Part shown: in pieces, positions 1 to 64,000 of the stretch
How the letters are laid out: every line of letters begins with the position of its first letter
Position numbering within the stretch: position 1 is the stretch's first letter
Assembly: GCA_004431415.1 (NCBI GenBank)
Contig: QPMI01000445.1
Coordinates: 62,001 to 126,000 of the forward strand
DNA from: Cyanophora paradoxa CCMP329
Taxonomy: Eukaryota; Plantae; Glaucophyta
DNA: 64,000 nucleotides
Direction of reading: 5' to 3'
Position numbers and translations under genes: made by a program
The notes under the pieces: generated by a model
What the model was told of the DNA's origin: nothing
Databases searched by the model: none
The model's input: the letters and a program-made list of their open reading frames with translations, nothing else

Positions 1-3
1 CGG

Positions 4-777
4 TCAGGGCTCGGCTCGAATTCTGTGTACGTATACGCGGAATCCTATGTGGCAGACGCGCGCGCGCGCGCGCGCGGCCGGCGCCGGCCGCGGCTTTGCG
101 CTAAGAGAACGGGGATTCCGATCTGGCCCGGCGGGGAGCGCGGGCGCACGGCGGGGAGCGCGGGGGCAGCGCCCGGGGCGGCGGCGGACCTGCAGAGGCG
201 TCTTGAAGCCCATCTTGTCGACGCGTACGCGCGTGTGTGCACGTGCGGGTGCTTCGCGCAAGAAGCACGTGCTAGCTGGGATGGCGATGCTGGAACTTAA
301 CTTCGCTGCTGCTGCTCTCCCGAAGGATGGCGAGCGAATGTCGGAATGAGCGATGGCGTGCGCCGTGCACCGTTTTTGAAGGCGATGGCGATGGCGCGAT
401 CGGTCTCCCGCGTCAATAGCGCAAGAGCGGTTGTGACGCGTGACGCCTTGATCATGCAGCCTGCAGCAGCTGCAAACGGAGGTTGACACCTCCGCGTCAA
501 GCTGTATGGCGCAAATGGGAACCGTTAGAAACCACCTGGGCTCCGGGTGAGTCACGCGATGGTTCGAAGACGCTTCGTCCGACTCGGCGCTCGAATTCCG
601 CCGGCGCCGCTTTTGAGCGCTAGCACTGATCACGCCAGCGGGGTAAGTCGGCGCCGGTCCGGCGCCGCTTGCGCCATCGCTTGCGTGCGATCTGAGCCGA
701 TCTCCTAGGTCACCGGATTGCTGTCCGGGATGATGCTGGATCTCTAGGTCCCGTGCGCGCCGCTTGGGTGCCGCCAA
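4..777 (-). CDS. possible hypothetical protein (structure unresolved)
   Basis: ORF with a KRRRR basic patch and intron-like GC-rich segments; no recognisable family and no clear start codon. Confidence 0.2.
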   Translation of the reverse strand: MAAPKRRARDLEIQHHPGQQSGDLGDRLRSHASDGASGAGPAPTYPAGVISASAQKRRRRNSSAESDEASSNHRVTHPEPRWFLTVPICAIQLDAEVSTSVCSCCRLHDQGVTRHNRSCAIDAGDRSRHRHRLQKRCTAHAIAHSDIRSPSFGRAAAAKLSSSIAIPASTCFLREAPARAHTRVRVDKMGFKTPLQVRRRPGRCPRAPRRAPALPAGPDRNPRSLSAKPRPAPAARARARVCHIGFRVYVHRIRAEP

Positions 778-1403
778 GCAGCGCGTGATGCGATTGATTG
801 CTAGGTCGACCCTGTTTGCAGGTCGGCTTCAGTTTCATCTGATCATGATGATCCGAGCGCCTGAGTGCTGCGCCTCACTCCGTGCTGGATTTAAAGCGCC
901 CCAGGGCCCGCGCGCGCGCCCGCCGCCGGCCCCCGCGCGCCGCGCGCGCCTTGTCAAGCTGTGCCCTAGCCTAGTACGTATACGTAGACTTCACTGCAGC
1001 TGACGGCGGCCCAGGCGTCGGCTGGCGGCGGTTATAGCTATATATATAGCTAGGCCTAGGCTTCATGATCGCCCCCGGACCGCCGCCCCGCGCGCCGGCG
1101 CGCGCGCGCGGCGCCTCGCGGCCGCCGGGCGGCCCGGCTCGGCGAGGGCCGGGCGCCGGCGGCCCAGCCTGGCGGATCCGGAGGCGCCGGCTCCACAGCC
1201 TCCCCCGGGCTGCAGCTAGCATCCGTTTGAACTAGCAACTGCAGCTAGCTGCAGCGTGACATGTCGCAAGGTGGCAATCCCAAGAAACGGCCACGGCTAC
1301 TACAGCCGCATCCCATAGTAGAACTAGGCAAGGGCTAGGCAGGGGCTCCGCGGCGGAAGCGCGGGGCCTCGTGGGGCCGGCGGCGGGGCCGGGGCGGCTG
1401 GCG

Positions 1404-3126
1404 CTACGGGCTGATGGCGTTCTCCTCGACGGCGCAGGCCGCGCAGTCCGCCTCCACCCGCAGCGCGCACCTGCCGCCCGCCCGCCCGCCGCCTGAGGCC
1501 GGCAGAGAAGGGGGCGGCCGTTGGGCGGGGCGCGCCCGCTGAAGGGCGGGAGCTCGGCGTCGTGGGGCCGCGCGCGGGGCGACGAGGGGCCGCCGACGGG
1601 GGCGCGGGGCCCCAGGCGGAAGAGCCGGTTGCGGGCGACGGCGCCCCCGGCGCGGTCGTGCACGTACACGCCGCAGCGCTGCGCAACCCCGCGCGGCGCC
1701 GCGTCGGCGGCCGGGGCGGCCTCGGGATGGGCCGGAAGGAGCGCGGGCGGGGCGGGCCTGGTCGTGGAGGGCGTTGGCGAGGAAGGCGGCGCGGGTGCCC
1801 TCGCCGCGGGCCTCGAGGGCGGCGCGCCCGCAGCCGAAGAGCTCGCACGCCTCCACCAACGCCCCCGCCCCCTCGTGCACCAGCACGCCCACCTGCGCCA
1901 CCCGTCGCCCGGCGCGCTGCCCCGGGCGGGGCGGGCGGGGCGGGGCGGGCCTGGGCGCCGTCGTGGATGGCGCAGTGGCGGACGGAGGCGTCGCAGCCGG
2001 CGCCCCGAACCTCCACGCACGCCAGCCCCGCGCTCGTCACTGCCGCCCGCAGGTGAGACGACGCCGCGCGCCCGGCCGGGCTCGGGCCGCACCGTCGCAG
2101 TCCTCGATGCGGGCCCGGCTCCCGTCGGTGATGTACACCGCAGGCGCGCTTGCGCTCCGCCCGCGGATAGTGATGCCTGCGCGCGCGATGCATCAGCGGC
2201 GGGGCGCGCGGCGGGGCGAGGAGCGCGCGCGCGCGCCGCGGACGAGGGGCGCGGCGGGGCCGGCGCAGTGGACGGGGTTGTCGTGCCCGCACTCGACCAC
2301 GACGGCGCGCGACCCGACGAGGAAGACGTCCTTGTCGACCAGGACGACCTCTTCGTACCTGCGCGCGGCGCGGGCAGCGGGCACGCGCGAGGAGACGGCG
2401 GGCGCGCGGCTGCGGACCTCCCCGGCGCGACGAAGATCACCTGCCCTGGAGCGGCTGCGGCTACGGCGTCTGAAATGCGCTGGTATGCTGTCCGAGGTCC
2501 TGTCGGATCGACGAGCAGCGGACCCTGCGGAGGGCAAATTAGGAGCGTTTCTGGTTGCCCTTTCGCGCACGCACATCGGCAGGGGTTGGGAGCTCGGTGC
2601 AGACAAGCGCCCTGAAGACTGCAGACATCCACCGCTCCGCTGCTGGCCGCGGGTCGCGCAGAATGGGCACGCGCGGCGCCGGCGGCGCCGGCGGAGCAAC
2701 TGCTTGCAGTTGGCGTTCTGCGTCGGACACCGCGGCCGATATCTCGATGCGCTCCTCCTCAAGGGGATGCCGAACCTGCTACTCGGTTGCAGAGCTCAGC
2801 GACGGAAAGCGAGCACAACAGCCGAGAGCATTGAGCGAGTACGCGAGAGCCACGGCGCGCACGGTGCTGGGCATCTGTGGCAAATGAGGAGACTGCGTTG
2901 CAGGAGCCGCGTTTGGCTGCGGATCAGCATGCGGCCGGCTGCCAGCGACCCCGAGGACGACCTGAGGAAACAGTCTCAGCGGCGCCGGCGGCCCTCTATA
3001 CGAAACGTGACGGACCGGAGGCATTTGCTCTGGATGCTGGCGGGGCGAGAGGGAGTAAGGCAGTGACCAGGGAGTAACCTGGGAAGGCTGGGATTGCAAG
3101 GGGGATACCGCAAAACGCAGCAGCAC
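1404..3126 (-). CDS. right-handed parallel beta-helix protein (FBXO11/NosD/pectate-lyase-like), spliced; 5' end uncertain
   Basis: Spliced exons give AYQRISDAVAAAAPGQVIFVAPG-RYEEVVLVDKDVFLVG, then repeats such as AVYITDGSRARIEDCD, CVEVRGAGCDASVRHCAIHDG, GVLVHEGAGALVEACELFG, GVYVHDRAGGAVARNRL. Confidence 0.75.
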
Positions 3127-3342
3127 GAGCGCGGAGCTCAGCGTGGCACACGGGGCCGTCAGGAGAAGGCGCCGATCTTACATACGAGGCGCCGCCGACT
3201 GTCCGGTGCAGCGTCGACTTCTCGGAGGGTGTGAAGCCGCGATTGTGTTTTTAATTCGTGCTCGAACCGCGTGACCGCGTGATAGCTAGCACCGACCTGC
3301 ATCCTGTAGGAGCAGCGAGCGGGCGTATCTCTTCAGCACGCC

Positions 3343-5945
3343 ATGCGATCCGACGTGGCCGCCGGCGCCGCTGGGGCGCTGGCCGCGGCCGTGGCGGCGG
3401 CGGCTGTCTGGTGGCGGGTGCGCACGTACGCGGCTCGCGCGACCGCCGCGGGGAACGCGTGATGAGGCGGCCTCTCGATCCGACGGCCGGCGCTGCGGTC
3501 TGACGCGGGGACGCGAGCAGAACAAAATCGAGAGGGTGAGGGACCGGAAGTCCGACGGCACGCCGATGCCGGGCCCGAAGCCGACCCTCTTCCTCGGGAA
3601 CCTCCCGACGTGAGCTGCGCCTCGCGCCTCCGAGCCGCGGAGGCGCATTCGAGCCCGGCCCGCCGCGCAGGTTGATGAAGGGAACCGGGACGGTGAGCGT
3701 GATGGCCCCCGAGTGGCGGCGGGAGCACGGCGACATCGTGCAGCTGCTGCTCTTCGGCATGCCCGTCGTCCTCGTCCTCGAGCACGAGCTCGCCCGCAAA
3801 GTCCTCAACACCCCCGAGCGGCCCGTGCGCGCCCGCCCCCGGCCCCGGCGTCGGCCCCCGCGCCCCGCCGAGCCCGAGGCGCCGCGCCCTCTCAGGTGGC
3901 GCCCATCACGACGCTTGCGAGCTGGGGCGGCCGCGGCATCATCTTCTCCGAGGCGCGCCGCGCCGGCCGCCCGCGCGCCGGCCGCCCGCCCGGGGTGAGC
4001 GGGTGCGGGCGGGGGCGCAGGGAGACTTCCAGCGGCGGCACCGGCGGTTCGTGGTGGGCATCATGGGCGAGCGCCTCTACCGCGCCGTCGCCGAGGCCTC
4101 CCTCCACTACGCCCAGCGCGACCTCTTCCCCGCCTTCGACGCGCGTACCCCCCTCCCGGCGGTTCCCCCCTCCCCAACCGGTCCGAGCCCCCTCTGCAGG
4201 CCGCGTGCGAGTCCGGCGCCGAGATCGACCCGCGCGTACCCCTCACGACCCTCACCGCCTGCGTCCTCATGAAGGTGCAACGCGCGCGTACCCCCCTCGA
4301 GCCCCATCGCCCGGGGTCCCCTCCGGCGCCTCACGCGGCCACAGACGTGCTTCTCCGTCGACCTCCTCCGTGCGCGCGTACCCTCGAGAGAGGCCACGAA
4401 GCTCTACCCCCCGCGTTGATCCCCGGGCCCCTGTACCCCCTGCAGCCGGCTCCGTCCTCCCCGGCGGCATTACCGCCGAGCGCTTCGGCGAGGCCTTCGC
4501 CGAGGTACCCCCCTCCCTCCCCCGCAGCCGCCGCGCCGCCGTACCCCCCTCGAGCCCGCCGTACCCCTTCCGCAGCTGCTGGACTGGGTCGGCCAGTACT
4601 TCAAGGCGCGCAGTACCCCACCTTACCCCGCACCCGCGCCTCACGTACCCCTCCCCTCTCCCCCCTCAGATCCCTTTCCAGTTCTGGAAGGTCTTCCGGC
4701 CCCCCGGGGTGCGCCCCCCGCCCCCCTCCCCGGCACGCGCCTCGGGGCCGAGGCGGGGCGGGGGCGCAGTTCCGGGTGCTGGAGCGGGCGATGGCGGACG
4801 TGGCGGCGTGCGAGCGCGCCGTCCTCGCCGACCGCCTCGCCGCCCGCGCGTGCGCCCCGCCCCGCGCCCCGCCCCGCCCCGCCCGGCCCGGCCCGGCTCG
4901 AGGGGCGGGGGCAGGGCGGGGGCGGGGCGGCAGGAGGACTTCGTGGACGCCCTCCTGGACGCCTTCGAGGCCCGCCCGCCCCTCTCCACCCCCTCCTCCC
5001 CGGCTGAGGCGGGCGGGCGGGGCAGGGGGAGCCCGGGCTGAGCCTGGAGGACCTCCGCGTCGACGTCCACGACCTCCTCATGGCCGGGCCCGCCCGTACC
5101 CCCCGCCTCCCGCTAGCCCGCGTACCCCGGGCTCACGCGCCCGGGACGCAGGCACGACACGACGCGGAGCGCGCTGGCATTCACGCTGGCGCTGCTCGCG
5201 CGGTGGCCCGCGGCGCAGGCGGAGCTGCGCGGCGAGGTCGACGGGGCGCTGGGCGGCCGGCCGCCCTCGTTCGAGGGGCAGCGCGCCCTGGCCCTGCTCG
5301 AGTGCGCGATGAAGGAGACGCTGCGCCTCTACCCCGCCGCCCCCAGCGTCTTCCGCGTCGCACCCCCGGGCGGCATGCGCCTCGGCGAGTACACACTCCC
5401 CGAGGGCGTGCGCCCGCGCCCCGCCCCGCCCCGCCCCGCCCCGCCGGCGCCCCCGCCGCCTCGGCCTGAGCGGGCGGGCGGGCGGGCGGGGGCCGGCAGC
5501 GCTGGCTGCAGGTGAGCCTGCACCAGCTGCACCGGGACCCGGCGGTCTTCCCCGAGCCGGCGCGCTACGACCCGCGCCGCTTTCTGGGCCCCGACGAGGC
5601 CCGCGACCGCGCCTGGATGCCCTTCGGGCCCGCCCCCGCCCCCGCCCCCGCCCCGCCGCGGGCCCTCGGGAAGCTGACGCGGGGGCGGGGCGGGGCAGGG
5701 GCGGGCCGCGGCTGTGCGCGGGGAAGGCCTTCTCGGCCCACGAGTTCCGCACCGTCCTCGCCTGCCTCCTCCAGGCCCGCCCCGCACCCCCGCCCCCGCC
5801 CCCCAGCTGCCCGCCCCCTGACCCCCGAGCGCAGCGGTACGAGGTGCTCCCGGCGGGGGCGGGGGCGGCCCCGCCCGAGCCGCTCTTCGGGACGACCCTG
5901 CACCCCCGCGCCGACGTCGCCGTCCGCCTCCGCCGCCGCCAGTAG
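3343..5945 (+). CDS. cytochrome P450, ~17 exons
   Basis: N-terminal hydrophobic anchor; PGPKPTLFLGNL hinge; I-helix AGHDTT; ETLR (ExxR); FPEPARYDPRRF; heme motif FGGGPRLCAG after splicing; stop TAG at 5943-5945. Confidence 0.95.
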
Positions 5946-6103
5946 CACAGCCCGCCCGCGCCCGTCGATCCGGCTCGCGAGCGACCCGGAAGTCCCCTTT
6001 CTGCCCTTGATCCCCTCCCCCCGGCCCTCCCCTCGATTCCCTCCGCTGCTGCCCGATCGATATATATATATATCGAGATCACGATCAATTAATTGTAAAA
6101 GCG

Positions 6104-6952
6104 TCAGGATCCGGGCGCGAGCTCGCTGACGGAGTCGTAGAACTCGAGGGCGAGGAAGAGGACGCCGACGACGGTGACCACGACCTGCGCCGCCCGCGGG
6201 CCGATCAGAGGCGCCCGGGCGCGCGCCGGGGGGCATGCGCACCCTGAGCAGCCGCAGCTCGGTCGCGATCTCCTTCAAACCGGCTTTGATCTCCTCCGCG
6301 CCGTCGGCCTGAGTGACGGCCGAGGCCGCGGCCGTCCACTCCTCGTCACCCGAGCCCGAGCTCGAGGGCCCGGGGGCAGCGTCTCTCCGTTTGCGCTCAA
6401 GGGTGTCGAGGGCCTTGAAGGGGGGCGCCCAAGCGCGCGCCGGTGTGAGAGCGCCGGAGGCTCCGGCCCGCGCGCAGGACCAGCACACCTGGTTGCGCTC
6501 GAACGTTAACGGATCGTTGGAAGCCTCGAAGCGCCTAGCGATGACCGTCTCATCTGCGGACGTGCTTGTTGATCTTAAAGGCCTAGGGCTTTTAGCTGCA
6601 GGCACCTTCGTCCGCCGGCGTTTGCTCGCTCTTCAGAGTGAACGCGTACGAGGTCGCGGGCGAGGAGCGCCGCCGTCTCGAAGCAGAGAGGCGCTTCCTC
6701 GCTTGAGCCAGCGCCGGTGTACGTATACATGTTGGCGTACGCGCGAGCGAAACGTGTGGCGGCGGATCGGCGGCGGACGCGGCGCGGAATCCAGCTCCAG
6801 AAGCGCTCAGAGGCGCCAGAAAAGCCATGTGTTGTTCTTTCGCCCTGCGGACGCGCGGAATGCGCGTTAGGAAACTCGATCGGGCAGTTACATGAACAGC
6901 AGTGGCCATATGCATGGCGGCACGCCACGCACCGAGGCGTACGCATTTGCAT
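6104..6952 (-). CDS. hypothetical protein with a short coiled coil and C-terminal TM helix; start uncertain
   Basis: AEEIKAGLKEIATELRLLR, an intron, then VVVTVVGVLFLALEFYDSVSELAPGS-stop. Confidence 0.45.
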
Positions 6953-7238
6953 TCTCCTTGCGGTACCGGTAAGCCTGGATTGCAGATTCCGCTGCCGCGA
7001 CGCTGCCAGCGACGGGTACGTACATCGACGTCCGCGCCCCGGCCGGGCGCCGCGGCGTTCCAGCTAGCGCTGCCCCCTTCTGCCCCGCCCGAAAGAACGC
7101 GTGCGAGCCTTAATTCTGACTCACAAGCCAAGGCGCACGCGACTTCAGCGTGTCCAATCCGACGGCCGCGGAGGCGCTCGTTAACGTTCACGCGCGCCGG
7201 CGCCGTGTGCGCAGGACTTGCATGCGCTAGCGCTGTGC

Positions 7239-9208
7239 TCACAGGGGCGCGGGGGCGGGAGCGGGGGGGCGGGCGGGGAGCTCGATGACGGCGGGGACGG
7301 CGCGGAAGAGGGGCGCCCCCGGCTGCGTGTACGGCTCCCCCTCCCGCCCCGGCGCCCTCGCCTCCACCCCGAGCCCCGCCGCCACCTTCCGCACTCCTGC
7401 CGCCCCCGCCCCTCCGGGCCCCGGGGCCGGGGCCGGCGCCGGCGCCGGGGCGCCGCCGCCGAAGAGGGGCGCGGCGGAGGCGGCGACGGTGGGCATGGCG
7501 CTCGGGAGGGAGACGGGCGCCCCGGCCGCCGGCAGGCCCGCCCGCTGGCCATGCGGCCCCGCCTGCGTCTGCCGCACCGACGCCGCAGCGACCTGCGCGG
7601 GGCTCGCGAGGGGACGAGGGCGGCGGGCGGCGAGGGGCGGCGCACGGGCTGGGGCCCGCCGGGCGCCGCTCCGGGCCGCGTGAGCCCGCCGAGGACAGCG
7701 GAGACGGGCCCCGGCATCGCGTGCATCACGCCCGGCTGCGGGGGCACGTAGGGCGCCGGCTGCGCCTGCAGCCGCCGCCGCGCGTCAAAGGCCGGCAGGA
7801 GGGAAGGGGCCGCGGGCTTACCGGCAAGGCCGGGGATGTGGCGAAGCCTTGGGGAGCCGCGGCTATTGCTGGCGTCGCGGCGGGCCCCGCGGGGCCTTGG
7901 AAAGCGAACTGCGGCCGGGAGCCGGGGCCCGCGGGCGGCCCCTGCGGGAGCGAGACGGGGACAAGCGCCTGCTGCGGCTGCGTGGAGATCGCGCGCGGCT
8001 GCGTTGCCGCCGTCGCAGTCTGCTGCACCGGCGGCTGCGGCTGCATCGCCTGCGGGGGCCCCGCCGCTCCCGGCCCGGCCCGCTGGGCTGCCCCGCCCCC
8101 GCCTTCATCGTCCGTCCCGCCTCCGGTGCTGTGCTTCCTCTTCCGCTGCTGCTTCACCTGCACCGGCGGAGCTGAGCTCGGGGCCGAGCCGCGCGGCGCG
8201 GGGCGGCGGGCGGGGCGCCTCGGGGTGCTGCGCGTAGAAAGTCTCCCGGTCCGCCTGCGCGGCCTCTTGCCACGGCTTCTTCTGCTCCGCGGTCATGTTG
8301 TTCCTGCGGCGACGCGCGATCGGCGGGCGCGCGGCTGAGATCGGCGCGGCGCGGCGCGGCGCGCCATTCCTCCTGAGCTGACTTCTGCGTTGCGCCCTCC
8401 TCCTTGCGGCACCGAATGTACCGGGTGTTCGCCTGCCGCTGGAATGAGGCGGCGCCAGGGCGGCGGCGTCGCTGGCGACGACGCCGCACGTTCGGCGGCC
8501 GAGTGAGCTCCTTCGGCTGTGCGAGGCCGTCAGGAGAGGGCGCGAGGCGCGGCGCTGAGGACGCGTTTGCACCTTCTTCGAGCGAGTCTTTGAGACGGTC
8601 CCCTGCACCGCTTCCCACAATCAGAGCTGCAATATGCAGGGAGCCTACCAACTTCGCGACTCTGCAGCTGTATGCCGCGAGCCGCACCGGCGTCCCGCTC
8701 CCGCCCGACTCGTGCAGGAGCTTTTGAGCGGAAGCAAGCCCCTCCGCGGTCACGGGCTCGAACTCATCATCTTCCGAGTCCTCTCGTTTCTTCTTCTTCG
8801 GCCTGCAACGATGCGTACGCGGGAATCGTGGTCAGAGGCTTGACGTACGCGGGCGCGCACGCCCGGCGGCGAGCCTCAAAACAGAGCGCGCGAGTGAGAG
8901 CGCTCAGAGAGGGTTGCGGGCGAAGCAGGAGACGCGGCGCGCTCCGGCGCGTTCAAGACCAGGAGCGAACGGACCTCGGCTTCTTCTTCGGCGTGCCCTT
9001 CTTGCCCTGCGCATTCCGCAACAAAAGCGCGGGCAAGTAAGAGACATATGGCGCGAATTGAGGGCGTGGGGATGGGAGCGACCTTCTCATCTTCGTCGGT
9101 CGCAGCGCCGAGCTCGTCCTCAAGCTTGTTCATCGCTTCATCGATGTCCAGTTCATCCTTGGAGCGCCGGACCCCCTTCTTCTCGCGCCCGGAGCGCCGG
9201 ACCTCCAT
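7239..9208 (-). CDS. HMG-box-like nuclear protein with Pro/Ala/Gln-rich tail
   Basis: Spliced segment ...GATQKSAQEEW-NNMTAEQKKPWQEAAQADRETFYAQHP matches HMG-box helices 2-3; NLS-like PKKKKR and QRKRK. Confidence 0.7.
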
Positions 9209-9368
9209 TGCTTTCTGTCGCGAACGTAGCGAATTCCGTACCCCGTTTCGCCGCTTTGAATTGAAGTTCGGCCTCGGCCAGCTGCAGCGTTGGCGAGCGG
9301 CGGGCGCGTGGAGTTGGTCTGGAAACGATAGTTTGCTCAGTTTGCGGGGCGTGGAGTTTGCAGAAACT

Positions 9369-11168
9369 ATGGCCAGCGATTTTGAAGCGGCGGTGAAGGA
9401 GGAGCCGACAGACGGTGAGCGACGCGATGTGTGCGGCTTTCTGCCGCGTGGACTGATCGGATGCGCAGCCGAGAGTCCTCCTCAACTCGCCGCTCCGGCC
9501 AGCGAGAGCGGGGACGACGTTGCCGCCCAGACGGACGCTCCGCGCCCCAAGCAGTCCCGTTGGACGGACAAGGAGCGGGATGAGCTGCTACAGTATGCGC
9601 TGGCGGAGGCCGGGGACGGGGAGCCATCGTCGTGGCCGGCCTTTTGGCAGGCAGCCGAGGCGCGTTATCTCCGCCACACGTACGCCCCGCACTTCCGCGC
9701 GTTGAACGACGCGTGCGGGCGCAGGGAGTTTGCTGCATAGCGAATAAGCGGACGGCCGCGGCAATGCACAGCCAGTTCAGCCAATACAGACAGCACGAGT
9801 ACCTTCAAAAATTGAAAGACAGAAACGTGCTCACAATCCAGTACGGCGGCGGTAAGCCTGGCGCTCCGCCGAGGCGATCGGTCAAGGCACCGAGCCAGCC
9901 GAACAAGGGCGCCTCGCCGGCGAAGCCCCGCCAGAGCGTCAGCTCGGTCGCCGCAAAACGCCCCCGCCCCGCGGAGGGTGAGCGGGCCCCGCCCCGCTGC
10001 GCTGCGCCGGCGCCCGCTCAGGCGGGCGGCAGAGCTGAACGAGGACGACGGGGCTTCGGAGGACTCCGAGAGCGACGAGTCGCTGGACGTCGACGCGGGG
10101 ATCCCGCCGGCGCGCGCCCCGCCGGCGCAGCGGCTCGTGACGCACCTCCCGGCCGACGCCGCGTTCCCTCTGCCCAACGCCGGGCCCCTCTTCAGCGTCG
10201 GACACGCCCCCCGTGCGCCCGCCCCGCCCGAAGGGAGCGCCGGCGCCCCTCGTCTCACAACCGCCGCGAAGACGCGCACCGGCCCGCCGTGCGGCCCATC
10301 GCGCCCAAGCTGCCGGGCCCCGCTCCCTCGGCCTCGGGCGGTCCGCCTGCCCGGCCCTGCGCCCTCCCGTGCCCGCAGGCGCTGACGCCGCGGGCAGGGA
10401 ACCACGCCCAGCGCCCCTCCCACCCTTCAGGCAGCGGCAGCTCCGGCCACGCGCGCAAGTGCGCCCTCCCGCGCCCTCTTCCAGCCGCGCCGGCTGGCCC
10501 CGAGGCCTGCGGCAGGGTGGCGGCGCCGGCCGCGCCGGTGCCGGTCCAGGCGCCGAGCCAAATCGTGCACGTCGTCTCCAACCCGCCCTGCCTGCCCATC
10601 CCGTGCGCGCCGCGCCGAGCGTGCGCGTCCCTCCCGCAGCCGACGGCGGCGCGCAGGATGGCGCTGCCGCAGGCGGCGCAGCTGCCGGCGCCGCTGCCGG
10701 CGCCGCTGCCGCCGTCGGCGCCGGTCGCGGTGAACGTGGGCTGGATCGAGCACCTGCCGGAGCCGGAGAACCTGGTGCCGGGGCGGCCGGCGGCGGAGCA
10801 GGTGCTGGGCCGCAAGCGGAAGAAGCTGCTGGTGCAGGCGGGCCTGCCGGAGATGCTGCGGTACGCGGCGGCGAGCCTCGGCTTCCAGGGGCAGCCGCAC
10901 GCCTTCGTCGCCCGCAGCGACCTCGCCGAGGTGGCCCCCGCCCCCGCCCCCGCCCCGCCCCGCCCTTCGCCCCCTCACGCCCCCCCGCCAGGTCGACATG
11001 GCGCTCATCGCGTCGGGCTCCCCCGCCGCCCAGGAGCTCTACCTCGTCTCGTGCGCCCCGCCCGCCCGGCGCGCCGCGCAGGGCCCCGCCCGGCCCCCGA
11101 CGCCGCCCGGCCCCGCCCCGTGCAGGTCCGCCCAGCTCGACATCATCGAGCGCTACCCCGTCAACTAG
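9369..11168 (+). CDS. Myb/SANT-like domain protein with C-terminal KHA/ubiquitin-like domain
   Basis: SRWTDKERDELLQYAL...SSWPAFW...NKRTAAAMHSQF is Myb-like; C-terminal KKLLVQAGLPEMLRYAAASLGF...SDLAEVDMALIASG...ELYLVS. Confidence 0.6.
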
Positions 11169-11293
11169 GGGCCCGGCACCTCCCCGCGAATTCGAACCTC
11201 CGGCGGACCGGATTTCTAACCGATCTGTACCACTGTAACTCTTTATATTTACAATGAGAGATTCCCGCGCCACGGGCGCTAGCGCGCCGACGC

Positions 11294-12272
11294 CTAGAGC
11301 TTGGCCGCGCCGACGGCCCTGCCGCCCTGGTCGGCGCCCTTCGCCGCGTCCTCCCCCTCGCTCTCCTCGCTGGAAGAGAGGACGGCGGCGCCGCCGCCGG
11401 CGGCCTTGGCGCGCTCGACGGCGCGCGCGTGCTTCTTCTTCCAGTCCAGCAGCTTCTTGAACTCGTCGTAGTGCTGCTTCCTGTGCGTCTTGAACTCCTT
11501 CTCGTGCTCCGCTGCTCGGCGCGCGGTCAGCCGCCTGCGGGCCCGGTGGCGCCGGCATCTTTCCCCGCGCTGCGCGCACGCGAGTGCTTGTGGTCCTCCT
11601 CATCGTCGTCGTCGCCCGGCGCAGAGTCGCGGTCCATGCTGTCCCGGCTGCTGCGCCGCCCCGCCCCAGCCGCCACCCGCCGCGAGGACGAGGCCTCGCC
11701 GCCCGAATCCTCCTCCCACTCGCTGATTCCGGCCTTCTTCCCCCTCGCTTCCGCCTTCCCGACGGCTTCGTGCAGCGCGTCGAAGCTGGGAGGAGGGTTA
11801 GCCCTGTGCACGTCGCGCGAAGCGCGAAGGAAGCTCCGCACAGCTTCGCGTTCGCAGATTCAGCGGCCTCGCGCGGTGACCGCGGCGAGTGCTGGTGTTC
11901 GTCGTCGGCGGGATGGTCCGCATGATGCTGCGAGTCGATCTGCATCCCGTCTGCGCGCGCGTCAGCGACTCCCGCGCGTGCGCGAGCTCCGGCACGCCCA
12001 CCGATCCCTTCGTCGTCGAGCGGTCGCGTGCCGTCGAGGGTGTGGAACGGCGTCTTTGGCTCGTCGATCTTCGCGTACTGGCCGCGCTCAAGGTCGTGCG
12101 CAGCGATTGTCTCCTCGTCCCACACGAGGCCCTTGCGCGGACGCCTGCGAGCGCGTAAGGGCGGAGCGCATGCGGCGTGGGCCTCATCTTCCGGAATAAG
12201 GATGTATGCTCACTTGGCTGCGACGTCCGAGGTGCTGTGCTTGAGGATCGGCCTTACCGCGCCGTGGTCCAT
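11294..12272 (-). CDS. PPP1R2: protein phosphatase 1 inhibitor-2 (IPP-2/Glc8 family)
   Basis: RPILK motif; KGLVWDE (RVxF-like); KIDEPKTPF; EFKTHRKQHYDEF. Confidence 0.93.
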
Positions 12273-12425
12273 CGACTGGCTACGAGAGAGCGTTTTCGCC
12301 TGCTCTGCGGGCATTGATGCCGGTCTTGGGAAATGCACATGGTGCTCGGAGCTCGCGCTGCTGCCGTGCGCGCTTGTTTCCATTTCGGCCCCGGGTACGT
12401 GCAGTTCTACTCGTTCACAGCGACC

Positions 12426-14334
12426 ATGTTCCGCTCCGGTAACTGCGGGCCCCCGACCCTAGCCGAGCCCTAGCGAGGCCATAGCACGTCAGTGCTGATC
12501 TTTTCACGCGCCCAGCCTTCTTCCGGGCCGCGGCCGCTGGTGCGCGCCAGTACACCACCGCCGCCGGCGCCAAGCCCGCGTCGAATGTTTCTCGGCGGAT
12601 CATTGCTGCCGGCGTTCTCGGCGGGGCTGCGATCCTCGCTGCGAACAACCAGGCGAGCTATTAGTTGCCGAAGGGTTGCACGGGCGTTGGCTCACCGTCG
12701 CCGGCGGGCAGACCGCCGTGGCGCACGCCGATGTGCCCGACTTTCTCGCTCCGATGCTCCCCGAGTTCGTGGTGTCCATGTTCGCCTCGAAGGTTCGTCG
12801 CGGCGCCCCTGCGCGACGCCCGATGGAAACGCGAATGTCGCCCGCGCGCGGGGCGCCCCGCTGACTGCGTAACGCGCGCCCAGAACATCGAGGACGTGAA
12901 GAAGGCCATCGCCGGTGCGCCCCGCCGCCCCCGCCGTCGCCGCCCCCGCGCGCGGGCGTCGGGCGGGCGGCCGATTCGGGCGGCGGGGCAGCGACGCTGG
13001 AGGACCCGGCGTGGGACGACGGCTCGTGGGGCCCGACCTACGTGCGCCTCGCGTGGCACCTCTCCGGCACCTTCGACAAGAAGGACGGCTCCGGCGGCTC
13101 CGCCGGCGGTGCGTTACGCGCAGCCCCCGGCGGACCCGCGGCCCCGCCCTCCGCTGACCCGCGCGCCGCCCGCACAGGCCGCATCCGCCACAGCCCCGAG
13201 GCGAGCCGGCCCGGTCGCGCCTCGCCGCGCCAGCCGGCGGGGCGCCCCTGACACGCGCGCGCGCGGGCGCAGGCGGCGTGGGGCGCGAACAAGGGCCTGC
13301 AGCACGCCCGCGCCCGCCTCGAGTCCGTCAAGGCCAAGGTCCGCACGCCCCGCCCCCCCCGCGCCGGGCTCGGGTCGAGCGGGCGCGCGGCGGGGCGGCA
13401 GTACCCCTGGATGAGCTACGCGGACCTGTACACCCTCGCCGGCGCCGTGGCCGTCGAGGCCATGGGCGGGCCCGCCATCCCCTGGCGCCAGGGCCGCTCC
13501 GACGACGTGCGCCGCGCGGCCCCTCTCGCCCCGCCCCGCGCCCCCGGGCCCACGCCGGCGCAGGCGGACGGCTCGCGGTCGCCGCCGGACGGGCGCCTGC
13601 CGGACGCCTCGAAGGAGCAGTCGCACGTGCGCCAGATCTTCTACCGCATGGGCTTCAACGACCGCGAGATCGGTGCCCCGCCCCGCCCCGCCCCGCCCCG
13701 CCCCGCCCGGCGCCCCGCACCCCCCGGGGACCCGCCCTGAGCTGGCCGCGGGCAGTCGCGCTGCTGGGCGCGCACTCGCTGGGCCGCTGCCACGTCGAGA
13801 ACTCGGGCTACACGGGCCCCTGGACCCGCGCCCCCACCACCTTCTCCAACGGCGCGCCCGCCCCCCGCCGCCCGCCCCCGCTTACGGCCCCGCCCCCGCC
13901 CTGCTGACGGGCCGCCTCGGCTCGCGCGGGCGCAGAGTACTACAAGGAGCTGCTGAAGCAGAAGTGGCAGAAGAAGAAGTGGGGCGGCCCGCTGCAGTAC
14001 GAGGACAAGGCGACGGGCGACCTGATGATGACCCCCGCCGACCTCGCCCTCATCAACGACAAGGAGTTCAAGAAGTTCGTCGACCTTTACGCCAAGGTCT
14101 GCCCCGCCCCTGCGCCCCGAGATGGCAACGCCCCGGCCCGGATTCGAGCCGGGGCCCGGCCGGGCCCGCGGCGCAGGACGAGAAGGTCTTCTTCGCGGAC
14201 TTCGCCGCCGCCTTCGCCAAGCTCCTCGTGCGTACCCCCGGGGCGGGGGCCGCCGGGGCGGGGCGGGGCGGGGCGGGCGGCGCCGACTCCCGCGGCAGGA
14301 GCTCGGCGTGGCGTTCCCCGAGGTCAAGGCCTAG
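12426..14334 (+). CDS. CCP1: mitochondrial cytochrome c peroxidase (class I heme peroxidase), 13 exons
   Basis: Presequence [17 protein letters not shown]; [19 protein letters not shown]; DGRLPDA; [24 protein letters not shown]; SGYTGPWT; TTFSNEYY. Confidence 0.95.
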
Positions 14335-15184
14335 CCGCGGAGCGTCCCCGCCAGGCCAGGCCCTCCATAATACTCCTCTCCCGTATTTTCAGCCAGGACT
14401 CCGAAAAACGCGCGCTTGCCGCGGGAGGAAGGGGGAAGGGGTAGAGCATGCACGTGCCCATGGGCCCTAGCGTGGCTGGCCCAGTGCAAAGTGCCCTGTC
14501 GGGGCCCCGGCCCCGCGGGGCGCGACTGGCAGGGACGGGATCGCCACGGACTGTTTCGTGTGTCGCGGCCGGCCGATCGATATCGTGAACACGAGGCCGG
14601 CGCCAACAAACCGACCAGCCCCCGCCGCCTGTGCCTCGTGCCAGGGCGGCGGCCTAGAGATCCGGATCCCGGACCCAAAACGAGCGAGGCAGGGGCTCGA
14701 GGGGCGCCCTTGCTCGATATCGACGTCGACGCTTCAAACGGCGGGCTCCGCGACGACGGGGCTAGCCCAGGGAAGCGATTCGCAGCGCCCGATCGCGAGC
14801 TTGCTTGGGTCAACCTCGAGCCCGCAGGGCCGCCGCGCCGCTGCTGATTCCCGTGTACATGTCGCTGGCAAAAGCTCCCGCTTGTGGTACCCGGGCCAGG
14901 CAAACAAGTCAACTTAAATCTGATATTAAAGCACAAACGGACACGGGGAGGTGAGCGCAGAAGGAAACGGGAAGAGAGGCGTAGAAGAGAGTAGATGGTG
15001 GGTTGGCGGAGATCGGTGGCCGGAAAGAGGATGTGCGTTCGGTGGGAGGGAAAGGGAAAGCAAGGGAACGGGGCACAAGAGCCGCGCTGTGCTGACTTTA
15101 GCGCGGAGCCTGCGTGACCGAAAAGAAGGTTAACGAAGGAAGTGGACCGACGCAGACGGGCGAGGCACGCACCATCACCGCTCT

Positions 15185-15953
15185 CTACTCGTCGCCGCCC
15201 TCGGCGTAGCTATACTCTGCTTTGTTGTGCATGATGAGCTCATCGTTGACGAAGTAGAAAGAGTCGCTTCGTGTCTCAAACGGATGGTCCACCAGCTCGC
15301 GCTCTGCCGCACCAGTGCGTCATGCGATGCGCACAACGGAGCCGCGGGTGCGGCATCCCGCTGCGAGGCCGGACGGTGCGGACGCACTCGCTTCAGGAGT
15401 GAGCTTCGGCATCTGGTAGATTGCTTCCCACGAGTTGGTGCTGTTCGGTATGCAGAAACCAAACTTGAAGTCGTAGCTCTTAAGCAGGCGGTCGCGGAAG
15501 TAGTGCCGCTCAATCATACGGAAGTTCGGCACCGGCTTCGCGCCAACCGAGAACACGAGTCTGCGCGGGGCAATCGATGAGCGTCCGACCATTGGCAGCG
15601 CGTGGCTGGTGGCTCGGGCGCACGTCGTCCCGACCATGTTGAGATCCAAGAAGCTGGCTGGGAAAGTGTACTTGATGCAGCGCACGCTGTCATCCACTTC
15701 GTCCGGAATCGGCTGCGGCGGCGCATTCGGGTCCACCTCCTTGCTCACTTCAAAGATGGTCTTGTTCGTCTCATAGTCGCGAATCTTGAAGGAGACGAAA
15801 TCGATACCGTAGACATTGGCCGCCAGCGGGCACAGGAAAACTGCAGAGGCGCGGTCAGCGGCGGCCGCGCGCGCGTGCGGCTCCACTCTCACATTCGGTC
15901 GGCTTAGTGAAGGTGAGCACGTCCTCCGGCTTTACTTTGGGCGTGGCTGCCAT
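15185..15953 (-). CDS. UNC119: UNC119 myristoyl-cargo ciliary trafficking protein
   Basis: [21 protein letters not shown]; [36 protein letters not shown]; [26 protein letters not shown]. Confidence 0.97.
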
Positions 15954-16041
15954 CGTTCTGACCCGCCGCGCGACGAACACAGGTACCCAGCGACAGGTCG
16001 CCCCCCCACCTCCTCTTGCTGAGAACTTTTGCGTCGCTCCC

Positions 16042-17625
16042 ATGTCCTACGGGGGCATTGGGCGCGAGCTGCGCAGCCAGTGCAGCGCCCCGACGTCGTT
16101 GGCGTGGTCTGTCCAGGCGCCGCCGCTCGGTCCCCGTGCGCGGCGCCGCTGGACGTTCGTGCAGCTCCCGGGCTGCTCTGCATCAACGCGGCTGCGCGGA
16201 TCTCTCTGCGTACGCCACCCAACGCGAAGCCGGCGGCGCGAGTCTGCGATTCCGTGCGTAGCGCCCCCCAGTTGCCATCTTGCCGCGAACGACGGCGCCT
16301 CAGATCCGCTCTGAACGCACGCGATTCGTCCTCTCGAAGCGATCCGCCACCGGAGCGCGTGCCGGAGGAGAAGCCGGTGCCGACATCCCGCACAGGGCGC
16401 CCGCACGCCCCGTCGCGGGCCGACGGCGCGGCAGGCGCGGCACAGGGCGATCGCGGAGGTGGACACGTTCCTGGCGGAGCGGCACGCGCCGGGGCGGCCG
16501 GTGCTGCTGGCGCTCTCCGGCGGGCCCGACTCGCTCGCCCTCTTCCACGCGCTGCGGCTCTCGGAGGCGATGCGGCGCGGCCGCCTTGAGCTCGTCTGCG
16601 GCCACTTCGACCACGGCTGGCGCGCCGAGAGCGCCGCCGAGGCCGCCGCCGTCGCCGCCGCCTGCGCCGCCTTCGGCCTGCGCTGCCGCAGCGCGCGGCT
16701 GCCGGGGCCGCCGCCGGCGCGGGACGCGGAGCGGGCGGCGCGGGAGGCGCGGTACGCGGCGCTGCGGGGCTGGGCGGCGGAGGAGGGCGCGCAGGCCGTC
16801 CTTGTTGCCCACCAGGCCGACGAGCAGGCGCCCGCCCCGCACCGCCCCGCACCCCGCCCTCGCACGGGGGCCGACGGGGCGGTGCGGGGGCGCAGGCTGA
16901 GACGGTGCTGAAGCGGCTGCTGGAGGGGGCCGACCTCTCCCGCATCTCCGGCATGGCCCCCGAGGCGCCCTTCCCCTTCCCCGCCCCGCCCGGCGCGCCC
17001 CCCGCCCCGCCCCTCTGGCGGCCCCTCCTCGCCGTCCCCAAGGCCGAGCTGGAGGCCTTCCTGGTCGCCGTGCGGGCGGCCCTGCCCGAGCCGCTGCGGG
17101 CGCACGCGGCGCCGGCGGAGGACCCGAGCAACGCCGACCCGCGGTACCTGCGGGCGCGCATGCGGGCCGCCCTCCTCCCGCTCCTCTCCGACGCCTTCGG
17201 CAAGCGCGTCTCCCGCCCCCTCGCCCTCGCCGCCGCGCGCTCCCGGGAGCTCGCCGAGTACCTGGAGGCGCGGGCGGCGCCCTACGCCGCCCGCGCCGCG
17301 CCCCTCCCCGGGGCGGCCTCCGGGCGGACCTCGCGGGGCTCCCTCCCCCCACCCCCTCGAGGCCCGCGCGCTGCTCCGCGCCCTCTGCGCGGCCGCCGGG
17401 GCCCGTCCCTCCCGCGAGGCCCTCGCCGCCGCCGCCGCCGCCCTCTGCGCCCCGCCCGCCCCGGGCCGCGGCGGGGCCCGCCGCTTCGACGCCGGCGCCG
17501 GCTTCCTCCTCCTCGTCCGCCCCGGCCACCTCTCCCTCGAGCCCCCGCCGCGCGGCGCCGGCGACGAGGGCGGCGGCAGCGCTGCTGGTAGCTGCACCGA
17601 CTCTAGTGGTAGTTGGTTATATTAA
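16042..17625 (+). CDS. tilS: tRNA(Ile)-lysidine synthase with N-terminal organelle-targeting-like extension
   Basis: LLALSGGPDS PP-loop; HFDHGWR; AAREARY; AHQADEQAETVLKRLLEGA; WRPLL; EDPSN; YLRARMR. The 3' end needs frame changes in homopolymer runs near 17305-17352. Confidence 0.92.
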
Positions 17626-18028
17626 TCTTATAATTATGCAGCTAAACTAGTACACTGAAGTAGACCTCGACGCACGTGGACGCACGTGGCATACAGTGGT
17701 ATCTACCGACGCAACTCGCCGAGTCGTACCGGTACCGACTCACCACCGACTCGAGTACCGATCGCGAGGACCATCCCGCATGCAGAGGCGAGCGGCGACT
17801 CGCGGCGGGCATGTTGCCCGAGAAGCACTTTAGCTAGCGGCGCCTAGCGCTCGACCGGATGGCCCAGTGGGCCCGGATCCGGAGCTCCCGAGTCGAATCG
17901 GACCCCGGGCTCTCGAGTTGAAGTCACTCTTCGGGGGGTACCGTCGACTTTCAAACGTGGTGGTTTTCAGAAGAAGTCGGTTGCGTAAACTGCGCGGCGA
18001 TGAGAGACTGAGCGCGCGGACGCTTAGC

Positions 18029-21000
18029 ATGGACTCGAGAAGGTGCGAAGAGCTAGCTCGCAGCACCGCGCGCCTAACTGCCGCGGCGTCGGTGTACGTT
18101 ACCGTTGAGCCGCTGAGTCCTCCTGTCACAACGCAGGCTAGCGACCTCGAGCGGGCTCCGGCAGCCTAGTTCGCGGGTCAGCACGAAGGGAGAGATGCTA
18201 GCGGGGCCGAAGAGGTGCTGGAGCGAGCGCCCCGCCCCGCCAGCCTGGGGCGCTTCACTGAGGGAAGCGCGCAGATCGCCCGCGGCGGCGCCGGCCCCCG
18301 AGGCCAAGCGCAAGCCCGGTGTCAGCCCTGGGAGGCCCAAATCTCGGCAGCAGGAGCCGGAGTGCGCCTCGCCCGTGCTCGGATCTAGCCTGCACGCCCC
18401 GGAGGCCCCGCCGGCGATATCGATGCAGCCGCTCGGCGGCGCCACGTGCACCCTCGGCAGCTCGCTCGCGGCCAGCGCGCTCAGCACCAGCGCCGCTCTA
18501 AACACGAGCGCCCTGAACACGAGCAGCGCGAGCGCCAGCGGGAAGCCGGAGGACCGCATCCGCGTCAGCCTGCGCGTGCGGCCGCTGACGGAGGCCGAGA
18601 TGGGGCGGGCTGTCGTGATCAAGACGGAGGGCGGCCCGAACGAGCTGCAGTTCGACATGCTGGCGTGCACCTACGTCGACCGCTGCAAGACCTTCACAGC
18701 GGACCAGGTCCGCCTGCAGTCCCGCCGGGCCGCTCCCGAGTGACGCGGGGCCCTCCCCGCCCCCCAGGTCTTCAGGGAGCACGCGAGCCAGGAGCACGTG
18801 TACAACTCGATCGCGCGCGGCTGCGTCTCCGACTTCGTGCGCGGCTACGACAGCCTCCTCATCGCCTACGGGCAGACCGGCACCGGTGCGCGCCCCCGCC
18901 GCCCGCGCGCCGCCCTCACGTCCTCCTGCCCGCCGACGCCGCGCCGCGCACCGGCGCAGGCAAGACGTACACGGTGGTGGGGAACAACACGTCGAACCGG
19001 GAGGACCCGAAGCGCGGGCTGCTGCCGCGCGCCGCCGACCAGGCGCGCGCCGCCCCGCGCCGCCCCCCGCCCTGCCCCGCGCCGCCCCCGCCCTGCCCGC
19101 GCCGCGCTCGCTCTGAGCGCCCGGGGGCAGATTTTCACGGAGCTGAACAGCGAGGAGGACGAGTGGGCGTATATCGTGTCGATGAACATGTTCCAGGCCC
19201 GCCGCGCCGGCCCCTGCCCCTGCCCCGCTTGGATCGCGCGGCGACCTCGCGCGCGCGCGCAGATCTACAAGGAGCAGATCTTCGACATGCTCGGCGGGCC
19301 GAGCGGGGCGCCCCACGCGGCGGCCGACAAGCTCGACATCCGCGGTGCGCCGGCCCCGCCCCGCCCCGCCCCGCCCCGCCGGCGCCGGCGCCGGGCCTCA
19401 CCGGGGTGGCCGGCGCCGCAGAAGACTCGGCGCAGGGCGTGTACGTCGAGGGCCTCTCCGAGGTCCGGCCCCCTGCCTCCCCGCCCCTTTCCCGGCGCCG
19501 GGGCCGGGGCCCACCAGGGCGGGGGCGGGGCAGCACGCGGTGGCGCGGCCGATCGACCTGCTGCGGAAGCTGAAGGAGGGCATGGAGCGCCGCAGCGAGC
19601 GCGACACCAAGTCGGTCAGCGCGCCCGCCCCCGCCCGGCCCCCCTCGGAATCCCCCCCGGCCCAAGCTCCCTCCCCTCCCTCCCTTCAGAACGCGCACTC
19701 GTCGCGCTCGCACGCGGTGACGGTGATCACGCTGCGGCGGTGGCGCAAGGCGGAGGCGGCGGAGGCCGGGGCGGCGGCGGTGGTGGTCAGCCGCCTGTGC
19801 GTGGTGGACATGGCGGGGAGCGAGAACGTGAAGAAGAGCGGGGTGCGGGCGGAGGGGATGGAGGAGGCGAAGCAGATCAACCTCTCGATCTACACGCTGG
19901 GGAACGTCATCGAGAGCCTCGTGCGGCAGTCGCCCCACGTCCCCTACCGCGAGTCAAGGCTCACCCGCTTCCTCGAGGTGCCCCGCCCCTCCCCTCTCGC
20001 CCGCGCACGCCCCTCACCCGCCCGCCCGCCCGCCCGCCCGCAGCCCTTCCTGGCGCAGTCGGGGAAGGTGAGCGTGGTGGTGACGCTCTCGCCGAGCGCG
20101 ACGGCGTACGAGGAGACGCGCTCCGCCCTTGCCTTCGCGGAGAAGGCCATGCGCGTCCCCACCCGCGCCGTCCAGGTCCGCCCCGCAGGCCCCTCGCCTC
20201 GCCCCGCCCCGGAGGCCTGAACCGCCGGCCGGGGCGGGGGCGGGCGGGGGCAGAACGTGGTGGTGCCGCCCGAGGTCGAGGCGCGGCTGCTGCGGGCGGA
20301 GAACGGGCGCCTGCGCGAGGAGCTGCGGGAGGCGCGGGCCGCCCTCGAGGCCGGCGAGGAGCGCGCGGGGCGGCTGCGGGCGGAGGCGGCGCACCAGCGC
20401 GCGGAGGGCGAGGCGCTGCGGCGGCGGCTCGCGGAGGTCGAGGGCGAGCTCCGCGACAGCGAGGCGAGCGGCAGCACCGTCTTCCGCGGCGGCGCCACCG
20501 CCCCCGTCCCCGCGGGGCACCGCCGGGCCGCAAGCTCCGACTCGGACCGGACGTGCGGGGCGTGCGAGGCGTGGCGGCTGCGGGCGGAGGCGGCGGCGGC
20601 GGAGGCGGAGGCGGCGCGGGGGCGCTGGAGGACGTGGCGGCCCGCCTCGAGCGGCTCCGGCCCCGCGCCGAGGCCGCCGCCGAGGCCGCCGCGGCGGCCG
20701 CGGCCGCGCCGGGGCCTCGCGGAAGCGGGCGTCGGGGCGGGGGCGGAGGAGGGCGGCCCGCGCTCCCGCATGCGCGCGGGGACCCCGGCCGCGGCGGCAT
20801 CGGCGGCATCGGCGGCGCTCGCCTCGGGCAGCGAGGAGGAGGCGGACGGGGGCGAGGAGGAGGAGGGCCCGGCCCAAGCCGCCGCCTCCACCCCGTCCCG
20901 CCGCCGCCGCCGCGCCCCGCCGGGCGTCCGCCGCCGTCCCCGCGGCGCTCCTCGGGGCCCCGGCCGGCGGGGCGGCCGACGCGTGCGGCGCGGTGCTGGG

Positions 21001-21457
21001 GGCGCTGGAAGCGGCGGTGGACGGCGTCGAGGCGGCGTGCGGCGAGCTGCGCGGGGCGGCCGGCGAGGCGGCGCGGGCGCGGGCGGCGGAGGCGGAGGCG
21101 GGGGCGGAGCTGGCGCGCGAGCGGAAGCACACCGAGTACCTCGAGCGCATCGTCCGCATCCAGGTGCCCGCGGCTGGCCCCGCGCCGGCGAGCCGGCCCC
21201 GCTGAGGCGCCCCGCCCCGCGCGCAGGACGACTGGCTGCGGGAGGAGCGGGAGAAGGGGAGGCGGGGGCGGCGGCGCTGGCGGCGGCGCGGGAGGAGGCG
21301 CGTGCGGCGGCGGAGGCGGCGCGGGAGCGGGCGGGGCGGGCGGGGGCGGCGGCGCGGGGGGCGCTGGAGGCCGGGGAGCGGCTCGGGGCGGTGCTCACGG
21401 GCGTCACGGACATCCCCGAGGTCCTCGAGCAGCTCGCCGCCTGCCTCGCCCGCCTCC

Positions 21458-21498
<41 letters not shown>

Positions 21499-22300
21499 GA
21501 GGCCGTCGCGCCCGAGGGCCCAGGTGGATCCAGCGGCAGCCCCGCGCGCCCCGCCGCCCCGGCGGCCCCGGCGCACGCCGCGCCCCGGTTGCACGTCCAC
21601 GTGCAGCGGGTCGCCTCCTCGCCCGCGCTGCCGCCCCCCGCGGCCGCCGGCGCGCCTCCGCGGGCCCGCCGCCCCGCTGCGCGACACTGCCCGCCGCTGC
21701 TGCGGCGGGGCCGCCGGAGCTGCCGGCGCGGCGGCTGCCCCGCGCCGAGTCCGCCGGGGGGGCGAGCTGCGCGGGGGGGGACACGGACGCCGCCTCCGAC
21801 CTCTGCAACCTGGCACGTACCCCTGTCCTCCCCCGCCCACTCCCCCCCACTCCCCCCCCCCTTCTGACAGGCGGGGCAGGGTTCGGAGCGCTCGCTGGAG
21901 GGGAGCCCGGACCCAAGCGGCCTGGCGGCAGGCCACCGGGACGAGCCCGTACCCTTCGCGTGCGTCACCGCGACGGCGCGCGCCCCGCCCCGCTTCGCAC
22001 CGTCTGACCCTCGACGGCGCCCCTCGGCGCAGCTCCTCGCCGGACCGCCGCTTGCTGGTGGCGCCGCTCCCGGGGGGAGCGCGGGGCAGCCCGCGGGTGC
22101 AGCCGTGTGCGCCCCAGGCGGGGGCGCAGGCACCCGCGACGACCCCCGCGCGGGCGGCGGCGGGGGCGCGGGCGCCGCCGGCGACGCCCTCGAGCGCGAG
22201 CCGCGCGGGGGAGATCAGGAGCCGCTACGCCCAGGCCCTCGCCCTCCGCGGGCCCGGCCACGCGCCGGCGCCGGCCGCGCGGCAGCTCCCATTCGCCTGA
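18029..22300 (+). CDS. kinesin motor protein with coiled-coil tail
   Basis: IRVSLRVRP; YGQTGTGKT P-loop; NAHSSRSH; VVDMAGSE; INLSIYTLGNVI; HVPYRESRLT; EETRSALAFA. Confidence 0.95.
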
Positions 22301-22631
22301 TATGAGCCGCTGAGCGGGAGCGCGGCTGTCGGCGGGGTCCCATAAAGCGAAGCACTGCAGACGCCGACAGACTCGTGGACAGATTAAGATATTATTCGAT
22401 CGAAAGTGGCATCTAAACTTCGAATTCACTGTAAATCGAGAAATTTTGAACGCTCTAGATCTGCTTGCAGACGTCGACTGTACTCCTACATATCGATAAT
22501 AATGTCCCTGCGGAGCAGGAGCTCGAGTGGCCTTAAGCTTGGGGTCTTGCAGAATTGTGGGAATTTGTGGCTTCAAGGCGTAAGGGTGCACGTGGCTGCT
22601 CTTTGTATTTGTGTTAGAGGGGCGCCGGGCC

Positions 22632-24251
22632 CGAAATCTGCGCAACGTTGCGCGCTTCTAATTAGACTAGAGGCTGTGGCCGGTAATTCAAAAAAAAAAT
22701 TATATATAAATCCCCGCAGAAAACTGGGCGCGCAGGACTCCGGGAAGCGCAGATTCGTGCCGTACCCCGGGGTAGCTCTGCCCTTTCGCATCGTCCTGCT
22801 TCTCCTCAGTCTCCACGTCGTCTTGTTGGTCCTCTTACCTGTCTGCTTCCTGTGATTTACTAGGTCTTCGACTCGCCCCCGCCCCCGCTCGTCTCAGGAG
22901 GTGCAAGGTGGGGTCTAAAGTAGGGACGCTGACAGAATACAACAACTAATTATAAGTAATCCTCAGCGACTATCTATACAACTAATATAAATAATGCTAG
23001 ACAATGCTAGGCGCGCGTAGGCGTAGGTGGCTAGGCCTGGGCCTGCGCGCAGCGCCGCCCGGCGGCCGCCCACGTGCACCGTGCCTCCGCCCCGCCCGGC
23101 GAACCGCACCGCCGCCCGCGGGCCGCGCGCCGGTGCCCGGAGAGCTGCGCCGCCGCCCCGCTCGCCGCGCGCGCCTTCGCCCGCGCGGCCCCCCGGGCCC
23201 GCGCCCCGAGCCGTCCTCTGCCCACGGGCCGCGCCCCCGTCCCGCCTGCCGAGCCGCGCCGCCGCCTGCCGAGCCGCGCCGCCGCCTGCCGCGCAGCTGA
23301 GCTGCCACGCGCGCGTCGCGCCTCCGAGGCCCCGTCCCGCTTGGCGACTCGGCGAGCCGCGCCGATCGCTACCCGACCGCCCCGCCCGTCATATGCATGG
23401 CGCCGGCCTCGCGTCGCGCAGCCGCTGAGCCGGCCGCTGCGCACTCCCGCGTGCCGCGCCTGGGCCGGGTTAGCCGAGCAGCGGAGAGCGACATGTCCAG
23501 CTGGGGCCGCGCGGGCCAGGCGCGGGGACCGTCGGACACGGGAGCTCGAGGGCGGTGGCGCGCGCGGCTCGCGCGCTGGCAGAGCGGAGCGCGCACGCGC
23601 GGCGCGACGCCCCGGCCGCGCGCGGAGGCGCGGCGGGCGGCGGCGCGGGCTGTAGGCTGGCAGGCTGGCTGCGGTTGTACATGCCCCGGGCCTTCGTTGT
23701 GGCGGCGGCAAGTCGTCGGCGGCGGCGAGGAGCCTTGCGCGGGGTACAGCAAAAAGAGACGTCCGGCGGCGCCGGCCTTATCCACAGCGGGGTACCACAA
23801 AAAGACTTATCGCCGACGGAAAAAAGACCGACTTGCGAACTGGCCGACTTGGACAGCGTGACAGACAATCCGACGGGTAGCAAGGGGGGTTTGAGCAGCT
23901 GACCCCCCCTTGCAATCTTTCTCAATTTTGTCCTCCGCTTGTTAGTGATGTAATTTCTTCTGATATTGATGGTATCTCTAGCTCTAGCTCTTCTTCGCGT
24001 CTGTCATTCTCTGTCTCTAGCTCTAGATCTAGATCTGCTATAGCTAGGTCTGATTTACTTGTCCTCTCTTCTCGATCTGTCTCGCGCTCTGTGTCGATTT
24101 TAAATTTGGCTCTTTGTCTAGATCTCATCTTTTTTCGTGCTCTTGTCTTAGTTCTTTTGCTTTTTGTCTCTTTGCCCCCTGGGCAGCGCTAGCCCCCGCA
24201 GTGCTGGTGTCTAGAGGCTGTGGCCGGGACCCGGGAAGCGCGCAACGTTGC
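22632..24251. repeat. segment bracketed by shared direct and inverted short repeats (degenerate non-autonomous element?)
   Basis: CTAGAGGCTGTGGCCGG at 22667 and 24211; GCAACGTTGCGCGCTTC at 22642 inverted at 24235-24251; internal 20-bp tandem unit near 23245-23290. Confidence 0.35.
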
Positions 24252-24253
24252 CG

Positions 24254-24291
<38 letters not shown>

Positions 24292-26531
24292 CCTCGCGCG
24301 CGCGCCGCGCCGGCCCGCGCGCCCACCTTAATCAGCTGAGTTAAGCTAGCTTAGCTTCGAATTCTGTACTAAAGGTCGCTACGAGAGCGGCCAATCGCAA
24401 GTCTTAATTCTATTCAGTCCCGAAAACACTTTTTTTGGCTTCAGGCTTGGGGCCGGAATATCGATGACTAATTATTTTGGGTATTACAGTTTGCATGCCG
24501 AATTACTAAAAACCGAATTACAGTATGCATGAGCCTCCGGATCGATCCGAGGCTCCGGAATATATACCAGAATATACACAATCATTCGCAAATCATTCAG
24601 AGTCCAGACTCCAGAGTCCGACGGTCCAGACTCCAGAGTCCAGAGTCCAGACCCGTCTACCGTAGTACGAGACTACAACCGGTAATGCGATGATCAACGG
24701 TTTTAGTTATACTACTTATGATAATTAGACGAACTTCGGAACCAGCTCGCGCGTCTGTAGTACTCTAGACTGAGAGTCTAGATCGATATCTGTACGTATA
24801 CTCGTCTAACTAGTACTAACTTAGTAAGACTCTGACTCTCTGTCACACGGTCAGAGTCTCTGAGAATCCGTCTAACGTTGACTTAGTAACTTATTAATGA
24901 ACTGACAGTATACGTAGTCTAACGTACTACGGTAGATCGATCTACAAACTTGAATGAATTCGAACCGGGACTCTGGGCCCGAGTCTGGGCCCTGGGGCCC
25001 AGAGTCCGACGGTCCCAGACTCCGGACCCAGAGCCTGGGGGCCAGAGGCCCTGAGGCCCTGGCAGTGAGAGGGGCCTGAGAGGGCCGGCGCCAGAGTGGA
25101 CCCAGACTGCCAGGCTGGGCGGGAGTCTGGGGCCTCTGGAGTCTGGCCATGGGCCCCGTCAGTGGGCCCGGTCACCGGTGCCACGGTGGGCCGTCACTGA
25201 GTCACTGGGCCGTCAGTGCTCCGTCACTAGGACTCACTACTACCGTGGCCGTACGTATACGCGGGTGTGAAATTACACTGTGAATGCAACGACTAGGAAC
25301 AGATTTAGATCTAGCCTAGTAGAGGGCTCGCATTGGCTCCTTTGTGGACATAGCTGCAACCCCACTGGCTAACATTTAACCGTGTTCACGTACCGTGTTC
25401 GCCGTCAGGCTCTCAAGAGCGAACAAAGCGAACACACGAGCAAGTTCTCAACTACGAGTGGGCCGTTAAAAAAACTTTAAATTTCAGTCTTGAACTCATG
25501 AACAGCTCGTCTCATATGAGTGAACGCGGAGGTCGCGAATTGCGAATTAGTTATATAATTACCCAATTCAAGGGCCCGACGTCGACAACTCGGCGCCGGC
25601 GTCGAGTCGGCGACAACGCCGACAAGCTAGCCTCTCGGACAAGGCCGGTCACAATTCATGCAAGGGGCCAATAAAGATGGCTTTTTTAATTATCCGCCAA
25701 TTGCAAGTTGCAACTTAAACTTGCAACTTGCATTTCGCAAATTGCAAGTACTTGCAAGCTACTGGTCAGTGGTCATCGACGACTCATCGTTCGCCGACGA
25801 TCGGATCGGACTCGGACTCGGAGCCTCGATCGCGAGGAGCCGGTCCTTCGAGGACTCGCGAGTCGCGAGTCGCGACGAGGAGTTCCGAACTTCGGAATTC
25901 GAATGCCTCCGAGTCTTAAAAAAAGGCTTATACCGGTAAGCTTTCGAATTCGACTTCCGATTCAAAGTTCCGAATTCAACTCTCGCGGCGAATTCCGGCG
26001 AGTCGACGGCGACATGTACACTTATATATATATATATACATATGCATACCGTGACTGTATCGATATCATACTGTGAATCCACAAAGTTAGGCGCCGACAA
26101 AGTTACTAATTATATAAGTTAGGCGCGGATAGACGAGTTCACCCATTTGTCTAACTTAATCCCCGTCTAACTGTCCCTAAAGGGGGTATGCCATAGTAAC
26201 GCTTGTATGGAGCGACCCGCATGCGCAGCTCGTCTATCTTTGTGAACGTCTATCACGACGGGTGGGCAAACGTCTATGAAAAGCGACGCCTAACTTTGTG
26301 GACAGTAGTATGACCACACACGCGCGCGGCGCGCCGCGCGCCGCCTGAGAGGCCCGCCTCGGCCCTCGATCGCGAGGGCCGACTCCCGGGCCCCGGCCGA
26401 GGGCCGAGGCGCGCAGCTGCCGCAGTGCTGGCAAACAGTGGCAATTGCAAGTTCAACGGTTGGCAGGCACTGCGGCAATGGCAGCAACTTGGCAGTGTTA
26501 ACGTTGGCACACAACTTGGCAGCCGAGCGCT

Positions 26532-26789
26532 ACCGTGTGGCACTATAATATCGCGCCCACTTAATTACCGCGCCGAGAATTTGTTAAAACGCGGTAATTT
26601 GGTACCGCGGTAAAAAGCTGCAGCCAAGTTGCTCTATACCGTACCCCCCCCCCAATTACCGCCCAATGCATGCGCATGCCTCAAGTTTTTAAAAACGCGG
26701 TAATTTGGTAGCGCGTTATATTTCGGCCACCCTTGGCCCGGAGTTTTTAACGCGGTAATTTATGCCGCGGTAATTTAGTGCCACATGGT
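26532..26789. mobile_element. MITE-like element
   Basis: 14-bp terminal inverted repeats ACC(G/A)TGTGGCACTA with one mismatch; multiple internal CGCGGTAATT copies in both orientations; no coding capacity. Confidence 0.4.
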
Positions 26790-27492
26790 CACCGGGTAGC
26801 TGAGCGCGCATGCGCAGGCGGCGCAGCAGGCTGCCGCAGTGCCCGCAGTGCGCATGCCCGGTGGGCCGGTGCCATCATGGCATGCAGCCGCTGAGCTGTA
26901 CATGTGTAGCCTAGTAGCAGTGTGTACGTCACACAGTACGTGAAGGAGGATCGGAAGGCAGCAGCGCTAGCTATAGGCTATAGCTAGCTATAGCCTACTA
27001 GTATAGCGCGAGCTGTACGTACATCACGGTACATGTGCTCGTGAGCTCGAGGAAGGATCCGGACTCTGGCCCGCGGCCGGCGGAGTTCCGAAGTTCAAAT
27101 TCGAGTCGCCGGCGCGACTCGCCGCGGGCCGGGAGCAACACCCGGCTCTTGAGTCTTGACCCGAGCAGGCGACGGGTTGCATTTGCACCGAGCGCTGGCG
27201 CCATCGACTCGCAGCGCGGCGAGCGTCCGGTCGACGGTCCTGGCGCGGCAGCAACGAGAGGGTCCCGAATCCCGACGTACGACGTCGCCGTTGAATTGCT
27301 GCCTGCGCGATGGCGGCAGCGACGCAGCTCCCGCCCCTCGCCGACTGGACCTCGGAGGCGTGCTCGCGGAATTGCAAGCTGAAGCCTCTGAAGGTGCATG
27401 CCGGCCGCGCGCTTCCGTAATTTTCTGCGGCTGCCAGCGTCTAGAGCTGCCGTACGCGTGACCATGAGCTTGAGCACGCTGACCATGGCCAT

Positions 27493-29600
27493 ATGCATCG
27501 CGCTGTGACCCAGACTGGACGACTGTCTCCGCCGGAGCCGCCCAGGCCGTGCAATTGGTATGAGCCGCAGCCGCCGAGTCCGCAGCTCGCTCCCGGCATG
27601 GACTACGATCGCGGCCGCCGAGTTGGATGCAATCTTGGCCGATCGCGAGTCCCCAATTGCAACGAGGAGGCCCCTCTCGCGATCGCCGGCGCCCACGGCC
27701 GTCGGCGCCAGAGCGCCCCAGACCTGCAATTCACCCCAGCTGCAGTTCGCGATCGCGCGGTTCGAAATTTTGCACATATGCATGTTAATATTTTAATTGA
27801 TGCCGGGGCGCCACCCCTGACCGGGACGGCGGCGCGGCAGGATTCGGCGCTCGAATTCAGGGGCGCGGGGCCGCTGCAGCTCCTCCGATCGATCGCGGAT
27901 GATGTCGATCCCCCGTGCCGCTCGGTTTCGCCGAGCGGCTCCTCCAGCAGCGACGGCAGCGCTAGCGACGAGACCGATCGCGAGCTCGAGGCGGCCGCGG
28001 GCCGCGCCGCTGGCCCGCGCCCCCGCCTCGGCTCCCTGCCTTGCGATTGGGCGCTGGCGACGCCGCCGACGCCGCGGACGTCGCGATCGCGATCGGCGGC
28101 GGGGTCCGGAGCCGCCCGCCGGAAGTCAAGCCGGGAGGGCGGGGCGCGGAGCAGCTCCGTCCTCTCAGTCCTCGCCGCCGCCGCCTCTGCCGCCTCCCCC
28201 GCCGTCGTCTCGGACTCCCGCCCGTCCGCGGCCCCCGAGGCCTCGCCCGCCCTCGCCCTCCCCGCCGGCTCCGTACCCCTCAACTGCCTCCCCTTCGACG
28301 TCGACGCGGCGCCGTCACCCCCTCCCGGGCCCCCGACGGCGGGCGCCCTGGCCATGGGCGCGAGGCCGTGGTCCAAGCGGCGGGCGTCGATGCCGCTGCC
28401 GCCGCCGCCGCCGCCGCTCGTGGTCGACCTCGACGGGCTGGAGGTGGAGGACGGCTGCCCGGCCCGGGCCCCGGGGCCCCGGCCGCCGCCGCCGCCGGCC
28501 GCTCCGCCATCGACCGCGTCTGGGCGGCCGCCCTCGCCAGCGGCGGCCTCGCCGAGGGCGGCCCGGAGGACGGCCTCGATCGCGAGGAGGGCGGCGCCGG
28601 CTTCGGCCGCTCCCTCCTCCGCTCCCTCTCGGGCGCCGTCCGCCTCGGGCGCCGCGGCTCCAGCTCCGGCCCCTCCTCCGCCGCCCGCCCCCTCGGGCTC
28701 AATTTCGTCGGCTACGGTCCGAGCTTTAATTTGTTTCTTCGATGTCGGCGTCGGAGCGCCTGCGGCTGACGCGTCGGCGGCGGGCCCCGCAGAGGCGTTC
28801 CACCTGTGCCTGCACCGCTGCCTCACGCCGGCGCGCTCCACCTGGGTCTACCCCGACGCCCGCCGCCTCGCCGCCGACAACTGGGCCGTCGACGCCAGGG
28901 TGACCCCCCTCCCCCCCCCCCCCCCTCCTCCCCTCCCCTCCCCTTCCCTCCCTCCCCTCCCCTCCTCCTTTCGAATTCTCCCCACCGGGTACCGCGGCCT
29001 GAACTCCCGGCGGCGCAGGGCGCGGACTCGATGCCGCGGGAGGCGTTCGAGCGGGCGCTGTACGGGGCGGCGGCGGCGTGGGCCGGGGACGCGGGGGCCT
29101 GCAAGGTGGCCCCCGCCCTGCGCCTCCTCGCCGCCGAGACGGGCCTCGGCGACCTCACCGCCGCCTTCCTCTCCTGCCTCGCCCACGCCCTCCTCGCTCC
29201 CGCCCCGCCCCCCGCCCCGGGCGCCCCGCCCGCCCCGCCCCGCCTGCGCCTCTGGCACGAGGTGGAGGTGGGGGCGTGCAGCCCGGGGCGGGCGCTCCAG
29301 CACCTGGGCAGCCTCCGCCGCCACTCCCCGCGCATCCGCTCCCTCGACGCCGCCTCCTTCCAAAAGCCCGCCCCGGCGGCCCCCGCCGCCCCCGCGGCCG
29401 CGGCCGCCCCGCAGGCGAAGCCGCCTGCCGCGCCCGCGGCCGGAGCGCCGGCGGGGCTGGAGGCGCTGGGGCCGATCCAGGGGGCGGTGGCGCTGCGGCG
29501 GCACGCCCTCCACAACCGCCTCGAGCGCCTCGCCGCCGCCCGCGGCCGCCGCCCCAGCGACGACGCCGCCGCCGGCACCGCCCTCGCCGGGGCCCAGTGA
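27493..29600 (+). CDS. hypothetical protein, low-complexity N-terminal half and helical C-terminal domain
   Basis: Long open frame and spliced exons AFHLCLHRCLTPARSTWVYPDARRLAADNWAVDAR-GADSMPREAFERALYGAAAAWAG; start uncertain. Confidence 0.55.
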
Positions 29601-30378
29601 ATTCCCCCAGCCCCGCGGACCCCGACTTCGAGATCTAGATCTGCTGTCGCGACCTTCCGCGATGTAGTTCTGAGCGTAGCCGCCGTAGGCCCTCTCGATC
29701 TCGATCTGGAGCTGCAGTTGTCGCCCTCCTTTCGTCGATTCGGCCGCACTGAGTTCGCCGCCCATGCCAGGCCACGGCCGCGGCCATGATCTTTACGTAC
29801 TGTCACAGTGCTAGTACTAGTGTTCCTGACTCTGTGAGCTGGCTTCCTTGCATTTGTATATATACATATATATATTCCGTCCTGTATAACAATTTAGTAA
29901 CAGTCGAATTCGAACATTAAGTAGGCAGGAATTGCAGTACTAGTACACTACTACTGTGCTTCTATGATAGCAGATTTCAATTGACCGGCAAACCGGTGTG
30001 TAATTAGTTCTCCAGTATTTTTCTCTTGTTTCACAGTGTTCTAGTTCAGACCTGAATCTCAGAGTCTGTGCGTATACAGCCCCCTAGTCCCTCCTTCGCG
30101 CAGCCCCGTTTTCACATGTACATCTAGCTATAGATGATGTCGACTCGATGACTTTTCAATCTAGTCCATTTGAAACGATCGCGGCGGCGTGATTTTCCTG
30201 TGATCCTGGCTAGAGTGCAACACTGCGAGGGCTCCCCTAGCTCTAGTAACAGTGTCCGACGGTCGACGTCTTAAGCTTCTTGCACGTATCGCTGTTCTCG
30301 ACTCGAATCCATCGCCTCCGTATCGAGCAGGGAATTCGAACGCGCACCCCCGAGCCCCGGCCCGGAGCCCCCGGGGGG

Positions 30379-33327
30379 CTACCGGAACTCGTCGATGAGG
30401 CGGAGGATGCCGCGGGCGACCTCCTCGTCCTCCGGGTCGACGTCGGCCCCCGCCCCCGCCCCGGCGGCGGGGTCGGCCCCCTCGCCCGCCCCCGCGAGGA
30501 AGGCCTCGAGGTCGGCGCGGGCCTCGGTCCAGCGGGAGAAGTGGTAGAGGATGATGCCGCGGTCGCGCAGGTCCTCCCGCGACCCCGGCCCCAGCAGCAG
30601 CAGCCGGTCCAGCACTGCCCACAGGCCCCTCGGCGGGGCGGCGGGGCGGGGGGGCGGGGCGGGGGGCACCGGCGAGGGCCCGGTGCGTGTCCCCGAGGGC
30701 GATGTAGATGAGCTTCAGGTCCGAGAGCAGCCGCGCCAGCACCTGCGCAGACGGCTCGCTCGGCGCGGCGGGGGCGGGGGCGGGCGGGGGCGGGGGCGGG
30801 GGCGGGCGGGGGCGGGACGGGGCGGGGGCGGGCGGGGGCGGGCGGGGGCGGGCCGTGCGGTGGCCGACGGCGCCGAAGTAGGAGCCGAGGAAGAGGGAGC
30901 GGTCCCGGTCCTCCTCGGAGCTCGAGCGCCCCGCCCCTCCGCCCCGCCCTCCGCGCCGGCCCCGCAGGCGGCGCCGGCGGCGGCGGAGGCGCGGCGCCCG
31001 TCCCGTTGGCGCCGTTGAGGGGCGGGGGCGGGGGCGAGAGGACGGCCGAGGGCGACGCGGGCGGGGAGGAGGGCGGGGAGGAGGGGCCGGCAGGGGAGGA
31101 GGAGGTGGTGGGGGAGGAGGAGGGGGAGGGGCCGGCGGGGTCGCGGTCGGGCGCCGGGGCCCCGGGGTCCTCGGGGGGCTCGAGGGCGCGCATGACCGAC
31201 TCGCAGTAGGCGCGGTACTGCCACGGCGTCAGCAGCTGCGCGGCGCGGGGGCGCGGCGTCAGGCCGGGAGGGGAGGGCAGGCGGGGCGGGGCGGGGCGGG
31301 CGGGGCGGACGGCGCCCTGGCGGGAGAGGTCGACGAAGAGCGGGGGCACGGCGTCGGGCCCGAGGCCGGTGGAGGCCTCGTCGGGGCGGACGCAGAAGAC
31401 GGCGGGGAAGCCGGCGCCGCGCAGCTCGAGGCCGAGGCGCTTGGCGACGGCGATGTAGAGGATGCCGACGGCGACGGCCGCCCCCGCCCGGCGCTCCACG
31501 ACCGAGGGCAGCAGGTAGTCCCGCGCCGGCGAGCAGAGCGGGTCCCCGGCCTCGCGCCGGGGCGCCGGGGCGGGCCGGGGCGCGGCGCTGTAGGCGAGGA
31601 AGGCCCCGTGCTCGAGGGCGGCGGTGCCGACGGCCCAGGAGGGCGGGAGCACGGCGGGGACGACGGCCGTCGTCGGCGCGTTGTAAGCGCTCTCCAGCCG
31701 CGACACCGCGTCCCCGCCCTCCCATCCGGGCTGCCCGCCCGCCCCGGCCTCAGGGCGGGGAGGGCGCCGGCTCGAGGCGGGGCGGGGGCCCGGGCGGGGC
31801 GCACGTCGCGGTCCTCGGCGGCGGGGGCGCCGTCCCCCTCCTCGTCCTCCTCGTCCCCCTCGCCCTCGCCCTCCTCCTCGAGCTCGAGGGCGAGGTCGAG
31901 GGAGCCGACGATGGAGTCGAGGAGCCGCTCGAGCTCCTCGTCGTCCAGCTGCATCTGCGCCCCGGAGAGAGTCGCGCCCCGCTGTGCTCCGTCTGGATCG
32001 GGCGGGGGCGGGGCGGGGGCGGGCCTCGGGGTTGTCGGCGTGGGCGGCGGCGGCGACCATCCCCGCCGTGGCTGCGGCCTCGAGGCGGGCGACGTGCAGC
32101 TCCTCGTGCAGCAGCTCGTCCTCGTCCGGCTCCAGCCCCAGCAGCTCCAGCCCCTCCCCCTCGTCCTCCTCCTCCTCTTCCTCGAGCTCGAGCTCGAGGG
32201 CGAGCAGGCCCGCCTCCTCCTCGTCCTCGTAGTCCCCCAGCCCCTCGATCGCCGCCAGCAGCCGCGCCTGCCCCCGCCCCGCCTCAGACCCCGCCCCCGC
32301 CGGTCGCCCGGGGGTGTACGTGCGCGCGCCTCGGGGCTCTCGTAGTGGCCCTCGCCGTCCCCCTCCTCGTCCTCCTCGAGCTCCACCCCCTCGTACTGCG
32401 CCAGGTCGTCCACCTGCCCCACCTCCCCGGCTCGAATCCGAGCGGGGCCGGCGCGGGCGGGGCGCGGGGCGCGCCTCGAGCCAGTGGAGACAGCGCATGC
32501 CCATCCCATCGAAGAGCTCCTCGGAGATGGCGCTCAGAAGCGCCCGGTTCGGGTTCACTGTCGGCAGCAGGTACTTCTCCTCCGTCCGCACCCGCACCCG
32601 CACCCGCTCCGCGATCCTGCCCGGCCCCCGCGAGCAAGTCGAATTCGATCCGGGCCGGGGCGGGCCCCCGCGGGGGGGCTCCGGGGCGCTCCAGCTGCAG
32701 CGGACCTGTCGATGCGCTTGAGGACCGCTTCGACGTCCACGGCCCCGCGGGTCTCCTCCAGCGCGATGTAAAGGGCCGCGCGGGCGATGTCGATGTCGTC
32801 CTCCTCGGCCTTGTTGACCTCGTTGTAGAACGCCGCGCGCGGCTGCGGGAGGACTCGCTGTTGAGTGCACGCAGGTGGAAGCCCGCGCGAAAGGATAGCA
32901 GCTCTGTGCGGACCTGAGACCACGTCAGCTCTTCGCCTTCGAGGCCCTGCATCTCCGCGTCCAGCTGCGGGGTTGCTCCCGCGGGCGGCTTATCGGGTGG
33001 CTCCGCGTCCAGCGGAGCGTGCGGTGCGCCATCTGAAGCGAAGGGTCGGTGATCGGCAATGCCAAGCGATCAGACAAGACGATCGAGGCCGAGGCACTCG
33101 CGCGCACCTTCGCAAGCTATCAAAAGCGGTCGTACGTGCGGTATCCTATGCCTCCGTGGCGGCTGAAAGCCCCAGCTCGTTGATAGGGGCGAGCCGTGCC
33201 AGGAGATAATTCTATGGCGACTTCGCGGAAGCGCCTGCGGCGGTCGCCGCGAGCATGGTGATGCCGATGTGCTGGCAACTGACCGCGAGCCGCCGCCGGG
33301 AGGGGCGCCCGCAACGAAGGCCCACAT
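30379..33327 (-). CDS. plastid-targeted SirB1-family (transglutaminase-like core + TPR) protein
   Basis: Transit-like start MWAFVAGAP; IDIARAALYIALEE; LLPSVVERRAG...LYIAVAKRLGLELRGAGFP; LARLLSDLKLIY; LRDRGIILY...ARADLEAFL. Confidence 0.85.
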
Positions 33328-33386
33328 CGCGCGTACCCCACAAGTGATCCCTCCCCCTGAGTCTTCGTTCGCACTTGGTTCGGGGG

Positions 33387-35758
33387 ATGGCGTTCGTGGT
33401 CCCTGTCCTCGCGGCAGGCGTGTCGGGCAAGGTCCAGGCATCCGCGCCCGCAACATGCCCAGCGCGGAAGCTCGGGCGCGGCGCGGCGAAGGCCGGTGCG
33501 TTGCGCGGCCTTTGACCCCGGGGCGCCGCTGAGGCGGCATTCCCTCGGATTCAGGTCCCAAGAAGCTTGCCTGGGCAGCGTCCGCCGCCTGGAACGGCCA
33601 GGCACTGCAGTCGCGGGCAGTCCGGCGGCAGCAGTTCGTTGCCGTGTCTCCCGCCGTGGCTTCCATCGATGGGCCCTCTGTCCCGCTGTGCATCTTTAAG
33701 CCCGAGGATATCATCATTGACGAGGAGCGGTGCCTGGGTGAGTTACAGACCTTGCTGTCTGTGTCTCCACTGTATGACTCGCTGACTCGCCCCCGCAGGG
33801 GTCGGCGCTTACGGGCAAGCTTTCCTATGAGCGTGGTTTTAGCGGCACTCGTCTAAACACGCCCCCGCAGTGAGGTCTACGTTGGGACTGTTGAAGGCAA
33901 GAAGGTCATCGTGAAGCGCCTGCGGAAGGGCAACGTCGGGATGCGTTTCGCAAAGGTTGAGCTCTACGTCAACCAGGTAGCCTGCTTACGCGCGCCCGCC
34001 GCGGCCCGCCGCCGAATCGACCGACGCCGGGCCGTGCGCGCGCGCAGTATGTCGCCATGAACGGGGACCCCCAGATCGCCGTGCGCAGCCCCGAGGCCGA
34101 GCGAGCCCCCGGCCGCGCGCGCAGCCGACGCCTCCGCAGGCGTTCCTGGGCCACGCGATGAAGGACGGGAACCTGCACCTGGTCTGGGAGTACGAGGGCG
34201 AGTGGAACCTCGAGAAGGTCCTCAACAAGCAGAGCTGGATCGAGATCCTCGAGGAGCGCCTGGTGCGGCCCGGGACCCCGCGCCCCGCCCGCCCGCCCGC
34301 CTGCGCGCGGGGCCGGCGGCCGAGCGGCGGGGCGGGGCGGCAGCTCGGGGGCGTGCGGCCGGAGGACCCGCCGCTGGAGCGGCACGGGCGGGTGCTGCGG
34401 GAGACGGTCGGGCAGATGATGCGCGCCCTCGACACCGTGCACCGCAGCGGCCTCGTCCACCGGGGTCCGCCCTTCACAGCGCGCCCCGCCCGCGCCGGCG
34501 GCCGACGCGCGCCTGCTCCCCCGGGCAGACATCAAGCCGCAGAACTTCGTCATCGGCGAGGACGGCTACCTGAAGCTCATCGACTTCGGCGCCGCCGTGC
34601 GCCCCCGCCCGAGCCCCCGCCCCCGCCCGCGCCAGGCCGACGGGGCGCCGGGCCGGCAGATCGACTTCAACACGCGGTACGGCTACGACCCGCACGAGGG
34701 CGTCGGCGACCGCCGCTTCCTGCCCCCGGAGCAGGCCCGCAGCCGCCCCTCCTCACCCCCCGCCCCGCCCCGCCCTGAGGCGCCCCGCGCCCAGTTCGTG
34801 GACATGGAGCACCCGGACCGCTTCGACGAGTACAGCGCCGGCATCATCATGCTCGAGCTCGCCTTCCCCAACCTCCGGTGCGCCCTCGGAGCACCGGAGC
34901 ACCCGCGCCCGCCCCCGCGCCCCTCGCCGCGCCTGCCTCACGGCTGGGGCAGCGGGGTGTGCGAGTTCGCGAACGCGTCGAAGCAGATCCGCCGCTCCAA
35001 GTACTCCTGCGACCAGTGGCTCAAGGTCGGCGGGGGCCGGCCCGGCAGCCGCGCGGGGCGGGGGCTGAGGGGGCGCGCGGGGCAGAACCGGCTGCTGGAC
35101 GGGGAGATGGAGGACCTGGAGGAGGGCCTGACGCTCCTGAACGCCGACGACGGCGCCGGCTGGGACCTCCTCCGCCGCCTCATCACCAAGGTCCGCCCCC
35201 CGAGGCCGGCGCCCCCGCCCCGCCCCCGCCGCCGCGCCGACGCTGCCTCCGCTGCGGCCCGGCAGCTGCCCGGGGACCGCATCGGGTCGACGGCGGCGCT
35301 GAGCGAGCACAAGTACCTCCGCATGTGGCGCCCGTACCCCGAGGCCCAGCGCTCCTGCCCCTGGGAGCCCGTGCGCACCCCCCCCCCCCCCCCCCCCCCC
35401 TCCTTCCCTTCCCGGCCTCCCCGGGTTTACGCGGGGGGGGCGCAGGGCTACCACGGGACGCCGGAGGAGGAGGCGGCGGGGCGGGCGGCGGCGGGTGTGC
35501 CGGAGCTCGTGGCGCGCATGGGCGCCGACGGGATCGGCCGCCTCCGCCTCCCCGCCGACGTCGCCGCCTCCGCCTCCGACCCCCGCGAGCCCGCCCCCGT
35601 GCGCCCGCCCCGCCCCGCCCCCCGCCCCGCCCGAGCGAGATCTAACGTGGAGCGGGGCGCAGGAGCGGCTGGCGAGCGCGGACGCGGCGGAGAAGCTCAT
35701 GCCGCAGTACGGGAAGCCGTCCTCGCCCCTCCCCTCCGCCGCCGCCGACGCCGAGTGA
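33387..35758 (+). CDS. plastid-targeted STN7/STN8 (Stt7)-family Ser/Thr kinase
   Basis: Transit peptide MAFVVPVLAAG; LGVGAYGEVY; LHLVWEYEG; VHRDIKPQN; KLIDFGAA; LPPEQ; PDRFDEYSAG; LAFPNLR; LLNADDGAGWDLL. Confidence 0.9.
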
Positions 35759-37344
35759 CCGCTCCCCCGCGCCCCCCGGCCGCCGTTTCAAGCATCGCAT
35801 CGATGCACCAGATTCATGCAGGGCCCTCTCTCGTTTCAGCCGTAGCCATAGCAGTCGCATCAGACGCAGGCCAGCAGCCGCAGCCGCAGTTTCGATGATA
35901 GCTCCTCATCGCTTACATCGTGTTGGCGACGCCCGTGTCGCGCGCGCGCCACGCGCCTCTCCAGCGCTAGCGCTGCCAGGCTGGCCGGTCATGAGCACTC
36001 CCGTACGCGTGGTCACATGCATATGCGCTTTCAATCCCCCGCCGTGTGTGGTGCCGGTGTGTCTCCATAATTTCTTCTTGTTCGTTTCGTTTAGTTTCCC
36101 GTAGCCCGAGAGTTAGCAGCTCCAATTGTTTCCCGACTTCGCGTGTGTGTAGTTTGAGGCCTAGGTACTAGTAGCTTTATCAGATTTGCTCTTGTTCTTG
36201 CTCTATAGGCTGTCCGCCGTGTATCACCACGAATTCGAATGCGTTTTCAAAATTAACAAAAAAACACACTCATGAGAGCTCTCGTGTTTCATGTTTCTGT
36301 CTGCAGGGCGGAGAGAGCGGCCGGGCTGCAGGGCGCGGCGGCGAAAAGCAGACTAAGCTCGGGGTCGAGAATTTCGAACGGGACAACGGCAGGCGGTGAA
36401 TTCTCGTGTATTCTTGTATTCTTCGAATTCAGCCTTATTGACTGCGTTGAGCCTTGTCGCAATTAATGAGGTTTTGTTGTACATCCGCTTCGAGAGCGGC
36501 CGCAGGCCTAGCCTATAGCTAGGGCGCTGAGGTTAAAAGCAGACGTGGCTATAGTGGCCTGCCGCAGTGCGGCCACCGGCCGCGGGGCACCTGCTGCCGC
36601 CTGCCCTGCTGAGGCTTTAGCAAGGCTAACTTCAACGCTTCTGCCCTCTTGATGCTGGGCCTCGGCCCTCGGGGCCTGGCTCGGGCCTCATCGTGCATTC
36701 GATGACATGAATCACATGATCATGATCATGATCGGAGGGCCTTACGACTCAGTGACTCTCTGCAGCTGAGTCTGATCATTACGAGTTACGAGTCAAAATT
36801 TCTTATAATTAGCTATAGATCACAATTTGAGTCACGATATCGATTGCAAATAAGATCTCGAGCTCACGATCACAATTCGAATTCACGATCATGAATCATA
36901 ATCCGACGTCGACTCGGGCGACATGATCATTGATCAGCGCGCGTTAATTAATATTCAGCTGCACTAGTACTGCGGCACTGCGGCATGCAGCGGCTCGCCG
37001 CGCCGGCGTCTCTCCGGCTCGGCCCTCCATATATAGCTACTATGCCTTCCCCCCCCTCGCCCCCCCCCCCCGGGCCCCCCCCCCCGTGACGTCTCGGAAC
37101 CATTATAAGTTCGCGCCACGTCACGACCCACGTGTACCAATTATTTTTGCAGATCCCGTGTTCACAAGATTTTGGTCCCGTGACTCCCGTCACGACTCCC
37201 GTGAATGCGAAATGCATGTGTTTGCGGACGGAGAATCGTCAGAGATCGGAGCATGCTTACTAAGTTATGCGCGCGCATCCAGCGACCGGTATACCCCCGT
37301 TCGATCATGCGCAGCAGATGTACAGTCTACAGTACAGATCGAAG

Positions 37345-37368
37345 CAGCAGCAGCAGCAGCAGCAGCAG
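37345..37368 (+). repeat. (CAG)8 microsatellite
   Basis: Read directly from the sequence. Confidence 0.8.
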
Positions 37369-37823
37369 GCTAGGCTGCCAGCAGCGCGTCAAATTCGAAG
37401 CTTCGCGCACACGCGTACGTGCGCGCGCGCGTCAGGTCTAGGCCTGCACCAGCCTCGTATACGTAGCGCCAGCTACAGCAAGCCGGCGTCCGGTCGGCGG
37501 TCGATCGGGAGTCGGAAGTTCGGGAGTCGGCCGCGGAAATCGGAACTCCCGGGACGTTCCGAAGCTTCATCCATGCATGTGGCCATGCACATGTCGCCCC
37601 TGCGTTGTACGTGTCCGTCGACGTCGCTGAGCTCGAGGCCTAGGCGCCGTCGCGCGATTGCATATGTCGACGTCGAACAGGCAAGCAGGGCCGGGGCCTA
37701 GAACTTTCCCAGAATTCGAAGCAGGGGTCTAGAATTTCGAACTGCAGCTGCGCTCGCCCATTCCATGGCCAGCCGATAATCGGATGCGCGCGAGCTGACC
37801 AGCCTGGCAGACTGCGCATGCAT

Positions 37824-40800
37824 ATGCAGCTGGACCAAGCGCGCAGGAGTCGGAGGTCAGCGCGCGTGCGTATACGCGTGCACGTGCATGGCGCCGGCCG
37901 CGGACGGCAGCTCCGGCGCATGCGTGCACGTGGACCTCGATCGCGAGCTCCTTCAACCTCGCGCTTGTCGTCTGCGTGGTGGCCGCATGCTTGTGCCCCG
38001 CGGTCCGCGCGCAGTCCTTCTCGGCGTGGGTCTCGAGGAGCGCGATGGCCCCCGGCGAGAGCGTGCGCTGCTCGTGGTACAGCCAGCACTGGACCAGCAG
38101 CGACTTCGTCGCCCTGCGCCGCGTCGAGTCGCACGTCAGCAACTGGCTCCCCGGCGCCGACTCGCCGTTCCTCTCCTCCGCCTCGGGCTCCGCCGACCTG
38201 ACTGTGCCCGCCAACACGGCCGCCGGCACCATCACCTGCTGCTACATCCGGCAGACGGTCACGCAGACGCAGGTGCCCTGGGGCACATGCACGTGGGGCC
38301 TCTGCTGGGGCACAGGCGGCTACACGACCCAGTACACTTACGACTACACGGGACTTTCCTGCAGCTCCAATATTGCCCTTCGATGTGAGTTCAAAATATA
38401 TATTTAATTTGTGCGCGAATTGAATAATATATTGCCGTACTAATCATGATGCTTTGCGCCGCGGCAAATACGCAGGGCCCTACCAGCGCATGACGACGCA
38501 GGCGACGTCCGTCACCGCCGGCGAGACGGTGCGCTGCTCGTGGGAGACCAACGACCGCCTCGCCGGCGACCGCGCCGTCCTGAGCGTCGCCTTCGCCTCG
38601 CCCCTGAACAACACCCTCGACTGGGCGCCCATCGCCACCGACGCCGGCTTCGTCGACTTCCGCGTCCCCTCCTCCGCGCTCGGCCGGTACCAGTGCCACT
38701 ACACCCGCTGCACCGGCGCTGGATGCGGCGTCCAGATCCAAGCCTCGAGCTACAGCTTTGAGGTCGTCGGTGCGCATGCACATGAGCCTCACGCTTGAAA
38801 TGCTCCCTAATTATATAACTATTTATAATATGCCAGATCTCCTTCATCTCCGATCCGTTTTCTAAATTATTTTTTCTTGCAGAGCCGCCGTATTTCTTGG
38901 TGTGGGCGGATCGATCCGAAGCATACCAAGGCGGCGGTATCGGCTGCGCTTTTCGCACGAACAGGCGCTCCGCGAACGACTTCGTGGGCCTGTACCCCCA
39001 GGGCGCCCTGGCCCCCGTGGCCACAGGCGGGCTCCTGCCTCTGGGCCAGTACAACAGCTCCTTCGTGGTCATGTCTGTCCCGGCGGATGCCACGGGGCGC
39101 TACGAGTGCCGGTTTGTCCAGTACACGGGGGCCCCTCCCTACGGCTACGTCCCCCGCAACTACAGCTCGCCGGTCACGATCATCGGTGCGAACGCTGTTG
39201 ACTTCTTGCAATGACCTGCACATAAAAATTTGAGCGTGCTGTTTGCGCGACAGTTCCGCTGTTCAACACGACAGCATCGCCCTCGACGCTCAATTCGACG
39301 GCTGGCGCTCTCGTCCGGTGCAACTGCTCCACCCGCGCCGTTTTCTATGCCCCCTCGGATTTTGTGGGGCTCTACCCTGCGGGCGAGCTCAACACCAGCG
39401 CCTCCTTTCTCACCTCCCGGGCCGTCCCGACGTACGGCAGCTGCAACCTCGCCCAGTCGTACCTCCTGCCAGTCCCCGCGGGGTTCGAGGGCGCCCTCGA
39501 GTGCCGCTACGTCCGTCGCTCGGGGTCCTATTCGGGCGGCGTGTGGATCCCGCGCTACGAGATGAAGGCTCGCAGCGACCGCGTCCTGGTCCTCGCTCCT
39601 AGAGCTCTCAATCCTCCCACTAGTACTGCAAATAACACCGGTGCGCATCCAGCCCGCGGCTAGACGCTGCGCATGCGCAAGAAAATTGCAGTTGCATCTG
39701 CTAGCGCTCTTCACTTTTAATTTCTGGCGTGCGCGTGCACACGCACAGGTTCTGGTCCCCTTGTCCCTACTCCGACGCCCATGCCCGCCGACGCTGCGGA
39801 ACCTGTCGAGTTCAACGTAACGATCTCGCCCGAGGCGGCCGCGCCCGGCTCGGCTGTGCTCTGCTCCTGGTGGAGCAGCTCCGGATCCGGCGCCTGGCGC
39901 AACGAGACGGACGCCATCGCGCTGTACCCCGTCGAGGAGCTCCCCTTCAGCGTCGCCTTCGTCGCCTCCGCAGAGATTCGAGCGAACTCAATCCCCGCGG
40001 CTGTCCAGCTGCGGGTGCCTTCGGAGGCAGGGGCCGGGGCCCTCTTCGAGTGTCGCTTCGTCCGGTTCGAAGGATCCGATCGCGAGATGGTCTCCATGCT
40101 TGCACGCAGCCGTACGCTTCGCGTAGTCCTCCCCGGTGCGCGCGATGAACTCTGGTGAGCTTATCGCGTTTCTTAAATTCGAATTCGCGTGTACAGCTCC
40201 AACGTACAACATGTCCGTCCAGTGGACGCCAAGGGGCGCGTCGAGCAGTATTGGGAACACTACTTCAACACTGGAGAGGGGCCGCATCCGCTGCACGTAC
40301 AGCGCCAGTGCCGGGTCGCCCTCTGGCTCGTCGGACTTCGTGGCGGTCTTCAGAGCTGGAGTGAACAGCAGTGAGCCGTCTGCAGCGGCAGGGGCACCGG
40401 CGTGGCTCGACCGCGCGGCTCAGAACGGCTCCGCCTCGTTTCCGATCGCGGTAGGGATGGAGGGCGACTTCGAGTGCCGCTACGTTCGGCGCGCGCCAGT
40501 CGGCCCGGGTCTATTGCAGTTTGTTTTCGAGTTCCAGATGCTGGCGCGTTCGTCGGCTGTGCAGTTGCCCAAGCGTGAGCACAGCTTACACTGTGGTATA
40601 CGTATATCAATCAATTTATCTAATTCGCAATCGTTTGCGCAGCGTCGTTTGCCGTGATGGTGGATGTTTCGAACGCCACCGCGGGCTCGACGATCCGATG
40701 CAACTTCACGAGCTCGAACGGCTTTGTTTCAGGTCGAAGCTTCCTTGGACTCTACCTGGCAAGTCAGCCGCTCACGAGCGGGAACCATCTGTCCTGGTCC

Positions 40801-43800
40801 GAGTGGCTCCCCTTCGGCCTTGGATCGGGGCTCTTCGAGTTTCGAACTCCTCTGGGACAGCCCGGAAGATATGAGTGCCGATACATGGAAGTAACCGGCC
40901 TCTCGTGCCCGTCGTGCACCTATCAAATGAGAGCAAGGAGCACAAGTGTGCATGTCACCGGTGCGCTACACGTGCAAGAGCATGCGCAAAAGCAATATCA
41001 AATTTAAATACGAAGCTCATCGTTTTTTTGTATCGCAGTTCCTCCCGCAGTCTTTTCGACTTCATTGTATTTTCAGGGAACTCCGCTACAGGCAAACGCG
41101 CGCGTTTTGTCGGGAGTGTCTTTGTCTTGCGCTTTTAATGTGACTGCGGGAGCGCAATCTCAAGGAGATTTTATTGGCTTGTACTACTCGCCAACGGCGA
41201 GTAATATCACCTCGAGTGCGTTCAATCCTCCGATTGCGTCTGCATCGCTCGGCCTGGCACCGAACAGCAGTGGATTTGTAACTCTTGTGACTTCGGCATT
41301 CATATCTGGTCAAGTAGAGTGCCGCTACGTCAGACGCGCAGTCACCCTGTCTGGATCGCTTCAATTTGCACCGAAAGCCAGAAGCACTCCAGTTTTCCTC
41401 GTTGGTGCGCGCACCAGTAATCTTGTGAAGTAATCATGATTTTGTGATCATGATTTATTTTCTTTTGCATTGCAGCCGTAGAGCTCATGATCAACTATAC
41501 AGTCACTGCCTCTGCGATTCTTCAAAATGGGTCCACCACTTTCGCAGAACACGGCGAGTACGTTGCCCCTGGAGAATTAGTAAGATGCCGTTTCTCTGCG
41601 TCTGCAATTAGAAAATCGCTGGAGACGTCGACGGATATTATTGGGATTGACCAACTGCAAGCATCAGCCTGGAAGCCATCCGATTTCGTAGAGCTCTTTG
41701 ACACCTTCGGGTATCAAATATCGTCTGCGGTCCGTTACATTCAAGGATCTTCATCGTACCTTGATTTTGTGCTTCCCGAACTTGAATTCGCTACGACGTC
41801 GTTCGGTATTGGCTCAAAAACGGTCGGGTGCCGTCTAATGAGACGCGAAGTCAGTCCAACCTCAGCGGGGTCGTACTGGTTTACTACGCTTGCTTCTAGC
41901 CCAGTGCTCAGCGTGCGAAGTGCGGTTTTTTATTTTTCTTGTCTTGCACGTACACGTATTTCATTGGTGCTTACATATTCTTCGACGTACATGTACAGGC
42001 GGCCTCCGGCAGCGCCTTTCTCAGTTGAGCGAGAGAAGAGTGTCTGCTTTTCTGTCCAATGCGATCTACTCTTTAAAGGACAGCAGTATGAACACCCCTC
42101 TTCGTCAATCCATTATTAGCTCGGACGGCAGACTGTCAGTCTTCGTGCACGGGAGCACATCGACAATCTTTGTCATCTTTCGAGGTGAGAATCGTCAACT
42201 GCTATGTAAAACCAACAATTAATCTGAGATTGGTCGAATACTTTAATATACTCAGGGACTCAAGATTTTGTGGATGTGATCACAGATGTGGCCATTGTGC
42301 AAATTCCATGCATCCTAAATGGAAAGTTTTGTGGCGGAGTTCATTCTGGATTTTATGTAATGTATAGCACGTGCGTGCATGAAATTCGAATTTCGAATTT
42401 TCAAAGAGCACTTAAACTTCAAGATATAGCTGGATCTCTCATTGCTGGTTTTCTCAGACTTCGAACTGAAGTCCGGAGTGCAATTTGCAACGTTAACACA
42501 GGCGATCTGGGACCTAACCCTCGCGTCGTTTTTACTGGTGCGCTGATCATCATACAATCTCGCTTAGTCAAGCGCTAGCTCACTGAGTCATAGGGCACTC
42601 TCTTGGAGGTGCTTTGGCGACGCTTGCTGCTGCTGACTTGGTGACAGCCTCGAGCCCTGGGTGTCCTACGCTTCAACAGAACGCAGCTCGAGTGGAGCTC
42701 ATTACGTTTGGATCGCCGAAAGTGGGCGACCCTGTCTTTGCAATCTGGTTCCAAAGTTTGCAGATTCCAGTTACGGCATACGTGCGGACCAGCTCCGACA
42801 AGCAGAGGCACGACCTTGTGGCAACTCTTCCACCAAATCTGGGGTACTTTTACGATCACGTTCACTTCGAGCCTACGTACCTGCCTTGCGCTTTCGGGGA
42901 TCCCGGAGCAGGTTGCTCCCCAGCCTTTACCGTGAAGGGCACCCTCGTGGCGGCTGCTGGGGTACTGGTCTCACATCTTGTGGTCCAAACGGCCATTATA
43001 GAATACGGCTTGAAGAAAGCGCCTGTGATCGTGGAAGCAGCGGTGGACTGGACAGTGTCGAGGGCCAAAGCCGCGTGGAACACATTCTCGGGCTGGTTCT
43101 CGCGACGTAGGCGTCTGTCTTGGAACTCACTTGAGGAAGCCGCTCTGTTTTTTACATCGGCGGCTACTGGGGGCTTAGGTCTTCACGACATGCAGGACTA
43201 TTGCAAGCGCTTGCTGGCTGGGTCGAGCAGCGAATGCGCCCTCCTCCTCGAAACAGAGACTTATGCATCGGGCTCCCGATCAAGAGTCCTATCTGCGACA
43301 GATACGGCGTCGACAAGTCTTCTGGGCCTTGAAGGCAAATGCTTTCATGTATTGTTTCTTTTTACACTCGCTACCTGCTTTCAATCGTTTGACACTACAT
43401 GTGAATTGCGTAGACGCAGCCATGTACATCGGACCAGACACACTCGAGATTCGTTCGCCTCCGATGGATGCTCTGCTGAATGCGACGGTGTACTTCTCGA
43501 ACGTCGGCACCGTCGGCGCGAACATAACGGTTCTCGTCGACCCCGAGGAGGCCGCAGAGTACCTGACGCTACCCGCCCAGTTCTTCTCTGTTGAGGCGCG
43601 CGGTCTCGCCGTCTTCCCCGTCTTCATCAACGCCAGCGTCGCCCGCACGGCGGCCGTCACGTTATACTTTGTTGTCCACTTCGACATTTCGAAGAACCTC
43701 TCCGCGGCCTTGGGCCTTCCGCAGAGCGTCCTCGATGCCGTGCCGCTGTCCATCCGAATCGACGGTGCGGAATTTATTCAAAGCAGCAGTTTCCATGACC

Positions 43801-44826
43801 GTGCCGCCCGGCTCACGCCCCGTGCACAGAAAGCATCAAAGAGAAGCCGGAACCGCCCGTTATCGAGACGAAACGCGACGTCGACGCCGGCGGCGCGAGC
43901 TCGAGCCAGGAAAAGCTGCCCTACAGCCGGACGTCGGCGCTGGCCGCCCTCGCGCTCGACTACCCGTTCGCGGCGTGGGGCGCGAGCCCGGAGCCGGCGG
44001 GGCGCTTCACGGCGGCGTTCGCGCAGAAGTTCGGGCTCTCGCCCTCCCGCGTGCGCATCCTGGCGGCGCGGGCCGGCAGCACGGTGGTCGAGCTCGAGGT
44101 GCTGGAGGCGGACGGCAGGGCCGGCGCCGCCGACGAGCCGTCGGCCGAGTACGTCGGGCGCAGCCTGCAGGCGCAGATCGACGCCGGCATCTTCGCCCTC
44201 GGCTTCGAGTTCCCCTTCCTCTCCGGCTCCGTCGCCCGTGCGCCTCTGCTTCGGACCTTGACTTTGCAGTCGCGCACTCACACGTGCACGCCGCCCTGCC
44301 AGTGCCGGAGCCGGAGACGCCGCAGCCGCCGTCGAGCGTCTTCGCGCAGACCACCCCGTCCCCCTCTCCGGTCGCCTACGAAGAGCCGGCGGCCGCCCCC
44401 ACTGCGGCGCCAACTGCAGAGTTGGTACCGGTACCGGTGCCAGAGCCGACGTCACCCCCTTCGAGTTCGGGGGGCGGCGGGGGCCCGCTAGACCCCGCAC
44501 CGACCCCGTCCGGACGCCCCGAGAACGAGCTCGCTGCGGAGGTCGCGGTTGTCTCCAACCCGGGAGGGCCGGCGGGCACCGGACCCGGCACCGGCGCTGC
44601 CGGCCAGGGTGCCGGTGACGGCAATTCAAAGCGCGAGAATGAATTCGAAGCCAACGGGAGCTCCGGCGGCGTCAACGCAGGGGCGGTCGCCGGTGGCGTC
44701 ATTGCTGCGGTCGCCGTCGTGGCTGCCGTGGCTGCCGCGACCTTTGTGGTTATCCAGCGGCGAGGCGTGTCGGCCGCAGGGCCGGATGCGGAGCGCGGCT
44801 CAGCAGTGCCGATCATCGTCATGTAG
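37824..44826 (+). CDS. type I membrane protein: signal peptide, 9 Ig/SKICH-like repeats, class-3 lipase, Ig-like domain, SEA-like domain, P/S/T stalk, TM helix
   Basis: Signal-like FNLALVVCVVAACLCPAVRA-Q; repeats VxCxW...DFVGLY...YECRYV...ARS; lipase IFVIFRGT, VHSGFY, FTGHSLGGALA, ITFGSPKVGD, DLVATLPP, HDMQDY; RVRILAARAGSTVVELEV; TM AVAGGVIAAVAVVAAVAAATFVVI-QRR. First exon and start are tentative. Confidence 0.85.
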
Positions 44827-45030
44827 GCTTTCTATTCGAATTCCCTTCGAATCCCTTGGCGAGCTTCGAATTCGCTTGCCAGAAATGAAATCTTCATAAA
44901 TATTAATTATAATGCCAGTACTAGTATCCATTCTATTCAATTTCGATTAGCTCATCAATGAACCTTTTCGTCGCCGTCACTGTGCCTTATATATAAAATT
45001 AGCTGATACCATATATAGCTATATTTATTT

Positions 45031-45078
45031 TGTTTCGATCCCAAACTATATACCTGTTTCGATCCCAAACTATATACC
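45031..45078. repeat. perfect 24-bp tandem duplication
   Basis: TGTTTCGATCCCAAACTATATACC x2. Confidence 0.85.
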
Positions 45079-45327
45079 TGATCATGCATATGGTGATCAT
45101 GAATTTATGTTTTCGATTTGAAATTATGGTCAGGATATCGATAGCAGTATTTTGTTTGAACACAGCTGCAGCGCATGCCACACGCACTGCGCATTCGGAG
45201 CTGCAGCGTTGCTTGAACAAATTAAAGGCGAAGGGGATGAAGAGTGAGCTGTGGCATGCAAAACAGAAAGAAACTGTAACTAATCTAGATCTGATGCTTA
45301 CTGTTTCAAAGAGGCCTGGGCCTGGAT

Positions 45328-45679
45328 CTACCAGTCGCCGTCCCCGCGCAGCACGGCCTTCAGGTCGGGCCGCTGCTTGAGCTCCTCCGCCAGCTGCCGG
45401 AGGTCACGCGCTCGCTCGCTCGCGCGCTTGCTCGCGGGGCGGGGCGGGGCGGGGGACCTGGTGGAGGTCGGAGTGGAGCTCCTCCAGCGCCGCCCGGTGG
45501 TACAGCGGCACCAGGAAGCTGCGCGCCCCTCGTCAGCGAGGCGGGCCTGGGGCGGGGCGGGGCGGGCCTGGGGCGCATGTCGACGCCGTTGAGGCGGACG
45601 CGGCAGCAGGCGGGGTCGAGGAGGCGCGCGTTGTCGGCCAGCAGGCGCCGGAACAGCCGAAACTCCTCCTTCGTCGCCT

Positions 45680-45712
<33 letters not shown>

Positions 45713-48700
45713 GGGGGGGGGGGATGATGAGTACGTTGTTGCCTCCAGAGCCAAGGGAGGGGGCGGGGCGGGGCGGGGTGGAGGGGGTACCCGGATGCCG
45801 TGGATCATGAGCTGCTTCGTGACGGGGTCGACGGCGCCCTGGGCGAGCTGGAGGATCTGCCGGGGCGGGCGGCCTCGGCGGGGCTCCACGGCGGGCCGGG
45901 CCGGGCGCGCGGCAGAGGACCCTACCTTCACGGGGTCCATCTTCTCCTTGACGTCCGCGTAGCCGACGAGCAGGACGGGGGCCCCCGCCCGCGTCCTGCG
46001 CACCCCGGGCCCCGCCTGAGGCGCGACCCGAGCGCGCGGCGGGCCGGGGCGGGGGCGGGGCCGGGCCTGTGCGCCGACTTGATGTAGAAGACGATGTCCG
46101 AGGCGCCCGACTCGCGCTGCAGCCCGTGGTGCCGCACCCCGTCCTGCCCCCGCGCCCCCGGCTCGAGGACGGCGGGGCGGGCGGGGCGGGGCGGGGCGGA
46201 CGCGGATGAACTTGACGAAGAGGATGGTGAGGGACTCCTTGAGGTCCCGCAGGGGGTCCCCCGTCGTCGCCCGGTTCAGCTCCGCCATCCGCGTCATGAA
46301 GCCCGGCGCGCTGTGCATCTGCGACCTGCGCACCGCACGCGTCGGCTCGATCGCGAGGCGAGGGCGGCGCCGGGGGGAGGGGGGGGGGGGGGGGGGGCGG
46401 GGCCCGGGCGCCCGCACATGTGCGTCCCGATGCTCTGCGCGAGGCCCCGGCGGGGCGTGTCGGATCGCATGCCGCAGCTGCAGCGGGGCGAGGTGCACGC
46501 GGGCGGCCGCGCGCACCTCGACGTCCGTCCACGCGGGCAGCGCGCAGACGTCGACCCGCGCGGCGTCGTGCGCCGGCCCCTGCGCGCCCCCGCCGCGTGA
46601 GGCAGCGCGCCGCGGACCGGCGGGCGCGCCGGAGCCGGCGCCGCACCTTCGGGAGGAGGAAGACGGCGCGGGCCGAGCCGGGCGGCGCGGGGCCCCGCAC
46701 TGCTCCTTGTGACCCGCGTTCCAGTGCGCCCGCTGGCAGTCCCGCCCGCAGTAGCACGCCGCCTGGCAGCTGCCGCGCAGCGGTGAGGCGAGGCGGGCGC
46801 GCGCGGGCGAGCGGGAGCGGGCGGCACCGCGCGCAGGCACGGAGGGAAGCGCCCGGGGCGGCGGTCGCCCCGCAGGCGGCGCAACTCGCCTCGAGCTCCG
46901 GCTCCGCCTCCAGCGGGTGCAGGCACGCCGCCGTCACGCTCCGCCCGTCTGCGCGCGCCCCGCCCCCGTCGGCCGAGAGTGCGGGAGAGGGCGGTCGGGC
47001 GGGGCTCGCCCTGGGAGCGGAAGAGGACGAGGTGGCGGTCTTGGATGCTGGCGGTGACGGGCCCGCGCGCCGCGCCGCCGAAGTCGACGGCCGCCCTGTA
47101 CCCGCCCTCCGTCTCGCGCAGGTCGACGCCGGGCGCCTCGAGCGCCGGCTCGGGCGGGGGCCGGGCGGCGAGGGCGGAGCGGGGCACGGGGGGCCCGCCG
47201 GGCAGCGCCCGGAGCTCCGAGTAGCGCAGGGGGCTCGCGGCGATGCCCTCGCCGGTCTCCGCGGCGGTGAAGACGACCTGGGCGTCGGCGGCGGCGGCGG
47301 CGGCGTGGAGCTCGGCCGGCACGAGGAGGCCGACGGTGCCCGTCCAGTGGTCGAAGTCGAGCAGGTCGAAGGCGGCGTGCGTGCCGCCGTCGGCCAGCCC
47401 GCCCCCGCCCGTGGCGACGAGGAGGCGGACCATGGGGCAGGGCACCGCGGAGGCGCCGGGCCCGAGGAGCGAGGCCATGAAGCCGGTGGCGAGCGCGGGC
47501 GGGAGCGGCACGGGCGCCGGCGCCAGCTGCACGTACACGAGCCCCTCCTCGCCGCCAGCGCCGTCCAGGCCCGCCAGCGCCCGCGCCACGCGCCACTGGG
47601 CGGCGAGCGAGGGGCGCGCGGGGTACCCCGCCGGCAGGCCGCTCCCGACGGCGCGGGCGGCGACGAGCGCGTCGGCCATGCGCAGCAGCTCCGCGGGGTT
47701 CGACACCCGCCCCACCAGGTCGGCGACCGTCGCAGCGAAGAGGTACAGCGTCGAGTGCGACGGCTGCTTCGCCCGCCTCTTGCCCTGCGCGCGCGCGGGG
47801 AGTCGGCGCCGGCCGCGGCGGGCCGTGCGGGAGCGGCTGCGGCGCACCCCGCCCAGAGAGCCGGCGTGGTGCGCGGCGCGGTCGGCAAGCTCGGAGAGCG
47901 CTCTGCCCAGCGGAGTCAAGAGAAGCCGCGAAAGGGTCGGGGGCGGGGCGCCACTGATGGACGGGGTCTCCCTCGGCGACGCGCAGGGCCGTCGGGGGGC
48001 CGCGGAGGGTGGGGCGCTTCCACGTGAGGACGACCTCGAGCGCCGAGTTGCACTGCCGCCGGCCGGCTCGGGCCGGGGGGGAGAGTGCAGCGGGCTCCGG
48101 CGAGGGGGCGCCGGCGCACCTGCTCGACGGCAAGCGCCGGCGGCGGCCGCGCGAACTTCAGCATCGCGTCCACGTCCTGCGCGGCCGGGCGCTCGGGAGT
48201 TCAGAGGGGGCGCGGGGGCGGGAGGGCCGGCGCCGCACGGTGGCGAGGCGGAGGCCGAGGAGGGTCGGGGCGAGCTCCGCGGGGAAGCCCAGCTCCTCGA
48301 GGAGGTACTCTCTGGGCGAAGGGGGTCAACGCGCGGGCGCGGGGGCGCGGGGCGGGGGCGGGCCGGGGGTCGGAGTGGGCGTTGCTCCACTTCATGGAGG
48401 TCGTCGCGAGGGCGGCGTGGTCGGCCTCCTTCAGCCGCCACCCGCACGCCGCCAGCAGCGGCCACAGCCCTGCCGCCCGCTCGCTCTGCGCGCGCGCGGG
48501 GTCGCCCGGGGGGCGCGGGCACCCTCGTTGTCGGCGAGGTTGGAGCCGTCGATGAAGTCAAAGCGCTCGTCCGCCGGCAGCGCCCCCGCCCCGCCCCCGC
48601 TCGCCCCGTCCCAGCAGAGCTGCCCCCGGCGCCCGCGGCGTTCGAGGAGATGGGAGCGGAGTGGCGGGCGGGCGGGGCACCTGGATGCCGTCGGCGGCGT

Positions 48701-51553
48701 ACGCGGCGACGCTCAGGCGGCCCTCGGCGACGGCCTCCGCGAAGGGGACGACCATCTGCCGCGCCCGGCGTCGAGGCGGGGCCGGGGGGCGGGGACGGGG
48801 CAGGCGGGAGGAGCTGGGCGACCTGCGCGAGGAGGCGCAGGGTCGCCCGACAGAGCGCCCGCGGGGGCGGCTCTTCGAGCCCGTCGCCCTCGCCTGCGCG
48901 CCGGCGCGGGGTCCGTCGGCGGGAAGGCGGCGGGAGGGGGCGCCGGTGCTCGCCCGGGGCCGGCGCGGGGACGAGGGCGAGGGCGCGGGGCGGGGCGGCG
49001 GCGTCGGAGAAGGCGGCGAGGTCCTCGGGCGCGAAGGCCCCGAAGGGGTGCAGGCGGTAGTGGGTCAGGCAGAGGCCGCGCGGCGGGGCCACGAGCGTCG
49101 GGTTCAGCGCGCGCTCGGGCCGCTCCCCGCCCGGCGCCGTCGCCGGGGCGTCGTCGGGCGCCGCGGACCACGTGCGGAACCTTGTAATTGACGGGTGCAG
49201 CCGAATCGGCGGGCGGAAGCCGGGCGGGGGGGCGGAAGCCGGGGCGGGGCGCGGGGGCGCACCAGTCCGCCATCTCGCGCTCGACGTCGTTGAAGGCGGG
49301 GGCCAGGAGCTGCACCCGCCGCTCGCACTCCGCGCGCCGCGACCCGAGCCTCGGGTCGTGCGTCCGCAGCTCCGCCGGCTTCCAGCCCTGCGCCGCCGGC
49401 GTCAACACGGAGGCCGACCCGAAGCGGGGGCGCTCGCAGGGGGGCCGCGCCTTGAGGCGGGAGCGGGCGGACTCGTGGAGCTGGGCGATGCGCTGCGCGT
49501 GCGAGTGCCGCTGCACCCGCACGCGCGCGAGCGGCGGCACAGCCGGCGAGAGCCAGTACTCCCACACCTGCGCCGCGGCCTCAGAGCGGCCCGCTCGGCC
49601 GCGGCCGGCCCCGGTGGCGGCCCGGGGCGGGGGCGGCACCTCGCGGAGGAGGGCGAGGTCGCCGGGGCAGGGGACGCGGAGCCAGGCGCCGAAGGGCGAG
49701 GCGGCCCAGGCCTCGGGGCTCGCGGCGGCGCCGGCGAGGGCGGCGAGGGTTGCGTTGAGGCGGCGGCGCTCGCCGGGGGGCATCTCGAGGCAGAACCAGG
49801 CGCGCCAGAGGAAGCGCAGGTCCTCGGGGGCCGGGCGCCCCATCTCCGAGGCCGCCGCAAGCAGCAGCACGTCCCTGCGGCGCGCACCGTGAGCCCTTCG
49901 ATCCGCGGCGCGGGCGGCGGGCCGGGGCACCGGGCGAGGACGCAGCGGTCGATGTCGCAGAGGCTGAAGGCGAGGCGGGGCGCGCCGGGCCCGGCCGCCT
50001 CCTGCGCCGTCCGCAGCACGTTCCGCACGTCCCCCACGCCCACGAAGAGGGCCGAGACGGGGGCGCCCCCGCCCGCGGCCGCCGCCTGCGCCCCGCCCGC
50101 CCCGCCCCGCTCGCCGCGCGCTCAGGGAGGAGGCTAGGGAGGGGAAGAGCAGCGCCCGCCTGCAGGAGCTCCTCGCGCGTCGCCGCCGGCCGCGCCTCCG
50201 TGTTCCCGAAGGGGTACTGCCCCAGGCGTCAGCCAGCGGGCGGGAGGCACGGGGCGCCGGGGGCGGGCAGTGGGGGCGCGGGCGCCTGCAGGTAGTGGTT
50301 CTCGAAGGAGACGTGGTTGGAGAGGCGGGCGCCGCCGGAGGCCGGCTGCGGGACGCGCGCGGTGCAGGCGTCGAGCCCCGCGCCGCCGCCCTCCCAGCGG
50401 CCGTCGCCGGGGGCCCGCCCGGGTCGGGCCCTCCAGGGCGGCCTGCGCCGCCTCCAGCTCCGCCTCCGCCTCCTCGTACCCGGGCGCGAAGTCGAGCGCG
50501 AGGCGCAGCGAGGCGGCCGCGTCGACGGGCCGCCCGAGCTCCGCGAGGGCCATCCCCGCCCGCAGGAAGAGCTTCGCCGCGACGGCGTGCCTGTCGCGCG
50601 GGACCAGCGAGGTCTGGCACGGCGCCTGCCGGTCCGCGGCGGTGAGGGCGGACGCGCGCGCGCAGGGGCGCGGCGACGTCGACGGGGGCGGACCGCGAGG
50701 GCGAGGTCGGCGCACTCCTCGAGGCGGCCGAGGGAGAGGAGGGCGGCGGCGAGGTTCGCCCGCGCCGCCACGTCCCTCGCGTTCAGCTCCAGCGCCCGCC
50801 GGTACAGCGCCCCGCGCCCTCCCGCGCCTCCCGCGGCCCTGCGGGCGGCGCCCGAGCGTCAGCGGGGGCCGCCGCTCCGCGCGCGCGCGGGGGCCGCGGC
50901 CGACCTCCGGGGAGAAGAGCCTGTTCCCTTCCTCGCGCAGCTTCCGGGCGGAGTCGGCGGCCTCCGCGGCCCGGAGCGCCGCCTCGCGGCCGCGGCTGTA
51001 GGCGGGCGCCGAAGGGTCGGCCGCGGCCGCGCTCGAGCACGCCTCCGCCGCTTCGGCGAATCGGCCCAGCGCAAACAGCGTCTTCGCGTGCTTAAAGCTT
51101 CCAGTGGCCTGCGGGGATGACGCGCGCGGTCGGATCACGATCGCTACCGTCGCGCAGCTCCGGATGCGGCATGTGTACAGCGTACCTTTCGCGTTCCCAG
51201 GCCGCAGCTTCAGCGACGCGCGCGCATCGGCCTCCGCGTCCTCGAGCCGGCCGCCTCGCAGGTACGCGGCCGATCTGCGAGCGCGACGCGCTCAGCATAT
51301 GCGCGTTAACCAGGGGGATGCGCGTGCGCATATGCATGCATATGCACCGGTTCGCCAGGATCGTCGCGCGCTCCGTCGCGCTCGCGCTGCTCCATTCGCG
51401 CGCGTTGATTGCATTGGAGTACGCGCTAATCGCTTGTTCATACTTGCCGGCCTTGTAAAACTGCGTCCCGAGCTCGTTCGCCTTGTCAGGCCGGGACCGT
51501 TGCTGCAAGACTTCGAACTTCTTGATGTCGTTGAGGTACTTTTCCAGGTGCAT
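45328..51553 (-). CDS. TPR + DUF4470 + MYND zinc-finger protein
   Basis: TPRs (ANELGTQFYKAGKYEQAISAYSNAI; ILANRSAAYL; LREEGNRLF); YPFGNT and LFVGVGDVRNVLRT...CDIDRCVLARDVLLL (DUF4470); CAACG...LRACARCQAACYCGRDCQRAHWNAGHKEQC (MYND). Confidence 0.85.
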
Positions 51554-51861
51554 AGCTATAGCTCGACACCGCCGCCGCAGCGGCCGCAGCGGCACACACC
51601 GCGCGCGGACAATGCGGAGCGGTTGCGGTCCCGGGTACGGTATACGTAGCAATTTGCCCCGAGCTGCAATCGTCGGTTACATCGCACGACGAGGCCTCGA
51701 TCCAGTTCGATTTAGCCTCCAGTGGCAATACTAGACGCCGCGAGGCCGGGCTGAGCCTAGCTCGCAAGCGTTACGGCCGGCCGAGCCCTGAATCGCGGAG
51801 CGCTCTGCCCCGCCGCCGAAACCGGTCTGGAGTCGAGAAACGTAGAAACAGAGACTTCAGT

Positions 51862-54033
51862 ATGGAAGAATTGGACTTCGGCCGGTCGACCTCGACCAAC
51901 ACCTCGCCGAACGCGACCCGCACGCCGTCCGGCCGTACAGTAACGCGAACGCTGGAGATCACATCCTCGTCGCGTTCGTCCTCTGGCCCAGCACAGCCGG
52001 CCGAGGGCGAGAAGACCTCGAGCGCGGCATGGGTTCGCGGCCCTCAGTCTCGCATGCAGCTGTCGGCCTCGCTGACCGCTCCGGCACGCAGGCCCTGCTC
52101 CGCTCCGACCTGATGGATTCGCGGAAGCAGCTGACCGAGCTGACGATCGAGGCGGAGCGGCTGCGGGCGGAGAACGCGCGGCTGCGCGACGCCGGCGCCT
52201 CGGGCCTCGAGCGGCGCTTCCGGGAGGAGACGGCGCGCTACGAGGCGCAGCTGGACGAGCTGCGCGAGGCGCTGCGGGCCGCCGAGTCGCGCGGGCGCGC
52301 CCTCGAGTCGGACCGGGAGCTGCTGGAGCGCAAGCTCTACACGATCCGGGAGGAGTGCGCGGCGCAGCAGGGCAGCGTCGTGGAGCGCATGGCCGTCGAG
52401 CACGTCGCCGCGCAGCAGCGCGCCGAGGAGGAGGCCGCGTGCGCCCCGCGCCCGCGCCCGCCCAGGCCGGGCGGGACCCCGCTGATGGCGGCGCAGGCGG
52501 CTGCGGCGGGAGGCGAAAGAGCTGCGGGGGCGGCCGACGAGGCGGCGCTGCTTCGCGCCGAGCTCGACGAACTCCGCCGCGTCATCCAGGCGCGGCCCCT
52601 CCGCCCGGGCCCCGCCCCGCCCCGTCCCGCCCGCCCCTGAGCCCCGCGCAGGAGGGGGGCGCCTCGGAGCGCGGGCTGCTGGCGGTGATGCGCGCGTACC
52701 TCCTCTCCCGCGGCCTCCTCGCCGAGGACGACCCCCGCCTCGTGCGCGCCGCCGGCCGCCCCGCCGGCGCGCGCTCGCTCAGGCGGCGGCAGGGCTCGGT
52801 GGGCGGGGCGGCGGCGGCCATCGCCGCCGCCTCGTACGGGGCGGCGCCCCCCGCGGCGGACTGGGACGAAGGGGCCGAGGAGGGCAACGGCTTCGGCGGG
52901 ACGGCCCGCTCCGGCGGCGGCTTCCGTGCGCCCCGGCGAGGGGGAGAGGGCGGACGCCGCGGCGGCTGACGCCGCGGGCCGAGCAGGGGACCTCTCGCCG
53001 CCGAAGCGGCGCCCGGCGACGGCGCGGGCGCACCACGCGAACTGCTTCCCTGGACCGACGGGCAGCAGCCGGCGGCGCCGGGCGGCGCCCGGCCCCGCTC
53101 CTCCGCGCCCGGCCCCGACAAGGTGCGCCGGTGCCCCGGGCCGCACGCTCTCCGCTTGAAGGCTGACCCGCGGGGCAGGCGAAGCAGCCGGCTGGCACGG
53201 CGTCGTCGCGCTCGCGCATCGGCTTCGTGCGGGGCACCCCCGGCACGCCCCGCACCCCGGGCCTCGGCGGCGGCGGGTGCGCCCCGCCACCCACCTCCCC
53301 CGCCCGCGCCCTCGCTCACGACGCGGCCGGGGGGGTGCAGGGCGGGGGCGGCGGGGGTCTCGTGCGCGTCGTGCGGGATCAGCGCCGCGTCGGCACGCAA
53401 GTTCGACGACGTCGCCTCCGAGATGCAGCGCCTCCGGTGCGGGGCCCCCGTCTTTCCGTCCCGGCCGCGCCCATCTAAGCCCGCCGCGCAGGGAGCAGAT
53501 GAACGCGCTGATGCTCGAGCGCGCCGAGATCGCCACCGAGCGCTCCGAGGTGCGCCGTTTCAACCCTAGACACGTGAAGCGGGAATGGGGCGGACCGGGC
53601 GGGCGGGGGCCAGATGGAGCGGAGGCGCGGGGAGGTGGAGGCGCTGGCGGCGGAGGCGCGGCGGCAGGCGGCGGAGGGCGCCTCCCTCGAGGCCGAGCTC
53701 GAGCGCGCCCGCAAGGAGGCCGAGTGCCGCGAGAAGCTCCGCCACTCCCGGTCCGCGATCCGAGGCTTCTAGCATAGGGCATTCGACGTCTGAGCGGCGG
53801 GCTGGCAGGGAGCTGGAGCGGGTGAAGGCGGAGACGGAGCGGGAGCGGGCGGCGATGGCGGCCCGCCTCGCCGCCCTCGAGTCCCTCCTCCGCGTGCGCC
53901 CCCGCCCCGCCCCGGCCCCGCCCCTTCGCAGCCCCCCTGACCCGGGCCCTCCCGCCCGCCCGCCCCTCAGGACCGGGAGCCGGCCCTCTCGGGGGCGCCC
54001 TCCACCGGCCTGGCGACCCCGGGCCGCCGCTGA
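51862..54033 (+). CDS. coiled-coil hypothetical protein
   Basis: Spliced heptad-rich exons LTELTIEAERLRAENARLR, YEAQLDELREALRAAE, ELERVKAETERERAAMAARLAALESLL. Confidence 0.7.
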
Positions 54034-54070
54034 GCGCGCGAGGCGGCCCGCAGGAAATTGAAGGCGTACT

Positions 54071-54106
54071 GTTCACATTAACGGTTGTTCACATTAACGG
54101 TTGTTC
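54071..54106. repeat. 16-bp tandem duplication between convergent 3' ends
   Basis: GTTCACATTAACGGTT x2 followed by GTTC. Confidence 0.8.
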
Positions 54107-54157
54107 TTAAGATCGATAGCGGGACTGTATGCGGGTTCGCGTAGAAGCTAGGTAAGG

Positions 54158-57100
54158 CTACACGTCGTAGAAGCTGCCGCGGGCGGGGGCGTCGGCCAGG
54201 ATCGAAGCGTCCCCCAGGGCCCGCGCAGCGCGGCCGGCCGGCGGGCCGATGGGCTTCGCTTCGAGCGTCTTGGGCGGCCCGGGGCGGGGCCAGCCGCCAA
54301 GCGGGCCGACGTTCTCCTTCCCCCTGCCGGCGGCCGCGGTGGGCGGCAGGCGCTGCGGTCCCGTAGGGGGGCGCGCCGGGCCCGGGGCAGGGGCGGCCTG
54401 GCCCTTGCGGAGGTGCGGGGGGGTACCCCGCCGGAAGTTGATGACCGGGGGCGAGGCGGAGCGGGGCGCGGGGGCGGCGGGGTCCTCCCAGGGGGCGCAG
54501 GGGGAGAAGCCGCCGGTGGGGAGGCGGCGCGGAGGCCGGGGAGGGGCGGGGCGACGGGTGCGGCGCCCGTCGCTGCGGGGGGAGGGGAGCGGGCGCCGGG
54601 CTGGGGCGAGGGGAGCGGCTGCGGGCGGAGGCGCGGGTGGGGATGTCGGGTCCCGGGAACGAGGGCCCGTAGCTCAGGATGGGCGGCGGCGACGTGCGGC
54701 GCGCCGGCGGCGGACGGGCGGCGGGATGGCGGGGCGTCGTAGCGGGCGGGAGGGGCCGCCGGAGCGGCGGGAGCGGGGCGGGTGCGCGGGCGGGGGCCTG
54801 GAGGGCCGCTGCTGGGGCACCGGGGCGGGCCGCTGCGCGGGCGCCTGCGGGGCGGGCCTGGGCGGCTGCCGCTGCTGCGGCGCGGGGAGGGCGGGGGCGG
54901 AGGAGGAGGCGGGAGGGGGCAGGGCGAGGGCCGGGGCGGGCCGGGGGTACGCGGGCCCCGCGCTGATGAACGAGTTGTAGAACTGGAGGACCCGCGGGTG
55001 CGCTGAGAAAGAGAGAGCAGGGTCAAGAAGGGCGTCGGGGAGGAAAGGCGCAGAAAGGCGTACCCCGGACGCAGCGGGGGTCGAAGTCGAGGAGGCGGAG
55101 GGTCTCGAGGGAGGTGGCCCGCGAGAGGGCCACGTACGCCTGGCCGTACTCGAAGACGCCCTTGAGGGAGATCTCGAGGCTGTCGATGGTCATGCCCTGC
55201 CGACGCCGGGTCGAACGCTGCGGGAGGGGGGAGGGGGGAGGGGGGGGGGAATCCGAGGGGGCTACCTGGCTCTTGTGGATGGTCATGGACCACGCGAGCA
55301 TGAGGGGGATCTGCCGGGCGCGTCAGGGGCGGCCGGGGGGTACGGGGCGCGGCAGCCCGCCTGCTTGCGCTGGGCGAGCTGCGGGGGGAAGGGTCAGGCA
55401 GGTAGGGGAAGAAGCGGGGCAGGGATAGGGGCGCACGACGACGCCGTCGAGCTCGACGCTCCACACGTGCGGCTCGATGCCGCGCTGCGGGCAGGCCGTG
55501 GGTGGGGGTGGGGGGCGCGGACGGGGGCGCGGGGCGGGGCGGAGCAGGGCGGGCGAGGAGGGCGCACTATGTCCTGGTTGAGGAACTTCACGTGGGGGAT
55601 GTGCTGGCGGGGGGTACGGGTTAGAAGAGCGCGCGTGCTGGGGCGGGGCGGGGGGGCGGGGCGGGGGGTACGAGGCCGTTGACGGAGCGGAACTCCTCGA
55701 CGACGCCGCGGCTCCCGTTCACGAGCCCGTTCTGCTGGTCCAGGTTCTGCAGCAGCCTGGCCCCGCCCCGCTGCTGCTCGGGCCCGCTCCGACGGGGCGG
55801 GGCGGGGCGGGGCGGGGCGCGCACATGACCTGGGCGCCCTTCTTGAGGACGAGGTTCGCGGGCGCCGGGCAGTTGTTGATCAGCTGCCCTCGGGAGTGAG
55901 ACAAGGGGCTGGGGCTGAGGCGGGGGGCGGGCCTGGGACTTGTAGGGCTCGCTGCCGGAGTCCGAGGCGGCGTAGGTCTGGGCCTGCTCGCGGATGGCCT
56001 CGAGCCGCCCCGTGTTCTCCGCCTCCACGTTCGCCTGCCGGCCGCCGCCGTCAGCGGCTTGGCCGCGGCTTACAACAGAGGCGGGCGCGCCTTGCGGCAG
56101 AAGAGGCGGGTCGTCTCGATCTTGGCGGCGGACCCGTTCCCGTTCCCACCCGCCGCCGCCGCCTGGCCGGCCCCCGAGGGGTCGTTGCGCTGGCACGCCG
56201 CCAACCGCGCCGCCGTCGCCGGCGAGACCCGCCCGAAGCGCAGCTGCGCGCCGCGTGAGCCCTACATAGGGACGTCGAAGAGACCAGGCCGGCGCGCCTC
56301 GTTCAGGATCGCGACGAAGTCGGCGTCTGCGGGGCGGGTCAGCAGAGAGAGAGGGGGCAGTGGTGGCGCGGGGTGCGGCACCGCGCTGGCGGAAGACGCG
56401 CTTGAGCTCGATGTTGACCATGCCGGCCTTGGCCCACGCCTCCGTCTCGAAAGCGAAGCGCTTCACGTCGCTCCCCACCGTCACCGGCGGCAGCCTGGCC
56501 GTCGGCCCCTCAGCGGGGGCGGCCGGCCGGGGCGGGGCGGGGCGGGGGAGCAGGGGGCGGACTGGAGGAAGTCGCCGACGAGGACGAGCTGGATGCCGCC
56601 GAAGGGCCGGCCGCTGCCGCTGCGGCGCACGGTGCGGCCGATGTAGTCGAGCTTCTCGAAGAGGTCCCCGTCCAGCATCGATACCTCGTCAATCACCTGC
56701 GCGGGGCTCGCCGGGGGGGCCCGGCGGGGGGCTGGGGAGCCGCACGAGGACGAGGGTGCGCTCCCAGCGGGCGAGGGCGCGGCGGCTGCCCTCGACGCGC
56801 GAGGCGAGCGTCTCCTTGGACTCCTTCCCCAGGCCGACCCCGGCCCAGGCGTGCACCGTGCACCCCCCCAGCATCGTCGCCGCGATCCCCGTCGGCGCTG
56901 TGATCGCCAGGCTCGCCTGCGCTCGCGGGGGCCCTTTAGCCGCCGCCGGCGCGCCGGGCTCGCTCGCTCGCTGGCTCGCCTGCATGCCGCGCTCGCGGCG
57001 GAGGACGTCGATGGCGCGGCGGAGCAGGAAGCTCTTGCCCGTCCCCGCCGACCCCGTCACGAACACGTTCCGCCCCTCCAGCACCTGCTCCACCACGTAC

Positions 57101-58520
57101 TGCCGTACCCCCCGTCGGCGGCCGGGGGGGGAGGGGGAGGGGGTACGCGCACCCTCTGCTCGTCGCTGAGCTCGGGCTCGAACACGGGCTCCCTCTTGCC
57201 GCGCTTGCCGCCCCTCGCCGCCTGCTGCTCGCTGAGGCGCTTCTGGCGCGCGTGCGGCGCCACCGCCCGCCCCCCGAAGTCCTCCTCCCCGTCCCCCTCC
57301 GGGACCGCCGCCAGAGCCGGGGGAGACGCGGACGGGGCCCACGCGTCCGGCTCCGACTGCCACTGCGACTGCTGCGGCGGAGCCCACGGCTGCTGCGACG
57401 GCGGCCGGGCGGGCGCCCCAGGGCGCTGCTTCCAGGGGGCGGGCACGCCCGAGGGTGGCTGGGAGGCGGGGGCGGGGAGCGCCGGCGGCTGCGAGGGGCT
57501 GAAACGCGGCGCCTGGGGATCCGCGGCAGACTGCACGCGTGCCAGGAGCTCCTCCACCGTCCTCAGTCCCCCGTGCTGCTGCTCCAGGCGACTGAGTCGC
57601 TGGGCCGCCCCGGCGGCGAGCATCCTCTGCAGGTACGAAGCGCCCGGGTCGCCGCTCGACGCCTGCGGAGAGTGAGAATCGGCGGGTGTGAAGGGACGGG
57701 CCGGTCTGCCCGCACCAGGGGCTGCCCGAACTGCAGCGATATCTGCCGCGCGGTCATCGCCTTCTGCAGCCTGGCGCCGAAGCCAGCGGGTCCGCTCGCC
57801 GAGGCCGAGCTCTGTGATCGCTGAAGTGTTTCCTGCAGCCTGGCGCTGTCGCTCACGACCGCGACCCGCGCTCCAGCCGGCAGCCTTTCGATCGCATCCA
57901 CGAGCTGAAAGATCGAAACATCGTTCGGCCCGCACTCGATGAGCTCGTCCATCGCTCGCAGCGCCCCGAGAGCATCTCGGTAGGATGTGAAGATCGCGCA
58001 CACAGTCGCTGCGCTCTCGATTAGCCCGGCAACTGGGGGCACGTTCGCTTGCACCGAGCGCACCGGGGCCAGCTGTGGGGCAGCTCGAGATATGGACGGT
58101 GAACTTCCGCGTGTGGTCAGGTGCGGTGAAGGACGAGTGCTGCTGGGAGGAGGACGGCGGGGAGGAGGACGGCGCTGCGGGAAGCGACGACGCGCCGCCC
58201 TGGCCGAGCAGCGGCTGGGATGCGGAAAGCGCTGGCCATGGGGTTTCATTCGTGCCGTGCAATGCGATGGCTTCCATCCGACCTCCCGCGGCGTACGGCT
58301 CCGCCGGAACCAGGGCGAGATCAAATCCGGAGTTTGAACAGGAGGCCGTTGTGGTCGGCGGGCTTTGGCTGCTGCCTGGCGAAGGCGCTGCATCCCAACC
58401 CCCGCCTGGCTGCTGCTGCTGCGATGCGGCGGCGGCGGCGCGATTGGCGGCCAGCTTCGCGAGGGCGGCCTGTCTGTTCGCCTCCGCCCGCGCCCGCTGC
58501 TCCTCCGTCAACGCGCCCAT
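54158..58520 (-). CDS. PIF1: PIF1-family 5'-3' DNA helicase with extended N-terminus
   Basis: [13 protein letters not shown]; ITAPTGIAA; [10 protein letters not shown]; [19 protein letters not shown]; ELKRVFRQ; [13 protein letters not shown]; LVNGSRGVV; [19 protein letters not shown]; [13 protein letters not shown]. Confidence 0.97.
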
Positions 58521-58619
58521 CGCGCCACACCGTCTTGCGCTGCCTCCGCTGCGTGCTCGAGTCGCTACGCAGTCTCGCCGTCTCTACTGTCTCGGTCGAA
58601 CCGGGGTACACTGTCAAAG

Positions 58620-60406
58620 ATGGCGCGGCGCCCGCTCCTTGTCCTCGCCGTCCTGGTGCTCGTACTCGGCGCCAGCGATGCTTCGTTCCTCCATGGTGGC
58701 CTCTCGAAGCTCGCGCACGAGCTGAGGGCTTTCCTGCCCGGTGCGCCAATTGCAATCTGCCCGTCGGCTGGTGGGCGGCGCGCACTGAATTCCGCCTGGT
58801 TCAGTTCCGGTGGCGGCGCAGGCGACTCCAGTGCCGCCGCCTCCGGCCCCGCACGGAGAGGTGCTCGTGTGGCGTAAAACGGAGGAAGTGCAGGGCATGG
58901 GGCCGGTTCGCGCCTCTGTCCTATCGTCACGTACACGCACTCATCATTCTCGTGCAGACTACCGTCTCCGTGTACCTTCTCATCCCCTCGATGGTCCTTG
59001 CTCTCCGTATACGTATGCATGAGCGCGGTCAGCCGACTCTCGCCGCAGACCTGGGAGATCGAGATCCGCAACAAGCAGGTCTCGATGCGGAAGCCCGTTG
59101 GCCGAGGTGCGCGGCGCGCGAGCGCTATCGCCCGGCGGCCTGGCCCGCCGGGCGCGGCTGTTCGGAGGCCCCTAGGCCGAGTGCCGACGGGACGGTGGGG
59201 CGGCAGGGACGCAGGTGTGCGTGGACGAGAAGTACCTGCTGGAGATGCTGGAGCACGACCCGCACCTGGTGCAGTACAGGGAGCTCATCGAGAAGATCCT
59301 GCGCGAGCTGGGCCAGATCCCCGCGAGCATTTTCTCCGTCTGCGTGGAGCTCGCCGACCTCGTCGTCACCCAGACGAGCGCCAAGGTGCCGCCCCGCCGG
59401 CCGCGCCGTCGCCTGCGGCTGCCGCTTCCGCCCGCCTGATCATGCCCGCGCTCGCCGCTGCCGGGCATGCGCAGGGCTCGGTGAAGCTGGTGGAGAAGCT
59501 GCTCTGCTTCCAGGAGAAGTGCGTGAAGGACGAGGAGCGCGTGCTCGGCTCGTTCGACCGCCCGCTCGAGCCGGCTGCGGCGCTGGCCGCCGCCGCGGAC
59601 CCGGCGCCGGCCGCCTCCGAGGTCCTCGTCTTCCGCAAGACAGAGGAGGTCCAGGGCGTCGGCCCGGTGCGCGACTGCGACTTCGAATTCGATCCCGCGG
59701 CCGCGGATTCGATGCGGGGTGGCGGGGCGCGCAGACGACGGTGTCGGTGTACCTGATGCTGCCGGGGCTGACGTGGGAGGCCGAGCTGCGCACGCGGGAG
59801 GCGGCGGTGCGGCGGCCCTTCGCCCAGGGCGACTCGGCGTGCGCGGACGACCAGTTCCTCCTCAAGCTCGTCGAGGGCGACCCGAACCTCGCCAAGTACC
59901 GCGAGGCATGTCCCCGTCGCCGTCGCCCGCCCGCCCCAAAGCTTCCCGAGGCCCGCTGACGCCACGGGCCCCGGCAGCTCATCGAGAGGCTCCTGAAGGC
60001 GCTGGGGCAGATCCCCGCGAAGGTCTTCTCCATCTGCGCCTCCCTGCGCGACCTCGAGGTCTCCCAGACCTCCGCCAAGGCCCGCCCGCCCCAGATCCGA
60101 GGTCGGGTTCTCGCGTCTGACGCGGGGCGGGGCCAGGGGACGGTGCTGCTGGCCACGCACGTGCTCTGCATCGAGGACAAGTGCCTGGACGACAGCGAGC
60201 GCGTGCTCGGCTCCTTCGACCGGCCCCTCCAGCCCGCCGCCGCCCTCGCCGGCCCCGCCGGCCCCGCCGGCGCCGGCGCGGCGGGCGCCCTCGGGGAGGT
60301 GATCGCGCGGGCCCGCGGGGCGGCGAGGGCGGCGATCGACGCGGCGACCCTTGAGCTCGCCCGCGCCGCCGCCGCCGAGATGCGCGAGGAGGAGGCCCGC
60401 GGCTGA
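58620..60406 (+). CDS. secreted protein with two tandem copies of a ~135-aa Cys-containing domain
   Basis: Signal peptide MARRPLLVLAVLVLVLGASDA; both repeats run EVLVxRKTEEVQGxGPTTVSVYL...LGQIPAxxFSxC...QTSAKG...ERVLGSFDRPL. Confidence 0.85.
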
Positions 60407-61102
60407 GCCCGGAGCCCGCCCGCCGCGAGGCCCCACCCCGGGGCCCCGCTCCGCTAGATCGTCCCAGGACCTCGTCGACGTCTAGATCCTGTACCATTAA
60501 TACCAGCCCTAGTAGCTTTTCCTAGTTTCGCCCCTGCGTACGCGCGTGACTCAGTGAGGCAGTTCGCACCCGGTGACCGACGCCCATGCCGCACCCTCTC
60601 TCTTGCTTGTACAGATGCTTTCGTAAATCTCCAAGACCTAGCTATAGGTTAGCGGCATTTGGCAGCCCAAGCTCGCTCCTAGCTCATCATGGCATTGGCC
60701 GTCAAGCGCTAGCGGCGTGATTGTTGTAACGAATATGATAATCCCTATTGAATGCTGAAACTCACAAGGTTGCAAAAAAGGGCCTACGTATACGAGTATG
60801 ACCTCTTGGAAACGACGACTCAAGGCTAGAATTTCGAATCGAATCTACACCTACGTATACAGCCCCTGACTCGCGGTCTACATGATCATGAAGCCTACGG
60901 CCATGCGCCTTCGCTGCCGCACAATCAAAAAGGTCGCGAAGAATCATATTACTACTCTCGGTGCAGTAAGCCGCGCATATGCATCGATCTCGCGATCGAG
61001 GGGAGTTGGAAGCACTTGAAATGTAAATCAGATGCGCCACACTGCTGTTAGACACTACACTATGAACAAGTTTCGCCAGCGCGTGGCGCCGCGGACGTAC
61101 GG

Positions 61103-61166
61103 AGGAAGGAAATCGAAAGCGATACTGACGAATTAGGAAGGAAGTCGAAAGCGATACTGACGAATT
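61103..61166. repeat. 32-bp tandem duplication (one mismatch)
   Basis: AGGAAGGAA(A/G)TCGAAAGCGATACTGACGAATT x2. Confidence 0.8.
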
Positions 61167-61310
61167 CGAAAGCGACGCATTCACAACACGGGACCCGAGC
61201 CCGGAACTCGACATGCGAAAAGCAAAGGGAAAGTGACATGGAGAGGAGCGATATGGACCTAGAGACCGAAACGAAAGGAGCGGGGGGGCGGGCGACAGGG
61301 CCCCCCGCGC

Positions 61311-63022
61311 CTACATGGAGCGCGGCACGAAGTCCTCCTGCCGAACCGAGCGCGTCAGAGGGGCGAGGGGGCGGGCGGGCAGGGGCGGGGCGGGGGCGGG
61401 CCATGAACTCGGGCCCGGCGTCGGCGAGGAGCTGGAGGGCCGCCTCGCGGCGGGGCAGGGACGGCAGCGCCCCGTTCACCGTCACCGAGAGCGCCGCCGC
61501 CGCCGTCGCCACGTACATCGCCTGCGGCAGCTGCGCCCGCCTCGGCGACGGGCGGCGCGCCGCTGCGTGTGGGCGGGAGGCGCGCACCGCAGCGAAGCGG
61601 TCGGCGGAGAGGGGCAGCGCGGCGAGCTCGGCCGCCAGGGCTCCCACAAAGGCGTCCCCTGCGCAACGGGTCGGACGAGGCGTGGGCGGAGGAGGGGCGG
61701 TGGGAGAGCGGCGGGGGCGGACCGGCGGCAGTGGTGTCGACGACGCGGGGGACGCGGAAGGCGTGCACGTGGCCCGAGCCGGCCTCGGAGAGCAGCAGCG
61801 AGCCGCGCTCGCCGAGGGTGACGAGGACGCGGCGGACGCCCTTGGCGAGGAGGGCGCGGGCGGCCTTGGTGCAGGCCTCGACGCTGGGGCGGGGGTCGAT
61901 GGGGGACGGGTCGTTGGGCTCCTTGGCGAGGCGCTGGAGCTCGCTCTCGTTGGGGACCAGCACGTCCACCAGCGCCAGCAGCTCCGGGTCCAGCTTCGAC
62001 GGCGGCGCCGGCGCCGGGTTCAGCACCACTAGCATGCCCCGCTGCGCCCCGCCGCCTCGGCCGGCGCCTTGGCGGGGTGGGGAGCGGGCGGGCGAGGCGG
62101 GCGGGCTGACCTCGCGGGCCATCTTGGCGGCCTTGATGCAGACGGGCATGGGGACCTCGAGCTGGAGGAGGAGCACGCGGGCGGTGGCGAAGGCCGGGGC
62201 GGCGCGCGCGACGTCCTCGTCGGCAAGCGCGTGGTTCGCGCGGGGCACGACGATGATGCTGTTCCGCCCCGCCGCGTCCACCACGATGTGCGCCACCCCC
62301 GTCCCGTTCTTCGCGTCCACCGTCAGGTAGTCCAGGCTGCCGCGCGGGCGCGGGCGCGCGCGCGTCGGTGTCGGTTCGGCGCGACGGCCGCCGGCGGCCG
62401 GTTCGCGGGAAGGGGCGCACCAGAGCTCCGGCTCGTTGCCGATCTCGTCCATGATCTGCTTCCCGAACGCGTCGTTGCCGATCTTGCCCACCATCACGAC
62501 GTGCCCGCCCTGCGGCCCGTCAGCGCCGCCGGCCCGCCGGCGCCGGCGAACACGCGCGGCCGCGCACCATCCTCGCACACGCGACCGCCTGGTTCATGCC
62601 CTTGCCGCCCACGAACGTCCCGAACGCCTCTCCGGTCACGGTCTCGCCCAGCTGCGGCGCCCGCGGCGCCTTCGCCACGACCTGCCGGCGCCGCTCATGA
62701 TCAGCCCCGCCCGGCGCGGCGCTGCCGCCGGGGCCACGTTCCGCGTGCGCACGTCGACATTACAGCTGCCTACGACGACGACGTTCGGCGGCACGCTTAT
62801 GGACTTCCTGCGCTGCGAGGCGGTCAGCGCCGACCGCTGCAGGCCTAGGTCGCGCTAGAGTGCCGTTCCGATAACCGGCGCGTGGCGGCACGGTCTGGCT
62901 TGTGCAACAGCGCGCGATGGACGAGGAAAAGCGAGGCCGGCGCCTACCTTGGCCGTCGCGACGAGCGCTGTCTCGCTCGAGCCGGCGCCGCTGACCATCG
63001 AACTGGAGCTGCTCTCCGACAT
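61311..63022 (-). CDS. RBKS: ribokinase (PfkB family)
   Basis: VVVVGSCNVD; GETVTG; GGKGMNQAVACARMG; GKIGNDAFG; LLLQLEVP; VLNPAPA; VPNESE; VTLGERG; VDTTAAGDAFVGAL. Confidence 0.96.
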
Positions 63023-63475
63023 GTGATGGCTAAGCCGTCGCTCACGTAACGTCGCTGAGCGGTCGGCGGGCTACCAAAAATGGCTCGGGGCCCCTCGCTG
63101 ACGCACTGCGGCAGTCGAATGATGAGGTCGTAAATGACTTTGGCTTTCTGAATTCAGGCGCTCGGAAAAGGTCCGCGCTGACAATTTGATGTTCTAGTGC
63201 TCGGCAGAGCGCGCCTGCCTTGCCAGTGAGCGAGCGGCGCCGGTCACGGCTGTGTCCCGAGTTCACGTACCCCCAGATCCGAAATGATTCAAATGAACCT
63301 CGCGCCCATCGCCCGCGGCCTCCTCGCTGTCGTGTTTCTCGTCGGCGGTGCCGCTCGCACGCGCCGGAGCGCGCCGCGCAGCCTTCTCACCCCTCGGGCG
63401 ACTGAGCTACAGCGCGGTGCACATTGATAACACTGGCATACTAGCTGCGGACAACGCTAGCTAGAAGCGGCGGTG

Positions 63476-64000
63476 CTAACTACGGGGCGAGAAGCCGCGG
63501 ACGACGCAGGCAGGGCCCTCTGAAGGGGGGCGTGCACTCCCCCTGGGATGCGGAAGATCCGCCGGCGGCGGCGCCAGAGGCGCCGCCGCTACGGCCAAGC
63601 CAGAGGCGAGACCGGGTGCCGAGGCCATCGAGGCTCTTACCGGCACAAGGATCTCGTCTAGAGATCCGCGGGGGTCATACGATCCAGGGGGGGACAAGTG
63701 GTTCTTGGGACAAGTGGGATTTCGTTGACCGCGGTCTCAGAGTCTCGTTGTCTCTCGGTGCTCGCCAGCTCGTCGGCGTTCGCATCGGCCGGCGTCCCTG
63801 TAAGGTGTGATACTCTCTGCGTCGCGACATCGACCGCGCCGTTCCGCGCCGCGCCGCAACATCCCTCTGCAGCATCGCGCCCGCCGCAGCCTACCTCAGC
63901 ACCGCCTTGGAGCTCGTCGGCAGTCTTTTGCTGCTGATGGTGCGGCGCACCCTCCCCGCGCCGCGCGCCGCTGGCCAAAACCCAACCAACCGCACCACTC
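63476..64000 (-). CDS. possible 3' end of a gene running off the window
   Basis: Short open frames separated by an intron-like segment; no family recognised. Confidence 0.2.

Follow-up and report, generated by a model that had tools for sequence, protein, structure and literature searches.

Class 3 lipases (PF01764), among them those of Rhizopus (1lgy) and Rhizomucor (3tgl/4tgl) and PLA1-IIgamma of Arabidopsis (2yij), are small and soluble, at about 270-420 residues; the family also includes the DAG lipases, which are polytopic and carry their lipase domain in the cytosol. The SKICH domain (PF17751) is known from animal proteins such as NDP52/CALCOCO2 and TAX1BP1, where it occurs singly in the cytosol and serves in protein binding or membrane targeting, the fold being known from animal autophagy receptors and phosphatases in the cytosol. 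The fn3-like N-terminal domain of purple acid phosphatases (PAP-N; PF17808/PF16656) lies outside the cell and is accessory to a hydrolase, one copy of it being fused to a metallophosphatase. Mucin-type type I proteins with a SEA domain end in a small domain, a Pro/Ser/Thr-rich stalk, a transmembrane (TM) helix and a short tail. The building of surface proteins by exon shuffling is usually considered typical of animals.

The locus described here lies on the plus strand, at positions 37824-44826, of a 64,000-nucleotide stretch of DNA from the glaucophyte Cyanophora paradoxa (hereafter the window). It is probably one gene of 16 exons, whose product would be a type I membrane glycoprotein some 1,937 residues long. 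In it a signal peptide would be followed by nine disulfide-containing modules of SKICH/PAP-N type, a class 3 lipase (alpha/beta-hydrolase) with Ser, Asp and His as its triad, two small domains (the first probably Ig-like, the second possibly SEA-like), a mucin-like stalk, a TM helix and, in the cytosol, a short tail. What is new is the domain architecture, the component families being already known. Splicing into one mRNA, enzyme activity, location and a ligand for the repeats are features that we infer from the sequence.

Joining the 16 exons by script across GT-AG introns gives a single open frame of 1,937 codons (5,814 nt) with its sole stop, TAG, at 44824-44826. The continuous frame described in an earlier note on this DNA is thus present, and every sequence feature listed there was recovered at its position. 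Introns I1-I14 are all in phase 1 and each carries an in-frame stop or a frame shift, so splicing is required for the frame to continue. GTGCG occurs at 11 of the 15 donors, most donors being G|GTGCG, and the introns are poorer in GC than the exons flanking them. Exon 0 (37824..37855), placed from the sequence, would provide the ATG and first 10 codons, a positively charged signal-peptide start. It is the only ATG-bearing piece found that joins the hydrophobic segment of exon 1 in frame, across a GT-AG intron at 37856-37947, and is the least certain exon of the gene model, one for which alternatives exist.

Each of the nine repeats occupies one exon. Exon 1 (37948..38384) carries repeat 1 behind the predicted hydrophobic core of the signal peptide (about 37857-38011 in CDS terms), whose Kyte-Doolittle hydropathy peaks at 2.32 (residues 12-30) and which precedes AVRA|Q. 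Repeats 2 to 5 lie in exon 2 (38476..38769), exon 3 (38883..39185), exon 4 (39254..39640) and exon 5 (39749..40135), as placed by the repeat alignment, a repeat HMM and the public gene model; alignment and HMM place repeat 6 in exon 6 (40197..40574). Repeat 7, the modelled repeat, is exon 7 (40643..40960), and the alignment assigns repeat 8 to exon 8 (41039..41404) and repeat 9, which is longer and more divergent than the rest, to exon 9 (41476..41919). An alternative acceptor for exon 8 is found 12 nt downstream, at 41050, and the junction of exons 9 and 10 has an alternative in donor 41913 paired with acceptor 42024.

The public gene model (P0001, tig00020685_g12936.t1) contains repeats 1-5 only, in 577 residues. 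It covers less than one third of the protein and does not include the signal peptide, and the present structure would correct it; no public gene model was found for the remainder of the locus. Junctions 1-4 of P0001 are identical to ours, including that between exons 1 and 2. P0001 then runs through the donor of exon 5 (consensus G|GTGCGC), meets a stop 7 codons on and ends at 40156. Its end after repeat 5 would suit a locus of two or more genes, one for a repeat protein, either secreted or cytosolic, that comprises repeats 1-5 or possibly extends to repeat 9, and another for a separate membrane-bound lipase, as would the fact that no RNA joins the parts in the runs examined. This arrangement is nevertheless unlikely, given that P0001 ends only by read-through of a consensus donor into an intron stop, that exons 6-9 continue the repeat without a change of phase, that neither an ATG nor a signal peptide is suitably placed within exons 6-12, and that a lipase begun at the first internal Met would lack the N-terminal strand of its fold.

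No junction-spanning read or contig was found for any junction in 17 probable RNA runs, and about 0-2% of the gene's words occurred in them, these runs being contig sets from few conditions, in which a lack of matches is no proof that the transcript is absent. One 246-nt contig of depth 2 (run X9) lies unspliced on 42734-42979, within exon 12, and could be DNA carry-over; the other matches are 18-nt chance matches. The single transcript proposed in the earlier note accordingly has no junction-spanning RNA in the 17 runs, and the public annotation splits the locus. Third-position GC (GC3) drops from 0.92-0.96 at the gene ends to 0.31-0.61 in exons 8-12, values out of the ordinary here that would fit relaxed constraint; the lowest (0.31, exon 11) contrasts with 0.89-1.0 in neighbouring coding stretches. 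Together with the near absence of the gene from the RNA runs, this would fit a structurally real but silent or decaying relic, hardly transcribed and with no present function. We consider such a relic decidedly improbable: 1,937 codons, 15 splice-site pairs, the catalytic motifs and both Cys in 9/9 repeats are all intact, and the low-GC3 region also spans repeats 8 and 9, where the family pattern is kept.

The predicted lipase domain occupies residues 1116-1513, within a large membrane protein, unlike the small soluble class 3 lipases. Its N-terminal part is assigned by motif to exon 10 (41999..42184), which ends in ...FVIFRG and has no in-frame ATG upstream of the domain start. Exon 11 (42256..42537) contributes the segment from T.DF..VHSGF to ...VVFTG, intron 11 splits the Gly of the GHSLG motif, and exon 12 (42594..43316) holds the core with Ser1274, Asp1345 and the putative His1469. 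Exons 11 and 12 are colinear with one bacterial Lipase_3 protein, P0152, exon 11 corresponding to its residues 78-136. Sequence searches were run exon by exon, which artificially lowers scores; Pfam Lipase_3 (PF01764) nevertheless matched exon 12 alone with 46-51 bits (50.8 and 46, gathering cut-off 22), and exons 10, 11, 13, 14 and 15 taken singly gave no Pfam match even at E<=10. The homologue search with exon 12 returned two bacterial Lipase_3 proteins only, because of its length window. No relatives of exon 12 were found in viral or JGI metagenome contigs, and therefore no sign of viral origin was seen.

The nucleophile elbow GHSLGG (Ser1274, codon 42599-42601) aligns with HSLGGA of 1lgy and 6qpp, and the catalytic Asp1345 (codon 42812-42814) lies in HDLV, where rhDLVatlPP aligns with krDIVPHvPP of 1lgy and DIVPTLPP of P0152. 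The structures 1lgy and 3tgl align over both Ser and Asp, and the elbow and aligned Asp are held in common with the Rhizopus, Rhizomucor (3tgl/4tgl) and Arabidopsis (2yij) enzymes. At the level of sequence, class 3 lipase identity is confirmed. All three catalytic motifs named in the earlier note (GHSLG, DLV and HDM) are present; the Ser and Asp align, whereas the His is a candidate only, since His1469 (LHDM, codon 43184-43186) falls outside every alignment obtained. In LHDMQDY, as in HSLSTY of P0152, the spacing is H-x4-Y. Asp and His are 124 residues apart, far more than in P0152, and the stretch between them includes a hydrophobic segment (42929-43000, Kyte-Doolittle 2.11). A catalytically inactive domain, with an adhesin or receptor binding through a lipase-like fold, could account for the unaligned His, for this long stretch with its hydrophobic helix and for an N-terminal half too divergent for Pfam on its own; we judge it very unlikely, as GHSLGG, the aligned Asp and the P0152-like H-x4-Y motif are all there and exon-wise searching itself depresses the scores. 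The hydrophobic segment could also upset a simple topology. Residues 1389-1407 were considered as a second TM helix and rejected, since the members of the catalytic triad would then lie on opposite sides of the membrane, and they are read as part of the lipase domain.

Downstream of the lipase, exon 13 (43420..43764) encodes a beta-rich domain of 114 residues that may be an Ig-like E-set and has four N-x-S/T sites. All the language-model look-alikes of this domain belong to Ig-like families (FixG_C, NPCBM_assoc and HYDIN-type Ig), and it had no match in Pfam and no sequence match in the PDB, so that the further Ig-like domain of the earlier note has its counterparts among such look-alikes only. 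Exon 13 was also considered as a tenth repeat and rejected on finding no match to the repeat HMM. Exon 14 (43830..44237) comprises a linker and a domain of about 100 residues with the motif ...RAG-STVVELEV (GSTVV starts at 44075). A single-sequence fold (pLDDT 49.5) predicts a helix, a strand RVRILA, a turn AG-S and a strand TVVEL, and it is this G-S-[TV]-V-V-like motif after a helix that recalls a SEA domain, an alpha/beta sandwich in which two strands are joined by a G|S-V-V-V turn. The SEA-like assignment is tentative: there was no Pfam match at E<=10, SEA (PF01390) included, no PDB SEA match and no sequence homologue, the fold is not confident, and among language-model look-alikes a SEA cluster appears at rank 6 only (score 0.83).

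Exon 15 (44303..44826) begins with a 124-residue P/S/T/A/G-rich stretch, the predicted stalk (to about 44673), which is followed by a putative TM helix (about 44674-44760; Kyte-Doolittle 2.89, residues 1896-1914) and a 23-residue tail that starts with RR and ends at the TAG. The order of small domain, stalk, TM helix and short tail resembles that of SEA-domain mucin-type type I proteins. Of the 26 N-x-S/T sites of the protein, 25 fall in exon 13 or a repeat, on the side predicted to face outwards. Signal peptide, stalk, single TM helix and short tail, as proposed in the earlier note, fit the hydropathy and composition, and hydropathy is consistent with a type I membrane topology. The protein would enter the secretory pathway, with the lipase domain facing the outside or an endomembrane lumen, the stalk holding it off the membrane and the distal repeat array acting as a binding or spacer arm.

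The nine repeat exons align with two invariant Cys, one early and one late as the earlier note described, in the pattern G..VRC.[WF]...DF[VI]GLY...VP...G..ECRYVR...ARS. A six-frame translation of the window matched an HMM built from the nine repeats in exactly these nine places and nowhere else; the HMM being self-built, this result speaks for uniqueness within the window and not for significance. Independent significance comes from the matches of the same profile to multi-repeat proteins at E 9e-41 and below, and in all it matched 197 representative proteins (E 9e-41 to 1e-3), mostly bacterial or metagenomic secreted enzymes. The repeat alignments contain no stretch conserved enough for use as a related-locus query. 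Pfam SKICH (PF17751, gathering cut-off 23.4 bits) did not match the nine repeat exons at E<=1, nor repeat 7 at E<=0.01. The repeat homologues, by contrast, match Pfam SKICH, HECW_N and fn3_PAP, with 56/119 of their single-domain segments matching PF17751 (best E 9e-9), and the window repeats themselves give a weak direct profile match to NDP52 SKICH over the whole domain (E 0.5).

An AlphaFold2 model of repeat 7 is all-beta with a pLDDT of 92.8. Its best structural match is a purple acid phosphatase N-domain (lupin PPD1, PDB 3zk4; Z 11.4, rmsd 2.3 over 97 residues), a domain to which the window repeats have no direct sequence match. The SKICH domains of TAX1BP1 and NDP52 follow with TM 0.66-0.67 and Z 10.1-10.9, and SKICH together with the HECW1/2 N-terminal domain (PF16562), likewise beta-sandwiches, span TM 0.63-0.67 and Z 9.1-10.9 over 93-96 of 105 residues. 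The strand motifs of SKICH and of the repeats correspond (V.C.W, DWIGIF-like and YQFCYV-like). On this modelling and profile evidence the repeats are beta-sandwiches of SKICH/PAP-N type; the homologues' Pfam matches, the NDP52 profile match and the repeat 7 model all agree with the SKICH/fn3-PAP resemblance noted earlier and with the beta-sandwich fold that went with it. Unlike known SKICH domains, those of Cyanophora would form a tandem array of nine that follows a signal peptide, and every one of them has a Cys pair.

The partner domains in relatives of the repeats are secreted hydrolases: S8 peptidases, GDSL lipases, an apiosidase, metallophosphatases and papain. SKICH-type repeats on a secreted hydrolase are a widespread bacterial pattern, GDSL lipases included. 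Tandem homologous repeats reach 10 on the Peptidase_S8 protein P0002, and the order of repeats followed by a lipolytic enzyme, as in Cyanophora, recurs in P0019 (MBA3550921.1, Patescibacteria; three repeats and a GDSL lipase) and P0004 (repeats and a GDSL lipase). These bacterial partners are of other families, however, SGNH/GDSL and not alpha/beta Lipase_3, and the bacterial repeats have V and F in place of the Cys pair, with no stalk or TM anchor and no introns. No match to Lipase_3 (PF01764) or to exons 10-15 was found among 150 + 120 relatives of the SKICH repeats, and a literature search returned nothing relevant on SKICH in bacteria, a Cyanophora lipase or the contig name; to that extent the earlier note, which knew of no protein described with such an architecture, still holds.

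If expressed as modelled, the protein would show the SKICH fold at work in an alga, outside the cell and in tandem, and would tie SKICH to a large, barely described repeat family on secreted bacterial enzymes. The locus would also be a clear non-animal case of a mosaic gene with one domain per exon, all in phase 1, and its product a natural membrane-anchored class 3 lipase. It touches no long-standing open question.

The best-scoring single-domain relative of the window repeats is a transcript of another glaucophyte, Cyanoptyche gloeocystis (P0024, MMETSP1086), with Inhibitor_I29 and Peptidase_C1 followed by two repeats that have the same two Cys. It differs from the Cyanophora protein in being a cysteine protease with two C-terminal rather than nine N-terminal repeats, and no TM region was seen in it. 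As in the bacterial relatives, the module is appended to a secreted hydrolase. This cathepsin-L-type protease with an I29 propeptide was the only other eukaryotic protein found with a Cys-pair repeat, and cathepsin-L-type proteases are typically lysosomal or secreted. The same Cyanophora protein might act in the endomembrane system, in a lysosome- or vacuole-like digestive compartment and perhaps cleaved off its anchor, in place of the cell surface; type I topology suits both locations. We regard this location as a real though minority possibility, as no sorting motif was recognised in the 23-residue tail and the mucin-like stalk is long, such stalks being more usual on surface proteins. Surface display, and with it the roles in attacking microbes or scavenging put forward in the earlier note, are conjectural.

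The array may have grown within the glaucophyte lineage as symmetric phase 1-1 exons were duplicated. A broader and rather doubtful proposal is that glaucophytes own a lineage-specific, disulfide-bonded form of the SKICH/PAP-N module, which elsewhere occurs mainly in secreted enzymes of bacteria, and that it serves as a targeting arm on hydrolases destined for secretion or the surface: in Cyanophora the hydrolase is a lipase, in Cyanoptyche a cathepsin. In Cyanophora, phase 1-1 exon duplication would have raised the module to nine copies, and these would have been joined to further phase-1 modules (lipase, Ig-like, SEA-like and stalk-TM), the result being a lipase displayed naturally on the surface and directed at an outside target, for instance bacterial envelopes or lipid particles. 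Such a gene would have been put together by exon shuffling in the manner usually considered typical of animal surface proteins. On a repeat tree of 97 columns with long branches, the Cys-pair repeats, those of P0024 among them, form one group (SH-aLRT 85), and the nine window repeats also cluster (SH-aLRT 80). A third protein with the Cys pair, P0144, is encoded on a 2-kb contig without context.

The locus at 37824-44826 on the forward strand combines known families into a new domain architecture, in an alga that has been little studied. In the stop-to-stop frames it appears as a row of open pieces, each carrying one recognisable protein segment, and canonical GT-AG sites join these into 16 exons with a coding sequence of 5,814 nt (1,937 codons) whose sole stop is terminal. 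The single spliced frame described in the earlier note is thus confirmed as a sequence-level observation. Every intron (56-113 nt, with GC below that of the adjoining exons) would, if left unspliced, either introduce an in-frame stop or change the reading frame, and the continuous frame therefore requires splicing. Introns 1-14 are in phase 1 throughout, including those within the lipase domain, and GTGCG is found at 11 of the 15 donors, mostly as G/GTGCGC; ten phase 1 donors of the form G/GTGCG(C) lie on the forward strand at 38770, 39186, 39641, 40136, 40961, 41405, 41920, 42538, 43765 and 44238. The small ATG exon (37824-37855, forward strand), whose intron is 73% GC, is an uncertain part of the model and is needed to supply a start, as no in-frame ATG lies upstream of the hydrophobic signal-like segment. 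The exon 9/10 junction is also uncertain, having a phase-0 alternative, and for exon 8 an alternative acceptor lies 12 nt further downstream. Searches and folds were run on single exons, and the joined coding sequence was used for frame, hydropathy and coordinates.

The nine repeat exons can be aligned and share two invariant cysteines together with the pattern previously reported for them, the early and late Cys being present in all nine. An HMM built from the nine repeats matches just those nine sites in the six frames of the window, and exon 13, considered as a tenth repeat, is ruled out as a further copy since it is not matched. A direct Pfam search of the repeat exons gave no match, and the window's own copies fall outside strict Pfam SKICH membership. 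Among 1.84 billion representative proteins, the profile of the nine repeats retrieved 197 with E<=1e-3, of which 60 have E<=1e-10; almost all of them match it over several stretches. The top match is P0001, the partial public model of this same gene. The remainder resemble secreted enzymes and come from metagenomes and from a small number of named bacteria, namely Patescibacteria and Acidobacteriota, including Vicinamibacterales, Blastocatellia and Pyrinomonadaceae. Repeats in these relatives carry the Pfam labels SKICH (PF17751), HECW_N (PF16562) and sometimes fn3_PAP, and adjoin Peptidase_S8, GDSL lipases, an apiosidase-like glycosidase, metallophosphatases, PQQ sugar dehydrogenases, beta-helix lyase-like domains, papain, Big_7, CARDB and fn3. 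When cut into single-domain segments, 56 of 119 match SKICH (best E 9e-9), 36 match HECW_N and 8 match fn3_PAP.

The earlier note had likened the repeats to a SKICH/fn3-PAP beta-sandwich, which proves right from the Pfam matches of the homologues and from structural comparison. The closest solved structure to the window repeat profile is the NDP52 SKICH domain, aligned over its full length at E 0.5. With the 119-sequence alignment as input, repeat 7 was modelled as an all-beta fold (pLDDT 92.8), and the SKICH domains of TAX1BP1 and NDP52 (TM 0.66-0.67) and the N-domain of HECW2 (0.63) stand at or close to the head of its Foldseek ranking. In VIA-align the leading match was lupin purple acid phosphatase, through its N-terminal domain (3zk4; Z 11.4, rmsd 2.3, 97 residues), and the next eight were SKICH entries (Z 10.1-10.9). 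Bacterial SKICH and metallophosphoesterase clusters are among the ESM Atlas neighbours.

The searches also brought out many secreted bacterial enzymes with tandem repeats of SKICH/HECW_N type, which make up a large family (proteins P0002-P0253). Its members come chiefly from Acidobacteriota-type metagenome bins, Patescibacteria and others, and the partner domains include galactose-oxidase-like domains and LamG besides the S8 and papain peptidases, GDSL lipases, PQQ dehydrogenases, phosphatases and beta-helix lyase-like domains already named. No paper describing this family was found in a literature search.

The two Cys columns are occupied mostly by V and F in the bacterial relatives. Besides the window repeats, both cysteines are jointly present only in P0144, a protein on a 2-kb contig, and in both repeats of P0024, a transcript-derived protein from a second glaucophyte, Cyanoptyche gloeocystis (MMETSP1086), in which Inhibitor_I29 and Peptidase_C1 precede the two Cys-pair repeats. 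A maximum-likelihood tree was computed from 119 segments and 97 columns, and has many long branches. On this weakly resolved tree, the nine window repeats lie on one side of a branch with an SH-aLRT of 80, and the 12 Cys-pair repeats lie on one side of a branch with an SH-aLRT of 85. The grouping of the repeats fits amplification within the gene, in which symmetric phase 1-1 exons would have been duplicated to extend the array.

The class 3 lipase recognised earlier is upheld by exon 12, which scores 46-51 bits against Pfam Lipase_3 (cut-off 22). Ser1274 and Asp1345 are located by the HSLGGA...DLV part of this exon, which could be aligned with Rhizopus and Rhizomucor lipases and Arabidopsis PLA1-IIgamma (E 3e-4 to 5e-3). 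Exons 11 and 12 are colinear with the bacterial Lipase_3 protein P0152, matching its residues 78-136 and 152-229 respectively. The lipase domain, at residues 1116-1513 of the joined protein, is therefore split by introns 10 and 11, and intron 11 interrupts the GHSLG motif. We infer that the catalytic histidine is supplied by LHDMQDY in exon 12, which shares H-x4-Y spacing with HSLSTY in P0152. The candidate, His1469, lies 124 residues past the Asp, a far longer gap than in P0152, where the His comes soon after the end of the alignment. Within this gap (42815-43183) is a hydrophobic helix-like segment at 42929-43000 (Kyte-Doolittle 2.11) that may serve as a lid or dip into the membrane. The lipase exons lack their own ATG and signal peptide, which argues that they belong with the upstream exons.

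Exons 13 and 14 together account for residues 1513-1764. Exon 13 encodes 114 residues with four N-x-S/T sites, and its look-alikes in a language-model search, which serve as a lead only, are exclusively Ig-like (FixG_C, NPCBM_assoc and HYDIN-type Ig). Exon 14 has no relative in Pfam, PDB or protein database searches. Its single-sequence model, which is poor (pLDDT 49.5), predicts a helix and then a hairpin with the AG-STVV motif at the turn, and the SEA cluster ranks no higher than sixth among its language-model look-alikes; a SEA-like identity is no more than a possibility. Exon 15 encodes a 124-residue stretch rich in A/P/G/V/S/T, a strong TM segment (Kyte-Doolittle 2.89), and a 23-residue tail that opens with RR, in line with the stalk, TM helix and short tail proposed before. 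There are 26 N-x-S/T sites, and 25 of them fall in the repeats or exon 13, which are predicted to face outwards.

Four sequencing runs contain the locus together with its introns and were taken as DNA, and 17 probable RNA runs contain 0-2% of the locus words. Mapping of four probable RNA runs on 38900-44899 spanned no exon junction and gave a single unspliced, genome-colinear contig of 246 nt at depth 2 within exon 12 (42734-42979, run X9). No other part of the gene was seen in a probable RNA run, and this contig may represent either a trace-level transcript or carried-over DNA. The public model P0001 (EukProt EP00741 Cyanophora paradoxa tig00020685_g12936.t1; 577 aa) is encoded in the window at 38045-40158 on the forward strand with 97-100% identity, and its junctions 1-4 are identical to those given here. 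It starts at an internal Met at 38045, without the signal peptide, covers repeats 1-5 only, and ends by reading through the consensus exon 5 donor into intron 5. No model for the exons beyond it was found in two protein searches, with the repeat profile and with exon 12, and the rest of the locus appears to be unannotated in the protein collections searched.

GC3 is U-shaped along the gene, at 0.92-0.96 in exons 1-2, 0.47-0.61 in exons 8-10 and 12, 0.31 in exon 11 and 0.96 in exon 14; in neighbouring coding stretches it is 0.89-1.0. A foreign insert is rejected as the source of the trough because repeats 8 and 9, which lie inside it, are clear paralogues of the other repeats. The trough could stem from weak expression, relaxed constraint, or a gradient of composition, recombination or gene conversion along an unusually long gene. 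The frame and splice sites are intact, as are the catalytic motifs and all 18 repeat cysteines, which speaks against a dead gene.

SKICH-type repeats joined to a secreted hydrolase are a common general pattern. P0004 and P0019, bacterial or metagenomic proteins with repeats followed by a GDSL lipase, follow the same logic as the present gene, but their lipase fold is unrelated. Exons 10-15 have no match in any of the 150 listed representatives of the repeat profile, PF01764 is absent from 120 proteins related to a bacterial protein with ten repeats, and exon 12 has no close relative among IMG/VR or JGI metagenome contigs. The claim that no protein of this architecture has been described thus agrees with the relatives and contigs searched and with a literature search, which turned up no such paper. 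Of the wider interpretation as a surface-displayed lipolytic protein, the repeat fold and the class 3 lipase are supported, while the SEA label, a single spliced transcript, surface display and a functional role are unproven.

GC is 0.65-0.84 in most 2-kb bins of the window, except in two lower stretches, one of which is the locus itself (0.54-0.64). The second, at 24000-27000 (0.53-0.61), has no long open frame and is probably intergenic. The upstream neighbour, at 34158-35900 on the forward strand, resembles a protein kinase gene, with motifs such as ...HRSGLVHRG... and ...DEYSAGIIMLELAFPNL..., and the downstream neighbour lies on the reverse strand from about 45360; the locus is therefore flanked by lower-GC spacers of ~1.9 kb upstream and ~0.5 kb downstream.
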